DNA of 64,000 nucleotides from the sequence record MW812343.1; one strand, given 5' to 3'. The notes beneath the pieces are model-generated. The model ran no database searches and was not told where the DNA came from. It saw nothing but the letters and a program-made list of their open reading frames with translations. Shown here piece after piece: positions 1 to 64,000 of the stretch (positions are counted from its first letter, which is position 1; each line of letters starts with the position of its first letter). The position numbers and the translations under genes were made by a program.

Positions 1-474
1 ACCACGATTGCGTACGACGGCAAAACTCTGGCGTCCGATAGCCAGTCGACTCAGGGTAATATCCGTGTGTCGAACACCGCGGTGAAAATCTTTGCCAGCG
101 GCGAGGGCGATGACTGGGCTATCGAGGGTAAGAAAATCGCGGCTTTTGGCATTGCGGGTAATCTGAACGCAGCCAACGACCTCCGTCGTGCGATGTCCTC
201 CTTCGCCGGTCACCATGCAGGCGACCCTTTCGAAGCCGGTGTCACGTTCGCCTTCATCGCGATTGCCAAAGACCGTACGGTGTTTGTTGGCGGGAAGTAT
301 TCCGACGAACCACGTTCGTGGGTCATGGAAGCCCAAACGCCGGTTGCGGTCGGTAGCGGAGGCGACTTCGCTTTGGGCGCGATGGCCGCAGGCGTTTCTG
401 CTGAGGATGCTGTGAGGATTGCATCGAAGTTCGATGTGAATACCAACGATAGCGTCTCGTGCATCCCTTGCTAG
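1..474 (+). CDS. HslV/proteasome-like Ntn-hydrolase peptidase (5'-truncated by window edge)
   Basis: Frame 1 is open from base 1 and reads TTIAYDGKTLASDSQ (N-terminal Thr, A-x-D-S motif), later VAVGSGGDFALGAM, typical of HslV-family Thr peptidases. The ATG probably lies just upstream of the window. Confidence 0.7.
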   Translation, partial: TTIAYDGKTLASDSQSTQGNIRVSNTAVKIFASGEGDDWAIEGKKIAAFGIAGNLNAANDLRRAMSSFAGHHAGDPFEAGVTFAFIAIAKDRTVFVGGKYSDEPRSWVMEAQTPVAVGSGGDFALGAMAAGVSAEDAVRIASKFDVNTNDSVSCIPC

Positions 475-482
475 GAGGACTG

Positions 483-821
483 ATGTCCATTCAAGAAAAA
501 CCACTGATGGTGATTTACAACCGGAAATATACTCTGGACGAAATCACTAACGCGTTAGGTAACCAACGTGTCCCGAGCATCCCAATTCTGAAGGATGCCG
601 TTGACAACGTTCAGATTCACCAATGGGAAGGTACCAATCACTGTACAGTGGCTGTGCTAACTACCCGTGGACATGTCTGCACGGTGGATACTTGGGTTGA
701 GCCTAACGCTGAAAACCTGTACAGAGTGCTGAACGGCGCTTTTGAGATGGCGTTGAAGTCTGCCGCCCGCAGTTGGCTGGGCGCGCAAATCAACAGCTTG
801 TCTGATAACTGCGTGCTTTGA
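483..821 (+). CDS. hypothetical protein
   Basis: ORF 459-821; ATG 483 preferred because GGAGGA precedes it. Confidence 0.75.
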   Translation: MSIQEKPLMVIYNRKYTLDEITNALGNQRVPSIPILKDAVDNVQIHQWEGTNHCTVAVLTTRGHVCTVDTWVEPNAENLYRVLNGAFEMALKSAARSWLGAQINSLSDNCVL

Positions 822-852
822 AAGTCTAATTACAAGACTACCTTGTGATATG
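821..852 (+). promoter_or_regulatory. putative phage promoter for tRNA-Trp transcript (AAAGTCTAATTACAAGA ... TATG)
   Basis: 17-mer identical to 4006-4022, with TATG ending 31 nt downstream in both copies; resembles phiKZ middle (AAnnnTTAC) and late (TATG) elements. Confidence 0.6.
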
Positions 853-876
853 CTGAGAAGTACGTAAATGAATTTT

Positions 877-953
877 GGGGGAGTAGTTCAATTGGCGAGA
901 GCGTCGGATTCCAAATCCGGTTGTTGCAGGTTCGAGTCCTGTCTCCCCTGCCA
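877..953 (+). tRNA. trnW: tRNA-Trp(CCA)
   Basis: Cloverleaf, loop TT-CCA-AA, GGTTCGAGTCC T arm, encoded CCA. Confidence 0.95.
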
Positions 954-1019
954 CATTTAGCCAGCAGGCTCAGGTTTCATCCAACATGACTAAGAAATGT
1001 CAATCGGTGGAGAAAAACC

Positions 1020-1247
1020 ATGAATCTGTATTTGCTAGAACGTGAAGACGATGTCGGTTACGACGAGTTTGATTCCATAGTCGTTGCAGCTCCTTCGGAG
1101 GATGCAGCGCGCGCAACGAAGCCCGGCTGGCGAGGGCGTTGGACTGATGTGTATTGCGACGAAGACGGAGTAATCCTGAGATGCGAACTCATTGGCACTA
1201 CGCACTTAGAAGCGGGCATCGTCCATGCATCGTTCAACGCAGGCTGA
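1020..1247 (+). CDS. small acidic hypothetical phage protein
   Basis: 75 aa ORF, GGAG RBS, followed by GGTGGGC-TTCG-GCCCACC hairpin. Confidence 0.75.
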   Translation: MNLYLLEREDDVGYDEFDSIVVAAPSEDAARATKPGWRGRWTDVYCDEDGVILRCELIGTTHLEAGIVHASFNAG

Positions 1248-1277
1248 ATACCGGTGGGCTTCGGCCCACCACACCTT

Positions 1278-1351
1278 GGGACGCTGGCCGAGTGGTTAGG
1301 CGCTGGATTGCAAATCCTGTTACCGCGGTTCAATTCCGCGGCGTCCCTCCA
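1278..1351 (+). tRNA. trnC: tRNA-Cys(GCA)
   Basis: GGGACGC/GCGTCCC acceptor, U discriminator, loop TT-GCA-AA, CCA. Confidence 0.93.
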
Positions 1352-1388
1352 ATTTCCTGTCTCGCCCGACAGGACATCTTTACAAAAC

Positions 1389-1470
1389 CCGTAGAGCCTT
1401 TCGGGGGTGTAGCTAGTTGGAGTGGTTGTCACTCTACGGTCTTTCACTCCTGGGCGCTGGCTCACCCACC
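1389..1470 (+). ncRNA. candidate pseudoknotted/long-hairpin RNA or structured leader upstream of terB-like gene
   Basis: Hairpin 1405-1467 (GGGTG/CACCC, AGCTAG/CTGGCT, GGAGTG/CACTCC); CCGTAGAG 1389-1396 is complementary to CTCTACGG 1432-1439 in its loop. Confidence 0.4.
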
Positions 1471-1488
1471 TAAAGGAAATTGATTATC

Positions 1489-1914
1489 ATGTTCGGAATG
1501 TTCAAAAAACGCGCTAACCGTGCTGTGACTGACATCAAAAAATTCGAAAAGCGTGACCTGGCTCAGGCCGTGGTTAATGCTGCCTATCTGGTTGCCTACG
1601 CTGATGGCGAACTGGAAGCCTCTGAGAAAGCGAAAATCGAACAAGTGCTGCGCGCTAACCCAGTGCTGGCAAACTTCCAGGGCGAACTGAACCAGATCGC
1701 TGCAACTATCATCGCTCAGCTGGAAGCGGACATCGGCATTGGCCGTCGTGCTGCTCTGCGTGAAATCAGCGATGTGAAAGGCGACCAGCGTGAATGTGAA
1801 GACGTGCTGGATGTAGCGATTGCGATCGCTAAAGCTGATGGCGAAATCGAACCGGAAGAAGAAGCGGTCCTGAAACAGATCGCTGAAGCTCTGGGTCTGC
1901 GTTACGACGCGTAA
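1489..1914 (+). CDS. terB: TerB-family (tellurite resistance-like) protein
   Basis: Duplicated A-x-ADG-x-x-x-x-E-x-x motif (AYADGELEASEK ... AKADGEIEPEEE); AAAGGA RBS before ATG 1489. Confidence 0.85.
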   Translation: MFGMFKKRANRAVTDIKKFEKRDLAQAVVNAAYLVAYADGELEASEKAKIEQVLRANPVLANFQGELNQIAATIIAQLEADIGIGRRAALREISDVKGDQRECEDVLDVAIAIAKADGEIEPEEEAVLKQIAEALGLRYDA

Positions 1915-1917
1915 GCC

Positions 1918-2100
1918 ATGAAGCTGAAAACCAAGTTATACATCGTGGCCGCGTTGCTACTGATGCTGCTTGGCAACTTCGTTGGGCGGGCATTCACGGT
2001 GCTCGCCTACGCAGCTGTGGTCGGCGTCGTAGCGTATCTGGCCTGGCCTGTCATCAAGAAGTTTGCGGCAAAGTCGCAGGCGAAGGTGAAAGGTAAGTAG
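1918..2100 (+). CDS. small membrane protein (two hydrophobic segments, basic tail)
   Basis: 60 aa, 3 nt after terB stop, hydrophobic stretches. Confidence 0.75.
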   Translation: MKLKTKLYIVAALLLMLLGNFVGRAFTVLAYAAVVGVVAYLAWPVIKKFAAKSQAKVKGK

Positions 2101-2106
2101 TAATTC

Positions 2107-2140
2107 GGTGCGGGGGTCGTTCCCTCCGCACCACCTTTTT
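2107..2140 (+). terminator. rho-independent terminator
   Basis: GGTGCGGGGG/CCCTCCGCACC hairpin followed by T-run. Confidence 0.65.
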
Positions 2141-2166
2141 ATTCTCATCTAAAAATAGGTATAACC

Positions 2167-3006
2167 ATGAGAAAGGTGCTTTTCGGAATCCTTGCAGCGT
2201 TGACGTTTAGCATGTCCGCAGTCGCGGCAGATGAAGTTGTGATTACTACTGGCCAACAGGGCCTGACCTATAACTCGGTCTACGGCGTTAATCTGGCTGG
2301 TGCTATCAGCGAGTTTGGTACCCGTGCCCGTGTCATCCCTTCTAAAGGGTCGTTAGACAACCTCGATAAGGTTGCCGCCGGTGAAGCCCAGATTGGCTTT
2401 ACGCAGGCAGATGCTTTCCAGTTCTGGCGCGCTAAGCACCCGAACGAAGCGCAGAACGTTGACATCGTTGGTCAACTGGCGCGTGAGTGTGTCTGGGTTG
2501 CTGTTAAGAAAGACGGCAAAATCAAAGACACCAAAGATTTAACCGATGGCGCGAAAATCGCCGTGGGTGAACCGGACTCTGGTTCGTACGCCAGTTGGCA
2601 ATACCTGCAACAGTTGGTGAAAGAGTATTCCAAAGCGGAAACTTACGCCAAAGGCGGTATCCGTTCGTTGTCCAAAGTGGCAACGGGTGAATACGACGCT
2701 TTCCTGTGGGTCTCTGCACCGGGCAAAACCAATAAGTTCCTCGAAGCGGTCAATCAAGACAGTTCTGGTTTAGAGCTGATTGACATGAGTTCGTGGAGCG
2801 TCAACGACAAACTGCCGAATGGTCAGTCCGTTTACACGAAAGAAACGGTCAAGACAGACAAGACCGCGTTCTTCGGTAACAAAGTCGACGTTCCATGCAC
2901 CACCACACTCGTTGTAGCCAATACCGAGGCCGGTGATGATTTACTCGAAACCGTTTCCACCATCCTCCTGAAAAATAATTCACGAGTGATGGGAGAGAAA
3001 AAATAA
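2167..3006 (+). CDS. TAXI-family TRAP transporter solute-binding protein (secreted)
   Basis: Signal peptide ending AVA-A; ITTGQQGLTY, SKGSLDNLDKV, QIGFTQAD, GAKIAVGEPDSGS match TAXI SBP motifs (TG..GG.Y; GS.EN...L; A.VQ.D; G..GSG). Confidence 0.8.
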   Translation: MRKVLFGILAALTFSMSAVAADEVVITTGQQGLTYNSVYGVNLAGAISEFGTRARVIPSKGSLDNLDKVAAGEAQIGFTQADAFQFWRAKHPNEAQNVDIVGQLARECVWVAVKKDGKIKDTKDLTDGAKIAVGEPDSGSYASWQYLQQLVKEYSKAETYAKGGIRSLSKVATGEYDAFLWVSAPGKTNKFLEAVNQDSSGLELIDMSSWSVNDKLPNGQSVYTKETVKTDKTAFFGNKVDVPCTTTLVVANTEAGDDLLETVSTILLKNNSRVMGEKK

Positions 3007-3011
3007 ATAAG

Positions 3012-3635
3012 TTTGTACTGACCCAGTACAACCTTCGGGCTGGGTAGGGTTGATGTCCCTACCTGCACGGTGTTCGTTAAGGCTGGTAACGTTCGCTAAG
3101 ACCTGTCGCACACCCCTAAGTCGACAGTAGCCGGTTACACAAAGCACTATCGCGTAAGCTGTGAAGTTTCCCCGGTAGGTAACCGACCGTTCACGATCTC
3201 ATTAGGTGAGCAAATAATCTATGCAAGGACTTCTAGGATTCGCGCTCGGTATGATGGGTAGCTTACGCCGCTTCATCAGACAGTTACGAATCTGGAAACT
3301 TGCCCATTACTGGTTTACAGGCGAAAAGGCTTCTCGTGAGAGAGCCACATGCAAACTGCGTATTTACATTAGTATGTTCACGGCTGTGAGCATAGGTCAA
3401 GCACCGGAACGATAAGCCGGACAGCTACGCCTGTAAAATACAATCTGAAAATCATAATGGGATTCAGTTCCCAGATTTGAAAAGGCGACTGTGTGTCGTC
3501 GGAGATAACCCCCCGTCGTGGACTAGGTTATCCCAAAGGTAATGTGAAAGGGGTTGGTGCTTGGAGGCGCTAAGACCGGCGGATACGCTGGCTCAGAAGA
3601 AGAAGTCCACCAACCCCATTCTCACCTAAGTAACT
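3012..3635 (+). ncRNA. candidate large ornate non-coding RNA (~620 nt)
   Basis: Intergenic, with multiple perfect helices: TTAGGTGAG 3202-3210/CTCACCTAA 3621-3629, TTTACAGGCG 3314-3323/CGCCTGTAAA 3428-3437, GGGGTTGGTG 3550-3559/CACCAACCCC 3608-3617, GATAACC/GGTTATC; a GTGA tetraloop; a possible pseudoknot. Confidence 0.7.
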
Positions 3636-3678
3636 CTTTTTACAAGACGTTACTTATATATGCGAAAGCGAGGTGAAC

Positions 3679-4005
3679 ATGGGAACGTATCATGAAGGTC
3701 CTGAAAGCACGGTGACACACCGTAGCCATGAATACTCTGTGGATGCATTGCTGGATATAGCGGAACGTCATAGCCTCGTTCAAATTCCAGTGTCTAGGAT
3801 AGAATGGATTTTAAACGAGACTACGCTCGAAGACGAGCGAGTTAAGAGTGCAGATACAGATTATCCCATTATTGTGCTGCACGAAGGAAGTTTGTATATT
3901 GTATTAGATGGTGCCCATCGGCTTGCGAAGGCGGTTGCCGAAGGCAAGGATACCATTGCAGCCAAGATACTTGTGCCTGCTAATCTACCGAAACCGGTAC
4001 GATAA
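3679..4005 (+). CDS. ParB/sulfiredoxin N-terminal-like domain protein
   Basis: PIIV...YIVLDGAHRLAKA motif (DGxHR); GAGGTG RBS before ATG 3679. Confidence 0.75.
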   Translation: MGTYHEGPESTVTHRSHEYSVDALLDIAERHSLVQIPVSRIEWILNETTLEDERVKSADTDYPIIVLHEGSLYIVLDGAHRLAKAVAEGKDTIAAKILVPANLPKPVR

Positions 4006-4037
4006 AAAGTCTAATTACAAGAATACACTGTATTATG
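4006..4037 (+). promoter_or_regulatory. putative phage promoter for main tRNA/ncRNA operon
   Basis: AAAGTCTAATTACAAGA identical to 821-837; TATG at 4034-4037 with the same spacing. Confidence 0.6.
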
Positions 4038-4116
4038 TCGGAAACCCGATTTGATGTTGCACAGGGCGTTACGCTGCGGCGTTTGCCGGTGTGCAGGGTT
4101 AGGTCGGGGTTCTGGC
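4037..4116 (+). ncRNA. 80-nt hairpin RNA at 5' end of tRNA operon
   Basis: GTCGGAAACCCGATTT pairs with AGGTCGGGGTTCTGGC (15 of 16 pairs incl. GU); inner TGCAC/GTGCA stem. Confidence 0.5.
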
Positions 4117-4124
4117 ACCTATTC

Positions 4125-4210
4125 GGGGGTGTTCCAGAGCGGTCAAATGGAGCAGACTGTAAATCTGTTGACTTCGGTCTTCGGTGGTTCAAATCCATCC
4201 ACCCCCACCA
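4125..4210 (+). tRNA. trnY: tRNA-Tyr(GTA)
   Basis: Type II cloverleaf, loop CT-GTA-AA, variable arm GACTTCGGTC, CCA. Confidence 0.95.
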
Positions 4211-4277
4211 AATACAAGAACGTCGGCCTGCGGTTAAGGACTAGCCTCCTTTTCTAGCGCCGATGGGATTCCTTCCG

Positions 4278-4357
4278 TCTGCGGGGAGTATCGTTCGGTC
4301 AGGGCGAAGCAATCCTGACCCGAGTGTGTTGTAGGCTACAACATGCAAGCAGAACCA
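4278..4357 (+). ncRNA. two-hairpin RNA with ACCA 3' tail
   Basis: TCTGC/GCAGA closing stem plus A-CCA; hairpins GGTCAGG/CCTGACC and GTGTGTTGTA/TACAACATGC; followed by the AACA spacer seen after true tRNAs. Confidence 0.5.
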
Positions 4358-4363
4358 AACAGT

Positions 4364-4438
4364 TGGGGTATAGCCAAGCGGTAAGGCCCAGGGCTTTGAT
4401 CCCTGTATGCCTAGGTTCGATTCCTAGTGCCCCTGCCA
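4364..4438 (+). tRNA. trnQ: tRNA-Gln(TTG)
   Basis: TGGGGTATAGCCAAGCGGTAAGGC 5' end typical of Gln, loop CT-TTG-AT, CCA. Confidence 0.93.
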
Positions 4439-4444
4439 AACAAC

Positions 4445-4527
4445 GGAAGTAAATCTCGCTGCTTCGGAAACTCATGGTGAAAAACCCGTGACCTTCCAGG
4501 CCGGTGCTATACCGGATGCTTCCACCA
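4445..4527 (+). ncRNA. non-canonical tRNA-like RNA (8-nt anticodon loop, divergent T loop, ACCA)
   Basis: GGAAGTA/TGCTTCC acceptor plus A-CCA; T-arm-like CCGG-TGCTATA-CCGG; TCATGG/CCGTGA stem with TGAAAAAC loop. Confidence 0.6.
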
Positions 4528-4533
4528 AACAAT

Positions 4534-4754
4534 GGTACCTGTCACAGCAGCCCTTGAGGCTTACGCGAAGATGACTGGCCGCCCATTTTTACCGGGTAAC
4601 ACATTCCTGCCTGCGTGCTATTGCCGCTAAGGTTTGTCCCTGGTGTCGTGCGTCATTCGGGTCTACCCATGCTCTGCGGAGTGTGCGCTGATGTCTCGAT
4701 AAACGCCATAGGGCCGCCTTGAGAACTCCGTGGAATTCGGAGGGGTACCACCCA
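4534..4754 (+). ncRNA. 221-nt RNA with tRNA-like ends (tmRNA-like topology)
   Basis: GGTACCT/GGGTACC acceptor, adjacent T-arm CTCCG-TGGAATT-CGGAG, tail ACCCA; 9-bp helix 4577-4586/4708-4718 in place of the anticodon arm. Confidence 0.55.
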
Positions 4755-4825
4755 TTCTTGTGTTTCCTTATCCTGAAGACATTCGTAAGACAAATCTATT
4801 CATGGTCGAGGAAGCACAGAACCCA
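4755..4825 (+). ncRNA. long-stem hairpin RNA ending CCCA
   Basis: TTCTTGTGTTTCCTT/GAGGAAGCACAGAA 14-bp stem with one bulge, then CCCA. Confidence 0.45.
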
Positions 4826-4828
4826 TTT

Positions 4829-4903
4829 AGGACTGTAGTTCAGTGGGAGAACGCCGCCCTGTCACGGCGGAGGTCGCGGGTTCGAAACCCGTCAGTCCTG
4901 CCA
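4829..4903 (+). tRNA. trnD: tRNA-Asp(GTC)
   Basis: AGGACTG/CAGTCCT, loop CT-GTC-AC, G discriminator, CCA. Confidence 0.95.
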
Positions 4904-4911
4904 GTTTCAAA

Positions 4912-4987
4912 TGCGTCTTAGCTCAGTTGGTAGAGCGCACCCCTGATAAGGGTGAGGTCACTGGTTCAAGTCCAGTAGATGCAACCA
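4912..4987 (+). tRNA. trnI: tRNA-Ile(GAT)
   Basis: Canonical D arm AGCTCAGTTGGTAGAGC, loop CT-GAT-AA, CCA. Confidence 0.95.
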
Positions 4988-4993
4988 AACAAC

Positions 4994-5071
4994 GGTGTAT
5001 GTAGTTCAGTTGGTTAGAATTCCGGCTTGTGACGTCGGAGGTCGAGAGTTCAAGTCTCTCCATACACCCCA
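4994..5071 (+). tRNA. trnH: tRNA-His(GTG)
   Basis: G-1 paired with C73, loop TT-GTG-AC, CCA. Confidence 0.95.
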
Positions 5072-5077
5072 AACAAT

Positions 5078-5153
5078 TCTCCCGTCATCTAGCGGTCTAG
5101 GATACCGGCCTTTCACGTCGGGCACACGAGTTCAAATCTCGTCGGGAGAACCA
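5078..5153 (+). tRNA. trnE: tRNA-Glu(TTC)
   Basis: TCTCCCG/CGGGAGA, loop CT-TTC-AC, CCA. Confidence 0.95.
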
Positions 5154-5158
5154 TTTAT

Positions 5159-5249
5159 AGAGAATTGACTGAGTTGGTTTAAGGTGCTCCCCTGCTAAGG
5201 GAGTGTATGCGAAAGTGTACCATTGGTTCGAATCCAATATTCTCTGCCA
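5159..5249 (+). tRNA. trnS: tRNA-Ser(GCT)
   Basis: Type II, loop CT-GCT-AA, long variable arm, G discriminator, CCA. Confidence 0.95.
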
Positions 5250-5252
5250 AAC

Positions 5253-5322
5253 AACGGTAAGCAAAACTGTGATGCACTGTGCTCGCGAACAGACTAGGTG
5301 GGTTAGAATCCCATAACCGTTG
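5253..5322 (+). pseudogene. degenerate tRNA-like element (CGC triplet in 8-nt loop)
   Basis: AACGGT/ACCGTT acceptor, GTGGG-TTAGAAT-CCCAT T arm, CTGT/ACAG stem, no CCA. Confidence 0.5.
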
Positions 5323-5364
5323 ACCGTGTTCTCTTGCTGTGGGAAATAGAAGCGAACGTAGAAA

Positions 5365-5443
5365 CGCCGGTTAGCTCAAAGCTTAGAGCGTCTCATCTTC
5401 GGATGAGAAGGTTGGGGGCGCAACCCGAATTCCCTATCGGCAA
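5365..5443 (+). ncRNA. tRNA-shaped RNA with UUCG-capped stem replacing the anticodon loop
   Basis: Canonical TAGCTCA..AGAGC D arm; TCTCATC-TTCG-GATGAGA; GCCGGT/ATCGGC acceptor; expanded T loop. Confidence 0.55.
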
Positions 5444-5509
5444 TGGCCTGCTTGTCAGGATTAGAAACATCTACGTGGATGGGAACTTCTACAGCGAGAA
5501 CAAAACAAT

Positions 5510-5582
5510 GGGAGTATTGCCCACAGTGGCACCGGCAAAGGTTTCGTACCTTGCGGGTTGGGCGGAAGCCCGATACTCCCCC
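5510..5582 (+). ncRNA. tRNA-shaped RNA with 8-bp acceptor and GGAA-tetraloop T arm
   Basis: GGGAGTAT/ATACTCCC; TGCC/GGCA arm; AAGG-TTTCGTA-CCTT arm; TGGGC-GGAA-GCCCG arm; preceded by AAACAAT spacer. Confidence 0.55.
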
Positions 5583-5826
5583 GAACGCTGGCCTTCTGGC
5601 CGATACAGTGAAAGCTTACCCTTGCCGTTGATCACCTCTTCTGCTGCTGCTGCCAACACACTGTATCACCGGAATCAGTCCTGCCTTAAATGGCAAGCGT
5701 TCACCCATTCGGTTCCCCAAGGCGGCTTGGGACATTATCTCTCGGCTCTGTTGGGTAATGTCGTGGTTAACCTTTTCTCAGATAGATATTATCACCAAGA
5801 TAATACAACCTATTTGAGAGGTAGAC

Positions 5827-6345
5827 ATGAAAGATCTAATACTACCACCTGGTGATTGGGCACCGTGTCCGGATGCCCCTGACCTGTTTATGGTCTCCCG
5901 TAAAGGAGAACTGTTTTCACTTCGTTCGAAAAGAATAGTATCCCAAAGCCGGTCAGGAAACGGGTATGTATCTCACGTCACGAAGGTTGGTGGGCGTAAA
6001 GGGAAGAACTTGGTATTGAAACCGCATATCCAAGTCGCCAAGGCTTTTCATCCCAACCCTGAAAATAAACCAGAGGTTAACCACAAAAACGGAATCAAGA
6101 CTTGCAATGAGGATTGGAACGTTGAGTGGGCAACCAGACAGGAAAACGTAGACCATTCTATCGAGAACAATCTCAGAAAATCTAATGGTCTTAAATTATC
6201 AGGCCCTGAAATCCGGGAATTGTTAGAAAGTCCGATAGGTAATGTGAGAGAGTGTGCAGAAGCATTGAACGTACATCACACTACAGTAGTGAAGATTAGA
6301 AATAATCCAGCGCATTACTTATTGATGACCATGACTAAAAAGTAA
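5827..6345 (+). CDS. HNH homing endonuclease (NUMOD4/HNH_3-like)
   Basis: HIQVAKAFHPNPENKPEVNHKNGIKTCNEDWNVEWATRQEN motif; inserted in the tRNA cluster. Confidence 0.9.
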   Translation: MKDLILPPGDWAPCPDAPDLFMVSRKGELFSLRSKRIVSQSRSGNGYVSHVTKVGGRKGKNLVLKPHIQVAKAFHPNPENKPEVNHKNGIKTCNEDWNVEWATRQENVDHSIENNLRKSNGLKLSGPEIRELLESPIGNVRECAEALNVHHTTVVKIRNNPAHYLLMTMTKK

Positions 6346-6350
6346 ACAAT

Positions 6351-6442
6351 GGCTCCGTGGTGAAATCGGTAAACACAGGCTTTGAATAGCTGTCCAACGA
6401 TTGTATAATCGCGTGGTGTAGGTTCGAGTCCTACCGGAGCAA
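6351..6442 (+). pseudogene. degenerate type II tRNA (Leu/Ser-like body, distorted anticodon arm, no CCA)
   Basis: GCTCCG/CGGAGC acceptor, GTGGTGAAATCGGTAAACAC D arm, GGTTCGAGTCC T arm, irregular arm around TTTGAAT. Confidence 0.55.
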
Positions 6443-6443
6443 G

Positions 6444-6538
6444 AACGATGAAGTTAGAGGCATAAACACCCGACTCATAATCGGATAGTGGTTTACCCGG
6501 CGGGTACTCCTTCGCAGGTTCGAATCCTGTCATCGTTC
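6444..6538 (+). tRNA. atypical tRNA-Met/Ile2(CAT) with ~28-nt variable arm
   Basis: AACGATG/CATCGTT acceptor, loop CT-CAT-AA, GCAGG-TTCGAAT-CCTGT T arm, extra TACCC/GGGTA hairpin, no encoded CCA. Confidence 0.7.
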
Positions 6539-6549
6539 GCCCTTATTTA

Positions 6550-6625
6550 GACTCTGTAGCTCAGTTGGTAGAGCGGATGACTGTTAATCATCAGGTCACA
6601 GGTTCAAGCCCTGTCAGAGTCGCCA
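6550..6625 (+). tRNA. trnN: tRNA-Asn(GTT)
   Basis: GACTCTG/CAGAGTC, loop CT-GTT-AA, G discriminator, CCA. Confidence 0.95.
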
Positions 6626-6628
6626 CAT

Positions 6629-6698
6629 TTTGCATTACCCGAGTCCCGAATGACATTCCGGAAAAATATCATCCATGGTCAAGGGTAATGCAGAACCA
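6629..6698 (+). ncRNA. 12-bp-stem RNA with ACCA tail
   Basis: TTTGCATTACCC/GGGTAATGCAGA followed by ACCA. Confidence 0.5.
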
Positions 6699-6702
6699 AA
6701 TT

Positions 6703-6762
6703 CCCGGCCCTTGCAGATAAAGCTTACCTGCATTAGCTGTCCCCTGCGGGGGTCGGGTACCA
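6703..6762 (+). ncRNA. 8-bp-stem RNA with TACCA tail
   Basis: CCCGGCCC/GGGTCGGG then T-ACCA; internal TGCAG/CTGCA hairpin. Confidence 0.45.
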
Positions 6763-6896
6763 CCTTTGTTCGTTTTGTTTTTTTCTTTCAATTGCCTGGC
6801 GGTATTGGTGGGAACAAAACGAATGAAGCCCTAGCGGGGGAAAAGCCGCTAACAACAACAGAAGCAGTAAAAACAGAAGTAAAAGCAGGAGTAGTT

Positions 6897-7709
6897 ATGT
6901 TTACTATCTTACGTAAAATCAATGGTAACCGCACACCAACCGAACACGAGTCCCCAACGCTGGGTGACACAAAGTCTCAAGTGTTCAAAGATGCGATGTC
7001 GCTACTGACCGAATCCAACAACGTGCATAACTGCATGGATTCTGGGATGGATGCGAAGCCGTGGATTGACGGCAAACCCAAACCGATTGAGGAATGGGTA
7101 GAGCGCTTTAATGCAGCGTTCGGCGCAACTGACAGAGATAACCAAGAACTGGTTGATTTGATCAGTGAGTTGGCACCGGGCATGTTCGACAAAACCAACG
7201 CGCGTTTTGCATCAGACTTCGGTCAACTGGAAGAAGCCTTCCTGAAGAACACCGGACAGACTATCATCTGGAAATGCCCGAAAGGGTTGCCGATTGATAT
7301 TCAGTTCGAAAACATCCCACGCCAAAGTGTAGAAACCCTACACACTACTCTTGACTTCATCGAAGCCGATGAGTTGAAGTTTGCTGTGTTCAACAGCAAA
7401 GCGCTGTGGGATGGGTATAACTCTGCTGAACTGTTTGGCGGGGTAGCCACCGAAATTTCCTCGGTAGAACTCCAGCACGTTTATCACGACGATACGGCAA
7501 TGCCGCAAGAAGCGGTACTCAAAGCCAGTCGTCGTGGCGACCGTACGTTAGACCAGGTTATCGGGGTGCTCGCTTATGGCAGCTCTGAAGAACCTGACCC
7601 GACGTCGGGCAATGTGCCGGTCACAGTGATGACCTACGAGTTTATCTACCAAGGCGATGAAGTCTACATCACGAACCGTCACGGTAAGACTGTGGACTCC
7701 ATCCGTTAA
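6897..7709 (+). CDS. hypothetical protein (270 aa)
   Basis: ATG 6897 with GCAGGAG RBS; the track's upstream extension runs through structured RNA and is unlikely to be coding. Confidence 0.8.
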   Translation: MFTILRKINGNRTPTEHESPTLGDTKSQVFKDAMSLLTESNNVHNCMDSGMDAKPWIDGKPKPIEEWVERFNAAFGATDRDNQELVDLISELAPGMFDKTNARFASDFGQLEEAFLKNTGQTIIWKCPKGLPIDIQFENIPRQSVETLHTTLDFIEADELKFAVFNSKALWDGYNSAELFGGVATEISSVELQHVYHDDTAMPQEAVLKASRRGDRTLDQVIGVLAYGSSEEPDPTSGNVPVTVMTYEFIYQGDEVYITNRHGKTVDSIR

Positions 7710-7813
7710 CGAATTAGCATGCTCGCTAATACCCGCCCTGAGGATTGGCCTCCTCGCGCTTGAAGGGCGACTCTCCTGTAGTACGCTTTGTAAGTCGACG
7801 TAACTCCGGTACG

Positions 7814-7856
7814 CCCTCTCCCCGAAAAGGGAGAGGGTAGTATCGTATATTTTTTT
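7814..7856 (+). terminator. terminator
   Basis: CCCTCTCCC/GGGAGAGGG hairpin with downstream T-run. Confidence 0.6.
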
Positions 7857-7862
7857 GGATAT

Positions 7863-7877
7863 ATATTACCTAGGTGA
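7863..7877 (+). promoter_or_regulatory. putative early promoter ATATTAYC-N3-GTGA
   Basis: One of six plus-strand intergenic copies; resembles the phiKZ early TATTAC motif. Confidence 0.65.
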
Positions 7878-7926
7878 GATTAAACTATAATCTTTAACCT
7901 ATCATTAGACCTTCGAGGATAAACTT

Positions 7927-8910
7927 ATGCATTACGCTCCAATGTCAGCACATGAAACCTTCGCCGCTCGTGGTTACAGCCCAGAAGAAGGCAAACGTAT
8001 TCGTGGCTATCTTCCGCGTCGCTTTGGCGACATCAGTAACGCCCTCCCTTTAACGAACGCAGAGTTCTGGCTGGCGTACGAGTGCATGAAGCACTACAAC
8101 GATAACAGTCGTGAGCGTGGTCGCTTCTACGCAGTGGGTCCATTCAATTTCCAATCCAATGGGAAAGTCAATTACCGCTCTGAAAAACTCAACGAAGATT
8201 TCTCCATGGTGGAATTCATTCGCCACTTCGGTGATACGGTGTTCACCGACTTCGACGCTGAGTTGGGTATGAAAGTTCCACGTACCAATGCAGACGGTTC
8301 GTTGGTCATGAAGAATCGCATGGTGGCCACCCGCTTAGTTGAGATTGAGAAACAGGCACAACCGCAGTCGGAAGACTTCTCGAGCTGGCATACCGCGAGT
8401 TGGATGAACTTCCCAGTCGGTTCACTCTCTTTACCGCCGACAGGTATGATCACGCCTGAAACGGTTCTGATGGCGAGTCTGCACGGCATGATGGTGCAGG
8501 AGTATGTTAATACACAAGCCGGGCGTATGTTGCACCCGACTCTTGATTATAAGTGGGTTGCGACCTACGTGTATCTGAAGCGGTTATACCACGCGCGTGA
8601 CCGCCAGTTCGGTCAAGACTACCACAGTGTTCGTAGCACCATTGAGATGAACCTGCGGTTCCGCACAAGCACCGCGATGTACCCAAGTGATGTCATGACG
8701 CCCCCGCATTATTTCCACATTGATGCGGATCGTGTTATGTCCGCAAACGGTATTCTGAACCTGCCACGTCTGCACAATACGAAACCCATGGGCTTTTACG
8801 AGTCCCTGTATCGCTTCAACAACAATGGCCATGTTGCCGCCATCACAACCATTCCCACTGAACTTTTCAATGAGTACAGTGAAGAAGAATGGAAAGCAGT
8901 ATTAGCATAA
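7927..8910 (+). CDS. hypothetical protein (327 aa)
   Basis: Long ORF, GAGGA RBS, own promoter and terminator. Confidence 0.85.
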   Translation: MHYAPMSAHETFAARGYSPEEGKRIRGYLPRRFGDISNALPLTNAEFWLAYECMKHYNDNSRERGRFYAVGPFNFQSNGKVNYRSEKLNEDFSMVEFIRHFGDTVFTDFDAELGMKVPRTNADGSLVMKNRMVATRLVEIEKQAQPQSEDFSSWHTASWMNFPVGSLSLPPTGMITPETVLMASLHGMMVQEYVNTQAGRMLHPTLDYKWVATYVYLKRLYHARDRQFGQDYHSVRSTIEMNLRFRTSTAMYPSDVMTPPHYFHIDADRVMSANGILNLPRLHNTKPMGFYESLYRFNNNGHVAAITTIPTELFNEYSEEEWKAVLA

Positions 8911-8914
8911 CTCT

Positions 8915-8947
8915 AGAGCGGGGGGAAAACCCCGCTTTATTTTTTTT
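8915..8947 (+). terminator. terminator
   Basis: AGAGCGGGG/CCCCGCTTT hairpin plus T-run. Confidence 0.7.
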
Positions 8948-8982
8948 ACTTGAGTACCTGATTTATATAGGAGGGTAACATC

Positions 8983-9423
8983 ATGAAATCCAATTTGGCT
9001 TATAGCTTCAACGTCGTTCCGTTTTATCAACCCATTGAAATGATTCGTGCACTGACTGATGGCTACTTGCCAGAGACATTCATCCCAAAGGGTCGATATG
9101 ATGAAATGTTACTGGATACCGTATTCCCCATCATTCTTAACATGCCGATGTTCCGCGAGTTTGCGTCTAATCTGACTTACCAAGAAGGTACCGCCTTCCG
9201 TAAGGGCGATGATGTGCCAGTGATTACTACCACGTACAACATCTCACGCGACGAAGCAAATGCCATGATGCGCGACCCGGATGTGTTCTTCCGATTCCTG
9301 ACATCCATGGCTGAAGCGCTCGAAAAACGCGCCCTGCCGTTTGAGGAAATCTTTGCGGTGTTACTTGACGCCATTTCAGCCAGCGACTATGCCATGTTCC
9401 ACAACATGGGCAGTCTGCACTAA
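8983..9423 (+). CDS. hypothetical protein
   Basis: 146 aa, GGAGG RBS. Confidence 0.85.
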   Translation: MKSNLAYSFNVVPFYQPIEMIRALTDGYLPETFIPKGRYDEMLLDTVFPIILNMPMFREFASNLTYQEGTAFRKGDDVPVITTTYNISRDEANAMMRDPDVFFRFLTSMAEALEKRALPFEEIFAVLLDAISASDYAMFHNMGSLH

Positions 9424-9489
9424 AAATTACGCCAGAGTCCCTCCCTATAGGGAATCTGTGCCTGTATAGATTCCAATAGGAGATGAACC

Positions 9490-9876
9490 ATGAAGACGAC
9501 ACTGCGTCCGATGGACGTGATTCTCGCTCACCCCGACACGCTCAGCAAAATCGCACCCCAGTCAGAACTCGACCGTCGTTTATTAGAAAGTCTGGAATGG
9601 GGTTTTACCCTCCACCCCGATGAGGTTTCTAATACACGCGTACTTGATGTCTCCGACACAGTTGTGATTGACTGGACAGAGCGTGAAGGATGTGACGATG
9701 TGCGAGAGTACGTGGCGCAAGCAACGGTGCCGCCGCGTGTACCCATTGCTGGATTGGCAGAACACACCATTTCTCTGCGCCGTTTATGCAACGCTCAAGA
9801 TGAGATTGTTCGCAACGGTGAAGCGTGGAGTTATGGTACAGCCAGTCACCTGAAGAACGTGCTCCTTCAGGCGTAA
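9490..9876 (+). CDS. hypothetical protein
   Basis: 128 aa, AGGAG RBS. Confidence 0.8.
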   Translation: MKTTLRPMDVILAHPDTLSKIAPQSELDRRLLESLEWGFTLHPDEVSNTRVLDVSDTVVIDWTEREGCDDVREYVAQATVPPRVPIAGLAEHTISLRRLCNAQDEIVRNGEAWSYGTASHLKNVLLQA

Positions 9877-9931
9877 AAAAGAAAAAGAAGATAACCCCTG
9901 CCGAAGCAGGGGTTGGTCTTTCTTTTTTTTT
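9876..9931. terminator. bidirectional terminator
   Basis: AACCCCTGC-CGAA-GCAGGGGTT flanked by A- and T-tracts between convergent genes. Confidence 0.8.
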
Positions 9932-9933
9932 GT

Positions 9934-10746
9934 TTAGGATTTGAAACGACCACCGGACATGTAGTTGTAACGGTTGCCGATGTCATCGTTGTGGACGAGC
10001 GCACGTTTCATAGCAGGGAGAGTATCATCAAACATCTGACCCGCATCGGAATAACTCTCCACCACGTTACGGAAGGCACCGAACTCCATACCGTTCTCAA
10101 TCTTACCAGAGTCCATATCGAAGATGAGTTGGTTATAGATGTACTGTTTGGTAGCAAAGACCGCCAAATCAGCCACACGCGGATAGAAGGGGGTTTTGAT
10201 TTCGTTCAGTTCTTCACTGAGCTTATACATCACCGCAATCTTGGTTGCGTAAACAAACATGCCGGGGTCTTTGATCTTGATACAGTTCGGTCCCATCACG
10301 CGGACTTCTGGTGAACTGATACGCGGTAAAGCGGAGTTGGAGTCGACCACTAACTGCGTCGCAGCGAGCGCACCGGTGGTGGCCCCATCCAGATACGAGC
10401 CCGCAGGCGGGAGTGTATACGCCTGACCGGCCACCGGCGTGACAGCGATATGCGCCTCGAGGATTTCCCTGCCCCCCGTTTTAAATTCATCGATGTAGTA
10501 AATGCGCGAGTAGTAGTCTTCCGTATCGTTCTCATAGGGCAACCCCTGTAAGTCAAGTTCGGCATATTGCCCCATGCGGGACACTTCGGGAATCAGATAC
10601 TCACGAATCACCTTATCCATGATTTCGTTTTCAATGCTACTGGCCACGCCTAACATCCGGAGATTTTCTGGTGTAAAGGCAACTTTCAGTAGCGGTAGTG
10701 GGATGTCTCGCCGTATTTTGCGGAGACAATAATCAATCACGTTCAT
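9934..10746 (-). CDS. conserved phiKZ-like protein, probable virion structural protein
   Basis: 270 aa, GGAG RBS, upstream TATG late-type motif; reversed orientation like other late genes here. Confidence 0.7.
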   Translation of the reverse strand: MNVIDYCLRKIRRDIPLPLLKVAFTPENLRMLGVASSIENEIMDKVIREYLIPEVSRMGQYAELDLQGLPYENDTEDYYSRIYYIDEFKTGGREILEAHIAVTPVAGQAYTLPPAGSYLDGATTGALAATQLVVDSNSALPRISSPEVRVMGPNCIKIKDPGMFVYATKIAVMYKLSEELNEIKTPFYPRVADLAVFATKQYIYNQLIFDMDSGKIENGMEFGAFRNVVESYSDAGQMFDDTLPAMKRALVHNDDIGNRYNYMSGGRFKS

Positions 10747-10869
10747 TTTGGGCTCCAGAATGGCGTTAGGCAGCTTTCATAGCATGGGTAGTGGGGTAGG
10801 GTAGGTTACAGCAAAAAATACGTCATACGGCTATTATGTGCGTACCACAGTCTAATTAATTTGACATAG

Positions 10870-10884
10870 ATATTATCTTTGTGA
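10870..10884 (+). promoter_or_regulatory. putative early promoter ATATTATC-TTT-GTGA
   Basis: Motif copy 25 nt before ATG 10909. Confidence 0.65.
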
Positions 10885-10908
10885 TGAAAACATAAGGAGT
10901 ATCTACTC

Positions 10909-11181
10909 ATGACGCGGGTGTTCTTTGAACTGAACTTGAAAACCAAGCGCGGTTACATCGGTCCCCACTGGATAATCATCAACGCAATTCAAGAACTCAT
11001 CTATCCCGGTACCTTCAATCTCGATAAGCCTTTACTCGATAGGGCCGAAGAGTATTTCGGAACAGATGCATGGTTCATGATTGCGAGGTTGGGTCCGAAC
11101 CACCGTCATCCATTTATTTACCGTAACGGGGTTGTAGAAACATGGTCAAACTATACATCAAACCAGCTGATGTGCATGTGA
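10909..11181 (+). CDS. hypothetical protein
   Basis: 90 aa, TAAGGAG RBS; first gene of an overlapping operon. Confidence 0.8.
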   Translation: MTRVFFELNLKTKRGYIGPHWIIINAIQELIYPGTFNLDKPLLDRAEEYFGTDAWFMIARLGPNHRHPFIYRNGVVETWSNYTSNQLMCM

Positions 11182-11795
11182 GCTTTTGGGGTAAGGTCGA
11201 TAAAACACCTTATGCACAGGCGCTCAAGATGACGGAGATGCAACGGCAGGAAGTGACCGTTCAGCTACTCCATACTGCGCTGGAACACATCTTCCTCTCC
11301 ATTGAGGAAATGCCATTTGGTCAGCTACATGACCATTTAGAAAATTACGTTGACCAAGTCCGACTCCATCAATTGTTGCACCATGACAAGAGGATGGAAG
11401 AACCAGAAGTCGTACGAGGTAAGACTCGTATCGTAGCAGAAACCGTCTTCGGTAATGACATACTCGATACGCGGCTGGTTGACCGTATCGTCTATGCCAC
11501 CATCCGTGAACTGGTCGATGTCGCGTTCGGTGAAATCTTCAATAAGTTTGTTGATGGTATCGAGGCGATGATTGAAGAGTCATGCAAGGTACTCAAGCGT
11601 AAGTTCAATCGTTATTCGATAGTGACGATTACACCGCGTTTGGGTGTGCGTGCGAAGCTGGTTTGTTTGGAACTTGAACTGGGTGAAGATATCCGCCATG
11701 TCTACTTCAATCAATGTTTCCCAACCGGGCGGTATCGTTCAAGTAACGATGATAAAATTCGTGACCTGCAAAGCCTACTCCCGGATTTTAGTTGA
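11142..11795 (+). CDS. conserved hypothetical protein
   Basis: 217 aa in a translationally coupled operon. Confidence 0.85.
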   Translation: MVKLYIKPADVHVSFWGKVDKTPYAQALKMTEMQRQEVTVQLLHTALEHIFLSIEEMPFGQLHDHLENYVDQVRLHQLLHHDKRMEEPEVVRGKTRIVAETVFGNDILDTRLVDRIVYATIRELVDVAFGEIFNKFVDGIEAMIEESCKVLKRKFNRYSIVTITPRLGVRAKLVCLELELGEDIRHVYFNQCFPTGRYRSSNDDKIRDLQSLLPDFS

Positions 11796-12117
11796 GGAGG
11801 AAGGTCTCAGTAGTTACGATGTGCAGGTCTTGCTCAAGGATATCATCCTCGATCTGTTCAATTATCTGTTATCTGGCTTTAACCCCACGGGCTCATGGGA
11901 CGGCACTACGGTTGCGCTCATTGTGCGTGCTACACGCCCAAAGACAACAATCGCACAGGCCAATAACTGGGCACGTCACGTTCGTCGCGCTATCTGCGAA
12001 GAATTGAATGTCCCGGCAAAAGGGTATCGGTTATGGCTGAATGTAACCGATGAGTTTATCCGTTTTATCCCGTATAAGGATCAGGAGTATGAAAACGCTT
12101 TACTTCGAGTTTCCTGA
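11749..12117 (+). CDS. hypothetical protein
   Basis: ORF 11644-12117; ATG 11749 (MIKFVTC) gives a modest overlap; start uncertain. Confidence 0.7.
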   Translation: MIKFVTCKAYSRILVEEEGLSSYDVQVLLKDIILDLFNYLLSGFNPTGSWDGTTVALIVRATRPKTTIAQANNWARHVRRAICEELNVPAKGYRLWLNVTDEFIRFIPYKDQEYENALLRVS

Positions 12118-12478
12118 ATCTTATCGTGAGATTAATCGGGTGCTCGAAAAATTTACGAATAAAAACTATTTTGATGAACCGGATACCGTAGACAACTACA
12201 TCGAGATGCTTGTTCGCATGGAAACCCATCGGCGTTTATTTAACGCGGATATCGGTTCCCTGAAAAAGTGGATACGCAGTGAGCTTATACGGTGGCCTAT
12301 TTCAGACGACTACTTCTCCAATAACACGGTGCAGTTATACATTATCGAGTCTTCGGATCTTTGGGCTGCGATAGACAAAGAGATGACCATCACACCCAAC
12401 CCCGACTTCATCATGTGGCACGTTGAGCGTGGTGTGTGGAAAATGATCACTTCAGGAGTCAACCTTTATGTTAAGTAA
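12089..12478 (+). CDS. hypothetical protein
   Basis: AGGAG directly before ATG 12089. Confidence 0.8.
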   Translation: MKTLYFEFPESYREINRVLEKFTNKNYFDEPDTVDNYIEMLVRMETHRRLFNADIGSLKKWIRSELIRWPISDDYFSNNTVQLYIIESSDLWAAIDKEMTITPNPDFIMWHVERGVWKMITSGVNLYVK

Positions 12479-12974
12479 CACCTATTGCCTCATTCCCGAT
12501 TACCAAGAGGTGGCGGGTCCGCTAACCGAGTTTGACCCTGCGTCTGTTCTCCGCGAAGTCAACGAAGACATGAACTCCATCATCAATCGTGCTTTCACCT
12601 TTGTTGAGTCCGGCCAGCTGGATGGCGCGTTGGAGTTCAGCATGAAGAACACCTTCAACTATGTGGCAACCGAGCTGTCCACGCGGGGTGTGGTGTTGGA
12701 TAACGATTCGACGGTGGTCTATGCGAATGCGATTCAAAACGTCGGTAAAGCGTTCGTGTTGGCCGTCTCCTCCTCCCAGTTCTGGTTTACCCGTTACGGA
12801 AAGTGGGTAGGAGCGAGATACAGCCCGACATGTATTGGCGGTGTCGATGTGTACCTAGACCACAATCAACAAAAACTCCCGCAGTTTGAATCGGCTGAGC
12901 AGTATCAGGCCATCACCCCACGCTTGTTGACAGTGGTGGATATGTTGATTGGGAATCTGGGAGGTCGCCTATGA
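12468..12974 (+). CDS. hypothetical protein
   Basis: 168 aa, AGGAG RBS, overlapping. Confidence 0.85.
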   Translation: MLSNTYCLIPDYQEVAGPLTEFDPASVLREVNEDMNSIINRAFTFVESGQLDGALEFSMKNTFNYVATELSTRGVVLDNDSTVVYANAIQNVGKAFVLAVSSSQFWFTRYGKWVGARYSPTCIGGVDVYLDHNQQKLPQFESAEQYQAITPRLLTVVDMLIGNLGGRL

Positions 12975-13543
12975 AGGTCTTCTACGATGTCTCGGCGCGG
13001 GTTGTGGAGTTCGGCTCAACGCGCTTTTATGAACATATCCGTGAGCACATCGCCAACATCTTAGAGGAGTGTGCGCTCGAGGTGTCTGGCGAGACGGTGG
13101 ATAACCTGTACCATCTCTACCAACGTTATGCGATGGCGTACACGATTGGCGTGACAGCCCGCAACGCCGGTAAGTTCCTTGAGTACCTGATGGAGGAGAT
13201 TACCGAAGGGGAAGAGGACAGTTACGCCCTCGAGACGGATCGCTCAGCGTATGAGTTAAGACAGCAGGGTTTTCAACTCGACCGCAGTTTCTCGGATTTG
13301 GTGGTCGATGAGATGCCCCGCGTCACCTCAGTGTTCTCACAGTTCCCCGGTTGCACTGGGGATCAGGAAGAACATGAAAAGGCATTAAACATGGCCGCCG
13401 CATTGTTCATTAACGAAACCAGCACAGATCTGACAGGTCTAGCCAGCGTGATTGGGTCTGTGTGTCCGGGGAAGTATATTGAACATTACGGCGATGACTT
13501 CAAAGGGTTAGTGGTGGTTTGCGAGCATGAAACTATACTTTGA
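12971..13543 (+). CDS. hypothetical protein
   Basis: ATGA overlap, GGAGG RBS. Confidence 0.85.
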   Translation: MKVFYDVSARVVEFGSTRFYEHIREHIANILEECALEVSGETVDNLYHLYQRYAMAYTIGVTARNAGKFLEYLMEEITEGEEDSYALETDRSAYELRQQGFQLDRSFSDLVVDEMPRVTSVFSQFPGCTGDQEEHEKALNMAAALFINETSTDLTGLASVIGSVCPGKYIEHYGDDFKGLVVVCEHETIL

Positions 13544-13961
13544 TCTCAACGACATTTGCGATGTCCCTGCGATGCTTGACCGGGTTAATCAGGACAGTGA
13601 GCGTTTCAAGGGCGAGTCAGCGAAAGCCTTCTACGCGTTTACCGCGATGTATGCAGCGTATACACTCCGGGCGATTATCAACGGAGCCACAGGAAACAAC
13701 TTTGTTACTTATGTACCCGTTAAGGCCGCCAACGTGTTCTCAAACATGACCAGTGTGTGGTCACACGACACCATCATTGATTTGCGTGTTTGTTTTGACA
13801 CGATCGATATGGATGACGTGGTACGTTTTAACAACGTGATTGCTACCGTGGACCACGCGCTGTTAAGCGAAGGCAAAACGTTTGAATCAATAAAAGACGC
13901 CAGTCACATCCACATCGACCTGACAAACCCAAAAGGTACGGTGGTGTGTCTGGAGTGTTAA
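13527..13961 (+). CDS. hypothetical protein
   Basis: 144 aa, overlapping operon. Confidence 0.85.
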   Translation: MKLYFDLNDICDVPAMLDRVNQDSERFKGESAKAFYAFTAMYAAYTLRAIINGATGNNFVTYVPVKAANVFSNMTSVWSHDTIIDLRVCFDTIDMDDVVRFNNVIATVDHALLSEGKTFESIKDASHIHIDLTNPKGTVVCLEC

Positions 13962-13970
13962 GGAGTTGCG

Positions 13971-14567
13971 ATGGTCTACAAAGTGGTAGCCTACCACACT
14001 TGGAATATGCATCTGGGTGTGGTGGAATATCTGACCGGCAGTGAAGCCTTCTCAGAACTGGTAACGCGGGCAGTTGAATCGTTTCCGAAGATGAAGATTG
14101 GTATTCCTGTTGGTCCGCTGGAAGAAGACGCGATATTCGCCGCGTTACACAATACCATGCCCTCCTATCTACAAGCCTTCCTGCTCAATATGACACGGGC
14201 GGAGGAAACTCATGCGAAGAACTTCCTGAAATCACTCGACCAAGAGTATCGTCGGTGGAAGTTCGGAACGGAGATGGACTCCGGTTCGGTTGACGGTGTG
14301 CTGGAAGATTTGGTTCCACTGATTAAGCTCTACAAGGCGAACAACTCCGAAGTATCAACCGTAACCAAGACTATCGTGGATTACGCCGTTGAAACATTGG
14401 CACAGTTCTTTGCCGGAGCGATTGTGGAAGAGTTCAAGGATGCAGTTGAGATGTTCCTGACGTGCCATCGCGGCAAGTTGCGCACACTCAACGTGGTTCT
14501 GGACTTCCCGCAGTGTCAGTATAACCTCATGGATATGAGGCTATTAATTGATGTGTCGGAGGAATGA
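13971..14567 (+). CDS. hypothetical protein
   Basis: 198 aa, AAGGAG RBS. Confidence 0.85.
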   Translation: MVYKVVAYHTWNMHLGVVEYLTGSEAFSELVTRAVESFPKMKIGIPVGPLEEDAIFAALHNTMPSYLQAFLLNMTRAEETHAKNFLKSLDQEYRRWKFGTEMDSGSVDGVLEDLVPLIKLYKANNSEVSTVTKTIVDYAVETLAQFFAGAIVEEFKDAVEMFLTCHRGKLRTLNVVLDFPQCQYNLMDMRLLIDVSEE

Positions 14568-14971
14568 TGTTTGACGTGAAGAGTCTGGAGGAGGGGAGCA
14601 TTATAAACATCGTTTATGATACCCCGATGCTTCAACCCGAAACGCGCGTAACGGTGTTGGGAACCTGTGGGTATGAAATGGCCCGCAGTATCGAAGATGT
14701 GACGGTGAAGCAGAAGAATATCTTCTCAACCATCGTCTCCCAGCCTGAGAACAACGTGGCGAAGTATCGCTATCTGATGTTCAAAGGTGCGGACGGCAAA
14801 GCCCATGTGGCGGCTGACGTGTGGATTCGTAGTGTGTCGGTTATCAAGAACCTGCAAGTGCGGTTCTCGACGATTGTGGACAACCGTGAGGAGATTGATT
14901 TAATCACCAAAGCGTTGGCCGACCGAGGCATTAACGACGTCACTTTCGAAATCGTTGACAACACCAACTGA
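14564..14971 (+). CDS. conserved hypothetical protein
   Basis: 135 aa, ATGA overlap, GGAGG RBS. Confidence 0.85.
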   Translation: MMFDVKSLEEGSIINIVYDTPMLQPETRVTVLGTCGYEMARSIEDVTVKQKNIFSTIVSQPENNVAKYRYLMFKGADGKAHVAADVWIRSVSVIKNLQVRFSTIVDNREEIDLITKALADRGINDVTFEIVDNTN

Positions 14972-14976
14972 ATACT

Positions 14977-15009
14977 CTCCTCGCTTCGGCGGGGAGGTTA
15001 TTTTTTTTT
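14977..15009 (+). terminator. terminator
   Basis: CTCCTCGC-TTCG-GCGGGGAG plus T-run. Confidence 0.8.
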
Positions 15010-15073
15010 GATCTTTTTTCACGTCAGTCGGTAATGTTATAGATGAAGATCCCGCGACCCACAGGAGTACAGC

Positions 15074-17386
15074 GTGGAATATAACGAACCCTTTCGACTG
15101 TCAAAAGACGAATACCATCGTGACATCGACGTCATCGATGCGTACTTCGAGCAATTGACACTGTACATCTGGCACCAAACAGATCACAAGTACAGCAAAG
15201 AATTTATCCGTGAGAATCTCGACGAGATGTTTGCGGAAGACGGCGAATTGGCTCACACTTACCCGACTTGTAAGCTGTGGGTCCGTGACCAGCAAACGGG
15301 TGACCGTAAAGAGAAGTTCACTACCGTAGACAAACTGTTGCGTGTGGTGATTGACAAGCAGATTATTTCTGCTCCGTCCTTGACCTTCTATTTACCTGAA
15401 CACGTCAAGCGTTCTAAACTTGCGGAATTCACCGCAGAGAACGTGCGTAAACGTGCGGTCATCAAAAACGAGATGTACGAAGCGGCTGCGGCCGGTAACG
15501 ACGTCTTGAAAACGAACAAGAAGAACGAACAGAACGCCGTTAAGACATTGAACAACGGTATGTCAGGTGCGTTCTCTTCACCGTACACGGTTATCTTTAA
15601 CCAGTCGTCGCACTCCGTACTGACCTCCACCTGCCGAACAGCCACGTCGTTTGGTAACGCAGGTAACGAGCGTCTGTTGGGCGGCAACCGCCACTACGAT
15701 ACCCCGGCGCGTGTTATCGAACACTTCCTCAGCATCGGTACTCTCACCGACTTCGCAGAATTCAAACGCTGTGTTGAGAAGTATAACCTGCATATTCCGA
15801 CCGTCCAAGAAACCATGGACGTCATCAACTACTCTGCTAACCTGTACTGGCGTTCTGCCGTTGGGTCAGAGAAAGTTCAACATTACGTATCCCGCGTCAG
15901 TGACCTCGAACGTGCGGCCTTCGTCTACATGGGTGACTTCTTCCATCTGGCGAAGTACAACGATGAATTCATGCGTGGTTTCATCGGCGCATTAATCTCC
16001 GAGGAAGAATTCGGCACTTGCGCGAATTGGACAGACGCTGATTGGGCTGCTGCCGAGAAAACCATCGACGGTGACATGAAGATTGTCATCGCCCAGTTCC
16101 GTACCGATGTGGTGCCGTTGGGTAAATCGTTTGGTGACGTTAAGCTCAAAGATGAGGAAACCGAAAAAGCACTACCGTGGAGTCAGCAGGAGAAGTATAA
16201 GGAACTGATTCGTACTGCGATTTACTTGCAGCGCACCATCGGTGACTATGCTTGCCTGATTCGCAATGTCCTGACCACCAAAAACCTGCCTATCAACATT
16301 GCCCGTATGCCGGACATGATTCGTCGTGTGGGTGTGGTATCCGATACGGACTCCACCATGATGACAGCGCAGTGGTGGGCACAGTGGTATACCGGTCAGC
16401 ACTACGGACGTGAAGCTACGCGTGTGTCGGATGCGATGATTTACATTGCGACCCAGCACTTGCGTCACCTCATGGCCAGTATGTCAGCAAACATCGGTGT
16501 GGCGAAAGAACGTCTGTTCCTGTATGCCATGAAGAACGAGTATAAGTTTGACTCGTTTGCACTGACCACGAAAGCCAAGCACTACTTCTCCATTATTACC
16601 GGACAGGAAGGCCAGCTCAAGAAAGACCCTGAGTTGGAAGTAAAAGGGGTATCCCTGCGTACATCAAACATCCCGCCGGTTATCATGAAAGAGTTCAAGA
16701 AAACCATTCGCGAGCTGTGCATGATCGTAGCCCGTGGTGATCGTATTGAAATCGTTCCGCTGTTGGAGAAAGTGGCGTCCATCGAGCACAACGTGGTGGA
16801 TTCACTGCGTGCCGGTAATGCTGGGTATCTGAAAACGACCAACATCAAATCCCGTGATGCGTATCAGGGTGATGAGAAGTCCTATCACTACCATCGCATG
16901 TACAACGCCATCTTTGGGCCGAAGTATGGCTATCTGGAAGAACCACCGTATGACGCGGTGAAGCTCCCGGTGAACCTCGGCACCAAAACAGCCATGAAGG
17001 ATTGGATTGAGTCTATCGAAGACCCGGTAATCCGTAATGGCGCACAGCAGTGGTTTGAAGATACGAACGGTCGTACTTACGCCACCTTAATCCTGCCTGA
17101 GTATCTGGTAGAGAACCACGGTATTCCGCCTGAACTGATCGCAGCTGCTGATATGCGTCGAACTGCGTTTGCAACGGTAGAGCCGTATTACCATGTCCTT
17201 GAGTGCTTAGGCGTCTTCATGATTGATAAGAAGCGCACACGTTTACTGTCAGACTACTACGGCGAATCTCTGGATGCCGAAGAAGTGCTGCCAGAACTGA
17301 AAGACGTGAAGTACATCAAGAAAGCTGAACGTGATGCCGAAGACGGTGAGGAAGACGAAGATGGGGAAGAAGATGCAGCTGAATAA
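15074..17386 (+). CDS. DNA polymerase family B, polymerase subunit of split enzyme (phiKZ gp50-like)
   Basis: QNAVKTLNNGMSG (motif B), VSDTDS (motif C), KAKHY, ELEVKG; lacks exonuclease and motif A. Confidence 0.9.
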   Translation: MEYNEPFRLSKDEYHRDIDVIDAYFEQLTLYIWHQTDHKYSKEFIRENLDEMFAEDGELAHTYPTCKLWVRDQQTGDRKEKFTTVDKLLRVVIDKQIISAPSLTFYLPEHVKRSKLAEFTAENVRKRAVIKNEMYEAAAAGNDVLKTNKKNEQNAVKTLNNGMSGAFSSPYTVIFNQSSHSVLTSTCRTATSFGNAGNERLLGGNRHYDTPARVIEHFLSIGTLTDFAEFKRCVEKYNLHIPTVQETMDVINYSANLYWRSAVGSEKVQHYVSRVSDLERAAFVYMGDFFHLAKYNDEFMRGFIGALISEEEFGTCANWTDADWAAAEKTIDGDMKIVIAQFRTDVVPLGKSFGDVKLKDEETEKALPWSQQEKYKELIRTAIYLQRTIGDYACLIRNVLTTKNLPINIARMPDMIRRVGVVSDTDSTMMTAQWWAQWYTGQHYGREATRVSDAMIYIATQHLRHLMASMSANIGVAKERLFLYAMKNEYKFDSFALTTKAKHYFSIITGQEGQLKKDPELEVKGVSLRTSNIPPVIMKEFKKTIRELCMIVARGDRIEIVPLLEKVASIEHNVVDSLRAGNAGYLKTTNIKSRDAYQGDEKSYHYHRMYNAIFGPKYGYLEEPPYDAVKLPVNLGTKTAMKDWIESIEDPVIRNGAQQWFEDTNGRTYATLILPEYLVENHGIPPELIAAADMRRTAFATVEPYYHVLECLGVFMIDKKRTRLLSDYYGESLDAEEVLPELKDVKYIKKAERDAEDGEEDEDGEEDAAE

Positions 17387-17690
17387 GATTACAGATCGCT
17401 TTATTTCCAACCAGCCGTACAAAACCATTAACAACATTATCATACCGCCCAATCAAACCATTGGGCCAGTCCCGACAGGTGCGGTATCATGCTATCCTAA
17501 GCAAAAGGATTCCCCTCTCGTGATTTGGGAGGGTAAAGCCTCGGACATTGACCCACAGCATGAACAGGTGGATTTTATCCTACGAACGTGGGTGGGGATG
17601 TGTCTGCAAGAGAAAAGCATCGAACAGGTAATGGCTGAGGAGGAGGCTTATCGTGCACGCCACCCTAAGCGATTTTCCCCTAAACACTAA
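17373..17690 (+). CDS. hypothetical protein
   Basis: ATG 17373 overlapping the polymerase end; 105 aa. Confidence 0.7.
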   Translation: MQLNKITDRFISNQPYKTINNIIIPPNQTIGPVPTGAVSCYPKQKDSPLVIWEGKASDIDPQHEQVDFILRTWVGMCLQEKSIEQVMAEEEAYRARHPKRFSPKH

Positions 17691-17701
17691 GGTGGCTGTA
17701 C

Positions 17702-17878
17702 GTGTACCATGATATCAAATCGTCAAACGAGCGTATCGCCGAGATACGCAAGGAGTACACCGAGAAGGGGTACGAGAACATCATGGTCTGGCGAGCAGGG
17801 GTGCGGATTCACATTCAGGCATACGACCCGAAGAAGAAACGCGATATTAACTGCCACGCTATGCCAATCATTTCATAG
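17702..17878 (+). CDS. small hypothetical protein (58 aa, below ORF-track cutoff)
   Basis: GTG start with AAGGTGG RBS; MYHDIKSSNERIAEIRKEYTEKGYENIMVWRAG...; exactly fills the gap between flanking genes. Confidence 0.65.
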   Translation: MYHDIKSSNERIAEIRKEYTEKGYENIMVWRAGVRIHIQAYDPKKKRDINCHAMPIIS

Positions 17879-17886
17879 GGCGCAGT

Positions 17887-18471
17887 ATGAAGTACGATTT
17901 GCTGGAAGAAGTGAAGAAATTAAAACGTTTTGGTAAACTGAAACAGATACAGCACGCTATCGCGGGTCGCATCGCTGCAATCATCGATGACGCCAATGAA
18001 AAGTCCGGGTATAACGAAGCCCTTCATCGTGAACTCGATGAAGACAAACTTATCCCACATTTTCGAATGCCGCAGGCGAACAAAGTTTACCAACCCGGTG
18101 GAAAAGGTACGACACTGGTTGTGGAAATGAATCCGAACTGTACGTTGGCCAAACGTCTGCTGAAAGAATCCCAGTACCGTTACGTCGCTGTCTGGGATTT
18201 CGAAGAGGTTGATCTCGACTACGGTTTGGCGGGACCCTGCCGCGTTACTGCGCTGGCTGGATTCCTGAACCACTTTCCGGGTTTAAAGGGTAAGGTGTCA
18301 GTAGGTGAGGACACTCGCGGCCCGACGCTAACGGCACCAAACGACATCGTTGAGCTGGATTTTGTAGTGGTTGCCCCAGACGGTAAGTACCATCTCCAGC
18401 GCTTTAGTAACGACAACGTAGGGCATGTGTGTTCTCGATTGAACATCAGCTACTACCAGTCAAAAAAATAA
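17887..18471 (+). CDS. hypothetical protein
   Basis: 194 aa ORF. Confidence 0.8.
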   Translation: MKYDLLEEVKKLKRFGKLKQIQHAIAGRIAAIIDDANEKSGYNEALHRELDEDKLIPHFRMPQANKVYQPGGKGTTLVVEMNPNCTLAKRLLKESQYRYVAVWDFEEVDLDYGLAGPCRVTALAGFLNHFPGLKGKVSVGEDTRGPTLTAPNDIVELDFVVVAPDGKYHLQRFSNDNVGHVCSRLNISYYQSKK

Positions 18472-18561
18472 AATGAGGCAATTGCACCCTTTCGAGTGCA
18501 ATTACAAGTTATTCCCTATTATATGTAAACCTGAGTGGTTTACGGGGGAGGGAGTAAATTC

Positions 18562-19626
18562 TCATTTTTCAGCATGGTCTAACAAGGGCTGAATCAGGGT
18601 TTGCCGGAAGTGGTTATAGACCGCCTTTGGCAACTTGTTTAAGACCTTGGTATCTGAGTAGCGACCGATCTCATACGAGACGTCCTTCAGGTACGCATCC
18701 ATGTGACCTTTGTTGTACTGGAGACAGTACAGCATCCAATGCCAGTTGACCAACGTCAGATGCCACGAGCCCTGGAATGTTAATCCGGGATCACGGTGAA
18801 CGATGCGGTCAATCGCAGTCCGATCTCCATCTAATGGGAATTGGAACGGCTGGATGATGTGTGCCAATACGACCCCCGGTATTGGATTACCCGTCAAAAG
18901 CGACTGACGTGTCTGGGTGGCGTTGCGGATAGCAATATCGCGCAACGGCGGAACTGGAATCGTTCGCAGAGGTTGATCCGACTCAATATCTTGACCCATC
19001 GCCACAAAGCGATGAATGTTGAGTAATGAGATGTCCATATAGCTCGGCAACATACGGCTGATAACGTGTCGCCAAATATACGTCGGGCTGGTCACGACTT
19101 CGTTGGAACGGTTGTAATAGGCAAACGCTTTAACGTGTTGCCACAGCAGCTCTACGAGGTTGATCTCGATAATACACACCCCACGCGGCTTGCCATTCCC
19201 GAGTTGCCAGTTTAGATTGGTATACTCGTGATACAGGTAGCGGGCCGGTGCGTATTCGCGAAAGGATAACTCAGGATCGATTGGGCGGGCCACGAGCGAG
19301 ATAATCTCATCTTGGCCTTCGATGAACACACCGTTGAAGACTTTACCGTATTCACCCATCGAGGTTAATCGTTCGGCATTGCCGATACCAATCAGTCGTC
19401 GACGACATGCCCACTCTACGGTTTCGTAGTCGGGGTCTGTTGAGTAACCGATGGCTGAGATTAACTTTGCAATGAGGTGGCCGGATTCTACACGGGTCTG
19501 TACCGAGTCAAAGTAGTTGCGAATACGTTGGTGGTTATTTTTTACAAGAGCGGCCAATTGTATAGCGGTAGGGTCGACGTTATGCCCTTTGATTTCCACT
19601 TGCTTTAATTCGGCTTGACTGAACAT
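18562..19626 (-). CDS. conserved virion/head-associated protein (phiKZ gp52-like by synteny)
   Basis: CAGGAG RBS before MFSQAEL, upstream TATG; divergent from chimallin as in phiKZ-like phages. Confidence 0.65.
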   Translation of the reverse strand: MFSQAELKQVEIKGHNVDPTAIQLAALVKNNHQRIRNYFDSVQTRVESGHLIAKLISAIGYSTDPDYETVEWACRRRLIGIGNAERLTSMGEYGKVFNGVFIEGQDEIISLVARPIDPELSFREYAPARYLYHEYTNLNWQLGNGKPRGVCIIEINLVELLWQHVKAFAYYNRSNEVVTSPTYIWRHVISRMLPSYMDISLLNIHRFVAMGQDIESDQPLRTIPVPPLRDIAIRNATQTRQSLLTGNPIPGVVLAHIIQPFQFPLDGDRTAIDRIVHRDPGLTFQGSWHLTLVNWHWMLYCLQYNKGHMDAYLKDVSYEIGRYSDTKVLNKLPKAVYNHFRQTLIQPLLDHAEK

Positions 19627-19671
19627 GATTCTCTCCTGTGATACCACATAGGAACTAGGTCGTAGTCAAAG

Positions 19672-19699
19672 AAATTACAGATGTATATTATCATTGTGA
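19672..19699 (+). promoter_or_regulatory. chimallin promoter P1 (AATTACAGA..ATATTATC-ATT-GTGA)
   Basis: Motif copy; near-duplicate 91 nt downstream. Confidence 0.65.
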
Positions 19700-19761
19700 C
19701 GGTTCCGGTTATTCTTTCTGTTATGTGTTATTCATTAGGCGACGGCTTAACTGTATCCCAC

Positions 19762-19790
19762 AAAATTACAGATTGATATTATCACTGTGA
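19762..19790 (+). promoter_or_regulatory. chimallin promoter P2 (AATTACAGA..ATATTATC-ACT-GTGA)
   Basis: Motif copy 40 nt before ATG 19830. Confidence 0.65.
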
Positions 19791-19829
19791 ACTTACTCGT
19801 ACTAATTATCTTTCAAGGATTATATAACC

Positions 19830-21647
19830 ATGGTTAAATTTGTTGGCGAACACGACACTAACGTTGAAGCTCAGTCTGCTGCTCCTGTTGCAGAGAACGT
19901 AAACGTTACACAGAACACCACCAAGGCTGCACCGGCTGCTGAATACAGCACTGGTAACCACGTCGACTCTTTCGACCAAGCCTTCGACTGGTCTTCATCT
20001 TCTTCTAGCGCGAATGACTTCGTGCGTCTGCTGAAAGAGTCAGCGGAGAAAAACGAATACCTGTCCCGTTTCCGTTACGGTCTGGTAAAAGGCATCTCTG
20101 CCGAAATGGGTTCCGCTGCATACGTTGCTGGCGAACTGAACGGCGCATGGCTGTACGGTCTGGTCTTCTTCGAGAAGGGTCAGTCTATCCGTATCTACGA
20201 AACCACCAACCGTCAGGAAGATTACTTCACCCTGTCTAGCCTCATCAATAAAGATGTGCTGGCGAAGGTGTCTGAGTCTATCCGTGAAGACCACGGTATC
20301 GATAACGTTCACTACATGATCACCAACTGTGTGCCGGACTTCTCTGGTAACGTTGTTGACATCAACTGGGCGAAGTCGCTGATGGGTCAGCTGCTGCTGG
20401 GTGTGTTCGGCCGTGCTGTAGGTTACCTGGGCACCATCGTGCTGAAGAAAACCGATCGCTTCGTGGCGAACGTCGCAACTCCAGAAACTGGTGTGGCAAC
20501 TGACGTCAACGGTCACCCGAACCGTGCGGATATCGCAGTGTACGTTGAGCACACGCCGACCAATCAGGAAAGCGACACTCCAACTCTGCTGAGCGATAGC
20601 ATCCCAACTGCGTACCCACCGGTTCGTAGCTGTGCTTATCCGAACCTGCGCTTCACCGGCCTGAAAAAGGCAGTGGACGGCGTACAGGATCTGAAACAGC
20701 TGCAAGGTGAAGTGGTTGTGTCGCTGATTGACTCTCAGGCGAAAGGTTCTAAAGCCCCGCTGGAGCGTCAGTTCATCGCATTCGGCGCGTTCGCGGAAAT
20801 CGCACAGAACGGCGGCTGGCGTGACCTGTACATCAACACCCTGAACAAACAGGATCGTAAGTTCTCTGCTCTGGCATCACACCTGAGCTGGGGTGCTGAC
20901 CAAGCGCCTGACCTGGGTAAACTGGATAGCTCTCGTGAGCTGGTTGACCGCGCTCTGCGTGTGTTCGCACCAAGCTCCGCTGCGCTGGTTGTACGTCACC
21001 GTGCTGGTAACGGCGTTGGTGGCCTGTCCAACATGTTCGCTGAGATTGCTCTGCGTAACACCAACACTCTGGGTCAGCTGCTGAACGTCCTGAACAGCAT
21101 GTTCGGTGATATCGACGGCGTGAACTTCACGACCTACCTGGGTCAGCAGTTGAACGTGTCTACCATCACCTGTGCCCACATCATTGCAGCCGCAGTGCCA
21201 ACTCTGGACGGCGTGTACACGTCTACCGCAGCGCACCGCTCACTGCAAGATATGGACCTGACCTCTGTTGCTACCCACCTGGGTGACAAACAGCAGGAGA
21301 TGTACCGTTACATGCACGCACAGTCTTACGCTAACCGTGAGCTGGAAGGTCATGCACAGCGTATCTACCTCGCTAAGCTGGCATCTGCAATGTACGGTAA
21401 CCGTTCTCTGCGCTTCACTGGTGAATCTCTGGATATGGCAGTTAATCCGATCTTCGCCCGTTGCGTACTGGATATGCTGCGTAAGAAAGCAAGCTTCCAG
21501 GTGAACGGCGTGAACGCCAACAACGAGCTGGACAACTCCCTGTTCTACAACCAGGGTGGTGAAACGTTCGTGCTGTCAGGTAACGGCCAGACTGGTGGTA
21601 TCGATACTTTCGGTCTGGGTGTAACCCTTACCGACTACAAACTGTAA
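19830..21647 (+). CDS. chmA: chimallin, phage nuclear shell protein
   Basis: 605 aa, strong high-expression codon bias, immediately upstream of nvRNAP beta'-N. DVNGHPNRADIAV resembles the D-x-x-G-x-P-x-R-x-D-I segment recalled from chimallins. Disordered N-terminal extension. Confidence 0.85.
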   Translation: MVKFVGEHDTNVEAQSAAPVAENVNVTQNTTKAAPAAEYSTGNHVDSFDQAFDWSSSSSSANDFVRLLKESAEKNEYLSRFRYGLVKGISAEMGSAAYVAGELNGAWLYGLVFFEKGQSIRIYETTNRQEDYFTLSSLINKDVLAKVSESIREDHGIDNVHYMITNCVPDFSGNVVDINWAKSLMGQLLLGVFGRAVGYLGTIVLKKTDRFVANVATPETGVATDVNGHPNRADIAVYVEHTPTNQESDTPTLLSDSIPTAYPPVRSCAYPNLRFTGLKKAVDGVQDLKQLQGEVVVSLIDSQAKGSKAPLERQFIAFGAFAEIAQNGGWRDLYINTLNKQDRKFSALASHLSWGADQAPDLGKLDSSRELVDRALRVFAPSSAALVVRHRAGNGVGGLSNMFAEIALRNTNTLGQLLNVLNSMFGDIDGVNFTTYLGQQLNVSTITCAHIIAAAVPTLDGVYTSTAAHRSLQDMDLTSVATHLGDKQQEMYRYMHAQSYANRELEGHAQRIYLAKLASAMYGNRSLRFTGESLDMAVNPIFARCVLDMLRKKASFQVNGVNANNELDNSLFYNQGGETFVLSGNGQTGGIDTFGLGVTLTDYKL

Positions 21648-21666
21648 TCCGTTTGTAGTGTAGTCG

Positions 21667-21707
21667 GGGTGGGAGCAATTGCTCCCACCCATCCACCATC
21701 TTTTTTT
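21667..21707 (+). terminator. terminator after chimallin
   Basis: GGGTGGGAGC-AATT-GCTCCCACCC, T-run 10 nt later. Confidence 0.65.
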
Positions 21708-21720
21708 GGTTGAGGTAAAA

Positions 21721-23313
21721 ATGCAGGCACCAATGTTTTACGGAATCTCAGGACGATTAGAGGCACAGGATCATTACCTGCGTGACCTTCTTATCGAGGC
21801 CGGAGCGAAACAAATCAAACCTCCGACCATCATCAATGACTTGGCCATTGGTGGTGACCCCATCAAAGTGGCTGAGCAGATTGACCTGCTGGTGCAAAAC
21901 CGCATTATTGACGAACAGCTCAACTCTGCGCCTATCTGTAGCATCACTTGCGACAATCCGATCGCACACCGTTATAATCTCGGTAAGCAATGTCCATGTT
22001 GTGGATATCGTGTCACCGAAAACCGTATTGAATCGGATGTGTGGTTACGTGCGCCTGATGAGATTGAATATTTCATCAACCCACGTTTCTGGGCAATGTT
22101 CAATGCGTTCTTTAACAACAACAAGAAACCGCGTAAGTTTGATCGGACAAAGGTTGCGATAGGCAACGGGTCTGATTTGATGATGTGGTTCCTTGACCCG
22201 TACTACCGCTCAGACGAACCCGATTCGAAACGTGCGGCTGTTGTGAAGCGAATCATGGAAGAACATGGCGTCCGTCGGGGTATTCATTACTTCACCGGTC
22301 ACTACAAACAAATCTTTGAGATTCTTACCCGGCCTGACAACTGGCGTGAGATCTATCCACCGCAACGCAACAATGCGAGTGAAAGCGAAATCCTGCGTAC
22401 GCAATGGGTAGAGCTGATCGAAACCCAAGGTAAGGCTATACTCACCAAACATCTGCCGATTATTTCGTCGAAGATGATTGTGTCCGAGGAAGGTCGCCGT
22501 GGCGTAGTGATTGACCCTATCTTTACCGCTGCAATCGATTCGGTGAAAAACATTGCGCAGTTGTATACACGCAAACGCAGTATGGAATCACGGTTCGTTA
22601 TCAGTAAGGCATTGAAAGCCAACCGCCAACTGACGTACTTCCATATTGACTTCCGTCGTGAGACGCTGGAACAAAAGCCGGGCCACTATCGTGCGAAAGT
22701 CTCCTCGACGCATGTGTGTAACTCGGGCCGTGCAACAATCTCACCAATTGCCTCTCCGCATGACGCGTGGAAGTTGGTGGCACCGTGGCGTTGGTCAGTT
22801 GGGTTGCTCAGTGTCGATATCGAATCGAAATTGATGCAGCGTGGCTTCTCCTCACGTCAGTGTGAACGTATTGTAGCTAAAGCGGCAATGCAGTACGATC
22901 CGTTAGTCGATGAAATCTTCAAAGAACTGATCGCGGAATCGCCGGGCGGTATGGGTATCCTTGTCTTACCGTTGCGTAACCCAACGTTAGTTCAGTTGTC
23001 TGTACAGGCGCTGTGGATTGACAAAATCATCACAGATGTTGACCAGTGCTCGATTCGTATCTCTGATCGTGTCATTAAGATGGCAAACGCCGACTTCGAT
23101 GGTGACCAGCTCATGGTTTACCGTCCGACCGACCAAATCGAAATCGATCTGGCCATGGCGTTCCGTCCGGACAACGGGTTCATGTCTTCTACCAAAGTCA
23201 ATGAGGTAGAAAGAGGCATGATTTTACATAGCGAACTTATCAGTATGCAGAACAGCTTCCTCTTAGAGGCCGAAGAGGATAGTGAGGTAGGTTTAGCGCT
23301 CGAAGACTTATAA
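21721..23313 (+). CDS. non-virion RNA polymerase beta' N-terminal subunit (phiKZ gp55-like)
   Basis: Zn-finger C..C...CPCCG, GRATISP, LRNPTL, catalytic NADFDGDQL. Confidence 0.93.
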   Translation: MQAPMFYGISGRLEAQDHYLRDLLIEAGAKQIKPPTIINDLAIGGDPIKVAEQIDLLVQNRIIDEQLNSAPICSITCDNPIAHRYNLGKQCPCCGYRVTENRIESDVWLRAPDEIEYFINPRFWAMFNAFFNNNKKPRKFDRTKVAIGNGSDLMMWFLDPYYRSDEPDSKRAAVVKRIMEEHGVRRGIHYFTGHYKQIFEILTRPDNWREIYPPQRNNASESEILRTQWVELIETQGKAILTKHLPIISSKMIVSEEGRRGVVIDPIFTAAIDSVKNIAQLYTRKRSMESRFVISKALKANRQLTYFHIDFRRETLEQKPGHYRAKVSSTHVCNSGRATISPIASPHDAWKLVAPWRWSVGLLSVDIESKLMQRGFSSRQCERIVAKAAMQYDPLVDEIFKELIAESPGGMGILVLPLRNPTLVQLSVQALWIDKIITDVDQCSIRISDRVIKMANADFDGDQLMVYRPTDQIEIDLAMAFRPDNGFMSSTKVNEVERGMILHSELISMQNSFLLEAEEDSEVGLALEDL

Positions 23314-23328
23314 CAGGAGCAAACGAGT

Positions 23329-23916
23329 ATGTCGATGTGGAAGAATCTCTCTACCGCGTTTACGAAGCAGGAAACCGGTAGCGGCTTTCATGATTTCTTT
23401 GAAAGTAAGTTTAACATCGACCTGATAGCACCCGACGTGCGTGAAAGTATGCTGGAGCATCGTCGTGAGTTAGCCAATATGGAACTCTTCCGTAAGACCA
23501 CTGCGGCTGTCCGCAAACTGCGCCATTCCGATGGTACAGAATGCATCCGTCAGTTGGAAACTATTGGGGAGTTCCAGCACGCCAACCCACTGCTCCAACC
23601 GTTCTTGGTCGCCATGCCTGAATACCGTAAACCCTACAACGAGTTTATGGCATCGGGCTATGAGAAAGGTTTCTCCGAGTTGGATATCTTCCGTGGTAAT
23701 GCGTACATGCACACGGACGATAACTATCGTGAGATGACCACTGACGTCTCAACAGAATACGATGAAGACCGTATCTGGCATTGGGTTTCCAATGAAGAAC
23801 GTCAGTATCGTCCAGACGCCGTCGCGAAGGTCGAATTGAATATCAACCGCGTGAGAATGCGAGACTTTGATTGGGAAGATGCAGACCCCTGCTCCCAATT
23901 CAACGCCTCGATGTAA
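23329..23916 (+). CDS. conserved hypothetical protein
   Basis: 195 aa, CAGGAG RBS. Confidence 0.85.
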   Translation: MSMWKNLSTAFTKQETGSGFHDFFESKFNIDLIAPDVRESMLEHRRELANMELFRKTTAAVRKLRHSDGTECIRQLETIGEFQHANPLLQPFLVAMPEYRKPYNEFMASGYEKGFSELDIFRGNAYMHTDDNYREMTTDVSTEYDEDRIWHWVSNEERQYRPDAVAKVELNINRVRMRDFDWEDADPCSQFNASM

Positions 23917-23922
23917 TAGAAG

Positions 23923-23954
23923 AAGAGAGGGAGATAAGCACCCTCTCTTTTTTT
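23923..23954 (+). terminator. terminator
   Basis: AAGAGAGGG/CCCTCTCTT plus T-run. Confidence 0.7.
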
Positions 23955-24002
23955 CTTCTGTCAGCGACCAAATCCTATGTTAGCAACTTGGGGAGAAAAA
24001 CA

Positions 24003-24389
24003 ATGGTCGTTGCAGTCGGAACACTTTCAACGCGAGGTTGGGCAATCACAACCGGCGATAAAATCACGGAACTCATGAATCACTATACTGAGTCAGGTTT
24101 CAGTCAGTCAGTGATTTACCGTGGTAACATCAAATCATTCTCCTACCGCTGCGCAGCTTTCGCACAAGACCCCGAAGAACTGGCTTCCAAAGTCCAACAA
24201 GACTTGGTGGCGCTTTATGGGGCTGTGTTTCCAGCCGGTACGGAGGTCGAATGTACTTACGAGTACCTTGCCGATTCAGACGTGCGCTATCGTCTTATCA
24301 TTAGTCTGCGGGTATTACCTGTGGCCAACGGTGATTGGGTCGATGCAATGCGTTACGTCAATGTAGATAAAGGAGCATATGGTGGCTGA
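24003..24389 (+). CDS. conserved hypothetical protein
   Basis: GGGAG RBS before ATG 24003; upstream TATG. Confidence 0.8.
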   Translation: MVVAVGTLSTRGWAITTGDKITELMNHYTESGFSQSVIYRGNIKSFSYRCAAFAQDPEELASKVQQDLVALYGAVFPAGTEVECTYEYLADSDVRYRLIISLRVLPVANGDWVDAMRYVNVDKGAYGG

Positions 24390-25053
24390 CGAACCAGTGA
24401 AGTTTGAGAACAATGCCATGTATGACATGAGCAAAATGGGTCCTCAGGAAATCTTCGAATTCAACCGTGCGATGGAAATCGAAATGGAGATTCGTGATAA
24501 CCTCGATCCGTATGCACGTTTTACCGAAAGCATGTTCCGCCGTCAGGCGTTGCCAATTCTGAGCGGGCTGCTGGACGGGACTTTTGATGACAACGCGTAC
24601 ATCAATTGTATCGGCTCGCCGATGGTGCCGTTGCAGGTCGTGCAGGATGAAGACCCAACGAAGTTGATGTTCACCGTACCACCGCTGTTCTTCACCGGAC
24701 AGTCGTTGCTGCATGTGGAAGGCCAGCAGTCGTTGACGGATGAAGCGCTGGAGATTTCTTCTCGTGCTGAAATCCTGCCTATTCTGGGGCCACGCGCCAA
24801 ACACGATCTCATTGTCAATACGCTGGATGGTATTGAGATGGCATCGTACGAAACGAACCGTCGTCGTGCAAAACAAACAATCGATCTGCTGAACTGGGTG
24901 TTCAAGCGTTATAAGCTGAATGGCCAGATTGCGTACCCACAGGGCATGGAAGATTTGGTCCAAGCCGACGGGAAAGCAGCTGCCCCTGCGGCAGTGGTAC
25001 AACGCCAGCCGACTATTGCCGATGATGGAATCGAAGATGGTGAAGACCTCTAA
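24379..25053 (+). CDS. conserved hypothetical protein
   Basis: 224 aa, AAAGGAG RBS. Confidence 0.85.
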   Translation: MVADEPVKFENNAMYDMSKMGPQEIFEFNRAMEIEMEIRDNLDPYARFTESMFRRQALPILSGLLDGTFDDNAYINCIGSPMVPLQVVQDEDPTKLMFTVPPLFFTGQSLLHVEGQQSLTDEALEISSRAEILPILGPRAKHDLIVNTLDGIEMASYETNRRRAKQTIDLLNWVFKRYKLNGQIAYPQGMEDLVQADGKAAAPAAVVQRQPTIADDGIEDGEDL

Positions 25054-26206
25054 GTCCCCAGTGGCTGCGGCCATTGAAAAGATTTACAACGTCCCACCAA
25101 AACCCCATGAAGTGAAACGCATGTTGGTGTTGAGCGATCTCCACTTGTTACACAAACGGGTACCGACATGGCACCTTGTTAGCGTAACGAAAACGCTCAT
25201 CATCAAATGCGGTAATACCCTCGACGCCATTTATATAGCAGGTGACCTCTTTGAGGATTCTCGGCAATTACGCCAGACGGATTCGCAAGAGGCCATGGGG
25301 TTCCTGTCATGGTTGTTGGCATACTGCAAAACGAATAACATCGCGTTGCGTATTGTCGAGGGCACCCCCTCTCACGACCACGGTCAATCGAAAATCATCG
25401 AAGAGATGAACGAAGCCGTGGGCGCTGATGCGCTGTATTTAGACGGTATCGGTATCTTCTACGATGCGGCTATTCAGGCAACAGTGGGTTGGGTGCAGGA
25501 TGAGTACAAAGACCGTGTTGCAGCGAACACCGAAGCAGAAATGGCAGAACTGATGGCGACCCGTGGACTGGAGAAAGTAGATTACTTCTTCATGCACGGC
25601 TGCTTTACGTTCCAGCTACCTGTGGAGTCCCCGCGTTCGTTCAATGAAAGTTTTTGGTTACCACGGACACGTCTCGGTATTTATATCGGACATGACCACC
25701 GTGAAAAGATGAACGACCTGATACGCGTCACGGGAAGCGTTGATCGGTTGTCTCATGGTGAGGAAGAAGACAAAGGGATGACCCTTGTTGATTTCACACC
25801 GACGGTCGCAAGGAACTATTTCCTTGTGAACACCGAAGCCTGCCCACAGCGTTCTGTGGCGGCAAGCACAGACCATGAGGCGCAGTACGCCAAGTGTCTG
25901 GCAGCGTTGGAGTATATCGATACCCACGTCTCATCGGCCATTGGCCGGTTCAAGGTGGAATATTATCGTAACTCTCCTATCGAGGAGCACATCAACCGCT
26001 GGAAGCGTGAGTACCCATTCCACATCGAGGGAGTGCGTATTAACACCGACGAGGAAGAGAAAGCACTCGAAGCCGTGTTCTCCACTGAAACCATTGTGGA
26101 TGAGCGCATAGGGCCGAACAATGTTGAGGCCATGATGTTAAACGGACTCGAAGGTCAGGATTACGACCTTGAGATTGTTGTTGATGTCATTAGGAGCATT
26201 GCATGA
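25037..26206 (+). CDS. Mre11/SbcD-like metallophosphoesterase nuclease
   Basis: SDLH, AGDLFE, EGTPSHD, FMHG, GHDH motifs; start uncertain. Confidence 0.88.
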   Translation: MVKTSKSPVAAAIEKIYNVPPKPHEVKRMLVLSDLHLLHKRVPTWHLVSVTKTLIIKCGNTLDAIYIAGDLFEDSRQLRQTDSQEAMGFLSWLLAYCKTNNIALRIVEGTPSHDHGQSKIIEEMNEAVGADALYLDGIGIFYDAAIQATVGWVQDEYKDRVAANTEAEMAELMATRGLEKVDYFFMHGCFTFQLPVESPRSFNESFWLPRTRLGIYIGHDHREKMNDLIRVTGSVDRLSHGEEEDKGMTLVDFTPTVARNYFLVNTEACPQRSVAASTDHEAQYAKCLAALEYIDTHVSSAIGRFKVEYYRNSPIEEHINRWKREYPFHIEGVRINTDEEEKALEAVFSTETIVDERIGPNNVEAMMLNGLEGQDYDLEIVVDVIRSIA

Positions 26207-27048
26207 GAACCCCAATAAGCGTCGATCGCGTATTTGGGAACTATCAGATGTCAATCGCCACATCGTTGGCGATGGAAGGTTTACTCCATACGGGCGAATA
26301 TGCCGACTGGAAAGGCAAGCTGCCCATCCATGAGTATCAGGAAATTTACTTAAATCTCCGTACGTTGTTCCGTAATGCATTTTACGCATTTGAAGATAAT
26401 CGTGAAAGATTAACTGCTGACGTTTTAAGAACTTGTGTCGAAGAAGATATAGAACAATTCACTGCCACCGCTGCGGCGGTGGCCCCCACGGTGGTATGTG
26501 TCCCTTATATCTGTCTGTACAAATCGGCCAACAAGCAGTTTCCTTTGGCGAAGTTCCGTAATGCGTTAGGTGGCGACGAAACCATGACGCCGAATCAGGC
26601 GTTCTTCAATTCCGTTGAGCAGGATTTGTATCACATGCTCACGAACGAAGAGACGGGGATGGAAAACCTTCTGGCATTTGATGTGTTTCCAAAGAACAAC
26701 AAGGATACCCTGTTGTTAACGCATTACCCGGCCGATCTGATCCACAAAGAGCGATTCCCGAAACTGGGCCTGCTCGAATCCCACAGCGGGAAGGTGAAGA
26801 AACAACTGGAGTGGTACACGAAAATGTACAACAAGCCGAAGCAGATACCGTTTAACAAAGCGTTTCTGACTCTGTTTGGTGATCAATACATGTTCGCGCC
26901 ACAGGACAGAAAAATTCGAAACGTGTTGCTGAAAACAGCTGAGAAATACAACTGGGATCAGACCACATCGATGGACCGTATTTACAACTGCCTCAAGCTG
27001 GTCAACGAACCGCACGTTATTGATTACCTGCGCAAATTGAGCCACTAA
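26203..27048 (+). CDS. conserved chimallivirus core protein (possibly PIN/5'-3' exonuclease-like)
   Basis: 281 aa, ATGA overlap; fold guess from acidic motif spacing only. Confidence 0.6.
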   Translation: MRTPISVDRVFGNYQMSIATSLAMEGLLHTGEYADWKGKLPIHEYQEIYLNLRTLFRNAFYAFEDNRERLTADVLRTCVEEDIEQFTATAAAVAPTVVCVPYICLYKSANKQFPLAKFRNALGGDETMTPNQAFFNSVEQDLYHMLTNEETGMENLLAFDVFPKNNKDTLLLTHYPADLIHKERFPKLGLLESHSGKVKKQLEWYTKMYNKPKQIPFNKAFLTLFGDQYMFAPQDRKIRNVLLKTAEKYNWDQTTSMDRIYNCLKLVNEPHVIDYLRKLSH

Positions 27049-27110
27049 CTTTTTACACCACTGGGGTATCCTTTGAGGATACCCAAACATTTTAATTGAA
27101 GGACGCCAAC

Positions 27111-27770
27111 ATGGCCATGATCAACAAAGAACTTTTCCAGGACAAATGGTGCTACCCGCAGACCGAACCTGATAATCAGGGCAATACGCGTAAGCTGGGT
27201 ATCGAACCGAACTTCTTTAAAGACTCTCCAGATTGTGAAGGTCTGAAGTTCAGCTATTCGTTTGGTAAAGGCGAAGGCGTTTATTACAACTGCGGTCCGA
27301 CAATGTGCCAAGTGCTTGTCGACGCGCTGCAAGATGTGCTGAAGAAGCCAGAGAAAGATGTACTGAGTCTGCCGTTCTCTGGCGGTAATAAAGGCACCAT
27401 TACACTGTCCGTAGGCCGTGGTGATGATCTCATCCCATTCATGGCAATCGGTGGCGAAATCAACGGCCAGCGTCGTACGAAGAAGTTCTTCTTTGTACCG
27501 CCAAAAGGCTACGGTATCGTGCGTAACGGTACGCCGGTGTCTGATCTCGAAAACGCGGAACGCATGTGTCGCGCCTTCATTGGTCGCTTCCACAAGTTCC
27601 AAGAGTGGCTGGATGAAAGCTTCAAGAAGCGTGAGTGGAACAACAACGGCAGCGGTCGCCAAGGCAGCGGTGGCTACCAGCGTCAGGGTGGCGGTAATGG
27701 CGGTGGTTACCAAGGTAACAACCAGCAATCCGCACCGGCAGCAACAGACAATTTCGATGACTACGTTTAA
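27111..27770 (+). CDS. chmC: ChmC-like nucleus-associated ssNA/RNA-binding protein
   Basis: Directly upstream of the gp68-like and PicA-like genes; ~180 aa domain plus N/G/Q/S-rich disordered tail ending DNFDDYV. Confidence 0.65.
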   Translation: MAMINKELFQDKWCYPQTEPDNQGNTRKLGIEPNFFKDSPDCEGLKFSYSFGKGEGVYYNCGPTMCQVLVDALQDVLKKPEKDVLSLPFSGGNKGTITLSVGRGDDLIPFMAIGGEINGQRRTKKFFFVPPKGYGIVRNGTPVSDLENAERMCRAFIGRFHKFQEWLDESFKKREWNNNGSGRQGSGGYQRQGGGNGGGYQGNNQQSAPAATDNFDDYV

Positions 27771-27889
27771 CTAAAATAATGCCCACGGGACATCCCGTGG
27801 GCTTAGGACGATTATGTGTTCCGGTTGCATTCGATTCCTTTTTAGATAGATTTTATCGTCGTGCTAATAACAATCGGGGTTTCGCGATA

Positions 27890-29515
27890 ATGAAAATTGT
27901 AAAGAATAAAGAGATTATTACTATCAGCCACAATGGGGAGGAAGTCCGTTTTGACCAGATTCCAACCCAGCGTAAACGGCAGGGTCCCGAGCCGCGTGAT
28001 AGTAAAGGTGTCGTGTTGACAGCAGACCGTTTGCTGTTTATCGAACTGAACCGTTATTGGGGTACGCTTAATGAAGCGGAACAAGACGAACTGTTCGGGG
28101 CTTATACGTTGTTGTCGGAGCTGGCAGTAGAAGGCGATGAGGTCATAAGCGAACATGCACCTAAGGTCATGGAAATCATCGCGAAACACCACAAAGCCGA
28201 ACGTTTCAGAGAACTGTATCCACTGAAGAACGTGTTCATTCCGCAAAAGCTACATGCTTCTATTGCAGACATGTCACCGAACTACACGGAGTCCATGACG
28301 TACTTTGTCCCGGACTATTATCACCTGATGATTTTGACGCTGTTAATCAAACCGTTTATTCCGGTCTTTGCGGTGCTTGGGGCGTACGTGTCGGGCAAAG
28401 GTATCTCTCAGGAAGTCAAGCGTAAGGTTGTGTACAAAATCAACCTCTCCTTTGACCTGCTGTCAGAAACTGAAATCCGCCAATCCGAAGCCGTTCAGAA
28501 GTTGGAGCTGTTCTTACCGAGTCTGGTAGAGAAGTTCCAGAAAGAGATGAGTAACCGTGGCGCAGGTACCAGCTTGTCGATTCTGTCATCCGTTATGGGT
28601 TACGGGTCTGACATGATGGATGAATACCTGTTGTCGTTAACGATTGTTCGTCTACTGGCATTGCGTCCGTGTTATTGCGATTTCCCAGATGGGTCATTGG
28701 AAGACAGCTCGATTGTCTCCAGCATCTATTTCGGTATTCGTACCGAAGTGGAATCCGGGTTCGCTAACCGTATCGCAGGCCAGCAGGTTATCCTGAAACA
28801 ACATCCGACTGCCGTGGTGTTCAATGGGGAGAAGGGGAAGGTCAGTGCCATCGACTTGATTCAAGGTCGTAGCCCTGCACCGATTAAGGAATATGTTCGT
28901 CCGGGCATGACGTTCAAGGATTACCGCCGTTTCATCAAAACGTCCGGTTATGATATCGCGCCCGCCAATGCGAAGTGCTTGATTGATTCCCAAATCGTCA
29001 ACCACACCGGTCCGACTTACGAACTGCACGAATGGTTAGCAGCGGCAGCGTTACATCGCTTTGCCGACCACCGCGCATTCAAAGACATCGACCCGGATAA
29101 GTTCCCGTATGGGGTTGGCCTTGCTCAGGCTATCTATCTCTATTACGGAATGCCGCAGGTGGCACAGTTGCTCAGTTGTGAAATGATGCCGGGGAATATC
29201 AGTGGTTATCCGATCGAGCCAATCGATAGCGAACTGAAAATATCTACAGATAGATATTATCCACAGGCATACCGTTCACCCCGTAACGAATCACAGGAGA
29301 GTATCGTTCGAACATCGTTAGAGTTGTTGGTGCGTAATCACCTGAACCCGTATCACTTCCACCTGAAAGCTTCACCCGAAGCCGCAGAGCTGTTGAAGTG
29401 TGAAACGGATATACCGAACTATCGACCACATGGTCGTATCCTCACGCAGTTAACTGAGTTCTTAGCGATTCAAGCTCGCCAGAAAGTCAGTGAAGTAAAA
29501 TGGTTTAATTCATAA
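27890..29515 (+). CDS. non-virion RNA polymerase promoter-specificity subunit (phiKZ gp68-like)
   Basis: ~540 aa; syntenic position two genes before nvRNAP beta-C locus partners; no diagnostic motif recognised. Confidence 0.65.
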   Translation: MKIVKNKEIITISHNGEEVRFDQIPTQRKRQGPEPRDSKGVVLTADRLLFIELNRYWGTLNEAEQDELFGAYTLLSELAVEGDEVISEHAPKVMEIIAKHHKAERFRELYPLKNVFIPQKLHASIADMSPNYTESMTYFVPDYYHLMILTLLIKPFIPVFAVLGAYVSGKGISQEVKRKVVYKINLSFDLLSETEIRQSEAVQKLELFLPSLVEKFQKEMSNRGAGTSLSILSSVMGYGSDMMDEYLLSLTIVRLLALRPCYCDFPDGSLEDSSIVSSIYFGIRTEVESGFANRIAGQQVILKQHPTAVVFNGEKGKVSAIDLIQGRSPAPIKEYVRPGMTFKDYRRFIKTSGYDIAPANAKCLIDSQIVNHTGPTYELHEWLAAAALHRFADHRAFKDIDPDKFPYGVGLAQAIYLYYGMPQVAQLLSCEMMPGNISGYPIEPIDSELKISTDRYYPQAYRSPRNESQESIVRTSLELLVRNHLNPYHFHLKASPEAAELLKCETDIPNYRPHGRILTQLTEFLAIQARQKVSEVKWFNS

Positions 29516-29526
29516 GGAGAATCAAG

Positions 29527-31224
29527 ATGTTATTACGCGACTTACAAATGTTCCCGGTACGTGAAATTCCACAACAGTACCGTCGTCGTATTGCGTTCAA
29601 CGCAACGACCAGCGCTCTCGGCGAGCTGTCACAGATTGTTGAGGAGAATGGCCAATCTGCCTCCGGCACGCAGGCGTACCAAGATTCTCTCAGTAATATC
29701 GTCGGTTTCGATGGTACCCCAGACGGTTTCGAACAACCGCTGGTGAACATCTCTGGCGACGATAAGAACATCCAGCCATTCCGTTACGAAAACCGTGACA
29801 CCGGGTTGTATAACTTCGTGGCGGTACTGGTGGCAAACCCGATTAACGATACGCGTTCACAAGAGCTGCGTTACATCGTGACGGGTTATACCTCACAGGC
29901 AGAACAGAGCCTGTTTGGTAACCTGCCGAATGACATGGTGTTGTACATCAACGAAATCTACGGGATGCAAACGGTCTACGACCGCACGCCTCTCGGTGAA
30001 CGTGTCATTAACCCGAACGGCTTTAAGATGGTGGATAACCTCGTGTTGTCCCGTGCACTCGCAACACAGGGGTACCACGAGTCCAGCATCAACGCCATCA
30101 CCGTCAGTAAAACTGCTGACATGATCAAGAAGATGAACCTCAATCCGGATGAGAAGTTCATGCCGAATGAGGATGAGATTTACGCCCCGACTGCGACAGC
30201 GGCACCCTCGCTGTTGGCCGGTCAGCTCAGCCAACCTGAGAACTTCGTGACCGCCATCTCGAACTCTTATCTCCGTACCATGGGGATGGACAACGAGCTG
30301 ACGCAAGTCGAAAGCTTCTTTGAAGGTACTGGCGGTAGCAACGTTGAGAGTGATCTCAGCGCACTGGGTGTCGTGCGTAACTTCTCGAACTACGACCTGA
30401 TTAAAGCGTTCCGTCAAGCACTGACCAATTCACTGGGCAGTTCGTCTGACGCGTACAACGTGGCATCACGGGCACAGTTCCGTCTGGGTGATCTCAAAGC
30501 AGCAGTTGCTAACCCGAACGAAGTCGATAAGCAGATTGTGGCCTCGCTCGAAGTTGCTCGTAAGTTGGGCTTAGGTGAAATCGAGCAGACCGACCAGTGG
30601 ATTGGCCATAACGGTTATTCCACCATGGGCTCTCTGTTGTCCTACGAGCTGGCTATGCAGCTGGGTGCGATTCTGTCGCGTAACTTGGTGAGTCGTGTCA
30701 GCTTCGACTTCGATAACCGCCACAGTGACTTCTTGACGCCAGCACAGCTGACCGTTCACGGCAACTCCATCTATTCACTGAGTGAGCGTCAACTGCCACG
30801 TATTCTGGCAGAGCGCTTTGAGCGTGATCTCCATGCGATGTATGTGAAGATTACCAAACACAACCACATCCGTTGTCATATCCGTGTCCATGCTCTGCTG
30901 GGTACGGTGACACGCGTGGAAGTGTTGATGGATGGTGAAACCACGAAAGAGTTCTTCACCTATGCTTCGTTCATGTCGTCACGTCTGCATAACGGTAACA
31001 CCACCAGTCTCGCCTACACCGGCCGTCTGGCGAATGATACCTCGAAGCTGATGTCCGCCATCGAAAGTGGTTATCACGGTCACACCACGGCGAGCAATCG
31101 CAGCAACATCATTACCTCCGCACCATCATCACCGAGCAGCTTCCGTACGGGCAACTCGCTGTTAGATGATGATACTCCGGCAGCAGGCGTTCGTCTGGGT
31201 ACCGGCAACAGCCTGTTAGACTAA
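29527..31224 (+). CDS. picA: PicA/Imp1-like nuclear import factor (phiKZ gp69-like)
   Basis: 565 aa; synteny (follows gp68-like gene); disordered S/T-rich C-terminus. Confidence 0.6.
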   Translation: MLLRDLQMFPVREIPQQYRRRIAFNATTSALGELSQIVEENGQSASGTQAYQDSLSNIVGFDGTPDGFEQPLVNISGDDKNIQPFRYENRDTGLYNFVAVLVANPINDTRSQELRYIVTGYTSQAEQSLFGNLPNDMVLYINEIYGMQTVYDRTPLGERVINPNGFKMVDNLVLSRALATQGYHESSINAITVSKTADMIKKMNLNPDEKFMPNEDEIYAPTATAAPSLLAGQLSQPENFVTAISNSYLRTMGMDNELTQVESFFEGTGGSNVESDLSALGVVRNFSNYDLIKAFRQALTNSLGSSSDAYNVASRAQFRLGDLKAAVANPNEVDKQIVASLEVARKLGLGEIEQTDQWIGHNGYSTMGSLLSYELAMQLGAILSRNLVSRVSFDFDNRHSDFLTPAQLTVHGNSIYSLSERQLPRILAERFERDLHAMYVKITKHNHIRCHIRVHALLGTVTRVEVLMDGETTKEFFTYASFMSSRLHNGNTTSLAYTGRLANDTSKLMSAIESGYHGHTTASNRSNIITSAPSSPSSFRTGNSLLDDDTPAAGVRLGTGNSLLD

Positions 31225-31233
31225 GGATAATTC

Positions 31234-32607
31234 ATGCACATCATTAAGTTTTACCAATCCATGTTGGAGTCGCTGGGGTTCAACCGTGACGGTGACCTGT
31301 TGGTCTATGCCGATGACGGTACACCGGCGTACTTCACGTACAACAAAGAGAAGCGCCGTTTGGTGCTTCCTACCAACGCCATGATTAAAGCAGGAATGGA
31401 AGATGCGAACGGCAAAGAGTGCCACGCTTTCCATCCCCTGTGTGAATCGGTGTTGACCGGGGAATCGGGTACTATCCGTTTCCTCAAGCGTGCCATCCGT
31501 ATGCGTCTGTGGATGAACAGCTTCGATCTCATCGATGCTATCCTCGACACCGCAGCAGAAGGCAAAACCATCAAGCAAGCTGGGTACAAGAAGTTCATGA
31601 CCGATGTTATCTGTCAGGGCATCAAAGATCCGAAGCTTGATGATAAGCTGCGTAGTGCGTGGGTTGCCTTGCGCAACCACATGATGGAAACGGAGAACAA
31701 GAAGCAAACCAACTTGTTCATCGCATCCGACATGTCCATCGAAGGTGTGAAGTATGTCCGTGTGGCAAACTACAAACACATCTTCGAAGAGGAATCGTAC
31801 GACGACACTGCAACCTACTTCGGGGTGAAGTTACCGCGTAAGCAGGATAAGGTGATTCTGCATCGTCTGCTGATGACCGTATTCGGCTGGTACCCAAGCA
31901 TGTGTGGTTCCAATGACAACCGTCCGTACTTCGGCTGTCTGGCACGCGGTTGGGCGCAATGGGTGATGAACTACAATAACATCGTGAAAGGGCTGCGTGA
32001 GCATACTGCGCTGAAACCCCTGAGCGATGAGTGGATTGGTCAGCTGGATGAACTCCAGCAATACGACAACGTGATTCAGACGCTGCCGTATAACACCGGC
32101 TCATCATCCAAAGACCCAGAACGTGATACCACAGCTCGCGAGTACAGCGTAACTCCGGCAGCCACGAGCACCACGGTGGACCGACTGGCGACTCAGCAAA
32201 ATAAACCTGAGGCGGGTAGTCTGGAAGCGTTCTTCGACCGTGCACTGCCAAAGACCGCCACGTCCAATGGCCTTGACCTCAGCAAACTGACGCCTGCGCA
32301 GCAGAAGTCGTTGCGTGAGAACGGGCACTTGAACGGGTCGTCTGACCAGTCTATTGTCGGCAAGTCGCTTTCTGAGGCCATGGGACAAGCACCACGCAAT
32401 TCCCTGAGCTTAACCTCAGAGATTGATCGCACCAGTCTGTTGTCTGTCAGTCAAGCATCAGGTCTGTCCAGTAGTCGCTCTGGTAACTCGTTACTGGATG
32501 ATAGCCCAGCACGCTTAGGCGGGTTAGGTGGTCTGGGTGGCGATTCAGGTGGCCCACGTCTGGGTGGGGTTAATCCAACCAAACCGAAAGACGGGTTCGA
32601 GTGGTAA
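31234..32607 (+). CDS. conserved nucleus-associated protein (phiKZ gp70-like)
   Basis: 457 aa; synteny; low-complexity G/S C-terminal half. Confidence 0.6.
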   Translation: MHIIKFYQSMLESLGFNRDGDLLVYADDGTPAYFTYNKEKRRLVLPTNAMIKAGMEDANGKECHAFHPLCESVLTGESGTIRFLKRAIRMRLWMNSFDLIDAILDTAAEGKTIKQAGYKKFMTDVICQGIKDPKLDDKLRSAWVALRNHMMETENKKQTNLFIASDMSIEGVKYVRVANYKHIFEEESYDDTATYFGVKLPRKQDKVILHRLLMTVFGWYPSMCGSNDNRPYFGCLARGWAQWVMNYNNIVKGLREHTALKPLSDEWIGQLDELQQYDNVIQTLPYNTGSSSKDPERDTTAREYSVTPAATSTTVDRLATQQNKPEAGSLEAFFDRALPKTATSNGLDLSKLTPAQQKSLRENGHLNGSSDQSIVGKSLSEAMGQAPRNSLSLTSEIDRTSLLSVSQASGLSSSRSGNSLLDDSPARLGGLGGLGGDSGGPRLGGVNPTKPKDGFEW

Positions 32608-32648
32608 AAAAATAAAAGAAGGAAGGGACCGAAGTCCCTTCTTTTTTT
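32606..32648. terminator. bidirectional terminator
   Basis: GAAGGGAC-CGAA-GTCCCTTC with A- and T-tracts. Confidence 0.8.
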
Positions 32649-32649
32649 G

Positions 32650-32973
32650 TTAGGTGGTGATAGTGTTCAGAATATTCTCTATCACTACAGGCGATGGAAT
32701 ACGTAACGTCGGGTATTTCTCCGGTGTGAAGTCCATCGGGTTCGATATCCCGTTAATGAGCATAATGGGGTAGACTTGGTTATCCTGAATCTCTGCGAGT
32801 TTGCAATATGCATAGAAGCTATGTATTTCTGGCCATGCAAACTCTGCCTTGGTTGCAACGTCTTGCGTGTCCGCATGGTTGCGAAGGTATTCGGTGTAAT
32901 CCTGCATTAACTTGCGCTGTTGACTATCGAGCGAAGGTATCACTTCACCGAGCGTAACGAAACTGATGAGCAT
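32650..32973 (-). CDS. small conserved hypothetical protein
   Basis: 107 aa, AAGGAG RBS on minus strand. Confidence 0.75.
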   Translation of the reverse strand: MLISFVTLGEVIPSLDSQQRKLMQDYTEYLRNHADTQDVATKAEFAWPEIHSFYAYCKLAEIQDNQVYPIMLINGISNPMDFTPEKYPTLRIPSPVVIENILNTITT

Positions 32974-33003
32974 AGAGGTCTCCTTGAAAAGATCTACGAA
33001 TAT

Positions 33004-33018
33004 ATATTATCTCGGTGA
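33004..33018 (+). promoter_or_regulatory. putative early promoter ATATTATC-TCG-GTGA
   Basis: Motif copy 27 nt before the nvRNAP beta-C gene. Confidence 0.65.
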
Positions 33019-33044
33019 AGTAACCAAGAAGGAGTATTAAAGTA

Positions 33045-35258
33045 ATGAGCATGCCCGTACAATTAGTCGGCACCCACGCCGACCGTGAGTATTTGATTCG
33101 TAACCAATCGGGTGCGCGTGCGTCGATGGTAGGTGGCCATATGAAATCGGCAGCCCCAATCGATCACCCTACCCCGATGTTCCACTTCACCGGTGCGGAC
33201 TCAAACTACCACGACGTTCTCTTCAACGATATCGTTGAGGATTCAGGTAGCGTTTGTATCTATAATGATAATGGCACACACAAGAGAGCGGTGTTTACCC
33301 GTCACGCCCAGATCGGCAGTGGCTCACCGCTAGAGCATGCAATTTTCTTTCGTCGTAGTGAAACCAGCCCTGGCATGTTGAACAAACCTGTTATGGACGT
33401 CATCGAGATAAACCACTATACCTCGCATGACAATGTCTTCACCTCTGAGAAGCGCATCACCGATAAACTTCGGGCGATTCTGCGTGGTGAAACCACCGTG
33501 TTGGAAAAGGATGAAATCCTGACCGAGATGAACTGTATGATGAACGGGGAATTCGTTGACGGTGTTGCACTGCCAACGGTGACCATGTCGCATTCAGATA
33601 TCATTGAGGATTCTTACACGATCTCAAAAACCGCAGCAGGTCTGATGCATGGCTGGGGCCTTGCAGAAATCTGGAAGAGTGTCCGTGAAGATGAAATGTT
33701 GTTGGATACATACGGCTACGACACCCCCAATGGTCGTGTGCCGCAGTATTTCCCGAATGTGGGACAAGCAATCCGTGATGATGGTTTGGTAATCGCCACG
33801 CGTCAATTCGACCCGTTGTACGCGGCTATCAATGCTTCTATCGGTGAGCTACAGCATGTCTCGCCACACTTTGACCATTGTGAATACGTTGACGCTGATC
33901 CAAAGCACTATGAAAACCCAACGGATGAAAACGGTTCACGGGTGATTGACATTCAGGTGTGGCGTGATGATACCAGCATCAACAATGGCAACAACAACAT
34001 CAAAGCAACTGAAGAGAACAAACGCGTTCTTGACACGTATGCGCTGGCGTTGAAAGACTACTACCGCGAAATCGTTCGCTTCTACTTCCTTGTGAAGGAT
34101 GACGTGGTATGGTCGCCGAAAGCCTGTGAGTTCTTAGAGAAAGCGTTTGCCTCTGAAACTCATGAAGTGTACCAAGAGTTCCGCGACGAGATTCGTGGTG
34201 TGGTAGAAGCAGCGGTACGCCGTGGTGAGTACAAGAAAGACACCATGGAAACCAAAATCATCAACCGCATCAACCGTCCTGTGGAACGTTCACTGCGTGA
34301 CCCTATCAACACGTACACCATTAAAATTGTGGTGCGCTATCCGATCCCGGTTACCGTCTCGTCCAAGATTACGGACTTGTCGGGTACCAAAGGTATCGTT
34401 GGCGAAGTGAAAGAAGACGAAGACATGCCCATCAACGAATTCGGACAACGCGTCCACTCGATTCGTTCGATGAACGCCGTGGTTCGTCGCTCAACGTATT
34501 CTGCACTGTTCCACATGTATTGGTCTGCGGCATCTGAACAGCTCAAGATGCGGTTAAAACCCATGCTGGATGCAGGCAAGGTGAATGAGTCGTGGAATAT
34601 CCTGATGGATTATCTCGCGCGCTACAACCCCGATTGGGCAAACTGTCTGAACGTGACGCACGATACGCATCAGAAACGTCTGGAACTCTTCAAAGAGATT
34701 TACGACTTCACGATTCGTATCTGGCTCCCGCACGAGCTGGACAATACGCCGATTGGTATCACCAAAGCGTTGGGTGAATTTGCACCGAAGAAATCCCGTC
34801 TCCAGATCACCAACTACCAAGGTGAGAAAGAGTGGACGAAGAACGAGTTCTACGTGGGTAATGTCATGACGTTACGTCTTGACAAAACCGGCCGTGAATT
34901 CTCTTCTATCTCTTCGATGCACACGAACTATCTGGGTTGTATTGATGCATCAGGACAAGGGCGTGGGACATATCCCATTAACTACAGTCCGAAGAAATGG
35001 GGTGGTGAAGCAGAGCACCGTCTGACCGATGGCTATGGCCAAGGTCTGTTCGATGAAGCGCACAACCGTTCCAATAACCCAGATGTCCATCGTCAGATTG
35101 TGGAAGGGAAATACGCATCTGATACACCAAGTAATCCGGGTGTGCTGGTTGACCGTGAACGTTATCCATTGGGTGAATCGCAAGTGGATAAAATGATTGA
35201 TAACATACACCGCTGTGAAGGGTTTGTGTTAGTGCGCCCTGTCCGGGAGGAAATTTGA
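33045..35258 (+). CDS. non-virion RNA polymerase beta C-terminal subunit (phiKZ gp71-73-like)
   Basis: RASMVGGHMKSA, IIEDSYTIS, SSKITDLSGTKGIVG match RNAP beta conserved segments; uninterrupted ORF. Confidence 0.9.
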   Translation: MSMPVQLVGTHADREYLIRNQSGARASMVGGHMKSAAPIDHPTPMFHFTGADSNYHDVLFNDIVEDSGSVCIYNDNGTHKRAVFTRHAQIGSGSPLEHAIFFRRSETSPGMLNKPVMDVIEINHYTSHDNVFTSEKRITDKLRAILRGETTVLEKDEILTEMNCMMNGEFVDGVALPTVTMSHSDIIEDSYTISKTAAGLMHGWGLAEIWKSVREDEMLLDTYGYDTPNGRVPQYFPNVGQAIRDDGLVIATRQFDPLYAAINASIGELQHVSPHFDHCEYVDADPKHYENPTDENGSRVIDIQVWRDDTSINNGNNNIKATEENKRVLDTYALALKDYYREIVRFYFLVKDDVVWSPKACEFLEKAFASETHEVYQEFRDEIRGVVEAAVRRGEYKKDTMETKIINRINRPVERSLRDPINTYTIKIVVRYPIPVTVSSKITDLSGTKGIVGEVKEDEDMPINEFGQRVHSIRSMNAVVRRSTYSALFHMYWSAASEQLKMRLKPMLDAGKVNESWNILMDYLARYNPDWANCLNVTHDTHQKRLELFKEIYDFTIRIWLPHELDNTPIGITKALGEFAPKKSRLQITNYQGEKEWTKNEFYVGNVMTLRLDKTGREFSSISSMHTNYLGCIDASGQGRGTYPINYSPKKWGGEAEHRLTDGYGQGLFDEAHNRSNNPDVHRQIVEGKYASDTPSNPGVLVDRERYPLGESQVDKMIDNIHRCEGFVLVRPVREEI

Positions 35259-37357
35259 TGGATGCTCGCCAAGTACACGTACGCGATCTCCGTAACCTGA
35301 ATTCGGATCAGGTATGGCGACTTCGTGGACGTTATGATGTAACGTTTGATGATGGCGTGACTCAACCGATGTCGGGTCGCCACATTAAACTCAGTTGGCC
35401 GTACTGGGGCATCTCTCGATTCTATCCGCAGGTACCGACACCGTCCACGATGTGTTACAAGCGTGGGGGTGAGTGGGCAACGGATGATCGTCATATCGAC
35501 CTGATGTCCGAAGCGGCGGTACTCGCCCGTAAAGCAGGGATTGACTTAGCCGATACCCGTTATCTGCTGAGCCAACACGTCTATGCCGATGCGTTCAACC
35601 TGACAGTGAAGAACTTGCTGTCATACTGTACGACCATCGACATCGATACCATGATGCAGATTTACGACCATCCTGATTATCAGATTATCCACGAGTGGGC
35701 CAAGCTGTACCCAAGTGGTTATGATGAAGAAGGGGTCGATAAGGTTAACGAAGCGTACGAGATTATCGAGCGTATCATTCGTTCACCTGAGCTGGCAGAG
35801 AACCCGGTGGCAATGTCGGTACTCGACAAAACCATCAAGATGGATCAGGTACTCCAAGCCTATGTGCGCGGTAAAACCTCTGAAATCGATTCCCGTGTTT
35901 ATTCGAACCAAGTATGGGAAGGGTTCTTCGGTGGTCTGAACTCGGTTATCAGCCGACTGAAAGAATCGGGTGCAACTTCACGTTCGCATCTGTACAACAC
36001 CGATAAAATTGCGGAAGCCGAATACGGTTCCCGTAAACTCCAGCTCGCTGCAAACGTACTGACCCACTTTACGTTGGACGATTGTGGTACCGAGCACGCG
36101 CATGAACACACGTTCCGCGACACCAAAGAAAGCAAGACGCAATTCGACGCCATGGTCGGGATGCGCTTCCGCTTCAATGGTGAAACCGGTCCGTGGCGTG
36201 TGTTCGAGAAAGGTCACTTCGATGATGTGGTTGAAAAGCCGCTCCTGTTCCGATCTGCCATGACCTGTCGCCACATGGCGAAGCAGGGTATTTGTGCAGT
36301 CTGTATGGGCGACTTGGTATACAACCTGTCAGAGAAAACCTCACCGGGTCACTTGGCCTCAACCTCCATCTCGGAGAAAGGTACACAGGGGATTCTCTCC
36401 ACGAAGCACCTTGACTTCCTGCGTGAACTGTTTACGTTGGTTATCGGGGGTCGCATCAAGAGCTATTTCCGTGGCTATGAGAAAGGGTCGGAGAAAGGTC
36501 TGCGTTTACTCGACAAGCCGGAGTTCGGTACGTGGAGTGAATACTCACTGGTCGTGTCTGAGAAGATGCACTCTGAGCTGAGCCAAGTGGCGTACTACGA
36601 CAACCTCGAAGACATTGACGAAACCTCTCTGCCGGATGTCACAGACGTAACGTTTGTGCGTTTGAATGCAGACGGTGAGCCGTGTGGCGGGGAATCACTG
36701 GATGTCCGTATGGGCGTCTGCGGGAACTTCTCGAAAGCGTTCTTGTCGTACTTCCTGAAAGTGCGTGACGAGATTCAGTTTATCCGCAAAGGTGAGATTC
36801 GCATTCCAATGAGTGGCTGGAAACCAAAAGCGCCGTTCCTCATCTACACCAACCGTTCTGAATCGATGGCAGAGTTCGTGGCAGGTCTTGAGACCAAGCT
36901 GCGTTCTGTGGCAGCCGACAAGAACGAAGCACCGATGGATTTCACCACCGATGCGACAGTGAAGATGAGCAAAGATGGTAAAGTGAAAACGCTTACACTG
37001 GTGGAGATGGGTGGGTCCACCGAACGTCAATGTACCTTTGCGATGTTCGATACCTTCCGCTACATTAACCGTAAGCTGAAAGGGATTCCGATGACACACA
37101 TCGGCATCATGCTTGCCATTTCTCGTGTGGAAAGTCCGCTTAATCCGTTCCCGGCAGTCGGTTTTGATAACGAAACTGCCATTGATGGTATGGGTAAACG
37201 GTTCTTAGACCACAATACGCTGATTGCGATTCGTAGTGCGGCCCCGATGTTGTTCTTCCAAGGCCAGCAAGACAATCTCAACCGCGTAGGGTTTTATACC
37301 ACACGTAAGATTCCGGCGTCGTTGTATGACGGGTCATTCAAAACACGGTTGCATTAA
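35258..37357 (+). CDS. non-virion RNA polymerase beta' C-terminal subunit (phiKZ gp74-like)
   Basis: DDCGT, TCRH..GICAVCMG Zn site, GHLASTSISEKGTQGILSTKH trigger-loop region. Confidence 0.92.
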   Translation: MDARQVHVRDLRNLNSDQVWRLRGRYDVTFDDGVTQPMSGRHIKLSWPYWGISRFYPQVPTPSTMCYKRGGEWATDDRHIDLMSEAAVLARKAGIDLADTRYLLSQHVYADAFNLTVKNLLSYCTTIDIDTMMQIYDHPDYQIIHEWAKLYPSGYDEEGVDKVNEAYEIIERIIRSPELAENPVAMSVLDKTIKMDQVLQAYVRGKTSEIDSRVYSNQVWEGFFGGLNSVISRLKESGATSRSHLYNTDKIAEAEYGSRKLQLAANVLTHFTLDDCGTEHAHEHTFRDTKESKTQFDAMVGMRFRFNGETGPWRVFEKGHFDDVVEKPLLFRSAMTCRHMAKQGICAVCMGDLVYNLSEKTSPGHLASTSISEKGTQGILSTKHLDFLRELFTLVIGGRIKSYFRGYEKGSEKGLRLLDKPEFGTWSEYSLVVSEKMHSELSQVAYYDNLEDIDETSLPDVTDVTFVRLNADGEPCGGESLDVRMGVCGNFSKAFLSYFLKVRDEIQFIRKGEIRIPMSGWKPKAPFLIYTNRSESMAEFVAGLETKLRSVAADKNEAPMDFTTDATVKMSKDGKVKTLTLVEMGGSTERQCTFAMFDTFRYINRKLKGIPMTHIGIMLAISRVESPLNPFPAVGFDNETAIDGMGKRFLDHNTLIAIRSAAPMLFFQGQQDNLNRVGFYTTRKIPASLYDGSFKTRLH

Positions 37358-37360
37358 TAC

Positions 37361-37386
37361 AGAGGGGCATCTGCCCCTCTTTTTTT
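37361..37386 (+). terminator. terminator
   Basis: AGAGGGGCA/TGCCCCTCT plus T-run. Confidence 0.7.
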
Positions 37387-37398
37387 GTAGAGGGGTTT

Positions 37399-39102
37399 AT
37401 GCAGCAGATTAACATCACGCACACCACCATGGGGGTGCGAATTGAAGTTCCTATCCGACCGGTCGAGATAGCTATTAAGACGTGGGCGGAACGGAATCTG
37501 CACGCCCCGAAGATGGGAAAAGAGCGCGGCAAGATTACCGTGGAACAAGGTGACGGTTACTACGCCCACATGGAAGGCGCACGTAGCTTTATCTTCCACA
37601 AAGCCCATTTGGAGGAAATCCTCTCTATCATCAAGAACGCCATCATTGAGTACCGACTGGATGCAGAAGTGAAGCACCACAAGGTCGAGCGTTCTGAACC
37701 GTATCGTTGTACGTTTGAAAACTTCGGCACACCCATGATTGTGGATGATCCCGAGTCCCGCTTCTATTATCAGAATGAAGTGGTGGAGAAAGCACTCGAT
37801 CCCGATCGGATGCAGACCATCTTCGCCATTGATACGGGCAGGGGTAAGACTAAATCCCTCATGAAGGTGATGGTGAAGAAGCAGGTACGTACATCCCTCA
37901 TCATGCGTCCGACGTATGTGGATAAGTGGATTTCGGATATCTGCGATGATCCGACCGGCCTGCGTATCGACCGTGACAAAGTCTTGGTCTGCCGTGGGGT
38001 GCAAGGGATTATTGAAGCGTACGAGATGGGACTCAGTGGGGAATTAGACCGTCGGGATATCCGGGCGATTATCTTCCCAACCGTTTCTCTTCAGTTGTTT
38101 CTGAAAGAGTACATCAATACCGGCCACTCGATGGGGATTGACATCGAACGCTTTTATGATGTGCTGGGTGTGGGCCTGATCGGTATGGATGAGGTGCACG
38201 AACATTTCTATCTGGTGTACTTAGCAGGGATTATCTTGAACCCCTGTGCTGCCGTTGAAATGTCAGCGACGCTTGAACCGGGTGCTGCGAAGACCTTCAT
38301 CATCTCGCGTTATCTGGAACGCTTCCCAATGGACTTACGTCTGTCGGTTGAGCGTATCAAGGTGGTGGACATCCGTGCGTTCTATTACACACTGGATGAC
38401 AAAAAGATGGCGTGGTGGGCGACGAAGATGTCCCCGTATAACCACAAGTTGTTCGAAGGTAAGTTGATTCGGGAAGGTTTCCATGTTTCGTATTGCGAGA
38501 TGTGGTGGAATCTGATCGAGAAGGTGTTCCTGTCCAATTACCAACCGGGACAGAAAATCATCATCTTGTTCTCAACCGTTGACATGTGTGAGTTCTTCAC
38601 ACAGTTCTTGCATCAGAAGCTGGCAGGAACAGAGTTTAACGAGTTGATGGTGGCGAAGTATAACGGTGGCGATTCGTATGATGACTTCATCATGGCGGAG
38701 TTCGGTGTCTCAACACCTAACAAAGCCGGTACCGCGATAGACAAGCCGGGTATGGTCCACATGATTGTGACAGTGCCAGTAGATGACCAACAGCTGAACT
38801 TACAGATTGCCGGACGTCCGCGTCCTGTGCGTGAAGTGTTTGGTTGGGACATGAACCCGATTGTGTGGTTCGGGCATTGCATGAACATTGCTAAACACGG
38901 TACGTACCTGAATTCACGTATGCGTTCGCTGCGTGACACGGTATTGTCTTTCAAAGTTGCGACTTCCCCTTATGTTGTAAGGAAAACGTATGATAATGCC
39001 CCCAGTTCCAGCCGCCCCAACAGCCCCTTACGCCGGATTGACGTTGGCAGACTTTCTCGTAAAGGTGCTAAGGGCCTATCCCGGCGCAGAAGACGCCGCT
39101 AA
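37399..39102 (+). CDS. superfamily 2 (DEAD/DEAH-like) helicase (phiKZ gp75-like)
   Basis: DTGRGKT, MDEVHE, MSAT, STPNKAGTAID, QIAGRPR. Confidence 0.92.
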   Translation: MQQINITHTTMGVRIEVPIRPVEIAIKTWAERNLHAPKMGKERGKITVEQGDGYYAHMEGARSFIFHKAHLEEILSIIKNAIIEYRLDAEVKHHKVERSEPYRCTFENFGTPMIVDDPESRFYYQNEVVEKALDPDRMQTIFAIDTGRGKTKSLMKVMVKKQVRTSLIMRPTYVDKWISDICDDPTGLRIDRDKVLVCRGVQGIIEAYEMGLSGELDRRDIRAIIFPTVSLQLFLKEYINTGHSMGIDIERFYDVLGVGLIGMDEVHEHFYLVYLAGIILNPCAAVEMSATLEPGAAKTFIISRYLERFPMDLRLSVERIKVVDIRAFYYTLDDKKMAWWATKMSPYNHKLFEGKLIREGFHVSYCEMWWNLIEKVFLSNYQPGQKIIILFSTVDMCEFFTQFLHQKLAGTEFNELMVAKYNGGDSYDDFIMAEFGVSTPNKAGTAIDKPGMVHMIVTVPVDDQQLNLQIAGRPRPVREVFGWDMNPIVWFGHCMNIAKHGTYLNSRMRSLRDTVLSFKVATSPYVVRKTYDNAPSSSRPNSPLRRIDVGRLSRKGAKGLSRRRRRR

Positions 39103-39370
39103 GGCGTTGTGTCAGGACCCGGTGATAAACCGGGCCTTTCACTATTACACGATTACGGAACACTTCACGTCCTGCTTTATCTTGCAGCGTGGGTTAACGT
39201 ACTTCATCACTCGTACGTCCAGTATCCGTGGTACCGCGGCGTACGAGCTTTATTCTTACGAACTGTGGAATAACAACCCCGCAGGGAACACCGATGAAAA
39301 CCCGAAAGTGGCCTATCGCCTCTTCTCGGATAAATGGCATGATTGGGTGACGGTACCACACAACGGTTAA
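38990..39370 (+). CDS. hypothetical protein
   Basis: AAGGA RBS; overlaps the low-complexity helicase tail by 113 nt. Confidence 0.65.
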   Translation: MIMPPVPAAPTAPYAGLTLADFLVKVLRAYPGAEDAAKALCQDPVINRAFHYYTITEHFTSCFILQRGLTYFITRTSSIRGTAAYELYSYELWNNNPAGNTDENPKVAYRLFSDKWHDWVTVPHNG

Positions 39371-39425
39371 TTACAGCGTTAGTGTATAATGTGTAGAGTC
39401 ACTTTCATTACAAAAGGAATATCCG

Positions 39426-40040
39426 ATGTCTCGTCGTAAAAAGCAGCCTGGTTTTAGCCCGCGTGAAGCAGCACGCGAACGTGTCCGTAGCATCATGCGC
39501 GGCATGAACACGACCGAGAACGTTTTCCTCGGTCATTCAAAGACCCACGCCGAGAAAATCGACCGTGAGTTTGAGCGAATCAATGCGCTGATGGGTGAAG
39601 ACCTGAAAGCGTATCTGACCGAATGGTTAAAAAGTTCTCAGGCTGCCTTCTTGGGTGCCATGCAGGATTTCAAAACGCGCCTGTTCGCAGTGCGTACTGA
39701 TGCCGATGCAAAGGCAACCAAACTGATGGATGTCATTGACGGCCACAAGTGGGCCGAAATCAAAGATGTCGTGTCAGTGGCGGAAATCGAGCTTTCGGAC
39801 TTTGACATTCAAATTGACATGATAGCACAGGAAACCCTGCTGGCTATCGTGGAAGCCGGTGCGGCTTACGAGCAGCGCCGTGAATGTGTCCGTGTGGGTC
39901 TGCACAACAACTGGACCCATGAAGCGATTCTGACCAAACTGCGCGAGCTGGATGCCCAAGCTGCCGAAGCTGCATTAAAAGCGGTAGAAGCAGAAGCAGC
40001 TGAACCCGAAGCAGAGCAAGAGGTAACTGCGAATGTCTAA
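39426..40040 (+). CDS. hypothetical coiled-coil protein
   Basis: 204 aa, AAAGGAA RBS, upstream AATTACA motif. Confidence 0.85.
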   Translation: MSRRKKQPGFSPREAARERVRSIMRGMNTTENVFLGHSKTHAEKIDREFERINALMGEDLKAYLTEWLKSSQAAFLGAMQDFKTRLFAVRTDADAKATKLMDVIDGHKWAEIKDVVSVAEIELSDFDIQIDMIAQETLLAIVEAGAAYEQRRECVRVGLHNNWTHEAILTKLRELDAQAAEAALKAVEAEAAEPEAEQEVTANV

Positions 40041-42135
40041 CGATCCGCGTCCGTCGTTCGGTGCTCCCGAACCGGAAACGGCTGAGGTCAAACTTCCTTC
40101 ACGCGAAACCCTGATGGGCAAAGGCGTGGAGGAAGTGGCCTTCGAGCTGGTAAAACTCAATCCCACTTTTTCTTTTGCCGAAGCCACTGAGCGGGCGAAA
40201 GGTCTGGTTATCCTGACTGCACCGGTGGAAGACACTCCACCGCCTGTGGTGGACACCGTAGCTGGCGTGCTCGATACGCCGCTTGGTGGTGACCGCGAAG
40301 CGACCCCAGAAGCTCTGGCAGCGCTTAGAAGCACAGAAAATCAATTGGAACAACCGGTCAAACTTGATCTGTCTCCAGTTGTAGAGCAACCGGCCCCAGC
40401 AGTGCAACCGGTTCAGCCGCGTGCTGAGCACATTGCTGAAACACCCGTGGTTGCTCGTGAAGTTCCAGCGCAAAGCCAAGAGTTCCGTTCTTCTACAGAA
40501 CCTGCGGCGATTGCTGATAACTTCTCTGCACCGAAACCTGCGCCGGTAAAAGAAGATGTGATTCCTGCCCCGGCACTGGACGCTGACGATGTGCCAGCGG
40601 ATCGCGATGAGCAGACGCCAAACCTCTCGAAAGAGAAACGTCGTCAAATTGACTTCGGGCCAGAGCCGCATCGCGCTGAAATCGCGACCATGGACCCGGA
40701 AGACCCACATCGTGTGCTGTTGCAAAGCGATGAGCTGATTGGTACCAACCAACCGTTGGCCGGTGAGCAAGAAGTCATGCAGTTCTTTGCCAGCATCCCA
40801 CGTAACCGTGAAGGTCGCCCGATGTTCCGCTCTGCGGCGGAAGAGGAGCGTTATCAGAAGCTCTTTACTGCACTGGAGCTGACTCCGCCGGTCATGATTA
40901 ATAACCGCGCTGCGTTCGACATGGCGCTGGAGCGTGAAGATACGTCATGGCAACAGACTATCAAACTGCCGAACAACAAGTATGTGTCTGCCGTTACTGA
41001 CCGTGGTGCAAATGCGCAGGGTGCACTGGCCTCACTGCGACGTCGTCGCGGTTCCGGTTCACCGGTATCGGTCTGGCTGCCTGCTACGGGTATCTTCGTG
41101 GGCTTCCGTGCGCCGCACGAAAACGACATGTGTGACTTCGATATTCGTATCACGTCAGAGCAGTCGAAAATTGGGATGTTCACGTACGGTCTGCTGTTGG
41201 CCTCGTCTTCGGGCGTGTATCTCCAGCACATGATCGAGCACTCGCTGAACTTTGCCGTTGAAACCTCCTACGATTGTCAGGGTCTGGATCTCAAAACCGC
41301 CCTGATGGATATCGTGGATGTGGATGACTACTGGCTGCTGATCATTGGTCCACTGATGGCGAAGTTCCCTGCGGGTATTCCGTGGAAGCTGCTGTGTCCG
41401 AACCACGAATGTGGTCATGAGCGTGAAGTGCGTCTGAACCTGGCTCGTTGTATCCGTATGGCGGATGGCCTGTTCTCTGACCTGCACCGTTCGCTGTGGC
41501 TGCGTCAACGTGGTAAAGGCCCGGATGCGATTATCGGTAACGAAGAGTACCTTCAATACCGTAAAGAGCTACCGAAAACCAAAGCCGCCCGTTTCCATTA
41601 CGAGCAGCTGGGTGTGACCGTTGAATTCGGACGCTCAACCATCGGCCAGTTCATTGACAACACCAATGCGTGGGTAGAAAAGATCAACACCTCTGCCACG
41701 AACGCACTGGCAAATCATGCGACTGAAACCGAACGTTCGCAGTATATTCGTCTGGCCGCTGAGAACCGCCGCTTGACGCGTTACGCGACCCACGTTAAAG
41801 CCATTACCGTTGAAGAGACGATTAAAGGCGAAGTGGTTGAGACCCGCGAAGAAGACCCAGACCGTATCTTCGAGATGTTAGAAGAACTTTCTTCTGATCG
41901 TCTGTACGTGCTGGCGTTTGAAAACGCGCTGTCAGCTTACAACGAAGAATCGCGTATGGCCGTGTTTGGTTACATGGGTCACGCGTGTCCGAGCTGTAAG
42001 ACCACCGAAGGTGAAGAAGACGGTCCGTTCCGTGGCATTGTTACCATTAGCCCGGACAAGGTTTTTTTCGCGCTATCTCGTGTGGTGTTCGAGATACAGA
42101 GAGTCTACTTACAACAATTCGAAAGTATTGGATAG
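40033..42135 (+). CDS. conserved protein with P/A/E-rich N-terminus and Cys-pair Zn motifs; probable tail-assembly chaperone-like (short form of frameshift pair)
   Basis: 700 aa, CPNHECG and CPSCK motifs; slippery site near the 3' end. Confidence 0.7.
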   Translation: MSNDPRPSFGAPEPETAEVKLPSRETLMGKGVEEVAFELVKLNPTFSFAEATERAKGLVILTAPVEDTPPPVVDTVAGVLDTPLGGDREATPEALAALRSTENQLEQPVKLDLSPVVEQPAPAVQPVQPRAEHIAETPVVAREVPAQSQEFRSSTEPAAIADNFSAPKPAPVKEDVIPAPALDADDVPADRDEQTPNLSKEKRRQIDFGPEPHRAEIATMDPEDPHRVLLQSDELIGTNQPLAGEQEVMQFFASIPRNREGRPMFRSAAEEERYQKLFTALELTPPVMINNRAAFDMALEREDTSWQQTIKLPNNKYVSAVTDRGANAQGALASLRRRRGSGSPVSVWLPATGIFVGFRAPHENDMCDFDIRITSEQSKIGMFTYGLLLASSSGVYLQHMIEHSLNFAVETSYDCQGLDLKTALMDIVDVDDYWLLIIGPLMAKFPAGIPWKLLCPNHECGHEREVRLNLARCIRMADGLFSDLHRSLWLRQRGKGPDAIIGNEEYLQYRKELPKTKAARFHYEQLGVTVEFGRSTIGQFIDNTNAWVEKINTSATNALANHATETERSQYIRLAAENRRLTRYATHVKAITVEETIKGEVVETREEDPDRIFEMLEELSSDRLYVLAFENALSAYNEESRMAVFGYMGHACPSCKTTEGEEDGPFRGIVTISPDKVFFALSRVVFEIQRVYLQQFESIG
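42060..42096 (+). promoter_or_regulatory. putative -1 programmed ribosomal frameshift signal
   Basis: G GTT TTT TTC (contains T TTT TTC heptamer in the 0 frame) followed by TATCTCG/CGAGATA hairpin; the -1 frame opens at 42051. Confidence 0.7.
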
Positions 42136-42542
42136 ACGCCGACGACGTTCCAGCCGAAGCTATCATCACAGCCATGAAGCTGGACACCACCTCGCTGTTC
42201 AAACGGCGAGACAGTCGACCTATCACGTACCAAGAAGCGCATGACGAGCTACTCTCCACGTACGACAGTATTCTCGGGTTAGAGACCGGTGAGAACAACA
42301 TCAGTGTCTCTGACTTCGAGAATCCGATTAACCAGAGCTTGTATGAAATCTGGGCAACCACGTATGTGCGAGAGGGTATCAGGGATCTGTTTGGTTACGA
42401 CCTTGATACTTGGCTTGATAGGCCGCGTTGGAAGTTGATGAAGCATCTGGAAATCGCAAAACGTCGTCGTGCTGAGCTGGACAATGCTAAGAAAGGCGCA
42501 ATCCCGCCAGAACTTGAGAAAGAACTGAAAGGGCGCATCTAA
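42069..42542 (+). CDS. C-terminal extension reached by -1 frameshift (annotated alone as 42174-42542)
   Basis: -1 frame open from 42051 to 42542; no Shine-Dalgarno before ATG 42174. Confidence 0.65.
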   Translation, partial: RAISCGVRDTESLLTTIRKYWIDADDVPAEAIITAMKLDTTSLFKRRDSRPITYQEAHDELLSTYDSILGLETGENNISVSDFENPINQSLYEIWATTYVREGIRDLFGYDLDTWLDRPRWKLMKHLEIAKRRRAELDNAKKGAIPPELEKELKGRI

Positions 42543-42570
42543 GGGAGCTTCGGCTCCCTTATATTTTTTT
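42541..42570 (+). terminator. terminator
   Basis: AAGGGAGC-TTCG-GCTCCCTT plus T-run. Confidence 0.8.
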
Positions 42571-42601
42571 GTTGTTATGAGACCCATTTTAGGAAACCGT
42601 C

Positions 42602-43456
42602 ATGACTGACTTATACGAAGACTATGCCGACACACTCGGTCTGGTGAGACAAGAAGGCCGCCTGGCCCCGGTGTTAGACTTAGTGTCGTTAGCTATCGAG
42701 TATGGTTACGATACGACGCTGATGGACATTTACACCGCGCAGATACCCGACATGAATGAAGAGTGTCTGCGACTGGAAGCGCTCATTAACCGCTGCGCGG
42801 TTGCCTTGGCGCAACGACTGGGTGTGGGGTTAAACCCACAAGTGGCTTACCGCAAGCCCAAAGAGGTGGTGCGTATTATCCACGGCCTGACTTCGGCTTT
42901 TGAAGAGTTCGAAGACACGGACACCCTGTATGGGATTCTGTTGTCGGGTGAACCCCATGCGTACATCCTTGAGAACATGGTGCGTTACGTCTACGGGGAT
43001 AACGACATCCACTTCGAAGACCTTGTCGTGGTCGTTGAGCCACGCGTGATTAACGTGATGCGTAACTTCTTGGCCGCTACGTCCGCAGAACAACAAGATG
43101 TGGGTGTCAACAACCCGCGCACGCAGCGCATCGTACAATTCCTGCGTTACTACCCACAGAACCCATCGGCCTATGTCTTCCTGAACTTGAGTGACACCTC
43201 GGACATTAACAGCGTTATCAGTGCGTTGGATTTCAACGAAGATACCGGTGTGGGTGAGAGTGAGCTGCTTGCCATCTACGCAGTCGGGCTGTCCATCATT
43301 GAGAACGACACCTTCGATAAAGCTTACGGGGCACTCGAAGGAATGTTGGCGCTGATTAACAGCGATGAGGTGCCAGAAGACCTGATCCTGAAAGACGGGT
43401 TAGGGGCACTGAAAGTTATCTACGGGCAAGAGGATGAAACCGATGAACCGGATTGA
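42602..43456 (+). CDS. conserved hypothetical protein
   Basis: 284 aa, TAGGA RBS, upstream TATG. Confidence 0.85.
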   Translation: MTDLYEDYADTLGLVRQEGRLAPVLDLVSLAIEYGYDTTLMDIYTAQIPDMNEECLRLEALINRCAVALAQRLGVGLNPQVAYRKPKEVVRIIHGLTSAFEEFEDTDTLYGILLSGEPHAYILENMVRYVYGDNDIHFEDLVVVVEPRVINVMRNFLAATSAEQQDVGVNNPRTQRIVQFLRYYPQNPSAYVFLNLSDTSDINSVISALDFNEDTGVGESELLAIYAVGLSIIENDTFDKAYGALEGMLALINSDEVPEDLILKDGLGALKVIYGQEDETDEPD

Positions 43457-44741
43457 GTATCTGATAGCCGCGTGTAATGCCGAGGCGTGGCGACGGCTGG
43501 TCTGGCGCATCGGTTTGTTTAACGTTTGTATCTTCCCCGAAGCCCACGAACGTCCTGAGCAGTATGACCTGACCTTTATTGAAGGGATGGCGCACTATTG
43601 GGATGAGGTGAATGGGCATTGGGAGTGGGTGCCGATTAAAGACGCTGTAAAGGACGCTGAGCTGTTTGTACCGGAGATGCGATTCCAACTACCGGTTGGG
43701 GGTTATCCGGGCTTAGAGAGCGAAATAGAGACGTCTGTGGGACGTTACGTCCTGAACTGGATTGTCATCTATTACGCGTTTGACAAACGGATGCCGTATC
43801 TGGAGACCGGCCATCCGATGGACATCCGTAAAGAGATGTACAGCCGGTGTGTGGACTACGAAGACGATGACCCAGAAAATGTGGGTGCCATCCGTCCGAG
43901 TATGGTCAACCGTTTTGTCAACGGTTTAGCGGAGCTGGCTCCACTGGCCAAAGCGATTGCCCCGACGGGTACGCTACGGTCGTGGACGGTACACCCGGAT
44001 ACCTACAAAATCCGTGATGCCTTGCTTGAGAAGCACAAAGACGAACTGGATAACCCAGCGGTCATTGTGAAGATTGAACAAGCACTGGATGAACTCGATA
44101 AAGAGTGGCTGTCCGGTGACCAGTCCGTGCAGTATTACGCCTCGAAGAAATCCCGAATGCGTCGTCGTAAACTGATGCTGATGTACGGGATTGAATCGGC
44201 CTTCCAAGAAGGTGCTGACTTTACCCTGATTCCAAATGCGCTGGTTGAGGTGGATAAAGAAGGGCTCAAGAATCTGGTGGCGAAGTATAACTCGATTCGT
44301 GACGGTTCCTTCTCCCGTGGTGCGGAAACCGCGAAAGGGGGTGAGCAGGTTCGTATCATCCAGATGATTTTCCAGAACCACAAAATCGTTGAGGGTGATT
44401 GCGGGACGAAGTTGGTGCATCAGGTCTTTATCACGGAGCTGAATGTAAAACGTTACCTCGGTATGAATGCCATGGTCAACGGCAAGCTGACCCCGATAAC
44501 CGACAGCTTCATGAAAGCGAACGTCGGTAAAATCATTAACCTGCGTCGCCCCATCCTATGTCAGATGGGTCACGTTGACTGCTGCGCGGCTTGTGCCTCG
44601 AATGAGAAAGCCAAGGAACCGCGTGCAATCGCTGCCGATATCTCCACGGCGTTCTCCAACGTCATGGGTGTGGCCATGGCAAAGATGCACGGTTCTGATA
44701 CCGTGGTGGTCGAGTTCAAACCCAAACTTCACATTACTTAA
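43443..44741 (+). CDS. virion RNA polymerase beta' subunit, middle/C-terminal piece (phiKZ gp80-like)
   Basis: RDGSFSRGAETAKGGE bridge-helix-like segment, EGDCGT, LRRPILC..DCCAAC Zn site. Confidence 0.88.
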   Translation: MNRIEYLIAACNAEAWRRLVWRIGLFNVCIFPEAHERPEQYDLTFIEGMAHYWDEVNGHWEWVPIKDAVKDAELFVPEMRFQLPVGGYPGLESEIETSVGRYVLNWIVIYYAFDKRMPYLETGHPMDIRKEMYSRCVDYEDDDPENVGAIRPSMVNRFVNGLAELAPLAKAIAPTGTLRSWTVHPDTYKIRDALLEKHKDELDNPAVIVKIEQALDELDKEWLSGDQSVQYYASKKSRMRRRKLMLMYGIESAFQEGADFTLIPNALVEVDKEGLKNLVAKYNSIRDGSFSRGAETAKGGEQVRIIQMIFQNHKIVEGDCGTKLVHQVFITELNVKRYLGMNAMVNGKLTPITDSFMKANVGKIINLRRPILCQMGHVDCCAACASNEKAKEPRAIAADISTAFSNVMGVAMAKMHGSDTVVVEFKPKLHIT

Positions 44742-44752
44742 AAGGATATATC

Positions 44753-45262
44753 ATGTCACAGCCAGTTAAAGACACGAGCACGCAGAACGCGGCCCGTCCC
44801 GAAGCACTGAGCGTTACCAGCGCGGCGTACAGCAACGACGAACAAAGTCAGGTAAAACTGATTGCGGATATGCTGGATACGGCCGGTAACACCGTAGGGC
44901 GTAACAAGTCGCCGTCTGCACAGAAGAAAGCTGAAGCGTACGGCCAGCTTCACAACGCGTTCCGCAACCTGTTCAAACTGCGTGGTCAGGCGTTCCTCGA
45001 TGGCTTCGCGTGCTTTGTCAGCGCCGTGAACAAATACCCTGACGGTATCTTCTATTTGCCACTGGTCAATGAAAACCTGTCGGATTTCAGCAATCAGGCG
45101 GAGCGTGAAGTGTTCATGATCTTCATCAACAACGTCGTGCGTTTCGCCCGCAGCGCGAACAAAGCCAACTACGGCCAGACCAGCAACATCGAACGTCTGA
45201 CGTCCCGTATGTCAGACCCGGAACTGCGTAGTCTGTTACGTGGTGCGTTCCTCGTCGAATAA
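44753..45262 (+). CDS. conserved hypothetical protein
   Basis: 169 aa, AAAGGA RBS, high-expression codon usage. Confidence 0.85.
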   Translation: MSQPVKDTSTQNAARPEALSVTSAAYSNDEQSQVKLIADMLDTAGNTVGRNKSPSAQKKAEAYGQLHNAFRNLFKLRGQAFLDGFACFVSAVNKYPDGIFYLPLVNENLSDFSNQAEREVFMIFINNVVRFARSANKANYGQTSNIERLTSRMSDPELRSLLRGAFLVE

Positions 45263-45308
45263 AAAAAATAAAGCTACCTACTCCATCAGGAGTAGGTAGT
45301 CTTTTTTA
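45261..45308. terminator. bidirectional terminator
   Basis: CTACCTACTCC-ATCA-GGAGTAGGTAG with A- and T-tracts. Confidence 0.8.
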
Positions 45309-47087
45309 TTAAAAACCTTGTACGTATTCGTCAGTCGGTTCACTGTTTGCCACGCGACGGTTAAACGCGTCCAGCACATCATCCTTATCAGGTAACAGGA
45401 AGAAGCTGTTAGCAATGTCCATCGCATTCACACGACCCGCTGTCAGGTTCACACCGGTACGACGACGAACCTCTTCGGAGACCCCATTGATGAACAGCAG
45501 TTCAAAGATTGTGGTTTCACGCGATTGGTTCATCATGTTGGTCGCTGACGGATAAGCCTGTGTTAAATCCGCATCCGCAGTTTGGCCACGGAAAGCAGAA
45601 TAGAACTGCGGCAGTTCTTTCAACACATCCAGCCCGTTCTCAGCATTCATACACGCCGTTAACGTGACAATCCAACCGTCCGTCCCGATAACTTCATCAT
45701 CGTACCCGTTACGCATCTCAGCACCCACACTGCCCGCCACATAGCCTTGGGCCATGAGATAGTAAGTGAAGGCAACACAAATACGTTTCGGTAACGACGG
45801 GAAGATATCGTACATCGAATAACCGGCCAAAATCGTAATCGCAGAAGAGAGGTCGTTGGTCTTCTTATCCAACAGCACAATCATCAGGTTATCGAAGATG
45901 TTATAGACACAATACTCCAGCGGGAACTCTCGCTGGGCTTTTAAATGCCAATCCAGTTTCTCTTCGTACGGCAGACCCGGTATGTCGAGTTTGTTCAGCC
46001 CCAACTCTGAATCCAGTATCGCATTCAGTTTATAACTGGGTCGCTGCCCTTCGTGTACACGTAGCGAACGGAACAATACCATCGCATCCACACAGAAGAA
46101 CGAAGCCATGCAGTATAGCACATGCCACTGCTGACTCGGCGCTTTGGTAAGAGACTTGGACTCCGTCTTCTTCGACGCCATATCTTTCTTGAACCAGACC
46201 TTACGATATTGTCTCGGCACATCGGGATGACAGAAGACATCTTCCGGTTCAATACAACCACGCTCCAGCGCTTCCATCATACGTGTGATATCGAACTCGT
46301 GGTTCCATGCCACTAACAGGTCAGGGAGGCGTGGGTGAATCTCTTCAAACATACGGACGATACACTGTGCCGAATCAAGACATTCGTACGTGAAGATTTT
46401 GTAACCTTCGATAACGTTCTTGATTTTAACTTCAGTCTCGCCCGTCTTTTTATTTTTTTCTCTGAACTCAATCTTGCTCAGCAACTCTTGCGCTTTGGCA
46501 ACCAGACGGGTTTCCCAGTTTTTACCGATACGTGCCACGTAGTCTTTGGTGCAGAACAGGTGAATTTCATCGTCGAGAACAAAGGACATAATCCACGGGT
46601 CACGCGATTTATCTTCCTCGCGTGTTTCTACGTCGTAAACGCAGATACGGTTAGGGGTGGTACAGTCTTTGTACTTGGCCATGTACTTCTGTTTAATCCA
46701 GCTGGTGACCGGTAAGTCGGCGAGATAAACAAACGGGCTGGTACAGATTTGACGAAGGCGCTTTTTCGGGTCAGGGAAACGGGCACCCAACCCCATCTGT
46801 AATGTTTTCGCCATCAGTGCATCCGTTGTCATCAGTTCCTGACAACGGGACTTCAATTCGAACTCTTTCTTTTCCTTGTGATTACGGTAAGGTTCTTGGG
46901 TAACGTAGACAGGACGCTTCACATTTTCACGCAATTGAATACGCGGAATAAGCCGTCCATCCTTAGTATGGATGACCTCTTTAATGAGGACTAAGTCGTT
47001 TTCCCCGCTGGCGTCAGTGGCATAAGCGACGTGCTTACACTCCTTCGCTATGACGTCATCGGGACTGAAATATAAGTTGGTTTCCAT
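45309..47087 (-). CDS. DNA polymerase family B, 3'-5' exonuclease/motif A subunit (phiKZ gp82-like)
   Basis: YDVET (ExoI), AWNHEFDI (ExoII), YNIFD (ExoIII), DADLTQAYPS (motif A). Confidence 0.9.
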   Translation of the reverse strand: METNLYFSPDDVIAKECKHVAYATDASGENDLVLIKEVIHTKDGRLIPRIQLRENVKRPVYVTQEPYRNHKEKKEFELKSRCQELMTTDALMAKTLQMGLGARFPDPKKRLRQICTSPFVYLADLPVTSWIKQKYMAKYKDCTTPNRICVYDVETREEDKSRDPWIMSFVLDDEIHLFCTKDYVARIGKNWETRLVAKAQELLSKIEFREKNKKTGETEVKIKNVIEGYKIFTYECLDSAQCIVRMFEEIHPRLPDLLVAWNHEFDITRMMEALERGCIEPEDVFCHPDVPRQYRKVWFKKDMASKKTESKSLTKAPSQQWHVLYCMASFFCVDAMVLFRSLRVHEGQRPSYKLNAILDSELGLNKLDIPGLPYEEKLDWHLKAQREFPLEYCVYNIFDNLMIVLLDKKTNDLSSAITILAGYSMYDIFPSLPKRICVAFTYYLMAQGYVAGSVGAEMRNGYDDEVIGTDGWIVTLTACMNAENGLDVLKELPQFYSAFRGQTADADLTQAYPSATNMMNQSRETTIFELLFINGVSEEVRRRTGVNLTAGRVNAMDIANSFFLLPDKDDVLDAFNRRVANSEPTDEYVQGF

Positions 47088-47158
47088 CGGTTCTCTCTCA
47101 TCGATCCGCCTCTATATTGATCGGTGGTGACGTAAAAACTTTTAAAGGAACGTCTGAT

Positions 47159-48517
47159 ATGGGCTACTGGTCTAAGCACGCACAGAGCGTGAAAGAACTC
47201 AAGCGTGTTGCCGCTGAGTCAATTAAGTTTCAAGATAAGAAAAAACTGGCATCACTCGCCGATATCGTTGCAAAGTTCCAAGCAGCCGGGGATTTCTCCG
47301 TAGCCGCATACGACACCTCCGGTATCAAAGAGTGGATTCAGAAAAACCACGGGATTGGGGTTACCTTTACCAACGGTGCGGAACTGGGCCTGCAAGAAGA
47401 ACTGTTTGCAGCTATCCAGCCACCGCAGATTGATGCAAATAACCCGATTGTGGCCGAGTTCCACCGGGTAGTGTATCAGGGTAATAAAGACCTCGACCTC
47501 TACAGCAAGTTCATCAAAGACAACGAGCTGAATGGTGAGTTCGATGACGGTAACGCCATCCTGAAAGGCGACCTGTCGAAGATCACTTCTCCGCTGTACG
47601 TTACCCCACCTATCTTCAATGGTCGCGCGGAACTGTCGGCGTACGAAATTGCCGCTATCATTCTGCACGAAGTCGGCCATGTCTACTACTACCTGCGTAC
47701 GCTGATGCGCGGTGTGGTGGTAAACCTGTTGGCGGATGCTGCGGCTAACCGCATGATGGAAATCGATTCCCCGCAGGAGAAACTGCGCGTGGTCAAAGAC
47801 GTTGAGCGTATCCTGAATACGAAAATCAACCAACCGGAAACCATCTGCGATTCGTACAAGAAAGAAAACATCTACATGCACCTTGTTACGCAAACCTTGC
47901 TGGAGCGGCCGAACATCACCGGCGGCAAAGGTTTCGGTAACCGTAGCTGGGAACGTGCGGCGGATGACTTCTCTGCCCGTATGGGTGCAGCACCGTATCT
48001 GGCGTCTGCTCTGTACAAAATGGAGATGAGTCAGTGGTGGATTCTGCGCCATAACTCGTACACCAACATCTATACGCATCTGTTCGGCGAACTGTTTAAC
48101 TTGGCCATCCTGATTGTTGGGGCAACCACTCCGTTCGGTATCGTCTACGCTTCAGTGATGGTGGCATTCGGGCTTATTATCAATGACCCGGAGAACACCA
48201 TCTACGATCCGCCGCAGGAACGCTTTGAAACCCTGCGCCGTAATCTGGTTGAAGAACTGAACGTGCTGAAAGGGTTGAACACCAAAGTCGCTAATGAGCA
48301 GCGTCAGCGTTGCTTGGATGGGATTGCCGGTCTTGACCAGATTCTGAAGACGGTCAAGGACAAAGACAACATCTACTCCTTCATCATGAAAACCCTGACG
48401 CCTGCGGGCCGTAAGGAACGCGCGGCGGTGGATTACCAGCGTGCGCTTGAAGGCTACATGTCCAACGACCTGCGTATCGCTTCGGCGAAGATGGCACAGT
48501 TAGCTGGGGCAAAGTAG
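47159..48517 (+). CDS. probable virion protein with M48-like Zn-metallopeptidase signature
   Basis: ILHEVGH plus ERAADDFSARMGAAPYLASALYKM; hydrophobic C-terminal segment; AAAGGA RBS. Confidence 0.65.
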   Translation: MGYWSKHAQSVKELKRVAAESIKFQDKKKLASLADIVAKFQAAGDFSVAAYDTSGIKEWIQKNHGIGVTFTNGAELGLQEELFAAIQPPQIDANNPIVAEFHRVVYQGNKDLDLYSKFIKDNELNGEFDDGNAILKGDLSKITSPLYVTPPIFNGRAELSAYEIAAIILHEVGHVYYYLRTLMRGVVVNLLADAAANRMMEIDSPQEKLRVVKDVERILNTKINQPETICDSYKKENIYMHLVTQTLLERPNITGGKGFGNRSWERAADDFSARMGAAPYLASALYKMEMSQWWILRHNSYTNIYTHLFGELFNLAILIVGATTPFGIVYASVMVAFGLIINDPENTIYDPPQERFETLRRNLVEELNVLKGLNTKVANEQRQRCLDGIAGLDQILKTVKDKDNIYSFIMKTLTPAGRKERAAVDYQRALEGYMSNDLRIASAKMAQLAGAK

Positions 48518-48528
48518 CAAGGGAGTCT

Positions 48529-48993
48529 TTGTCGGGGCCAACTGAATTGTGGATGGTCTTGCCTTATCAATGGCCGGTACTCTCTCCAGAACAGATTGAC
48601 AACGATTTGAAGGGTGTTCGTCTTGGGGTGGAAACACCACCCCTAACGGCGTATCGCACCCCGTATGATGCTTTGAATGCGGGTGTGGCGTACGTTGCTG
48701 AGAAGAACCGCGTTATCGATTCCTTTAACCCCGGCAGTACCGTTGCACCCATGCAGCTTTCACGCAAGGGTGACGTGGTTAAAATCGTGAATCAGGGAAC
48801 GTGGAACACACTCACGAACGGCGATAAGATTTGTCTTTATCGTCTCAGCTCTGAACGCTGTTCTCAGCCTTGGCAAGAAACGTACGAAGGCTCCCAAGAA
48901 TATTTTACGCACGGTGTTGCAGAATATGACGAAGTTCAGTTCGATACACTGCGCAACTTGATTAGCAACGCGGGACTCACCCTCGTTAATTGA
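48529..48993 (+). CDS. hypothetical protein
   Basis: TTG start with GGGAG RBS. Confidence 0.7.
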   Translation: MSGPTELWMVLPYQWPVLSPEQIDNDLKGVRLGVETPPLTAYRTPYDALNAGVAYVAEKNRVIDSFNPGSTVAPMQLSRKGDVVKIVNQGTWNTLTNGDKICLYRLSSERCSQPWQETYEGSQEYFTHGVAEYDEVQFDTLRNLISNAGLTLVN

Positions 48994-49004
48994 AAGGTAA
49001 AATC

Positions 49005-49445
49005 ATGACGCACAAACTTTCTTTGAATTCCCTCGTCCTCGATTTCAAACGCGACAACGAAGGGAAAGGCGTGCAGGGTAGCCAAGCCCTGACCGCGCTG
49101 GTTGCTTTTACGCTGGCTTATTCTGTTCCACTGCCAGATAACGGTGCTTACGGCTCCACAGAAGCCGCACAGGCGTTCCTCGTGCCTATCATGAAGAACA
49201 TTGTGTCGGATGTGAACGAGCTGTACTGTGTGGATTTGGGGACGGTTCTTGACCTGACCTCGGCGCTGTACTGTAACCGTTACGACAACGTCTGGGGCGG
49301 CCGCCGCGCACTGGAAGCCTTCTCACCGAAAGCGGTGATTGATGAAGCGTACGGCGTGGATTGCTACCCGACTGTACAACTGTGGGCTGAGCGTTTCTTC
49401 GAAACCGTTGGCTTCTACATCAGCGAAACTACCCAGAAGGCGTAA
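49005..49445 (+). CDS. hypothetical (probable virion) protein
   Basis: AAAGGT RBS before ATG 49005. Confidence 0.8.
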   Translation: MTHKLSLNSLVLDFKRDNEGKGVQGSQALTALVAFTLAYSVPLPDNGAYGSTEAAQAFLVPIMKNIVSDVNELYCVDLGTVLDLTSALYCNRYDNVWGGRRALEAFSPKAVIDEAYGVDCYPTVQLWAERFFETVGFYISETTQKA

Positions 49446-49448
49446 ACC

Positions 49449-51203
49449 ATGACCAGCATGACCGAAGTAGGTGGGCTGGTCTCTACCGCCCCACAGTGGC
49501 GTCTCGGTGAAATGGGTAACCTGCTCCAAGAGCACATGAACCACAAGATCAACAGTCTTGACCAGTTGAACTTGTACATGCAGCGTAATGACGCTGACCT
49601 GCTCTACGGCAGCCGTATCCTTGCGCAGATTGATGCCATCCTTGACGATGTGCGCCGTAACGGTATCTCACGCGACCTTGCGGTGGCAGTGGAATCAACC
49701 CGTCCGGGCACCATTCCAAAGAACGTGCAGAAAATCCTGACCTCCAACTATACCGGTACCCATCAGCGGGAAACGGTAGCTGCGCTGGAGTCGTGGAAAG
49801 AAGCCGGGCGTATGGGTCTGATCATTCTGGTGTTGACTGCTATCCTCAAAATCGTCAGTTGGATTGTGGAATCCGGCAAAGGGTACAAGGGTAACACCAA
49901 CGCGAAGACCGCTGCTGATAAAGTCGAGGACTACAAAGCCAAGACTGATGAGAAGTGGCAAGCTGCTGCGGAAGCCCCACCTCCAACGCCTAAGTCGGTG
50001 AAAACCGATGACTGGAAACGGGAGTACGATTCGCTCGCCAGTACCCTCACCTGTGCGTCTGTGAAAGCCGCGTATCTGGATGCCAGTAAGAAGCTCTCTA
50101 GCCGCGGTTTAGCGCAGCTGACAGCCGCCGCTATGCGTTACGATACCTTAATCAAAAACGCGAATGCGGGAGACTACGTGGACACTGTGACGGCTGTTTC
50201 AGGCCGTAACCCTATCTCTCCGTTACTGGATGAAGTCGCCAGTGGCGAGAAAGGGGCAGGTACCGTAGGGGCACTGGTTGCTGAACTGCTGCGCATGAAC
50301 GTCTCAGAAGGTATCTTTACGCCACAGGCTGCTGCCAAAGCGTACAGCCTTCTGCCGGATGAAATGCGCAAAGCGGGTGTGAAGATTCCTAACGAAGCGG
50401 TCTTCCGCATGATGGCTAACCGTGCGCCGGAGTTGAACAACTTCTTCAAAACGGCAGGCCAGGCGTTTGATTCTCTCTCGGCAGTGATGTCGCAGAAGAA
50501 ATCTGACCTCAAGTGGAAAGACACTGACATCCGTAAACCGGGCAGTGACTTTGCTGATGCCATGCGTTTCCTGAACGACTATCTGGCGACCATCATTCCG
50601 GTGGTGAAAGGTGGGAAGTTCAGCGCAGAAACCTCACCAACGGTTGCGCTGATTGGCAACAATGCCGCTGACGGTCTGATTGGCTATGACGAGCCAACGG
50701 AGTTTGTAGGCAACGCGATTCTGGTATGTGCGCAGTACGGCGCGTACTTGAACAGCAGCTTCGTGGCTTCCTTCACGGAACGTCGTGGGTTGAATGACGA
50801 CGATGCGGGTGATGTCCTGCAAGCGCTTGTGGTGATGGCTTCGGGCCTCTCAACGAATACAGGTGTAACGAACTTCAACGCTTACAGTAAAATGGAAAGC
50901 GAAGTGAAGACACTGATTGACCGTATTCAGTCGTGGGAGAAATCCATGTCGGGTAACCGTGAAGGTGCTGCGGCAATCCAAGCCATCGGCGAATCGCTAC
51001 TGGCCGTGATGATGGAAGAACGTTCTGATAGCCTGAACATGGGCCGTGAGTTGTCTGCGGATTATAAAGACCGCGATGGTGACTTCTGGCAGGGGCTGCG
51101 TAAGAACCTCAACTACATCCGCCGTATCTGCATGGGTACGGTTGGGATGCAGAACATTATCACCAAAAGCCAAAACAACCCGTTTGTCAAAGGCAAAAAT
51201 TAA
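49449..51203 (+). CDS. probable internal head/ejection protein with propeptide
   Basis: 584 aa; AALE-SW processing-like site followed by a hydrophobic helix, as in SPN3US gp47-type proteins. Confidence 0.65.
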   Translation: MTSMTEVGGLVSTAPQWRLGEMGNLLQEHMNHKINSLDQLNLYMQRNDADLLYGSRILAQIDAILDDVRRNGISRDLAVAVESTRPGTIPKNVQKILTSNYTGTHQRETVAALESWKEAGRMGLIILVLTAILKIVSWIVESGKGYKGNTNAKTAADKVEDYKAKTDEKWQAAAEAPPPTPKSVKTDDWKREYDSLASTLTCASVKAAYLDASKKLSSRGLAQLTAAAMRYDTLIKNANAGDYVDTVTAVSGRNPISPLLDEVASGEKGAGTVGALVAELLRMNVSEGIFTPQAAAKAYSLLPDEMRKAGVKIPNEAVFRMMANRAPELNNFFKTAGQAFDSLSAVMSQKKSDLKWKDTDIRKPGSDFADAMRFLNDYLATIIPVVKGGKFSAETSPTVALIGNNAADGLIGYDEPTEFVGNAILVCAQYGAYLNSSFVASFTERRGLNDDDAGDVLQALVVMASGLSTNTGVTNFNAYSKMESEVKTLIDRIQSWEKSMSGNREGAAAIQAIGESLLAVMMEERSDSLNMGRELSADYKDRDGDFWQGLRKNLNYIRRICMGTVGMQNIITKSQNNPFVKGKN

Positions 51204-51249
51204 AATAAAAGACCTACTCTCCTTCGGGAGAGTAGGCTTTCTTTTTTTT
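51204..51249. terminator. bidirectional terminator
   Basis: CCTACTCTCC-TTCG-GGAGAGTAGG with A- and T-tracts. Confidence 0.8.
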
Positions 51250-54196
51250 ATACCGGTGTTGTATCGTGACGGTTGTAGCTTGCAACGATGTCGTCTTTCA
51301 GACCGACACGGCCGTTCGCTTCAATCACCATCTTCTTCCCAACCGTGACCTGCGTGGCATCGGACATGACCGTGAACAGACGCATGTCTTGGTCTGGCCC
51401 CATACCGCCGACCACCACACCCAAGATAGTATCTTTCAACGCATCTTGCAGGGCTTCACCCAACGCCACCGCCGAAACGGTGCTGTTGTCTATCAGGAAC
51501 TGACTGATAACCTCAGAGGTCTTCTTCTGGATGGCTTTAATCAAGTCAGCGTTCTGACGGTTTACCGCCGTGAGGTAATAGCTTACCGTAAACTGCTGCT
51601 CCGCCGGAATCGGGGTAATGGCCCCGTTCTCCGTACGCGCATCGATATACCCCATGGTGGTAATCGGCACGAAGTACGCATCCGTACGTTCCAACAACAA
51701 CGGCGTTAACTGCGGCATGTTCACCGTGATTTGGTTAATCATGTACGCAATCACTGATTGACGATAGGCCACCACTTCATCACTGTCCGCAAACAGATAG
51801 CGAGCATCAAAGACCGCCATCTCGTTACGGAAGCGAATACTGCGGGGACGATCGATGACCGGGTTCCCGTCCGCGTCCTTGACCTGCTCCCCTTTCTCAT
51901 GCAGGATTTCCTGCACACCGTTTTCGTCGTATACCGGATCACCTTTACGGTGGAGGTATTGCAACTGTAACGGCGGGGTCTTGGTCTCGTCGTACGTGTA
52001 CTCAGGCACACCACGCTCGTTGGTCTTCACCACATCCGCTTCGTAATACTTCAGCACGTCGGCTTCGTAATACTTGTAGTTGATGCTGTCGGTGATAGGA
52101 CGGGCTTTACGCCAGTATGCGGTCAGCGCTTTGCCCAGCTCGATTTTGAACACCTCGTAGGTGATACCAATCGCATCACGAGACGGAGCCACAATCAACG
52201 TGTCCATCGTCGCGCGCTCGTAGTTCTTCGGATAATAGCCGGTGCAGCCGTAGAAGATGTTGAAGTCTTCGGTCAGGCTGACGGGAATATTGACCGTTGA
52301 GGACGAGGTCGTGCGGGTGTTGGTGATAATCATCTCATCGTTACGGTCAACGTCGAGATTTGTCTCCAACAGGAATTCCCATACACGTTCACTGCCTTGC
52401 TTCCCGACCAGCGTTCCCTGCACATAAGCGAGGGTCTCCGAGTTACGCGGCTGGAAGGAAAGTTGGGCGAACACCTGTGCATCATCCAGCGCTTGGTACG
52501 GCGACTCCGATTTAGTGACGGTCCGCAGTACGTAACCTTGGTCTGTCATCAGAATCTGGTAGTCGTCGGTGACCACACTCAGTTCCGTCGTGATGTTGGT
52601 GCTGATGAAACGTTTTGACACGAGGCTCGGGCTGTCGAGTTGGTAGATACGCACGTCGATCGAGTTGTTGTTGATGTCGAGTACGTAATGGAACGGTGTG
52701 AAGAGATACGAACCACTGTTCGCCACATTCACCAAATCCTCTTTACGCATTGTCTTCAACAATTCGGTCATCGTGGTTTCAACCGAGAGACTGCTCCCGT
52801 CAAACTTGTACAAGGTGGTCGGCAACACCGTCATGCGGTTATCGTTAATACGCACCGTGGACAGGTTAGACAATTCATCCCAACTGAAATACAAGGCCGA
52901 GGTCACTGACCCGATAGGCGAGCTAACGTTCTTTAACGTTGAGGCCGGTAACGGAGCGGACATCAGATACGTACGACTGGTGACATAGTCGATGGCATTT
53001 TGAAGTGACAGGTTAAAGTCTGCTGCCACCGCAGCCAGCTGTTTCTCGGTAATCGGTGCCTGACGTAGGCCCACGGCGTTGTTGACCACACGGTCACGCA
53101 GTTCGGTAAACGGCAGTTCTGCCCGACCCCCAGAGGTCACCCCGACGCCGCTCTCTGCCACCACTTGGAAGATAGAGAAGCTGCGCAGTGGGTTGACGTA
53201 CGACGCATCGTACTCGCCGTTCAGGTCACGGAAATCCCATGAGAACTGGTCAGCAGCATAACCCGACAAGTCCACGTTCAGCACACCCATGGTCGTGTAG
53301 ACATCCATACGGACTTCGCCCGATACCAGACCGGTGGTCAGGTAAATGGACGGAATCACACAGCGAATGTTTTGTCCCACTACCTGAATGACAGCCGTGG
53401 CTACATTCGGGTCGTACACATCACGGCTGTGCGTGTGTGGGATTTCTACCCAACCGGTACCGGCTGCATCACGCTGCCAGACACGGGCGTAAAAGAAGCT
53501 GTTGGTGAAGCTGCGGATGATTTGCAGTTCGTTTGTCCCAACTGTGGTATCAGTGTGGCTTTTCACGTCATACTGCTTCACCGGAATCTTGATACGCAGC
53601 AGTATGGAGTTGGTGCTTGGGGATGAACCCAAATCCCAATCCAGTGCGTTCGTGGAAACCGGGGAAATCGGTGATTGTGTTTCGGTAATCCACAACACTT
53701 CAAAGGCGGGGTTATCAGCCGTGCCATACGGCAGCACCCGAATCTCGATAGGATACTGAATCGAGAAAGTGTACCCCGATACCTTAAAGACCGTATCGCG
53801 CGGAATGACCAGCTTACGCACGCCAGCGTAGACCAGCGGCATGGCTTTGCTCAACAATGAGTCCACGTCGATAATCAATTGTAGTTCTGTGCCGGAAGGT
53901 TGTGAGAACACATCCACGTAATCCACGTCCGACATGTGGCGGAAAAGATCGTCCATGGTTTGTGCTTGCGAAGGATACGTCTTGGGTACTGTAGCTCGAC
54001 AACCTTCAATGGCGGTGTGTGCCAACATCACCCCTGCTTCCGCCAAGAAGACCACCGGGTCGGTTGGACTGCGCAGAGTAATAGAGGCGGCGTTGTCGCT
54101 GACGTTTTGGAGCTGCTTTAATAACAGCGTCTGCATCGCGGCGGGGTTATGCGCCAACAGCAACATATTCGATGCCAGCTTATCATAAGTGTCCAT
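51248..54196 (-). CDS. large virion structural protein (tail/baseplate candidate, phiKZ gp87-like)
   Basis: 982 aa beta-rich ORF; synteny. Confidence 0.7.
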   Translation of the reverse strand: MDTYDKLASNMLLLAHNPAAMQTLLLKQLQNVSDNAASITLRSPTDPVVFLAEAGVMLAHTAIEGCRATVPKTYPSQAQTMDDLFRHMSDVDYVDVFSQPSGTELQLIIDVDSLLSKAMPLVYAGVRKLVIPRDTVFKVSGYTFSIQYPIEIRVLPYGTADNPAFEVLWITETQSPISPVSTNALDWDLGSSPSTNSILLRIKIPVKQYDVKSHTDTTVGTNELQIIRSFTNSFFYARVWQRDAAGTGWVEIPHTHSRDVYDPNVATAVIQVVGQNIRCVIPSIYLTTGLVSGEVRMDVYTTMGVLNVDLSGYAADQFSWDFRDLNGEYDASYVNPLRSFSIFQVVAESGVGVTSGGRAELPFTELRDRVVNNAVGLRQAPITEKQLAAVAADFNLSLQNAIDYVTSRTYLMSAPLPASTLKNVSSPIGSVTSALYFSWDELSNLSTVRINDNRMTVLPTTLYKFDGSSLSVETTMTELLKTMRKEDLVNVANSGSYLFTPFHYVLDINNNSIDVRIYQLDSPSLVSKRFISTNITTELSVVTDDYQILMTDQGYVLRTVTKSESPYQALDDAQVFAQLSFQPRNSETLAYVQGTLVGKQGSERVWEFLLETNLDVDRNDEMIITNTRTTSSSTVNIPVSLTEDFNIFYGCTGYYPKNYERATMDTLIVAPSRDAIGITYEVFKIELGKALTAYWRKARPITDSINYKYYEADVLKYYEADVVKTNERGVPEYTYDETKTPPLQLQYLHRKGDPVYDENGVQEILHEKGEQVKDADGNPVIDRPRSIRFRNEMAVFDARYLFADSDEVVAYRQSVIAYMINQITVNMPQLTPLLLERTDAYFVPITTMGYIDARTENGAITPIPAEQQFTVSYYLTAVNRQNADLIKAIQKKTSEVISQFLIDNSTVSAVALGEALQDALKDTILGVVVGGMGPDQDMRLFTVMSDATQVTVGKKMVIEANGRVGLKDDIVASYNRHDTTPV

Positions 54197-55464
54197 CAGA
54201 TGAGACCTGCCCTTTTCAGAATGCGTTGATAATCAGATTGATACACCCACCATGTTAACTTCCGGCGCACCGGGTCAATGTGGGGATAACCGTAAAAGTT
54301 GAACAGTGGCAGGAATTGTGGAATCACCTGCACTAACTGGTCACGCGCCATCGGCACGAAGTTACCGGTCTGGAGACTCTCCGGGGTCGGCGACATATCC
54401 GGGTTAAAGTACGAAACCGTCGCATTGAACATCTCCATGTACAGTGGGTCGTCGTAACGCGCCCCGATACATTGCCATTGCAACGTGATGTTAGTGTCAT
54501 CGTTGGTCTGGGGTTTGGAGTTGTCGACCTGTGCCATCTGACCGGCGTTGTTGTTCATGGGCCACGCTACACAGGCGGTCCAGAAGCGGGTGATGTTCCC
54601 CATCGGATCGTACTTCATTCCGTAGATACGCGATTGGTAATCAATACGACGTTGAATCGAGTTACGAATCTTTGGCATGAACTGGCCGCGGCGAACACCG
54701 GACATGTATTCCAGCCAGCAACTGGCCATGCGCATAATCGCATTACCGTACGGGTTGACCAACGTTGAGGACATGGTATAGCCGTAGTTCACCAAGTTCG
54801 TGGAATCGACCATCCCCCACTGTTCACGCATCAAACCTTCGTCTGACATCCAGTTGTCCACAGACTCATCCGGCATTCCCGATAAGCTAATCAGCTGTGT
54901 GGAAAGCAATGGTATGAAAGCCTGTAAGTTATCGAAGGGGATATCCGGTAAAAACGGTGTCCCTAACCGATTCTTTCTCAATCCATTCGACGTTATTGGC
55001 GAATCGGAGAACCCCAGTTCGAAATCAGGGTCGAGGGCTGCCAGTATCGAATAGTCAAGCGACGACTTCGGCTGCATTGCCATGTTTGACAAGCGACGTG
55101 AATTCGAAATGTTATCGTAGCTGAGGTTGAAATCCGGTCGGGTAAAGAAGGTCAAGCCCCCATATTCGCGGTTTACCGGAACGGGGTTGTTGGCCATCAT
55201 ATGGTTGAACCCCATCAGGGGATTGGTCATACGCTGCGCAGCGATACCTAGACCGACTGACAAGCGGATGCGGTCCGCCCACACGGATAACTCATCATCG
55301 AAACTCTTCTTTTGAGTGGGAGCTGTCGATGAAGACCGGCCGTCTATGTAACCCGCTAACGAAGGAACGGCATCGGAATTATTCGGGTTCGGGACGGTAT
55401 AGTCGATATCCGTATTGGGGTCGTAACCGGGATCTGTATTCTTCTTTTCAGTCTCGTCACTCAT
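54196..55464 (-). CDS. virion structural protein (phiKZ gp88-like)
   Basis: 422 aa, coupled to the downstream gene; GGAG RBS. Confidence 0.7.
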   Translation of the reverse strand: MSDETEKKNTDPGYDPNTDIDYTVPNPNNSDAVPSLAGYIDGRSSSTAPTQKKSFDDELSVWADRIRLSVGLGIAAQRMTNPLMGFNHMMANNPVPVNREYGGLTFFTRPDFNLSYDNISNSRRLSNMAMQPKSSLDYSILAALDPDFELGFSDSPITSNGLRKNRLGTPFLPDIPFDNLQAFIPLLSTQLISLSGMPDESVDNWMSDEGLMREQWGMVDSTNLVNYGYTMSSTLVNPYGNAIMRMASCWLEYMSGVRRGQFMPKIRNSIQRRIDYQSRIYGMKYDPMGNITRFWTACVAWPMNNNAGQMAQVDNSKPQTNDDTNITLQWQCIGARYDDPLYMEMFNATVSYFNPDMSPTPESLQTGNFVPMARDQLVQVIPQFLPLFNFYGYPHIDPVRRKLTWWVYQSDYQRILKRAGLI

Positions 55465-55493
55465 GAAATTTTTACTCCGGAGTAAAGTATAAA

Positions 55494-56735
55494 ATGGCAG
55501 AAAAAACTGTTGAGACGAGTGTCATCTCGTTTCTCTCTAAATTCCCAGACCTGTTTCGGCAGCGCGCCGATTCGCTGGAAGAGTTCAACCAGATTCTGTA
55601 TAACGAATACACTACGCTTGTTGAACAGTCGCTGTTAGGCGTTGATTACCTGCCGGGCATTCTGGATAAATTGCAGATACTGCTGGCTGCTAACCAATTA
55701 ACTGCCATCTCCCTGCTGATTGGCGTGCCTGAGGTGGATGTTATCGGTACGCTGGATAAAATCTCCACGCGTCGTAACTCCCTCGATGCCGCCGCGCGCA
55801 GCGGTTCCCGCTTAGCCACCATGGCTATCGGCGAACGCCGGGGTCGCTTTGGTTTACCGTCATACGATAGCCTCGCCATCGCTGTGGGTGAATCCAGCCG
55901 CCGTGGTAGCCGTCCGGTGAACCAGAACAACCAGTTCAATGGCCCGACTGACGTTACGAACAACAACGACAACAGTCGCACCGAGAACTACAACTCGACC
56001 ACCAATAACTACGACAGCAAGTCGGGTAAAGTGGCGTCCACGCTGCCGTCTAACTTCATGAAGCAGATGATGGAGCAGGAAGGTCTGGCCGGGGGTAAAG
56101 TCTTCAGCGCCACCTTTGAGCGTAACGGAAACAAAACCGAAGTGCCGATGCGTCTGCGCCTCGATGTGAAATCTGTTCCGACCGACGGCATGGAAACCCT
56201 GATTGCATTTGCTTCTGAGCAGAAAGACTTCTGGGAACGCTACATCCGTCTGCAACATAAAGGTGATCGTCAAGGGGGTTGGCTGGATAAACTGGCGGCT
56301 GCCAAAGACCTCGCCTTCTCCAACGACCTGATGGAAGAGTACCGTAAGAACCGCTACCGCGATAAGACGGGCTACTACACCAAGATGATGGAGAAACGCA
56401 ACGGTAACTGGCTGAGTGGTCTGCTGACCCTGTCGCCGTCCATCAACAACGCCTCCGGTGTCATGGTGGTTTCTCAGGAGACTATCGATGGTCTGGAAGC
56501 GCAACTCGGTGGTAGCTTCGATGACTTCAACGTGCGTCAGCGTGTGTTCCAAGACACCCTGACTGTCTACTACGTCGTGGTAGACACAACGTGGAACCGC
56601 GTCACGATCTACACCCGTGGTCTGAACGGCTCTCAGGAACTGGATAAGTCTGACTTCTCCAAATCGAAATCTGGTGCGGCCGATGTGAACAAAATCATCG
56701 AAGCCTACCGCTCTGGCGCACAGCCGGTTCTCTAA
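55494..56735 (+). CDS. virion head protein (phiKZ gp89-like)
   Basis: 413 aa, GGAG RBS; synteny. Confidence 0.7.
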   Translation: MAEKTVETSVISFLSKFPDLFRQRADSLEEFNQILYNEYTTLVEQSLLGVDYLPGILDKLQILLAANQLTAISLLIGVPEVDVIGTLDKISTRRNSLDAAARSGSRLATMAIGERRGRFGLPSYDSLAIAVGESSRRGSRPVNQNNQFNGPTDVTNNNDNSRTENYNSTTNNYDSKSGKVASTLPSNFMKQMMEQEGLAGGKVFSATFERNGNKTEVPMRLRLDVKSVPTDGMETLIAFASEQKDFWERYIRLQHKGDRQGGWLDKLAAAKDLAFSNDLMEEYRKNRYRDKTGYYTKMMEKRNGNWLSGLLTLSPSINNASGVMVVSQETIDGLEAQLGGSFDDFNVRQRVFQDTLTVYYVVVDTTWNRVTIYTRGLNGSQELDKSDFSKSKSGAADVNKIIEAYRSGAQPVL

Positions 56736-56746
56736 GGGGTATAGCA

Positions 56747-57682
56747 ATGCCTATTCCAAACATGCTGTCGGTGCTCTTACCGAGCTTCGAAGCAACGAAT
56801 CTGAAAAACACGCTGAATGCAAACTGCGATGCCATCAGTGAATCACTGTTGCCACAGTTTGAAAGTATGCGTGACCTGGTCGGTAGCGAACAGGGGAAAC
56901 CGTTCCTCTCTAAGCCGGTACAACAGCTGAGCGAAGAGTTGGTGAAAATGATGCGCAGTTCTGGCCTCGAGGTCAAAGGTCTGCGCGATCCGTCTGCACT
57001 GGAATATATCATCGCCTCCATGCGCAATACGCTGGAGCTGCGTCCGTTTATTGAACAGTGCATTAACCGCGACATCGGTAAGCAAGTTGTTACCGCGTCA
57101 CTGACGTTCAACAAATCCACGCTCCTTCAATTGCTGGACCTCATTAACTTCTTTGTTCTTTACAGCGGTACGCTGATAAACTACATCACCGCCGAAGAAC
57201 TCGGCGCGGTGGAGAACTCGAACATCGCAGTGAAAGGTGTGGGTCCAAACGATTTGCAGTACCTCCATGTTCGCATGGTGACGTACGGCATCGCTTGTCG
57301 TGTTCTGGCTACGCCTCAGTCGAAGCTCAAAGCAGACTATGCGGATATCCCGGAAGCGGTATTTGACGAAGATACCTACAATGATCTGGTTAAGTCTTTC
57401 GGTTCGAAAGCGACCGATCCGTTGGGTCTCTCCGCGGTACCATTCCCGCTCTCTATCATTTATCGGATTAATCTGTCGTGGAATGAATGGCAGATGGACA
57501 ACTACGATGAAGTGTGTGAAGCGGCGAAAGCGGCCGAGTACCGTATCTTACTGTTCAAGAAACAGCAAGCGGAAGGCAAAGGCGACGCGGCGTTGGAAAT
57601 CCTTATCGAGAAACACGAAAAGCGTCTGGATTCCCTGAAACGCAAACGTGAGCGTCTGGCGAAAAAGAACGGTCTCGAATAA
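56747..57682 (+). CDS. virion head protein (phiKZ gp90-like)
   Basis: 311 aa; synteny. Confidence 0.7.
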   Translation: MPIPNMLSVLLPSFEATNLKNTLNANCDAISESLLPQFESMRDLVGSEQGKPFLSKPVQQLSEELVKMMRSSGLEVKGLRDPSALEYIIASMRNTLELRPFIEQCINRDIGKQVVTASLTFNKSTLLQLLDLINFFVLYSGTLINYITAEELGAVENSNIAVKGVGPNDLQYLHVRMVTYGIACRVLATPQSKLKADYADIPEAVFDEDTYNDLVKSFGSKATDPLGLSAVPFPLSIIYRINLSWNEWQMDNYDEVCEAAKAAEYRILLFKKQQAEGKGDAALEILIEKHEKRLDSLKRKRERLAKKNGLE

Positions 57683-57697
57683 CAACAGGAGAGACTG

Positions 57698-58258
57698 ATG
57701 AACCAGATTAACAACCCAGACTTTAATGTGGCCGAACGCCTCGTTAAACGTTATATGGCCAAACTGACCGAAAACCCGACCGAAGTCCATGATGATGAAC
57801 TCATTCATGAGACGTTGACGGCGGTGGCGGTGATTCTGCCTTACTTCCGCCTGCTTGCAGCGGAGTCTGTGCAACAGGTATTATATGACGAATTTCCACA
57901 AATCGGTTTTACGTTCAATACGTTTTACAATGAAACGGTTGCGTTTATTGTGGACGGGAAAAAACGTACGACCAATGTCGGTACCTGGTCTATTCTGATG
58001 TCGACGTACATGAACGATGTGCACGGCACCAAATACGTCCAAGAAACAGGCAGCTTGGGCTCGCGTATGATGGCTGCTGCTTTCGGTAAAGCAGGTCGCG
58101 TCCGTAACATGGGCACTGAACACCAAACCATGCAGCCGGATGTCCGCCTCTTATCTTATGCAGACCACGAACTGCTCGCACGGTGGATGACGCGTACTAA
58201 CGGATTGTCCGATATGATTACGTCGCTGGCAGTATTCTTGAAAATCGCACGTCCCTAA
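57698..58258 (+). CDS. virion head protein (phiKZ gp92-like)
   Basis: 186 aa, CAGGAG RBS; synteny. Confidence 0.65.
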   Translation: MNQINNPDFNVAERLVKRYMAKLTENPTEVHDDELIHETLTAVAVILPYFRLLAAESVQQVLYDEFPQIGFTFNTFYNETVAFIVDGKKRTTNVGTWSILMSTYMNDVHGTKYVQETGSLGSRMMAAAFGKAGRVRNMGTEHQTMQPDVRLLSYADHELLARWMTRTNGLSDMITSLAVFLKIARP

Positions 58259-58315
58259 GGGGGCCCCTTTCTAGGGGCGTGTAATTCGGTTATAACCAAA
58301 CAGGAAAGAAATCAA

Positions 58316-59644
58316 ATGGCAAATTTTGCACAACGCAGAGCTGCTCGTGAAAGCATCGAAAACACCGAACCGGGTGAAATCGACGGCCTGTCCAACGTAG
58401 AGCCGGGTGTAGAAAACCTGGATACCCAACTGGCTGAAATGGCGTCGGAAGATGCTCAGCTGGAAGGTCTGGCTGGCGACCAGGATACCCTGGGTGCGGA
58501 CACCGCACGTACTGAAGACGCTATCGACGATGCGCAAGACGCAATCGATAACGGCGAAGAACAATCCGAAGAGTCGATTGCCCACACCGAAGTGGCGCAA
58601 GAGTCTATCCGTCGTCGTTGGGGTATTGACCGCACCAAGCTGGCGCGTGAAAGCTTCCGCCGTGGCCGTGGCATGACTGCCGCTGCGCAGGAAGGCTGGA
58701 AAGAAACCCTGAAAGATCTGTGGAAACGTTTCCTTGAGCTGATCAAGTCAATCGTTAACAAGATCAAAGAGCTGAAACTCAAGTACATCAACGTGGGTAA
58801 AACCGCGCAGACCCGTGCTAAGAAGTATCAGGCCGCTATCAAAAACCTGGGCAGCAAGAAAACCAAAGATGAAATCGGCGGTAGCTGGATCAGCAAACTG
58901 TCCATCGAAGGCGCATTCAACGTTGATGGTTCTATCGGCATCGCTAAAGAAGTGACGCAGGGTAAAGCCAAAGGCGCGATCGCTGCCATGACCACTCAGG
59001 CTGGCGCAGCTGCTACCTACGTCGTGAAAGCGGCTGACGGTGAAGTGTCTGCTTCTAAAGCCTCTGGCGGTTCTTCTGCAACTGGTCCGGGCGTAATGCT
59101 GGCCTCTGATGCGCCGAGCTACGACAAAGTCGAGCTGTTCGGTACCGCAGCGACCAAACTTCAGAATCTGGAAGAGTTCGCAGATGGCGAATACCAGAAA
59201 CTGCAAGCACTGCCGGGCAACGCCTACATTCAGGTGGGTAACAAGAAACTGGCTGGCGGCGTTGATTTCGCAGCTATCGGTTTCATGACCACCGGTGATG
59301 CGACTGAAGAGAAGCAGATCGCGACTCCTGAGCTGGGCAAACTGACTTCTGCTGCGCAGGGTCTGGATGCAATCGGTAAAGGTTTCGAGAAAGTCCTGCA
59401 AGACTTCCGCACCTTCGACAGCGAAGTTGAGAAACTGCAACGCGCTGCTGAAAAAGCCTCTGCTGCTGTGGATAAAGCTGACGACGCGAACCGCGAAGCG
59501 CTGCAATCTGCACGTACCGCTGCTGACCAGTCTGTGAAGAACTATCAGGTTCTGAACCGTGCTGTGTCTTACGTGGCTAACACCGTTATCGCTGGCCTGA
59601 ATGGCTACATCGGTGCTGGTATCGGTGCCTACGGTAAGAAGTAA
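58316..59644 (+). CDS. abundant internal head/ejection protein, paralog 1 (phiKZ gp93 / SPN3US gp53 family)
   Basis: Acidic propeptide with repeated A-x-E sites (AARE, VAQE, LARE, AAQE), then W..LK.LW amphipathic helix. Confidence 0.8.
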   Translation: MANFAQRRAARESIENTEPGEIDGLSNVEPGVENLDTQLAEMASEDAQLEGLAGDQDTLGADTARTEDAIDDAQDAIDNGEEQSEESIAHTEVAQESIRRRWGIDRTKLARESFRRGRGMTAAAQEGWKETLKDLWKRFLELIKSIVNKIKELKLKYINVGKTAQTRAKKYQAAIKNLGSKKTKDEIGGSWISKLSIEGAFNVDGSIGIAKEVTQGKAKGAIAAMTTQAGAAATYVVKAADGEVSASKASGGSSATGPGVMLASDAPSYDKVELFGTAATKLQNLEEFADGEYQKLQALPGNAYIQVGNKKLAGGVDFAAIGFMTTGDATEEKQIATPELGKLTSAAQGLDAIGKGFEKVLQDFRTFDSEVEKLQRAAEKASAAVDKADDANREALQSARTAADQSVKNYQVLNRAVSYVANTVIAGLNGYIGAGIGAYGKK

Positions 59645-59720
59645 GCCTTCTTAACCCGTAAACGACCCGACGTTAATCATTGAGGTGGGGCACGCTGCCC
59701 CACCTAGAGGAAAAGTGAAA

Positions 59721-61001
59721 ATGGCAAACTTTGCACAAAAACGCGCTGCTCGCGAATCCATTGAAGGCACCGGTACTGTTGTTCCGGATGGCCTGGAGCT
59801 GCCAGCAGAATCGGTTGAAGGTATTCTGGCCGAACTGGCTGAGAAAGAGCGTGATATCGATACCACTGACTCTGAGCACGATTTGCTGGTTGAAGATGGT
59901 AACGAAACTGATGCGCAGCTGGACGCGGTAGACGCGGCTGACGACGCAGCAGCTGATCCGTCTGACGACAAAATGGAAGCGGAAGAAGACATGCCTGACG
60001 AAGCAGCGGAATCGCTGGACGTTGCGCAGGAATCTATCCGCCGCCGTTGGGGCTTCGATCACCGCACCAGCGTAGCTCGCGAAAGCTACGGCAGCCGTAA
60101 CCGTCGTAACGTGGCTCGTGAGAGCCTGTGGGAAGACATCAAAGCCTTCCTGAAGCGTGCGTGGGAATGGCTGAAAGAGCAGGGTCGTAAGATCAAAGAC
60201 CGCTGGCTGAAATTCAGCAACCAGGGTAAATCCATCCAGGGTCGCTCTAAGAAGTATTCCGAGCAGATCAAAAACCTGGGCAAACAGAAGTCTGGTAAAG
60301 ACAAACTGTCTGGCGGGTTCATCAAAGACCTGACCCTGAACGGTAAGTTCGAAGGTACCAACACTGCGGCTATCGATGCAGTCTTCGTTAAACACGGCGA
60401 CTTCGCGAAAGTGCAGGATATGGTTCTGGGCGAAATGACCAGCGCGGTTGACGAAATCTCTAACGCGTCTGAAGCTGACTTTACCAAAACCGGTAAAACA
60501 GCTAAACAGCTGGCTGACGTCATGGGTGGCGATCTGAAAGGCGAACATCCAATGTTCGGCAACCAGGTCTTCAAAGTTGACACCGAAGCGACTGCTGACG
60601 GTGAAAGCTTCGAAGTGAGCACCACCGTTGTTGAAGCAGACCACAGCGTAGAAAGCGACATCTCTACCCCGTCTGTTGCACAGCTGTCTTCTGTTAACAC
60701 CTACTTCAACAAAGTGGGCGTGGAAATCGAGAAGAAGGTGAAAGCGTATCACGCGACTAACCAGAAACGCGATAAGTACGAAGCGGCTATTGAGAAACTG
60801 CTGAAGAAAGTTGACGGTGTCAAAATCGACGCTGAAAACGGCGAGTTCTCTAAGTGCATCCGTCTGATCCGTAAAATGATCGGCGCGACCAACCAATACC
60901 TGGGCGCTGCTGAACGTGCCGATGCTTCTAACACCAAGAACATCGTCTCCGGTCTGAACGGCCTGCTGGTTGCTGGTATCGCAGCTTACGAGAAAAAGTA
61001 A
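59721..61001 (+). CDS. abundant internal head/ejection protein, paralog 2 (SPN3US gp54 family)
   Basis: Shares MANFAQ.RAARESIE and VAQESIRRRWG with the upstream paralog. Confidence 0.8.
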   Translation: MANFAQKRAARESIEGTGTVVPDGLELPAESVEGILAELAEKERDIDTTDSEHDLLVEDGNETDAQLDAVDAADDAAADPSDDKMEAEEDMPDEAAESLDVAQESIRRRWGFDHRTSVARESYGSRNRRNVARESLWEDIKAFLKRAWEWLKEQGRKIKDRWLKFSNQGKSIQGRSKKYSEQIKNLGKQKSGKDKLSGGFIKDLTLNGKFEGTNTAAIDAVFVKHGDFAKVQDMVLGEMTSAVDEISNASEADFTKTGKTAKQLADVMGGDLKGEHPMFGNQVFKVDTEATADGESFEVSTTVVEADHSVESDISTPSVAQLSSVNTYFNKVGVEIEKKVKAYHATNQKRDKYEAAIEKLLKKVDGVKIDAENGEFSKCIRLIRKMIGATNQYLGAAERADASNTKNIVSGLNGLLVAGIAAYEKK

Positions 61002-61025
61002 GTTAGCGTGCCGCTAAAGCGGACT

Positions 61026-61060
61026 ACCCTACTCCTTCGGGAGTAGGGTTTTTCTTTTTT
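61026..61060 (+). terminator. terminator
   Basis: ACCCTACTCC-TTCG-GGAGTAGGGT plus T-run. Confidence 0.8.
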
Positions 61061-61081
61061 GTTTAAAAAGTTTTCAGATAG

Positions 61082-61096
61082 ATATTATCTTGGTGA
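61082..61096 (+). promoter_or_regulatory. putative early promoter ATATTATC-TTG-GTGA
   Basis: Motif copy 37 nt before ATG 61133. Confidence 0.65.
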
Positions 61097-61132
61097 GTAT
61101 TCATCCTGTTCACCTTTAAGGAGTATCTAACC

Positions 61133-61765
61133 ATGAAAGCTATTAGTGATAACAAAATCGTTGTTAACGTCGGGTCGTATCAGAAACCGAAAGTCCGTTA
61201 CAACCGCCGCGAAGATAAAGTCACCGTCAGTTCCGGTAAAGCGTCTTTCGACTGTACTTACCTCGAGTTCTACGCCCTGCTGATGTGGGCACGTCTGTGC
61301 TACCATGCCGAAGAACAGATGGACTTCGTCACCGGTACACACCGTTACCAGTTACAGCCACCGTACGGCGTGACTCACCGTGAACGCATCAAAGACCTGT
61401 TAGAGTCCACCAAACACTTCCTGCCAATGCCAATCGATATCCCCGCGTCTTATACGTGGGATGAAGAAGTCATCTACGGTAGCGATCTGGAGCACATCTA
61501 CGTACGTGAATCGGTTGACTCATGGCGTCCTGTGTTTGCGTTACGTGTAACGCTGCCTGCGACCATCAAGCGCGACGATGGTCTGGCACTCTACCATCAG
61601 GCGAAAGAAACCATCAACGAAGGGCGTGAGCTGCCTACCGGTACCGAAGATATCAGCATCATCTACCCGGACGATGAAGCGAAATCTCCGACGTATCGCG
61701 GCATCAATAACCGTAAGATTTTTGAAGAGTACGCCGGTGTGCCTGTTGTAGACGCACCGGTCTGA
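61133..61765 (+). CDS. hypothetical early protein
   Basis: 210 aa, TAAGGAG RBS. Confidence 0.85.
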   Translation: MKAISDNKIVVNVGSYQKPKVRYNRREDKVTVSSGKASFDCTYLEFYALLMWARLCYHAEEQMDFVTGTHRYQLQPPYGVTHRERIKDLLESTKHFLPMPIDIPASYTWDEEVIYGSDLEHIYVRESVDSWRPVFALRVTLPATIKRDDGLALYHQAKETINEGRELPTGTEDISIIYPDDEAKSPTYRGINNRKIFEEYAGVPVVDAPV

Positions 61766-61772
61766 TAAGGCG

Positions 61773-61805
61773 GCCTCACCTTCGGGTGAGGTGCTTTTAT
61801 TTTTT
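61773..61805 (+). terminator. terminator
   Basis: GCCTCACC-TTCG-GGTGAGGT plus T-run. Confidence 0.75.
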
Positions 61806-61929
61806 ACAAACCCCCTTTTGGTTATGCGAGGGGGTAGGCCCTTTTATGTCCTTGGCCGATCGATCGGCGCTTGTCGTTCAGACAAGCTGCCTTATTGCCT
61901 TTGACCTTTTCGTTTATCGAGGAACACGT

Positions 61930-62298
61930 ATGTTGGAAACAACCAGCTTTGCTTTTAAAATGGAAACCATCATCCATCCGGTGATGGTCTTCAAATCTCC
62001 TACCCGCCCGCAGATTAAGCTGTTCGTGATGTTGGAAGATTTGGAAGCGTCTTTACTCGAACTGGGTAACCGCGACTTCCGAGGCCCAATCACGATTCGA
62101 CTGGCGACACCGTTCTACGGCAAAGAAACTTACGCTAACAGCCGCATGGACGGTGTGGTGTTTGATGTCGATCACCGTACTGTTTCTACGGCAATTATCA
62201 CCGACAGCGTAGAACTGTTTACGTTCTCTCGCAGAACCTTCACCACGTATCTGCGCGAACTCATCAAAGAAATTAACAAGAGCAAGGATGAGAAATGA
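61930..62298 (+). CDS. hypothetical protein
   Basis: GAGGA RBS before ATG 61930. Confidence 0.8.
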   Translation: MLETTSFAFKMETIIHPVMVFKSPTRPQIKLFVMLEDLEASLLELGNRDFRGPITIRLATPFYGKETYANSRMDGVVFDVDHRTVSTAIITDSVELFTFSRRTFTTYLRELIKEINKSKDEK

Positions 62299-62816
62299 TT
62301 ACATCCGCCTTTGTAGGTGTTCGCACCGCGTACACGATGCTCTACCCAAGTTATAGCCTCGCCATGATAAACCGACACACCTCGGAGAGGGTGGAATTGG
62401 GTGGGGGTGAATGGAAGCGTACGGACATGGCCGATACTGGAATATGTTTCGGTGTGGCTATGGTGGTGCAAGACTATCTCCGTCTGCGGTTTCAACAGGA
62501 AAGCGAAATCGTTTATATCTACCGGCGTTACGACGCCGAAGAAGGTGACGGTTTCGAAGATGTGCTTGTCCATGCTGTGTTGTTTGCAGACGGTAGATTT
62601 TACGACACCGATGATTTTAATGGGGTCGAGAAGTTTGAAGACTTGACCTACATCAAAACGTTTGATGGCTTAGGTGTGCGTGACCACTACCCCGTATATG
62701 CTGAGCGGGCCGATACTGGTAGTCGCGATGAGATACACAACAAGATTTCAGACAAGCTCCATACCGCCATTGAAAACATATTCACCATTTCTATCCCAAG
62801 AAGGAGTATCTTTTGA
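62295..62816 (+). CDS. hypothetical protein
   Basis: 173 aa, ATGA overlap. Confidence 0.8.
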   Translation: MITSAFVGVRTAYTMLYPSYSLAMINRHTSERVELGGGEWKRTDMADTGICFGVAMVVQDYLRLRFQQESEIVYIYRRYDAEEGDGFEDVLVHAVLFADGRFYDTDDFNGVEKFEDLTYIKTFDGLGVRDHYPVYAERADTGSRDEIHNKISDKLHTAIENIFTISIPRRSIF

Positions 62817-63337
62817 AACTGTCCATGATTGTCGCGGTCGACCGCAATAACGCGATTGGCAAGAACAACGAGCTGCCTTGGCGTTTACCGGCTGACCTCA
62901 AGAACTTCAAATCCATCACCATGGGTAAACCGATGATTCTCGGCCGCAAGACGTGGGACAGCTTTGGTCGTAAACCGTTACCGGGACGCGAGCATATCGT
63001 GGTCACCCGTTACGTAGACGACCTGACCGTGGAGGGTGGTGACCCGAAACTGGTTATCGGCGTGAAGAACATCAAAGCCGCCATTGACTTCTATCGTGAT
63101 ACCGGCATGAAAGAAGTTTTCATCATTGGCGGTGCGGAAATCTACCACCAGACCATCGGGTTGGTCGACCGTATCTATCTCAGTCGTGTTGACACGGCTG
63201 TTGAAGGGGCTGACGCGTTCTTCCCGGAGATTAACCGGGACGTCTTCCAACAGACGTTATCGTTACGCCACAGCAAAGACAGTGGTGACAACACGTACGA
63301 CTGGCATTTCCAAATCTGGGATAAAGGAGGGGTTTAA
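62813..63337 (+). CDS. folA: dihydrofolate reductase
   Basis: IVAVDRNNAIGKNNELPWRLPADLKNFK, MILGRKTWDS, PLPGREHIVVT, FIIGGAEIY, DAFFPEI. Confidence 0.97.
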   Translation: MKLSMIVAVDRNNAIGKNNELPWRLPADLKNFKSITMGKPMILGRKTWDSFGRKPLPGREHIVVTRYVDDLTVEGGDPKLVIGVKNIKAAIDFYRDTGMKEVFIIGGAEIYHQTIGLVDRIYLSRVDTAVEGADAFFPEINRDVFQQTLSLRHSKDSGDNTYDWHFQIWDKGGV

Positions 63338-63338
63338 G

Positions 63339-63668
63339 ATGGGTGGTTATGCTCTGACAGAAATGAATGAGTACGAAATGAATGAATCGCTGGAGCGGTT
63401 CTTTCGTGAGATTACGGGGAAAGAGGAAGTGCCTGTTAAGGTACTACTGACCCAGAAGAACAGCGACCCGTACGACACGCAGTTGCGTGGCATCGCGCTG
63501 TATGAAGGGATGACGTACAACTTCCTTCGCCTGACGCCACAGCAGGCGAGCAAGGTGATGGTGAAGTCTGACCTGTGCAGAAACACGGCAGTGATTCGTG
63601 AATCGTACAACATGACCGTTGTACGCAGCAAGACATTAATTGCTGGCGTGGTTTACGAGCCGTTCTAA
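63339..63668 (+). CDS. hypothetical protein
   Basis: GGAGG RBS before ATG 63339. Confidence 0.8.
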   Translation: MGGYALTEMNEYEMNESLERFFREITGKEEVPVKVLLTQKNSDPYDTQLRGIALYEGMTYNFLRLTPQQASKVMVKSDLCRNTAVIRESYNMTVVRSKTLIAGVVYEPF

Positions 63669-63672
63669 AAGT

Positions 63673-63700
63673 GGGGAGCTTCGGCTCCCTGTTTTTTTTT
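63673..63700 (+). terminator. terminator
   Basis: GGGAGC-TTCG-GCTCCC plus T-run. Confidence 0.8.
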
Positions 63701-63769
63701 TGCATTTGCGTTCAGTGATATGTATAAGCACAAGCAATGGCCACCATGTGGACGGCCTGAGGGGATGAA

Positions 63770-64000
63770 ATGCAACAGTATTTCGAAGTGCCGTCACTTG
63801 ATGTGACCATCCGCAAGGCGGTTATTGACGGCATCGTCTATCGTTTATTAAACGAATCGGGTATGGACAAGTCAGACGCGGTCTTTTTAGACTCGTTTAA
63901 CACTGCCCACCAACCGGGCTCGACCCTCGGTGATGAAACCGAAGTGGAGTACGCATCCACTGACCGTGTCTACGTCGAGATTGAAGAAGAACGTGACGAG
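63770..64000 (+). CDS. 3'-truncated ORF, probable virion structural protein
   Basis: GAGGGG RBS, MQQYFEVPSLDVTIRKAVIDG... open to the window end; upstream TATG. Confidence 0.65.
   Translation, partial: MQQYFEVPSLDVTIRKAVIDGIVYRLLNESGMDKSDAVFLDSFNTAHQPGSTLGDETEVEYASTDRVYVEIEEERDE

Follow-up and report, generated by a model that had tools for sequence, protein, structure and literature searches.

The gap between two protein-coding genes near the start of the genome of Erwinia phage pEa_SNUABM_6 holds, to judge from covariation among its relatives, a real and evolutionarily conserved folded RNA, and this RNA belongs to no described family. The window analyzed here is the first 64 kb of that genome (MW812343.1, Machinavirus), and the conserved element within it is about 590 nt long, at 3041-3621 on the plus strand. 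It carries a small open reading frame (ORF) whose substitution patterns indicate protein-type evolution in the first half and RNA-type evolution in the second. We lean, with some caution, towards the reading that the element is a bifunctional module, both a folded RNA and the messenger of a small peptide.

Locus and phylogenetic range

The gap under study sits between the coding sequences at 2167-3006 and 3679-4005. The former encodes a TAXI/NMT1_3 solute-binding protein (Pfam PF16868, E = 6e-17), as an initial annotation of this DNA had proposed for the 5' neighbor. The latter encodes 108 aa; the same annotation had called it ParB-like, a label that agrees with the annotation of relatives, although the pEa_SNUABM_6 copy has no Pfam match. 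A location beside a tRNA cluster had also been described, and ARAGORN and Rfam place tRNA genes on either side of the gap, with Trp and Cys upstream and an array that begins with Tyr at 4125 downstream. The assignment of the DNA to an enterobacterial jumbo phage of the nucleus-forming, chimallivirus type was likewise correct. The neighbors of the element differ among relatives. Upstream stand a TAXI gene, small ORFs, or, in Seoulvirus, an 80-aa ORF; downstream, the ParB-like gene is present in the Machina clade only, and its place is otherwise taken by tRNA-Tyr, tRNA-Leu, or tRNA-Gly. The element opens the tRNA array in all homologs, on the same strand, and in Asesino and phiEaH2 the tRNA-Gly gene starts at the very next base after the RNA homolog. 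Within the 64-kb window the element is single-copy. Sigma-70 promoters and intrinsic terminators at the locus showed no excess over shuffles, and TATATATG (3655-3662), considered as a general phage promoter, was rejected on the ground that it occurs once in 64 kb.

Homologs were found in 62 phage records from four genera, Machinavirus, Seoulvirus, Wellingtonvirus, and Erskinevirus, as well as in IMG/VR and metagenome contigs. By BLAST, Machina-like phages match the entire gap at 88-95% identity, the 3' ~220 nt are shared at about 70% with SPN3US-like Seoulvirus (from Salmonella and E. coli) and Proteus phage 7, and Erskinevirus and Wellingtonvirus return fragments only. When the intergenic regions of 21 loci were aligned, the interval 3035-3640 could be followed throughout in all four genera, and an nhmmer profile recovered the element at full length in every genus (E from 1e-107 to 1e-167), adding four IMG/VR lineages and nine metagenome contigs. 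The alignment used for most comparisons below contains 22 sequences, with pairwise identity down to about 63%.

By these searches the RNA is found only in SPN3US-like jumbo phages. BLAST with divergent queries, including Kwan and a UViG, gave no homolog outside the four genera, and neither did tblastn with the peptide or a locus search with the peptide profile. Scanning IMG/VR, JGI metagenomes, and 185,579 prokaryotic genomes for motifs returned nothing beyond this phage group; seven metagenome and two genome matches were rejected as chance. An origin in the host was rejected as well, as there was no match among 5,426 E. coli genomes. TAXI-guided inspection of the corresponding loci in Klebsiella phage FBKp24 and Pseudaeromonas phage KLEP7 showed them to be without the RNA, and a small ORF that follows TAXI in FBKp24 was rejected as a homolog, being an unrelated membrane peptide.

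Conserved structure of the RNA

The initial annotation had described the gap as packed with helices, and this description stands. The gap has a minimum free energy (MFE) of -230.6 kcal/mol, where dinucleotide shuffles give -196 +/- 7 (z = -4.8), and perfect stems of at least 8 bp number 15 against 3.4 in the shuffles, a 4-5-fold excess. The RNAalifold consensus of the 22 sequences shows compensatory changes in 34 of 73 pairs. A refined structure of 113 pairs was built by domain-wise folding and compared with two controls, one in which pairing partners were slid by 1-3 columns and one of 500 column shuffles. Across the 113 pairs, 90.1% of cells are paired (33-43% in the slid controls), 56 pairs show compensatory double changes (13-20 when slid), and the covariation score is 0.369 (0.056-0.079 when slid); none of the 500 column shuffles reached the observed values. 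Absence of covariation among collected homologs had been named as grounds for abandoning the idea of a structured RNA, and what we observe is strong covariation. The minus strand of the gap folds about as well (z = -4.6), so thermodynamics alone cannot assign the strand. In the aligned pairs, G-U cells outnumber A-C cells by 199 to 40, an asymmetry which identifies the plus strand as the RNA and on which a minus-strand RNA was rejected.

The consensus divides the element into a 5' domain, an unstructured linker that includes the start of the ORF, and a 3' domain, and fold z-scores agree with this model: the 3' domain scores -4.6, and the linker together with the N-terminal half of the ORF -1.0. 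Taken by itself, the 5' domain does not stand out thermodynamically (z = -1.6); its fold is reproduced by the single-sequence MFE structure. Directly 3' of the TAXI stop codon, a boundary hairpin at 3012-3030 on the plus strand (UUGUACUG-ACC-CAGUACAA), seen in the MFE fold and in a scan for terminator-like structures, delimits the conserved element on its 5' side. Its own sequence is not conserved, and other clades have an analogous hairpin after the upstream gene, such as GUGGGC-UUCG-GCCCAC in Seoulvirus.

All helices of the RNA described from here on are on the plus strand. The 5' domain (3041-3191, about 150 nt), drawn from RNAalifold and pair counts, consists of the hairpin H1 and a multi-helix junction. 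H1 (3041-3049/3057-3065) has a conserved loop, UUGAUGU, and compensatory changes in six of nine pairs. The junction is closed by P1 (3066-3071/3186-3191) and includes an optional hairpin that varies between clades (3075-3079/3087-3091). H4 (3103-3109/3120-3127) is 99% paired, with compensatory changes in six of seven pairs, and its loop is conserved as A-ACC-NN-UAA-R-YC. H5 (3132-3138/3179-3185; compensatory changes in four of seven pairs) continues into H6 (3147-3152/3173-3178; four of six), and the H5/H6 arm carries a near-invariant bulge, ACACAAAGCAC. The linker proper, at 3192-3220, has a weak Shine-Dalgarno (SD)-like AGGUGA at 3204-3209, 11 nt upstream of the AUG; across the whole unstructured stretch (3192-3313, about 120 nt, z = -1.0) there is no conserved structure.

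The 3' domain (3311-3621, about 310 nt) begins with a middle subdomain at 3311-3440, in which the helix 3314-3323/3428-3437 encloses three hairpins. The first is a GNRA hairpin (3328-3335/3340-3346; GGCUUCUC-GUGA-GAGAGCC at 3328-3346) that covaries between clades, as do hairpins of the GUCC/GGAC type. The next is clade-variable and lies at 3373-3380/3385-3392 in pEa_SNUABM_6. The third (3400-3408/3416-3426) displays an invariant UAA, at 3413-3415, in its loop; a tRNA-like origin of this stop-codon hairpin was rejected, the resemblance reaching E = 1.7 only. The subdomain is followed by a near-invariant single strand, ACAAUCUGA (3440-3448), recognized like the UAA from invariant columns, and by two hairpins, UGGGA-UUCAGU-UCCCA at 3458-3473, which is 100% paired, and GGCGAC-UGUGU-GUCGUC at 3484-3500, with compensatory changes in four of six pairs. 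A scan for further covarying stacks suggested, post hoc, a contact between 3298-3302 in the ORF and 3464-3468 in a loop, which is 97% paired (8-51% when slid) and shows a U-A to C-G swap in nine sequences; the pEa_SNUABM_6 copy has one mismatch. We tentatively regard it as a candidate tertiary contact. The peripheral hairpin at 3501-3534 exists in at least four interchangeable versions, of which pEa_SNUABM_6 has version A. The versions are at odds with phylogeny, version B being identical in pSal-SNUABM-04, SPN3US, and UViG L023. The hairpin was also considered as a dispersed repeat and rejected as such, being single-copy in the window.

The most conserved part of the RNA is a large hairpin of 76 nt at its 3' end (3546-3621), for which BLAST conservation extends to Seoulvirus and Proteus phage 7. 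Its outer stem (3546-3562/3603-3621) is 97% paired, with compensatory changes in 7 of 16 pairs, and encloses an inner stem-loop at 3570-3581/3586-3596; the internal loops GGAGGCGCUAAGA and AGAAGAAGAAGUC are conserved, and helix 21 of the consensus shows compensatory changes in three of eight pairs. A 3' tail (3622-3660) then runs from CUCACCUAA (3621-3629) through a small hairpin to TATATATG. In the Machina clade only, CUCACCUAA can pair with the SD region.

Every helix listed in the initial annotation is present in the pEa_SNUABM_6 sequence, and some of them are conserved across the family while others are not. The helix 3550-3559/3608-3617 (10 of 10 pairs Watson-Crick) and the arm CCGGCG-GAUA-CGCUGG at 3576-3591 are kept with covariation among homologs, as is 3504-3510/3526-3532 (7 of 7), which forms a variable module. 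The GNRA arm covaries and is kept in 15 of the 22 sequences, from three clades, but not in all. The helix that closes the middle subdomain, 3314-3323/3428-3437 (10 of 10), is likewise kept in 15 of 22 but is identical in all of these and never varies, and in the Wellington/Erskine clade another helix closes the subdomain in its place. Four proposed pairings failed to hold up as features of the family: the 9-bp 5'-3' helix 3202-3210/3621-3629 (9 of 9 Watson-Crick) and the pseudoknot 3518-3524/3604-3610 (7 of 7), which by pair counts and duplex z-scores are either specific to the Machina clade or due to chance, the helix 3252-3261/3300-3309 (seven Watson-Crick and three G-U pairs), and the ATGTTCAC/GTGAGCAT arm. 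Together these four are 53% paired in the 22-sequence comparison, against 34-42% when slid, and show no covariation. The 3' strand of the pseudoknot falls within the best-supported helix of the RNA, so the two would compete, and its 5' strand lies in the hairpin module that other members replace.

The embedded ORF

The ORF at 3221-3415 on the plus strand has 64 codons (MQGLLGF...GQAPER), and in all homologs it is open and in frame with an AUG. It is found, at 55-64 codons and at the same aligned positions, in 21 of 21 phage loci and in all four metagenomic lineages, and every homolog's frame ends at the same aligned UAA. The initial annotation had taken the roughly 620 nt of the gap as non-coding from end to end. 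Most of the gap is indeed structured RNA, but this ORF, conserved in every homolog, occupies about one-third of it. It matches PHROG 26199 (E = 4e-43) and has no Pfam match. The deposited record of MW812343.1 leaves it unannotated, as do most deposited genomes, including most Seoulvirus records. It is called as a coding sequence in Machina, Huxley, pSal-SNUABM-04, ChrisDB, and Asesino, and in Kwan and Wellington a coding sequence is called on the opposite strand instead. Gene callers thus handle the locus inconsistently, reporting a coding sequence, nothing, or a coding sequence on the other strand.

Substitutions were counted by the Nei-Gojobori method in 16 within-clade pairs, which overlap and are phylogenetically non-independent. 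In codons 1-33, pS is 0.553 and pN is 0.213, giving a ratio of 0.39; in the two alternative frames the ratio is 0.90 and 1.56. From codon 34 to the end, pS is 0.11 and pN is 0.09 (ratio 0.79), with low divergence at all codon positions; no frame stands out in codons 34-64, and the method finds no coding signal there. By this measure, the ORF behaves as a protein-coding gene over codons 1-33 and not over codons 34-64. Where the GNRA hairpin overlaps the C-terminal half, its compensatory changes also change the peptide (EKASRERA, DGFSRKGP, and GGKSREGS).

The N-terminal 33 or so residues form a conserved predicted helix that ends in R-x-W-x-[LF]-x-x-[YV]-[WR]-x-[TS]-G-x-G. With the family alignment, AlphaFold2 places a helix at residues 2-33 with a pLDDT of 75-84, and the pLDDT of the C-terminal half is about 50. 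This helix is hydrophobic or amphipathic, with a Trp-rich terminal motif, and its prediction is consistent across clades. The linker and the N-terminal half of the ORF are without conserved structure, yet the AUG and the open frame have been kept in five diverged clades. Purine tracts resembling an SD are present, but SD:anti-SD energies range from -2 to -5 kcal/mol across homologs and are no better than those of random windows of the same RNA, which speaks against the ORF being translated efficiently. A leader peptide enriched in codons read by the phage tRNAs was also considered and dropped, as no such enrichment was obvious by eye.

Relation to known RNAs and interpretation

The initial annotation had suggested that the RNA is a member of the class of large RNAs that includes GOLLD and ROOL, or else a new one, and the second option is the one that our searches favor. 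Using cmscan, we compared positions 1-9000 with the 4227 families of Rfam 15, the gap itself (3000-3680) with permissive filters at E<=10, and nine diverse homologous loci at E<=5. The gap gave no Rfam match apart from one chance miRNA, and the corresponding region of the nine homologs gave none; the scans elsewhere returned only tRNAs and chance matches. Neither GOLLD (RF01998) nor ROOL (RF03087) was matched at these thresholds in the gap or in the nine homologs, and the same holds for OLE, HEARO, RNase P RNA, and group I and II introns, all of which had been listed as families to be checked, and for 6S RNA, SRP RNA, T-box elements, and other riboswitches. ARAGORN, which would report a tmRNA, finds tRNAs only; in contrast to tmRNA, the element has no tRNA-like domain, and its ORF has its own AUG and 55-64 codons. 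The lack of an Rfam match in the window and in the nine homologs points to a new RNA class, and full-text literature searches found no description of the RNA. The chance that it is a diverged GOLLD, ROOL, OLE, HEARO, RNase P RNA, tmRNA, or group I or II intron is slight in the extreme: a similar size and a location beside tRNA genes in a phage would fit, but the covariance-model and ARAGORN searches speak against it, as do the range of hosts and an architecture that includes an embedded ORF.

GOLLD and ROOL nevertheless provide the closest comparison. Both occur in phages and prophages, frequently next to tRNA islands with which they are possibly co-transcribed, and are multi-domain RNAs supported by covariation, ROOL of about 580 nt (~581, with six multistem junctions plus three pseudoknots) and GOLLD of about 800 nt (PMC5737381; bioRxiv 10.1101/2024.12.08.627333). 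The RNA at 3041-3621 is likewise large, multi-domain, phage-encoded, and located beside tRNA genes, a proximity that is contextual and does not by itself establish membership. Like GOLLD, it joins a conserved 3' region (universally so in GOLLD) to a more variable 5' region through a linker. The hosts differ, being Enterobacterales jumbo phages here and Lactobacillales, rumen, or lake organisms for GOLLD and ROOL. A further hallmark of those two RNAs is self-assembly into homo-oligomeric cages made of RNA only. Unlike GOLLD and ROOL, the RNA has no copy in the bacterial genomes searched, and its linker carries a conserved and, from its substitutions, apparently translated small ORF.

Other known systems share individual features. 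SgrS/SgrT, RNAIII/hld, SR1/SR1P, and tmRNA also combine a conserved fold and a short translated frame in one transcript, but these dual-function RNAs act on defined targets, as regulators that base-pair or as a ribosome-rescue RNA, and most of them are several times smaller than the present RNA. Messengers of the hok/sok type also encode a small hydrophobic peptide within a long, highly folded mRNA, and the Machina clade resembles hok in that its 5' and 3' regions can fold back over the ribosome-binding region, a likeness that is not family-wide. Here, in contrast to hok/sok, no antisense partner was found, and conservation of the flanking RNA domains goes far beyond the needs of translational silencing. 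The T4 tRNA gene cluster yields stable non-tRNA species 1 and 2, which are processed from the same transcripts as its tRNAs. These are about 120-140 nt long and without an ORF, and no homology to them was detected, with BLAST returning the four jumbo-phage genera only.

Two rival readings give the element a single role. The element may be a purely non-coding large RNA, an analogue of GOLLD and ROOL, in which the ORF is an untranslated by-product of constraint on the RNA. The very strong covariation, the weak SD, the lack of a coding signal in the C-terminal half, the absence of the ORF from the annotation of MW812343.1 and most Seoulvirus records, and a genomic context that is the same as that of GOLLD and ROOL all agree with this. 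Against it, the AUG and the open frame have persisted through five diverged clades in a stretch without conserved structure, synonymous change is 2.6 times non-synonymous change in the frame of the ORF only, and the predicted helix is consistent across clades; we consider this reading rather unlikely. A plain small-protein gene, whose 5' and 3' untranslated regions are cis-regulatory or stability elements and whose RNA has no function of its own, would explain the conserved ORF with the 5' domain directly upstream; the 5' domain could then act as a leader, resembling a riboswitch or a protein operator, and the 3' hairpins could protect the end. Invariant unpaired bases in a three- or four-way junction are a typical feature of leaders that bind ligands or proteins, and in the Machina clade the 9-bp helix can sequester the SD region. 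That reading is unlikely too, given that the most conserved nucleotides lie in the 3' hairpin, past the stop codon, and in the C-terminal half of the ORF rather than the N-terminal half, that no SD-sequestering alternative is conserved and no Rfam riboswitch matches, and that 460 nt of conserved structure is unusual for a peptide of 60 aa.

The position of the module, always at the head of the tRNA array and on its strand, could instead mean that it is a tRNA-operon leader or processing scaffold, with the RNA and the translation of its ORF tuning read-through or RNase processing of the tRNAs. The abutting tRNA-Gly in Erskinevirus, with no spacer, and the stop codon in a conserved hairpin loop would suit such a role, which nonetheless seems improbable: the 3' hairpin is not followed by a U-tract terminator, in the Machina clade a protein gene intervenes between the RNA and the tRNAs, the peptide has no run of regulatory codons, and the two Klebsiella and Pseudaeromonas phages inspected, with the TAXI context (in FBKp24 also with a tRNA array), do without the RNA. 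We think it very improbable that the locus is a type I toxin-antitoxin-like or lysis-timing system, with a membrane-active peptide silenced by its folded mRNA in the manner of hok. The hydrophobic or amphipathic, Trp-rich N-terminal helix, the highly structured mRNA, and the Machina fold-back covering the SD would be expected of one. However, only the Machina clade has the fold-back, there is no sign of a conserved antisense promoter or RNA (promoter-like matches do not exceed those in shuffles), the helix includes several charged residues and does not make a clean transmembrane segment in every clade, and the RNA domains are far more elaborate than those of known type I loci. These rivals explain less well the combination of a protein-type N-terminal half with RNA-type constraint elsewhere.

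The bifunctional module that we prefer would be transcribed together with the tRNA array or immediately before it, as its position at the head of the array suggests, and RNase P cleavage of an abutting tRNA may form the 3' end of its RNA. The ORF runs from the linker into the 3' domain and stops at the UAA presented in the hairpin loop. A ribosome on codons ~32-64 would have to melt the long-range helix 3314-3323/3428-3437 and its three hairpins, so translation and a folded 3' domain are, from this anatomy, likely to be mutually exclusive. The RNA may alternate between an open form that yields the peptide and a closed, folded one, the latter a stable RNA or ribonucleoprotein that possibly binds its own peptide, ribosomes, or tRNAs. 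The closing helix of the middle subdomain differs between clades, so it is the architecture, rather than any conserved alternative pairing, on which the switch model is built. The most likely biological role would lie in the phage's tRNA and translation program, as is suspected for GOLLD and ROOL. More speculatively, this could be an undescribed class of large, multi-domain RNA in nucleus-forming jumbo phages infecting Salmonella, E. coli, Erwinia, and Proteus that may serve the tRNA and translation program as a ribonucleoprotein or assembly, its fold gated by translation of the embedded peptide; this fuller account is tentative.

To our knowledge, large structured RNAs of bacteria and phages are rare. 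GOLLD and ROOL, the two classes associated with phages, have recently had structures determined by cryo-EM, yet what they do is still unexplained, in part owing to hosts that are difficult to handle. The RNA described here is comparable to them in size, covariation support, and tRNA-island context, and phages that carry it, such as SPN3US, grow on laboratory Salmonella and E. coli. SPN3US also has an established collection of amber mutants (PMC5105663). With such tractable hosts, the role of large phage RNAs beside tRNA genes becomes directly testable. The frame in which protein-type and RNA-type constraint overlap also offers a clean natural example of dual coding. If our account is true, a translation-gated RNA would be a functional cousin of GOLLD and ROOL, in genetically tractable hosts and with a built-in coding switch.

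Genes flanking the RNA and TAXI loci elsewhere

The 108-aa gene downstream of the RNA (window 3679-4005), which is annotated as ParB-like in relatives, had no Pfam match at E<=0.1. It occurs only in the Machina clade, as an insertion that separates the RNA from the tRNA array. Further along the window, the Rfam tRNA model gave two long plus-strand matches, at 6351-6442 (35.6 bits) and 6444-6538 (40.9 bits), and ARAGORN returned a 'tRNA-???' call at 6350-6443. The GenBank record places a hypothetical minus-strand CDS (6315-6533) over both matches, which probably represent long-arm tRNA or tRNA-like genes missing from the annotation.

Homologs of TAXI, the solute-binding protein encoded upstream of the RNA, are also found in Klebsiella phage FBKp24 (locus L060, 67% identity) and Pseudaeromonas phage KLEP7 (L061, 49%), both of them large, unrelated phages. 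The RNA is absent from both of these TAXI-bearing loci. In FBKp24, the homolog is followed by a tRNA array, with a stretch of approximately 750 nt lacking annotation 3' of the array (L060:6485-7233). KLEP7 has an HslV protease gene upstream.

Stop-codon hairpin, 3' end, and adjacent octamer

The hairpin carrying the sORF stop codon (window 3400-3426; AGCACCGG...UAAGCCG) bears a weak, non-significant likeness (nhmmer E = 1.7) to part of a phage tRNA-Arg, its D-stem and anticodon arm, in FBKp24 (L060:5265-5292). No tRNA model matched the hairpin region. The terminal 3' hairpin is strongly diverged in Kwan and Wellington relative to all other members, and the records of these two phages annotate a CDS across the RNA on the opposite strand (L020:1466-1675 in Kwan). 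Asesino and phiEaH2 each have a tRNA-Gly gene that directly abuts the RNA's final conserved base (L019:1576 and L018:1575, respectively), so in these phages RNase P cleavage at this tRNA would set the 3' end of the RNA.

Within the 64-kb window, the octamer TATATATG has a single occurrence, at 3655-3662, and it was found again near the RNA locus in several clades. It lies at the sORF start in four loci (L003, L004, L010, and L011) and 3' of the RNA in two others (L017 and L020, the latter from Kwan). In the SNU4/Caitlin/ChrisDB clade, the ATG within the octamer is the sORF start codon. One possible role for this element is as a local promoter or a processing signal.

A variable peripheral hairpin

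The peripheral hairpin of the RNA lies at window 3501-3534, with counterparts in L009, L002, L023 (an IMG/VR contig), L019 (Asesino), and L018 (phiEaH2), among others. At least four versions exist, with a distribution at odds with phylogeny. Version B, GGCGCGGUACCUCAUACGGCCGGUACGCC, is the same sequence in pSal-SNUABM-04, SPN3US, and the IMG/VR contig, although whole-RNA identity among these carriers is only ~67%. Such identity in one hairpin suggests either recombination that swaps modules among these RNAs or a binding site under strong selection.

Follow-up and report, generated by a model that had tools for sequence, protein, structure and literature searches.

A tRNA-like structured RNA gene in the tRNA arrays of Erwinia phage pEa_SNUABM_6 and related jumbo phages

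The tRNA array of Erwinia phage pEa_SNUABM_6 (MW812343.1, Machinavirus, 240,164 bp) contains a real, conserved and structured RNA gene, which represents a new family not present in Rfam 15. It occupies positions 4534-4753 (plus strand) of the window, i.e. the whole stretch of 64,000 nucleotides that was analysed, whose base 1 is base 1 of the record. Comparison of its homologues showed that the element folds as a four-way, cloverleaf-like junction, in which a 7-bp acceptor stem and a 5-bp T arm form the 12-bp 'top half' of a tRNA.

Position and architecture of the element

The plus-strand tRNA array spans positions 4100-5300 of the window and, according to ARAGORN, includes tRNA-Tyr (4125-4210), tRNA-Gln (4364-4438) and tRNA-Asp (4829-4903), followed by the tRNAs for Ile, His, Glu and Ser. 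The 390 nt separating tRNA-Gln from tRNA-Asp carry no annotation in the record, and the element lies inside this gap, on the same strand as the tRNAs, a location within the tRNA cluster that is also a trait of the stable RNAs of the T4 RNAC/RNAD type. Such tRNA arrays are modular, with ACAAY spacers separating the units. In pEa_SNUABM_29, a 178-aa ORF (CDS 00159; locus L121 3323-3859, minus strand) was found between tRNA-Tyr and the element, which recalls the segB homing endonuclease contained in the T4 tRNA cluster.

All parts of the element are encoded on the plus strand. The leader AACAAU (4528-4533) lies directly upstream of G+1, with a proposed RNase P site at U4533/G4534, where cleavage is predicted. 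The 5' strand of the acceptor stem, GGUACCU (4534-4540), pairs with GGGUACC (4743-4749) and is followed by arm 1, a D-like arm (4541-4575) with a base stem formed by GUCA (4541-4544) and UGAC (4572-4575), an inner hairpin (4549-4552/4558-4561) and an invariant GA (4570-4571) just before its 3' strand. The place of the anticodon stem is occupied by a central helix, GGCCGCCC (4577-4584) pairing with GGGCCGCC (4711-4718), which carries a distal central arm (4585-4710), a lineage-specific expansion in which two hairpin domains lie at about 4591-4644 and 4648-4707 and positions 4675-4678 form a UGCG tetraloop. The junction linker UUGAGAA (4719-4725), at the position of the variable loop, is 6-7 nt long in all members and mostly ends in AA. 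It leads to the T arm CUCCG-UGGAAUU-CGGAG (4726-4742; stem 4726-4730/4738-4742), which abuts the acceptor directly. Finally, the 3' tail (4750-4753) consists of the discriminator A4750 followed by C4751, C4752 and C4753, the next base being A4754.

The acceptor abutting the T hairpin, the A followed by CCCA and the GUCA/UGAC D-like arm had already been recognised in a first-pass annotation of the sequence, and all are present. The 9-bp helix that it described at the place of the anticodon arm, likened to tmRNA P2, does exist there, but it comprises eight positions with one C.C mismatch instead of nine clean pairs.

The MFE fold of the element corresponds exactly to this four-way layout. Its fold energy is within chance for the composition (z = -1.17), and a loose motif scan gave about one chance look-alike per 240-kb genome, so that the one sequence by itself is no proof and the argument depends on comparison.

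Homologues and covariation

Sixteen distinct homologues, ranging from 118 to 220 nt, came from phages of the genera Machina-, Erskine-, Wellington-, Seoul- and Moabitevirus and from metagenomic phage contigs, with a single copy in each genome; the length is about 220 nt in pEa_SNUABM_6 and 118-164 nt in the other genera. Within the Machinavirus clade, full-length copies were obtained by blastn (91-100% identity) in pEa_SNUABM_10, 42 and 43, Huxley, Machina, Parshik and Salmonella phage pSal-SNUABM-04. In Erskinevirus (phiEaH2, Stratton and Asesino), Wellingtonvirus (Kwan, Wellington and pEa_SNUABM_11) and Seoulvirus (SPAsTU and pEa_SNUABM_29), the blastn match was confined to the last ~50 nt. 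The copies of Serratia phages Moabite and Yaphecito were reached via the 5' part of the element, those of Serratia phage 2050HW, its relatives and Pectobacterium phage ParM-25 via the 3' part. Pattern scans contributed a further five contigs from IMG/VR and four from metagenomes, the latter, all from one sample series, being the only gain of the metagenome scan; none of the 30 matches to a looser IMG/VR pattern was confirmed by the covariance model. When the flanks of the homologues were read, the same architecture was seen in all of them (118-220 nt).

A covariance model (R1), built from an alignment of 15 sequences (A1), finds the element once, and only once, in each of the SNUABM_6, phiEaH2, SPAsTU, Moabite, Kwan and SNUABM_29 genomes, and also detects the divergent copy of 2050HW/ParM-25, at 42.8 bits. 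Model and motif scans of the pEa_SNUABM_6 genome gave no paralogue. The element is absent from SNUABM_4, SNUABM_9, ChrisDB and Caitlin, even with the model filters off, and since these phages are close relatives, it is dispensable in some settings. As for cellular genomes, 596 Gb of bacterial and archaeal sequence yielded no homologue: the 84 pattern matches, a number at chance level for 17 fixed bases, are either chance occurrences or cobalamin riboswitches. In Moabite, an annotated 41-aa 'hypothetical protein' with its ribosome-binding site (CPT_Moabite_078) overlies the element (locus L022 588-710), and this protein is probably a mis-annotation of the RNA. A search of the literature returned no description of the element. 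The phages that carry it belong to the nucleus-forming chimalliviruses, as has been shown for Asesino (PMC11724907).

Pairing was counted over a 21-pair core. In A1 (15 distinct sequences), 95.2% of the cells are paired and eight pairs have changed on both sides, vs. 38-52% of paired cells in slid controls, where partners were shifted by 1-3 columns. With the copy of 2050HW/ParM-25 added (A2, 16 distinct sequences), the paired cells reach 96.1% overall and nine pairs display compensatory changes, with a covariation score attained by none of 500 shuffles. It is therefore conservation together with covariation that lifts the element above chance. The acceptor/T-arm pairing, whose loss among homologues the first-pass annotation had named as fatal to its reading, is thus maintained.

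At the level of individual helices, four of the seven acceptor pairs are compensatory across genera (e.g. G2-C71 to A-U and U3-A70 to C-G). The G-U pairs at acceptor positions 6 and 7, if read from the opposite strand, would become A-C, which indicates that the fold belongs to the plus-strand RNA. All four base pairs of arm 1 covary, the stem being GUCA/UGAC, GUUA/UAAC, GUCU/AGAC, UCCC/GGGA, GCAC/GUGC or AUCU/AGAU, and its distal part is variable, in 2050HW leaving no more than a 5-nt loop on the 4-bp stem. The T stem is invariant in 15 members and reads CUCAG/CUGAG in 2050HW and ParM-25, a compensatory change in which A-U replaces C-G. The sequence of the junction is conserved, including the GA before the 3' strand of arm 1, the base of the central helix, the linker, the T stem and U26 (C in 2050HW). 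As for the central helix, its sequence (GGCNGCC/GCNGCC) is kept in all members, 4580/4715 is always a non-Watson-Crick N.N pair (C.C or A.A), and there is no covariation; its pairing thus rests on the MFE folds of many members and is a plausible prediction.

The distal central arm is unrelated between genera, with 126 nt and two hairpin domains in Machinavirus vs. 28-60 nt elsewhere. These distal arms are well structured, often with UUCG-type tetraloops in the other genera, and in an RNAalifold analysis of four Machinavirus sequences the pair 4672/4681 was G-C, C-G or A-U.

The T loop follows the pattern UGNRAUU in all members. Its two middle bases vary even among close relatives (GA, GG, AA, AG or CA), and are therefore not engaged in a base-specific tertiary pair. 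The hairpin CUCCG-UGNNAUU-CGGAG recurs in Desulfobulbaceae and relatives (loci L043, L096, L101 and about 30 others), within GGGAA...ACGGGCCC. These Desulfobulbaceae loci are cobalamin riboswitches according to Rfam (110-117 bits), with the hairpin inside the match, and the hairpin, a T-loop motif of the UGNRA type also met in RNase P and rRNA, is the only part shared with the element, which itself gave no match to the riboswitch model (RF00174) at E<=10. In the solved structures, the riboswitch hairpin folds as a T loop, which supports a T-loop fold in the element without the tRNA-specific U55-C56.

Predicted RNA ends, neighbouring units and the T4 precedent

The sequence ACAA(U/C) precedes G+1 in every member read, with U-1 in most of them, and the spacer following the CCA of the neighbouring tRNAs is the same as this leader. 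Determinants of bacterial RNase P include U-1, the 12-bp acceptor/T stack and an N73-CC tail. The discriminator N73 is A in 14 of the 16 members, U in one and G in one, and the CC after it is invariant. Position 76 is C or U in 15 of the 16 members, A being found only in 2050HW/ParM-25, which has a full ACCA. As all ten canonical tRNAs of the window encode CCA, the rarity of A76 suggests that the mature 3' end of the element may be other than CCA. No CCA-adding enzyme was found in the five phage genomes searched, so that the host enzyme would be used for any completion; T4 tRNAs without an encoded CCA are likewise finished by host enzymes.

Two metatranscriptomes yielded contigs that show neither ends nor levels of the RNA: one of 153 nt from wastewater (X18), identical to 4486-4638, and one of 316 nt from an aquatic sample (X19), covering 4519-4833 with eight differences. 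Both had zero depth at the non-RNA flank 4223-4345. A third run, probably of DNA, had a depth of 100 for a contig over 4466-4903 vs. 3.2 for 4159-4384. These contigs are at most a hint of expression, DNA carry-over being possible.

Several other tRNA-like units were noticed in the array. Directly upstream of the element, an 83-nt unit (4445-4527, plus strand) has GGAAGUA/UGCUUCC as its acceptor, CCGG-UGCUAUA-CCGG as a T-like hairpin and a terminal A-CCA, after which comes the AACAAU spacer. It has no ARAGORN or Rfam call and a fold z-score of -3.33; it is missing at that place in pEa_SNUABM_43, and its 3' end precedes tRNA-His in ChrisDB and pEa_SNUABM_9. Downstream of the element (4750-4828, plus strand), ACCCAUU occurs twice (4750-4756 and 4818-4824) around a spacer of about 68 nt, in which 4760-4768 and 4806-4814 form a 9-bp stem. 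Only about 6 nt separate the element from the next tRNA in phiEaH2, SPAsTU and Asesino, and the Machinavirus spacer hence looks like an insertion or a remnant unit. The gap after tRNA-Ser (5250-5826, plus strand) contains more unannotated units starting after AACAA(C/U), with acceptor-like closing stems such as GGGAGUAU...AUACUCCC.

Further on, two non-canonical tRNA-like genes are located at 6351-6442 and 6444-6538 (plus strand), with 35.6 and 40.9 bits, respectively, on the Rfam tRNA model; ARAGORN reports the first as 'tRNA-???', and the second ends in GCCC and not in CCA, like the element. Both are overlapped by the minus-strand CDS pEaSNUABM6_00018 (6315-6533), which may be spurious. Finally, a paralogous tRNA-like unit of 125 nt is present in 2050HW/ParM-25 (loci L152/L153 735-859, plus strand) and in the Moabite record (57219-57343), with an acceptor GACGCCU/GGGCGUC, an arm 1 GCAC/GUGC, a T arm CCAGG-UGCGAUU-CCUGG and A-CCC. 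It scores 22.8 bits on model R1 and has the UGNRAUU loop and the ACCC tail in common with the element, whereas its central arm is different.

The closest analogues of the element are RNAC (species 1) and RNAD (species 2) of phage T4, as a functional class and not as a homology family. Both are small stable RNAs, of 139 and 119 nt, whose genes, like the element, lie within a phage tRNA cluster and on the strand of the tRNAs. The 3' part of RNAC consists of a T arm and, after it, a closing helix resembling an acceptor, both of which are also found in the element. The T arm of RNAC is, however, the canonical GGUUCGAAUCC, vs. the UGNRAUU loop of the element family, the inner domains are different, and the carriers are Straboviridae as opposed to jumbo phages of the chimallivirus type; no resemblance was seen when the sequences were compared by eye. 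The roles of RNAC and RNAD were listed as unknown in papers of 2010 and 2022 (PMC3014915, PMC9697503), and an evolution study with a semi-permissive host described an rnaD homologue that had mutated convergently (PMC12685909).

Known RNA classes and the proposed role of the element

Run with default settings, ARAGORN called neither a tRNA nor a tmRNA at the element, and a comparison with all 4227 Rfam families gave no match at the gathering score and, at E<=10, nothing but a chance match to a CRISPR repeat on the other strand (E = 0.32). The tmRNA and Y-RNA models that the first-pass annotation had suggested as a check were among those without a match. A protein-coding gene was ruled out, as no ORF over the element exceeds 46 aa and the indels among homologues are not multiples of three.

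A tmRNA-derived RNA acting as an SmpB sponge, or a Y-RNA-like species binding Ro60, as initially put forward, is highly improbable. The element does resemble the tRNA-like domain of tmRNA in that an acceptor/T-arm top half, closed by the RNA ends, encloses a large insert, and 5' processing by RNase P is expected in both. It is, however, much shorter than tmRNA, and lacks the mRNA-like domain of tmRNA, with its conserved resume codon and tag ORF: since the insert (28-126 nt) differs entirely between genera, there is no conserved tag frame, and the first-pass annotation had seen no obvious tag either. No pseudoknot was detected. The lack of the G3:U70 alanine determinant, another of its observations, was borne out, the pair 3:70 being U-A in pEa_SNUABM_6 and, among the 16 members, U-A in four, C-G in 12 and never G-U. 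The T loop is UGNRAUU and not UUCRANY, and the one permuted tmRNA call that ARAGORN produced at a 70% threshold is spurious. In Y RNA and YrlA, the ends form the Ro-binding stem and the tRNA-like part is internal, which is the reverse of the topology seen here, where the ends form an acceptor stem. Without G3:U70, a tag frame and a canonical T loop, neither a tmRNA nor a Y-RNA origin is supported, while the tRNA-like topology and the new class that the first-pass annotation had kept as a fallback are. Still harder to credit is a true tRNA whose large intron or insertion would be spliced out to give a decoding tRNA. The element has much of a canonical tRNA, i.e. four arms in cloverleaf order, a place in a tRNA array, the 7/5 acceptor/T stack with a 7-nt loop, the G53-C61 closing pair, equivalents of U54 and A58, and a discriminator followed by CC, and ARAGORN, with introns allowed and thresholds lowered, made some calls. 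These calls nevertheless disagree between homologues in anticodon, strand and borders, and the tRNA model (RF00005) gave no match at E<=10. No arm with a conserved 7-nt anticodon loop tops the conserved helix, arm 1 is not a D arm, and the U8/N9 linker, the G18G19 D loop and U55-C56 are missing.

The reading that we favour, and hold to be probable, is a stable tRNA-like RNA without anticodon, cut from the transcript of the tRNA array, which does not decode and acts by tRNA mimicry. The element would be transcribed together with the phage tRNA array and released by host RNase P at G4534; trimming would shorten its 3' end to A73-CC, from which the host CCA-adding enzyme would make CCA. Lacking an anticodon loop, it cannot decode, and as the tRNA-like core is kept across five genera with the distal arm free to change, mimicry is its likely mode of action. 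The mimic would occupy a factor that reads the top half or the core of tRNAs, without entering translation, the candidates being a processing enzyme, a repair enzyme, or a toxin or immune nuclease of the host that attacks tRNAs. Host immune systems that cut the acceptor stems, D loops or anticodon loops of tRNAs have been documented (PMC12916289), which makes a decoy role conceivable. In its most specific form, in which the core would serve the nucleus-forming Enterobacterales jumbo phages as an RNA decoy, trapping or inhibiting a host factor directed at the acceptor/T-arm half or the core of tRNAs, this is a speculative proposal with a small chance of being right; a retron nuclease directed at the acceptor stem or D loop and a toxin modifying the CCA end are candidate targets.

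Two other explanations attribute less to the core. In one of them, which deserves some weight while being unlikely, the tRNA-like core is a mere handle for processing and stabilisation, for which the tRNA-miRNA units of MHV68 and mascRNA/MALAT1 are models, and the long central arm is the active part, binding a protein or a target RNA. The release of RNAs by RNase P through tRNA-like handles is an established principle (PMC8457004), and the central arm is the largest part of the element, well structured, with tetraloops and one covarying pair. Yet this arm is wholly different between genera (28-126 nt), whereas the core is conserved in sequence including its unpaired bases, and the longest complementarity of the element to the phage genome, 12 nt, is at chance level. 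The other explanation, a cis-acting punctuation that guides the cutting of the array, or a decaying tRNA gene without purpose, and in either case without a role in trans, appears rather improbable. It would suit the patchy presence among close relatives, the modular arrays with their ACAAY spacers and an element for which no function is known; a pseudogene would not, however, keep nine compensatory pairs, the T-loop pattern and the junction across five phage genera and four host genera, and the adjacent tRNAs have processing signals of their own.

A partner of the proposed mimic was sought by a phyletic profile over nine whole phage genomes, of which five have the element and four (SNUABM_4, SNUABM_9, ChrisDB and Caitlin) lack it. 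Only two real ORFs of pEa_SNUABM_6 were present in at least three of the four other genomes with the element and in none of those without: one of 154 aa (phrog_22066; window 48529-48993, plus strand) and one of 130 aa (phrog_11720; record MW812343.1 169498-169890, plus strand). Both occur in phiEaH2, SPAsTU and Kwan, belong to PHROGs of unknown function and have no Pfam match, and a search of the Atlas with the former gave no lead. The nine genomes being few and related, the profile was treated as a dead end.

Since the conserved part of the family is the tRNA-like core and not the large arm, RNase P cleavage, CCA completion and a partner recognising the shape of a tRNA are predicted. Phage tRNA arrays are usually annotated by tRNA finders only, and units such as this one are therefore missed; the alignment and the model of the family can be used in annotation pipelines. 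As a whole, the family constitutes a clear, covariation-supported case of tRNA mimicry in DNA phages, a second and independent system beside T4 RNAC and RNAD, and it connects with ongoing research into host immune systems directed against tRNAs. If the decoy proposal were true, the tRNA pool would be protected by an RNA that has no role in translation, a form of RNA counter-defence alongside the spare tRNAs of the phage.

Follow-up and report, generated by a model that had tools for sequence, protein, structure and literature searches.

A candidate -1 frameshift site, conserved among related phages, in a chimallivirus core gene

The sequence analysed here, referred to as the window, is a stretch of 64,000 nucleotides from Erwinia phage pEa_SNUABM_6 (record MW812343.1; genus Machinavirus, which is placed in the Chimalliviridae). 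The two reading frames and the elements described within and directly after them lie on the plus strand. A 700-codon open reading frame at 40033-42135 (pEaSNUABM6_00056) is followed by a separately annotated gene at 42174-42542 (pEaSNUABM6_00057; 122 aa; PHROG 7580), the orthologue of PHIKZ076.4 and SPN3US gp40. The N-terminal ~280 residues of the large protein are variable and rich in Pro, Ala and Glu, while the conserved domain spans residues ~300-680. The large gene is the orthologue of the chimallivirus core gene cg18, which corresponds to phiKZ gp077, SPN3US gp39, Goslar gp081 and RAY gp267. The assignment was based on tblastn matches to PHIKZ077-type genes over residues 344-682, a match to PHROG 4585 at 1e-56 and Table S3 of PMC10299810.

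A prior sequence-only reading had proposed that the two reading frames are joined by a programmed -1 frameshift, and each of the sequence features on which it relied was found to be present. The 0-frame codons at 42061-42069 are GTT TTT TTC, so that the heptamer T TTT TTC occupies 42063-42069 (Phe678-Phe679) in the X XXY YYZ phase, within a run of seven T at 42062-42068. The -1 frame contains a TAG at 42048-42050 and is then open from 42051 through the TAA that ends at 42542, a total of 163 codons, of which the part that would be read after the shift is 42069-42542 (157 codons plus the stop). There is no ATG, GTG or TTG in this frame before ATG 42174. Moreover, ATG 42174 lacks a purine-rich motif at -7 to -12, whereas five neighbouring starts have one. 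The predicted sizes are also correct, since 679 codons to the end of the heptamer and 157 codons in the -1 frame give 836 residues, as compared with 700. Finally, TATCTCG (42074-42080) and CGAGATA (42090-42096) form a perfect 7-bp stem with a 9-nt loop that begins 4 nt after the heptamer. The arrangement is more than chance. Of the 17 runs of seven or more T in the window, the run at 42062 is the only one that lies deep inside a long ORF, the rest being intergenic or in terminator tails, and the site is conserved far beyond what synonymous drift allows.

To determine whether the geometry is shared, 75 related loci, phiKZ (PHIKZ077/PHIKZ076.4) and SPN3US among them, were compared. Subfamily alignments were used to collect relatives because the whole-family alignment lacked a conserved stretch. 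The loci comprise 26 loci (19 distinct junctions) of the SPN3US/Machina/Erskine/Derbicus/Wellington clade, 6 distant isolates including the phiKZ-type KTN4, 37 IMG/VR contigs at 23-31% identity and 6 further isolates including 201phi2-1, PCH45, Halocynthia phage JM-2012 and Bacillus phage AgentSmith. The downstream domain is in the -1 frame in 75 of 75 loci. T TTT TTC or T TTT TTT is present in the 0-frame phase in 73 of 75, and the remaining two, pVa-21 and BRkr, keep a T-TTY tetramer at the same Phe codon. Orthologues that lack the motif or carry -1 stops had been named beforehand as evidence that would count against a frameshift, and this test failed to refute it in 75 of 75 loci.

The pattern of constraint was examined in the 19 distinct junctions. 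The third positions of the three codons spanning the heptamer never vary, whereas the 19 third positions just upstream have a mean pairwise difference of 0.457. The -1 frame holds stops in 17 of 19 sequences within the 18 codons before the site and in 0 of 19 after it. Between the 0-frame stop and the position of the window's ATG, variability peaks at -1-frame third positions (0.582 against 0.246 at second positions), and that frame alone is stop-free. The coding signal in the -1 frame reaches up to the T run. In the overlap at 42070-42135, which consists of 21 codons and the 0-frame TAG at 42133-42135, both frames are conserved at the amino acid level, with 7 of 21 columns invariant in the 0 frame, 9 of 21 in the -1 frame and 3 of 20 in the +1 control. 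The first 30 nt are almost invariant, including the third positions of both frames, although conservation inside the overlap cannot by itself be assigned to one frame. The 0-frame TAG lies at exactly +64 nt in 19 of 19 sequences and is kept by an NTA codon in the -1 frame. Additionally, two Phe and a Leu around the site are invariant family-wide in the 0 frame.

No start codon of the downstream domain is conserved. ATG 42174 is replaced by CTG, CTC or CTT in most other genera, and the first ATG falls at codon 35, 37, 61, 68, 79, 86, 95, 123 or 124 of the ~151-162-codon -1 reading frame. Database calls of the small protein start at arbitrary points inside the conserved domain, and the annotated phiKZ start cuts off conserved residues. 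The possibility of a fused ancestral form was also considered. However, none was present among 47 clusters of the large protein, all of 616-706 aa, or among 78 representative hits to the small domain. One sequence, P0081, proved to be a contig fragment with one extra frame change rather than a clean fusion.

The hairpin at 42074-42096 was evaluated as a stimulator, but that role remains unproven. The hairpin is real but not distinctive. The stem is weak (about -7 kcal/mol) and starts only 4 nt from the heptamer, the z-score of the region is +0.87 to +1.21 against shuffles and no compensatory changes were seen. The outer pairs are broken in half or more of the relatives, the hairpin is disrupted in Wellington-like relatives and it is absent in distant groups. 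RNAalifold, single-sequence folding and pair counting gave no support for a conserved stimulatory structure, and a search of Rfam revealed no frameshift element.

The most likely explanation, to which we assign a probability of about 0.65, is that gene 56 carries a programmed -1 ribosomal frameshift site. In this view, most ribosomes would read through the heptamer in frame and stop 22 codons later, giving a 700-aa protein, while a fraction would slip back one base when tRNA-Phe occupies the P and A sites on UUU UUC and continue to 42542, giving an 836-aa protein. The last 21 residues, a predicted C-terminal helix, would be replaced by a 157-residue, mostly helical extension, of which the last ~90 residues form a domain conserved across the family. 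The gene annotated at 42174-42542 would then be the tail of the second isoform and not an independently initiated protein. Since the 0-frame tail and its stop are also conserved, both products are probably made. The analysis establishes the site, the frame geometry, their conservation, the coding signal in the -1 frame upstream of any start codon and the absence of fused or start-bearing versions in the sequences examined. That the shift is ribosomal rather than transcriptional, its efficiency, the production of the transframe polypeptide and the function of both isoforms are inferred from sequence comparison, as the mass-spectrometry and ribosome data that could be consulted do not address the point and offer neither a peptide spanning the site nor a band of the larger size. 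In E. coli, H_HH.U_UU.Y heptamers are among the most shift-prone, and U_UU.U_UU.C shifts at more than 0.1% without a stimulator and is used by some IS elements (PMC4066793). Furthermore, in phiKZ TnSeq data both PHIKZ077 and PHIKZ076.4 lack filtered insertions, whereas the neighbours 076.2 and 076.3 carry thousands of reads and only 25 of 210 small genes lack insertions (PMC12676376). ASO knock-down data for PHIKZ077 are marked 'tox' and are uninformative.

It is possible, though less likely, that the same transframe protein arises by transcriptional slippage, the phage or host RNA polymerase adding one extra U on the T run in a fraction of transcripts, which would then encode the long form in one continuous frame. 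A T7-T8 run could equally support RNA polymerase slippage. The run is 7-8 T in most lineages, U7 is under-represented in genes in all frames, possibly because of slippage (PMC4066793), these phages all share phage-encoded multisubunit RNA polymerases of unknown fidelity and no convincing RNA stimulator of a ribosomal shift was found. Slippage sites of bacterial RNA polymerase are typically homopolymers of 9 or more A/T, irrespective of the reading phase, and the run is 7 T here and 5-8 T in relatives. However, six lineages have only T6 followed by C and pVa-21 and BRkr have only T5, runs that are short for polymerase slippage but still form a shift-prone heptamer or tetramer in the correct phase. 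The run always sits in the X XXY YYZ phase, which matters to a ribosome and not to a polymerase, although the conserved Phe-Phe partly explains it.

An unlikely alternative is that there are two separate proteins, the downstream ORF being translated from ATG 42174 here and, in relatives, from other, possibly non-canonical starts or by termination-reinitiation. The database records annotate two genes, and in phiKZ RNA-seq tables PHIKZ076.4 has several-fold more counts than PHIKZ077, which could mean a separate 3' transcript. In this reading the T run is merely the codons of the conserved Phe-Phe, which accounts for four of the seven T's. Against this stand the lack of any conserved start codon, a first ATG as late as codon 123-124 of a ~159-codon frame, the lack of a Shine-Dalgarno at ATG 42174, unlike its neighbours, the stop-free -1 coding signature upstream of any start, the frame open across the T run in 75 of 75 loci despite stops just upstream in 17 of 19, and the invariant synonymous positions of the heptamer. 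A homopolymer sequencing or assembly error, or a decaying gene, the true gene being a single ORF, is effectively refuted, even though homopolymers are error-prone and some records are visibly fragmented (the SPFM phages, P0081 and one further locus, L071), because the same offset appears in 75 loci from many laboratories, sequencing platforms and metagenomes, is kept with runs of 5, 6, 7 and 8 T, is accompanied by a conserved 0-frame tail and stop, and involves two parts that both look fitness-conferring in phiKZ.

The function of the protein was investigated by sequence and fold comparison. Searches of Pfam, PHROG and PDB sequences and folds with the large protein gave no named function, and no Pfam or annotated PHROG hit was obtained for 17 diverse members. 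A structural model (pLDDT 81.8, pTM 0.80) was compared with BFVD using Foldseek. The only remote fold matches of the conserved domain were to proteins named 'Baseplate hub assembly protein, bacteriophage T4-like', 'Baseplate hub subunit' and 'Baseplate hub assembly chaperone' (E 1.6e-5 to 1.7e-3, probability 1.0, target-normalised TM 0.49-0.62) and, at E 0.15, 'Gp26 base plate hub subunit', a weak resemblance that no solved structure of the family exists to confirm. The depositors of three relatives used the same name. The AlphaFold model of the -1 piece was poor (pLDDT 52), and its fold search found only its own uncharacterised orthologues. T4 gp51 is needed for assembly but absent from the particle (Leiman et al. 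2010, PMC3004832). The T4-type proteins are 250-285 aa, have no Pfam or PHROG link to cg18 at the sequence level and are not known to be frameshifted. A weak inference is that the cg18 product is a non-virion assembly factor of the T4 gp26/gp51 hub-chaperone type, made in two forms at a fixed ratio.

The interpretation given in the sequence-only reading was thus supported only in part. The -1 recoding event is strongly backed by the comparative evidence, the gene is a chimallivirus core gene and every database record examined annotates two genes or omits the second, as had been anticipated. The suggested comparison with T4 gp26/gp51 was apt. However, membership in the lambda G/GT or P2 E/E' tail-chaperone family was not supported. 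Tail assembly chaperone genes of this type (Xu, Hendrix and Duda 2004) are reported to have a conserved -1 shift near the 3' end of a phage morphogenesis-type gene that yields a short and a C-terminally extended form sharing the N-terminal part, a slip site conserved more strongly than the protein sequence, and two genes in pipeline annotations, all of which are paralleled by the frameshift proposed here. Moreover, phiKZ gp77 is not mentioned in the phiKZ virion atlas paper, as expected for a chaperone. Nevertheless, no Pfam tail-chaperone hit, PDB sequence or fold hit was found, and the BFVD hits do not include tail chaperones. The upstream product is 530-700 aa, not ~100-150 aa, and is about five times larger. 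Nor does the gene lie between tube and tape-measure genes. The looser idea of an assembly chaperone that uses a frameshift remains a live but weakly supported analogy. In dnaX, the IS1/IS3 families and T7 gene 10A/10B, a heptamer of the X_XX.Z_ZZ.N type gives a fixed ratio of two proteins with a common N-terminus, as is proposed here, but those systems usually have a defined stimulator (hairpin, pseudoknot or internal Shine-Dalgarno), none being established here, and the proteins are unrelated.

Tentatively, the frameshift may be an ancient, obligatory feature of a hub- or tail-assembly factor shared by all phiKZ-like jumbo phages, in Gram-negative and Gram-positive hosts alike, and the functional counterpart in this lineage of the G/GT frameshift. 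The short form would act as the chaperone proper, the long form would use its conserved C-terminal domain to tether a partner (tape measure, tube or hub), and their ratio would set assembly stoichiometry. This would also add an overlooked, essential coding region to the core genome of the family.

Programmed -1 frameshifting is a known mechanism. This instance, however, sits in a core gene of a heavily studied family (phiKZ, Goslar, SPN3US, 201phi2-1, PCH45), is conserved in every relative examined and appears to be unannotated in more than 200 GenBank genomes. Searches of the accessible literature for a frameshift in phiKZ gp77, SPN3US gp39/40 or chimalliviruses found no report. If the frameshift is real, cg18 has two isoforms, the small hypothetical gene after it (PHIKZ076.4, SPN3US gp40 and others), a stretch left unannotated in some records, is not a gene of its own, proteomic databases for these phages lack the long form, and genetic screens that score the two ORFs separately should be reread. 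It would also provide the recoding field with a deep, diverse alignment of a U-rich slip site with no obvious stimulator.

The neighbours of the two ORFs are a putative helicase (37399-39102) and a non-virion RNA polymerase beta subunit (43443-44741). The product of gene 55 of the window shows no BLASTP similarity to phiKZ gp78 and, therefore, a conserved gene pair is not claimed. Immediately after the -1 ORF there is a terminator-like GC hairpin plus T run (42540-42570), so that the two ORFs look like the end of one transcription unit.

In the record of Erwinia phage pEa_SNUABM_6 (MW812343.1; Machinavirus, a genus placed in Chimalliviridae in the current taxonomy), the region 39400-43500, which by megablast matches that record at 100% with identical coordinates, is annotated with five hypothetical proteins, including pEaSNUABM6_00056 (40033-42135) and pEaSNUABM6_00057 (42174-42542). 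The sequence-only reading had proposed that the two ORFs are joined by a programmed -1 frameshift, and each of the sequence features on which that proposal rested was found to be present. The 0-frame codons GTT TTT TTC occupy 42061-42069, so that T TTT TTC (42063-42069) is a canonical X XXY YYZ heptamer. The downstream ORF is in the -1 frame relative to the upstream one; this frame opens after the TAG at 42048-50, closes at 42542 and holds no ATG, GTG or TTG before 42174. The 7-bp hairpin at 42074-42096 exists. The ATG at 42174 has no purine-rich motif at -7 to -12, whereas the starts at 39426, 40033, 42602, 43443 and 44753 all have one. The predicted lengths are also correct, 679 + 157 = 836 codons against 700. 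Of the 17 runs of seven or more T in the 64-kb window, nearly all are intergenic or terminator tails, and the run at 42062 is the only one deep in a long ORF. Another T7 run, at 6778-6784, lies inside a stop-to-stop open frame (6654-7706), but the sequence around it looks intergenic and the real start is probably downstream. A terminator-like 9-bp GC hairpin followed by a T run was found directly after the -1 ORF (42540-42570), and most other T7+ runs in the window are similar intergenic tails.

The junction was first compared among close and middle-distance relatives. In Caitlin (73% DNA identity), the heptamer and the next ~20 nt are identical to the window while the flanks diverge, and the ATG of the window is CTG. 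A tblastn search with the small protein found 64 phage records; the annotated start of the small gene differs in every genus, and the match always begins 38 nt after the stop of the large gene. Examination of 26 loci of the SPN3US/Machina/Erskine/Derbicus/Wellington clade, including metagenome contigs, gave 19 distinct junctions. The heptamer is T TTT TTC in 19 of 19, and the 0-frame TAG lies exactly 64 nt after it in 19 of 19. The -1 frame then runs for 151-162 codons, and the first ATG in that frame falls at codon 35, 37, 61, 68, 79, 86, 95, 123 or 124.

Frame-specific variability was measured in these 19 sequences. Upstream of the site, variability is concentrated at 0-frame third positions (0.457 against 0.16 and 0.15), but the three third positions within the heptamer and the preceding codon never vary. 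After the 0-frame stop and before the ATG of the window, variability peaks at -1-frame third positions (0.582) and is lowest at second positions (0.246). Only the -1 frame is stop-free in this interval; the other frames have stops in 6 of 19 sequences. In the 18 codons before the heptamer, the -1 frame has a stop in 17 of 19 sequences, while after it there is a stop in none. Within the 21-codon overlap both frames look constrained. The 0 frame has 7 of 21 invariant columns (identity 0.63) and the -1 frame has 9 of 21 (0.69), whereas the +1 control has 3 of 20 (0.51) and stops in 7 of 19. The first 30 nt after the heptamer are nearly invariant, including third positions of both frames, and the 0-frame TAG is kept by an NTA codon in the -1 frame in all sequences. 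These patterns were interpreted as dual coding, that is, both the 700-aa form with its defined C-terminus and the transframe form are inferred to be under selection.

The same arrangement was sought in distant relatives. A tblastn search with the large protein found 174 records (226 with the phiKZ-type query), and the alignments end at residue ~681-683, which is the slip site. In KTN4/phiKZ, RSL2, Ea35-70, Ea277G, pVa-21 and BRkr, the next small ORF is in the -1 frame and that frame is open back across the conserved Phe codons. Four of these have T7-T8 in phase, while pVa-21 and BRkr have T5, leaving a T-TTY tetramer. The phiKZ pair is PHIKZ077 and PHIKZ076.4; the annotated start of PHIKZ076.4 lies 85 codons after the T run and cuts into residues conserved across the family. 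In two phiKZ-like records (OP310984.1 and PQ758385.1) the downstream ORF, about 500 nt after the PHIKZ077 orthologue, is not annotated at all, which leaves an apparent non-coding gap. Thirty-seven IMG/VR loci at 23-31% identity all have the downstream domain, as detected with an HMM built from an alignment, in the -1 frame, with T TTT TTC or T TTT TTT in phase inside the overlap. One of these loci, L071, has one additional frame change elsewhere in the large gene, probably an assembly error, but the same junction. The arrangement is also present in 201phi2-1 (gp136/gp135), PCH45, Halocynthia phage JM-2012 and Bacillus phage AgentSmith. BONAISHI and Aeromonas D9 have the heptamer and a 168-190-codon -1 ORF, although the HMM does not reach them. 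In total, 75 of 75 loci have the -1 geometry and 73 of 75 have the heptamer.

The possibility was considered that fused or self-starting versions of the downstream domain exist. However, all 47 clusters of the large protein are 616-706 aa long. A profile of the small domain searched against 1.84 billion representatives gave 78 hits, nearly all of 66-186 aa, and their first residue falls at varied profile positions, as expected if gene callers pick arbitrary internal starts. The only hit that combines both parts, P0081, is a 312-aa Logan contig fragment with an extra frame change inside the large gene, so that one called protein reads part of the large protein and then the -1 piece from its first residue; this is probably also an assembly error. 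The records of the SPFM Salmonella phages likewise give fragmentary calls of this gene.

In E. coli, H_HH.U_UU.Y heptamers are among the most efficient; U_UU.U_UU.C and U_UU.U_UU.U shift at more than 0.1% without stimulators, and U_UU.Y are the second-best tetramers (PMC4066793). This suits a family whose hosts range from Pseudomonas to Bacillus. The hairpin at 42074-42096, which the sequence-only reading had placed after the slippery site, is only a candidate stimulator, since it is weak and no more stable than shuffled sequence. It has no compensatory changes, its outer pairs are broken in half or more of the relatives, and its core is broken without compensation in Wellington-like phages. 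Distant groups show no common structure, and a search of Rfam gave nothing above threshold.

The interpretation offered by the sequence-only reading is therefore supported only in part. The -1 frameshift is strongly supported by comparative evidence; the site, its geometry and their conservation are observed directly in the sequences, while the shift itself is inferred and unproven at the protein level. The assignment to the G/GT family of tail chaperones is not supported. Recoding in the -1 direction, of either kind, is very likely, and a ribosomal frameshift is given a probability of about 0.65. Transcriptional slippage on the T run would give the same protein and cannot be excluded, but it is the less likely alternative because the T5 and T6C lineages and the constant phase of the run favor the ribosome. 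A search of the literature found no paper that combines frameshift or slippage with these phages or genes, and no examined record joins the two ORFs. While -1 frameshifting is an established mechanism, the instance inferred in this gene appears to be new.

Transposon insertion data from phiKZ bear on the function of the downstream part. In TnSeq, PHIKZ077 (1602 nt) and PHIKZ076.4 (243 nt) have no filtered insertions, and with all reads they have 16 and 2 low-read sites, respectively. The adjacent 076.2 and 076.3 carry thousands of reads, and only 25 of 210 genes under 500 bp lack insertions (PMC12676376). The next genes are on the other strand, so polarity does not explain this result. However, RNA-seq counts over the 243-nt PHIKZ076.4 are several-fold higher than those over the 1602-nt PHIKZ077 (PMC12571901, supplementary file 7), an unexplained difference for which a stable 3' fragment or an internal transcription start are possible causes.

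The identity of the protein was examined by sequence and structure searches. Pfam gave no hit, and the matching PHROGs, 8054/4585 and 7580, have unknown function. The gene is core gene cg18 (Goslar gp081, phiKZ gp077, RAY gp267, listed as hypothetical), but the downstream ORF is not in the core list (PMC10299810, Table S3). An AlphaFold model of aa 280-700 is confident (pLDDT 81.8, pTM 0.80) and places the slip site at the start of a predicted C-terminal helix; in the long form, the part of that helix after the slip site would be replaced by the extension, which is itself predicted to be helical at low confidence. Foldseek found nothing in the PDB. In BFVD it found the chimallivirus orthologues and then, at E 1.6e-5 to 1.7e-3, proteins of 250-285 aa named T4-like baseplate hub assembly protein, subunit or chaperone, and Aeromonas phage 25 Gp26 at E 0.15. 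T4 gp26 and gp51 are listed as hub assembly chaperones and gp51 is absent from the particle (PMC3004832), and phiKZ gp77 is not mentioned in the phiKZ virion atlas paper. An analogy to hub-assembly chaperones is therefore possible, but it is a lead rather than a result.

The gene that precedes the 700-aa ORF (39426-40040; 204 aa, PHROG 8045) overlaps its start by 8 nt and shows no BLASTP similarity to phiKZ gp78, which holds the same position. Four near-invariant cysteines at codons 455, 460, 652 and 655 of ORF 40033-42135, in two C-x-x(-x-x)-C pairs, suggest a zinc-binding site in the conserved domain, although RSL2 lacks the second pair. The N-terminal region (40033-40870, aa 1 to ~280) is rich in Pro, Ala and Glu, varies greatly in length between relatives and is almost absent in phiKZ-type orthologues, so it is probably disordered.
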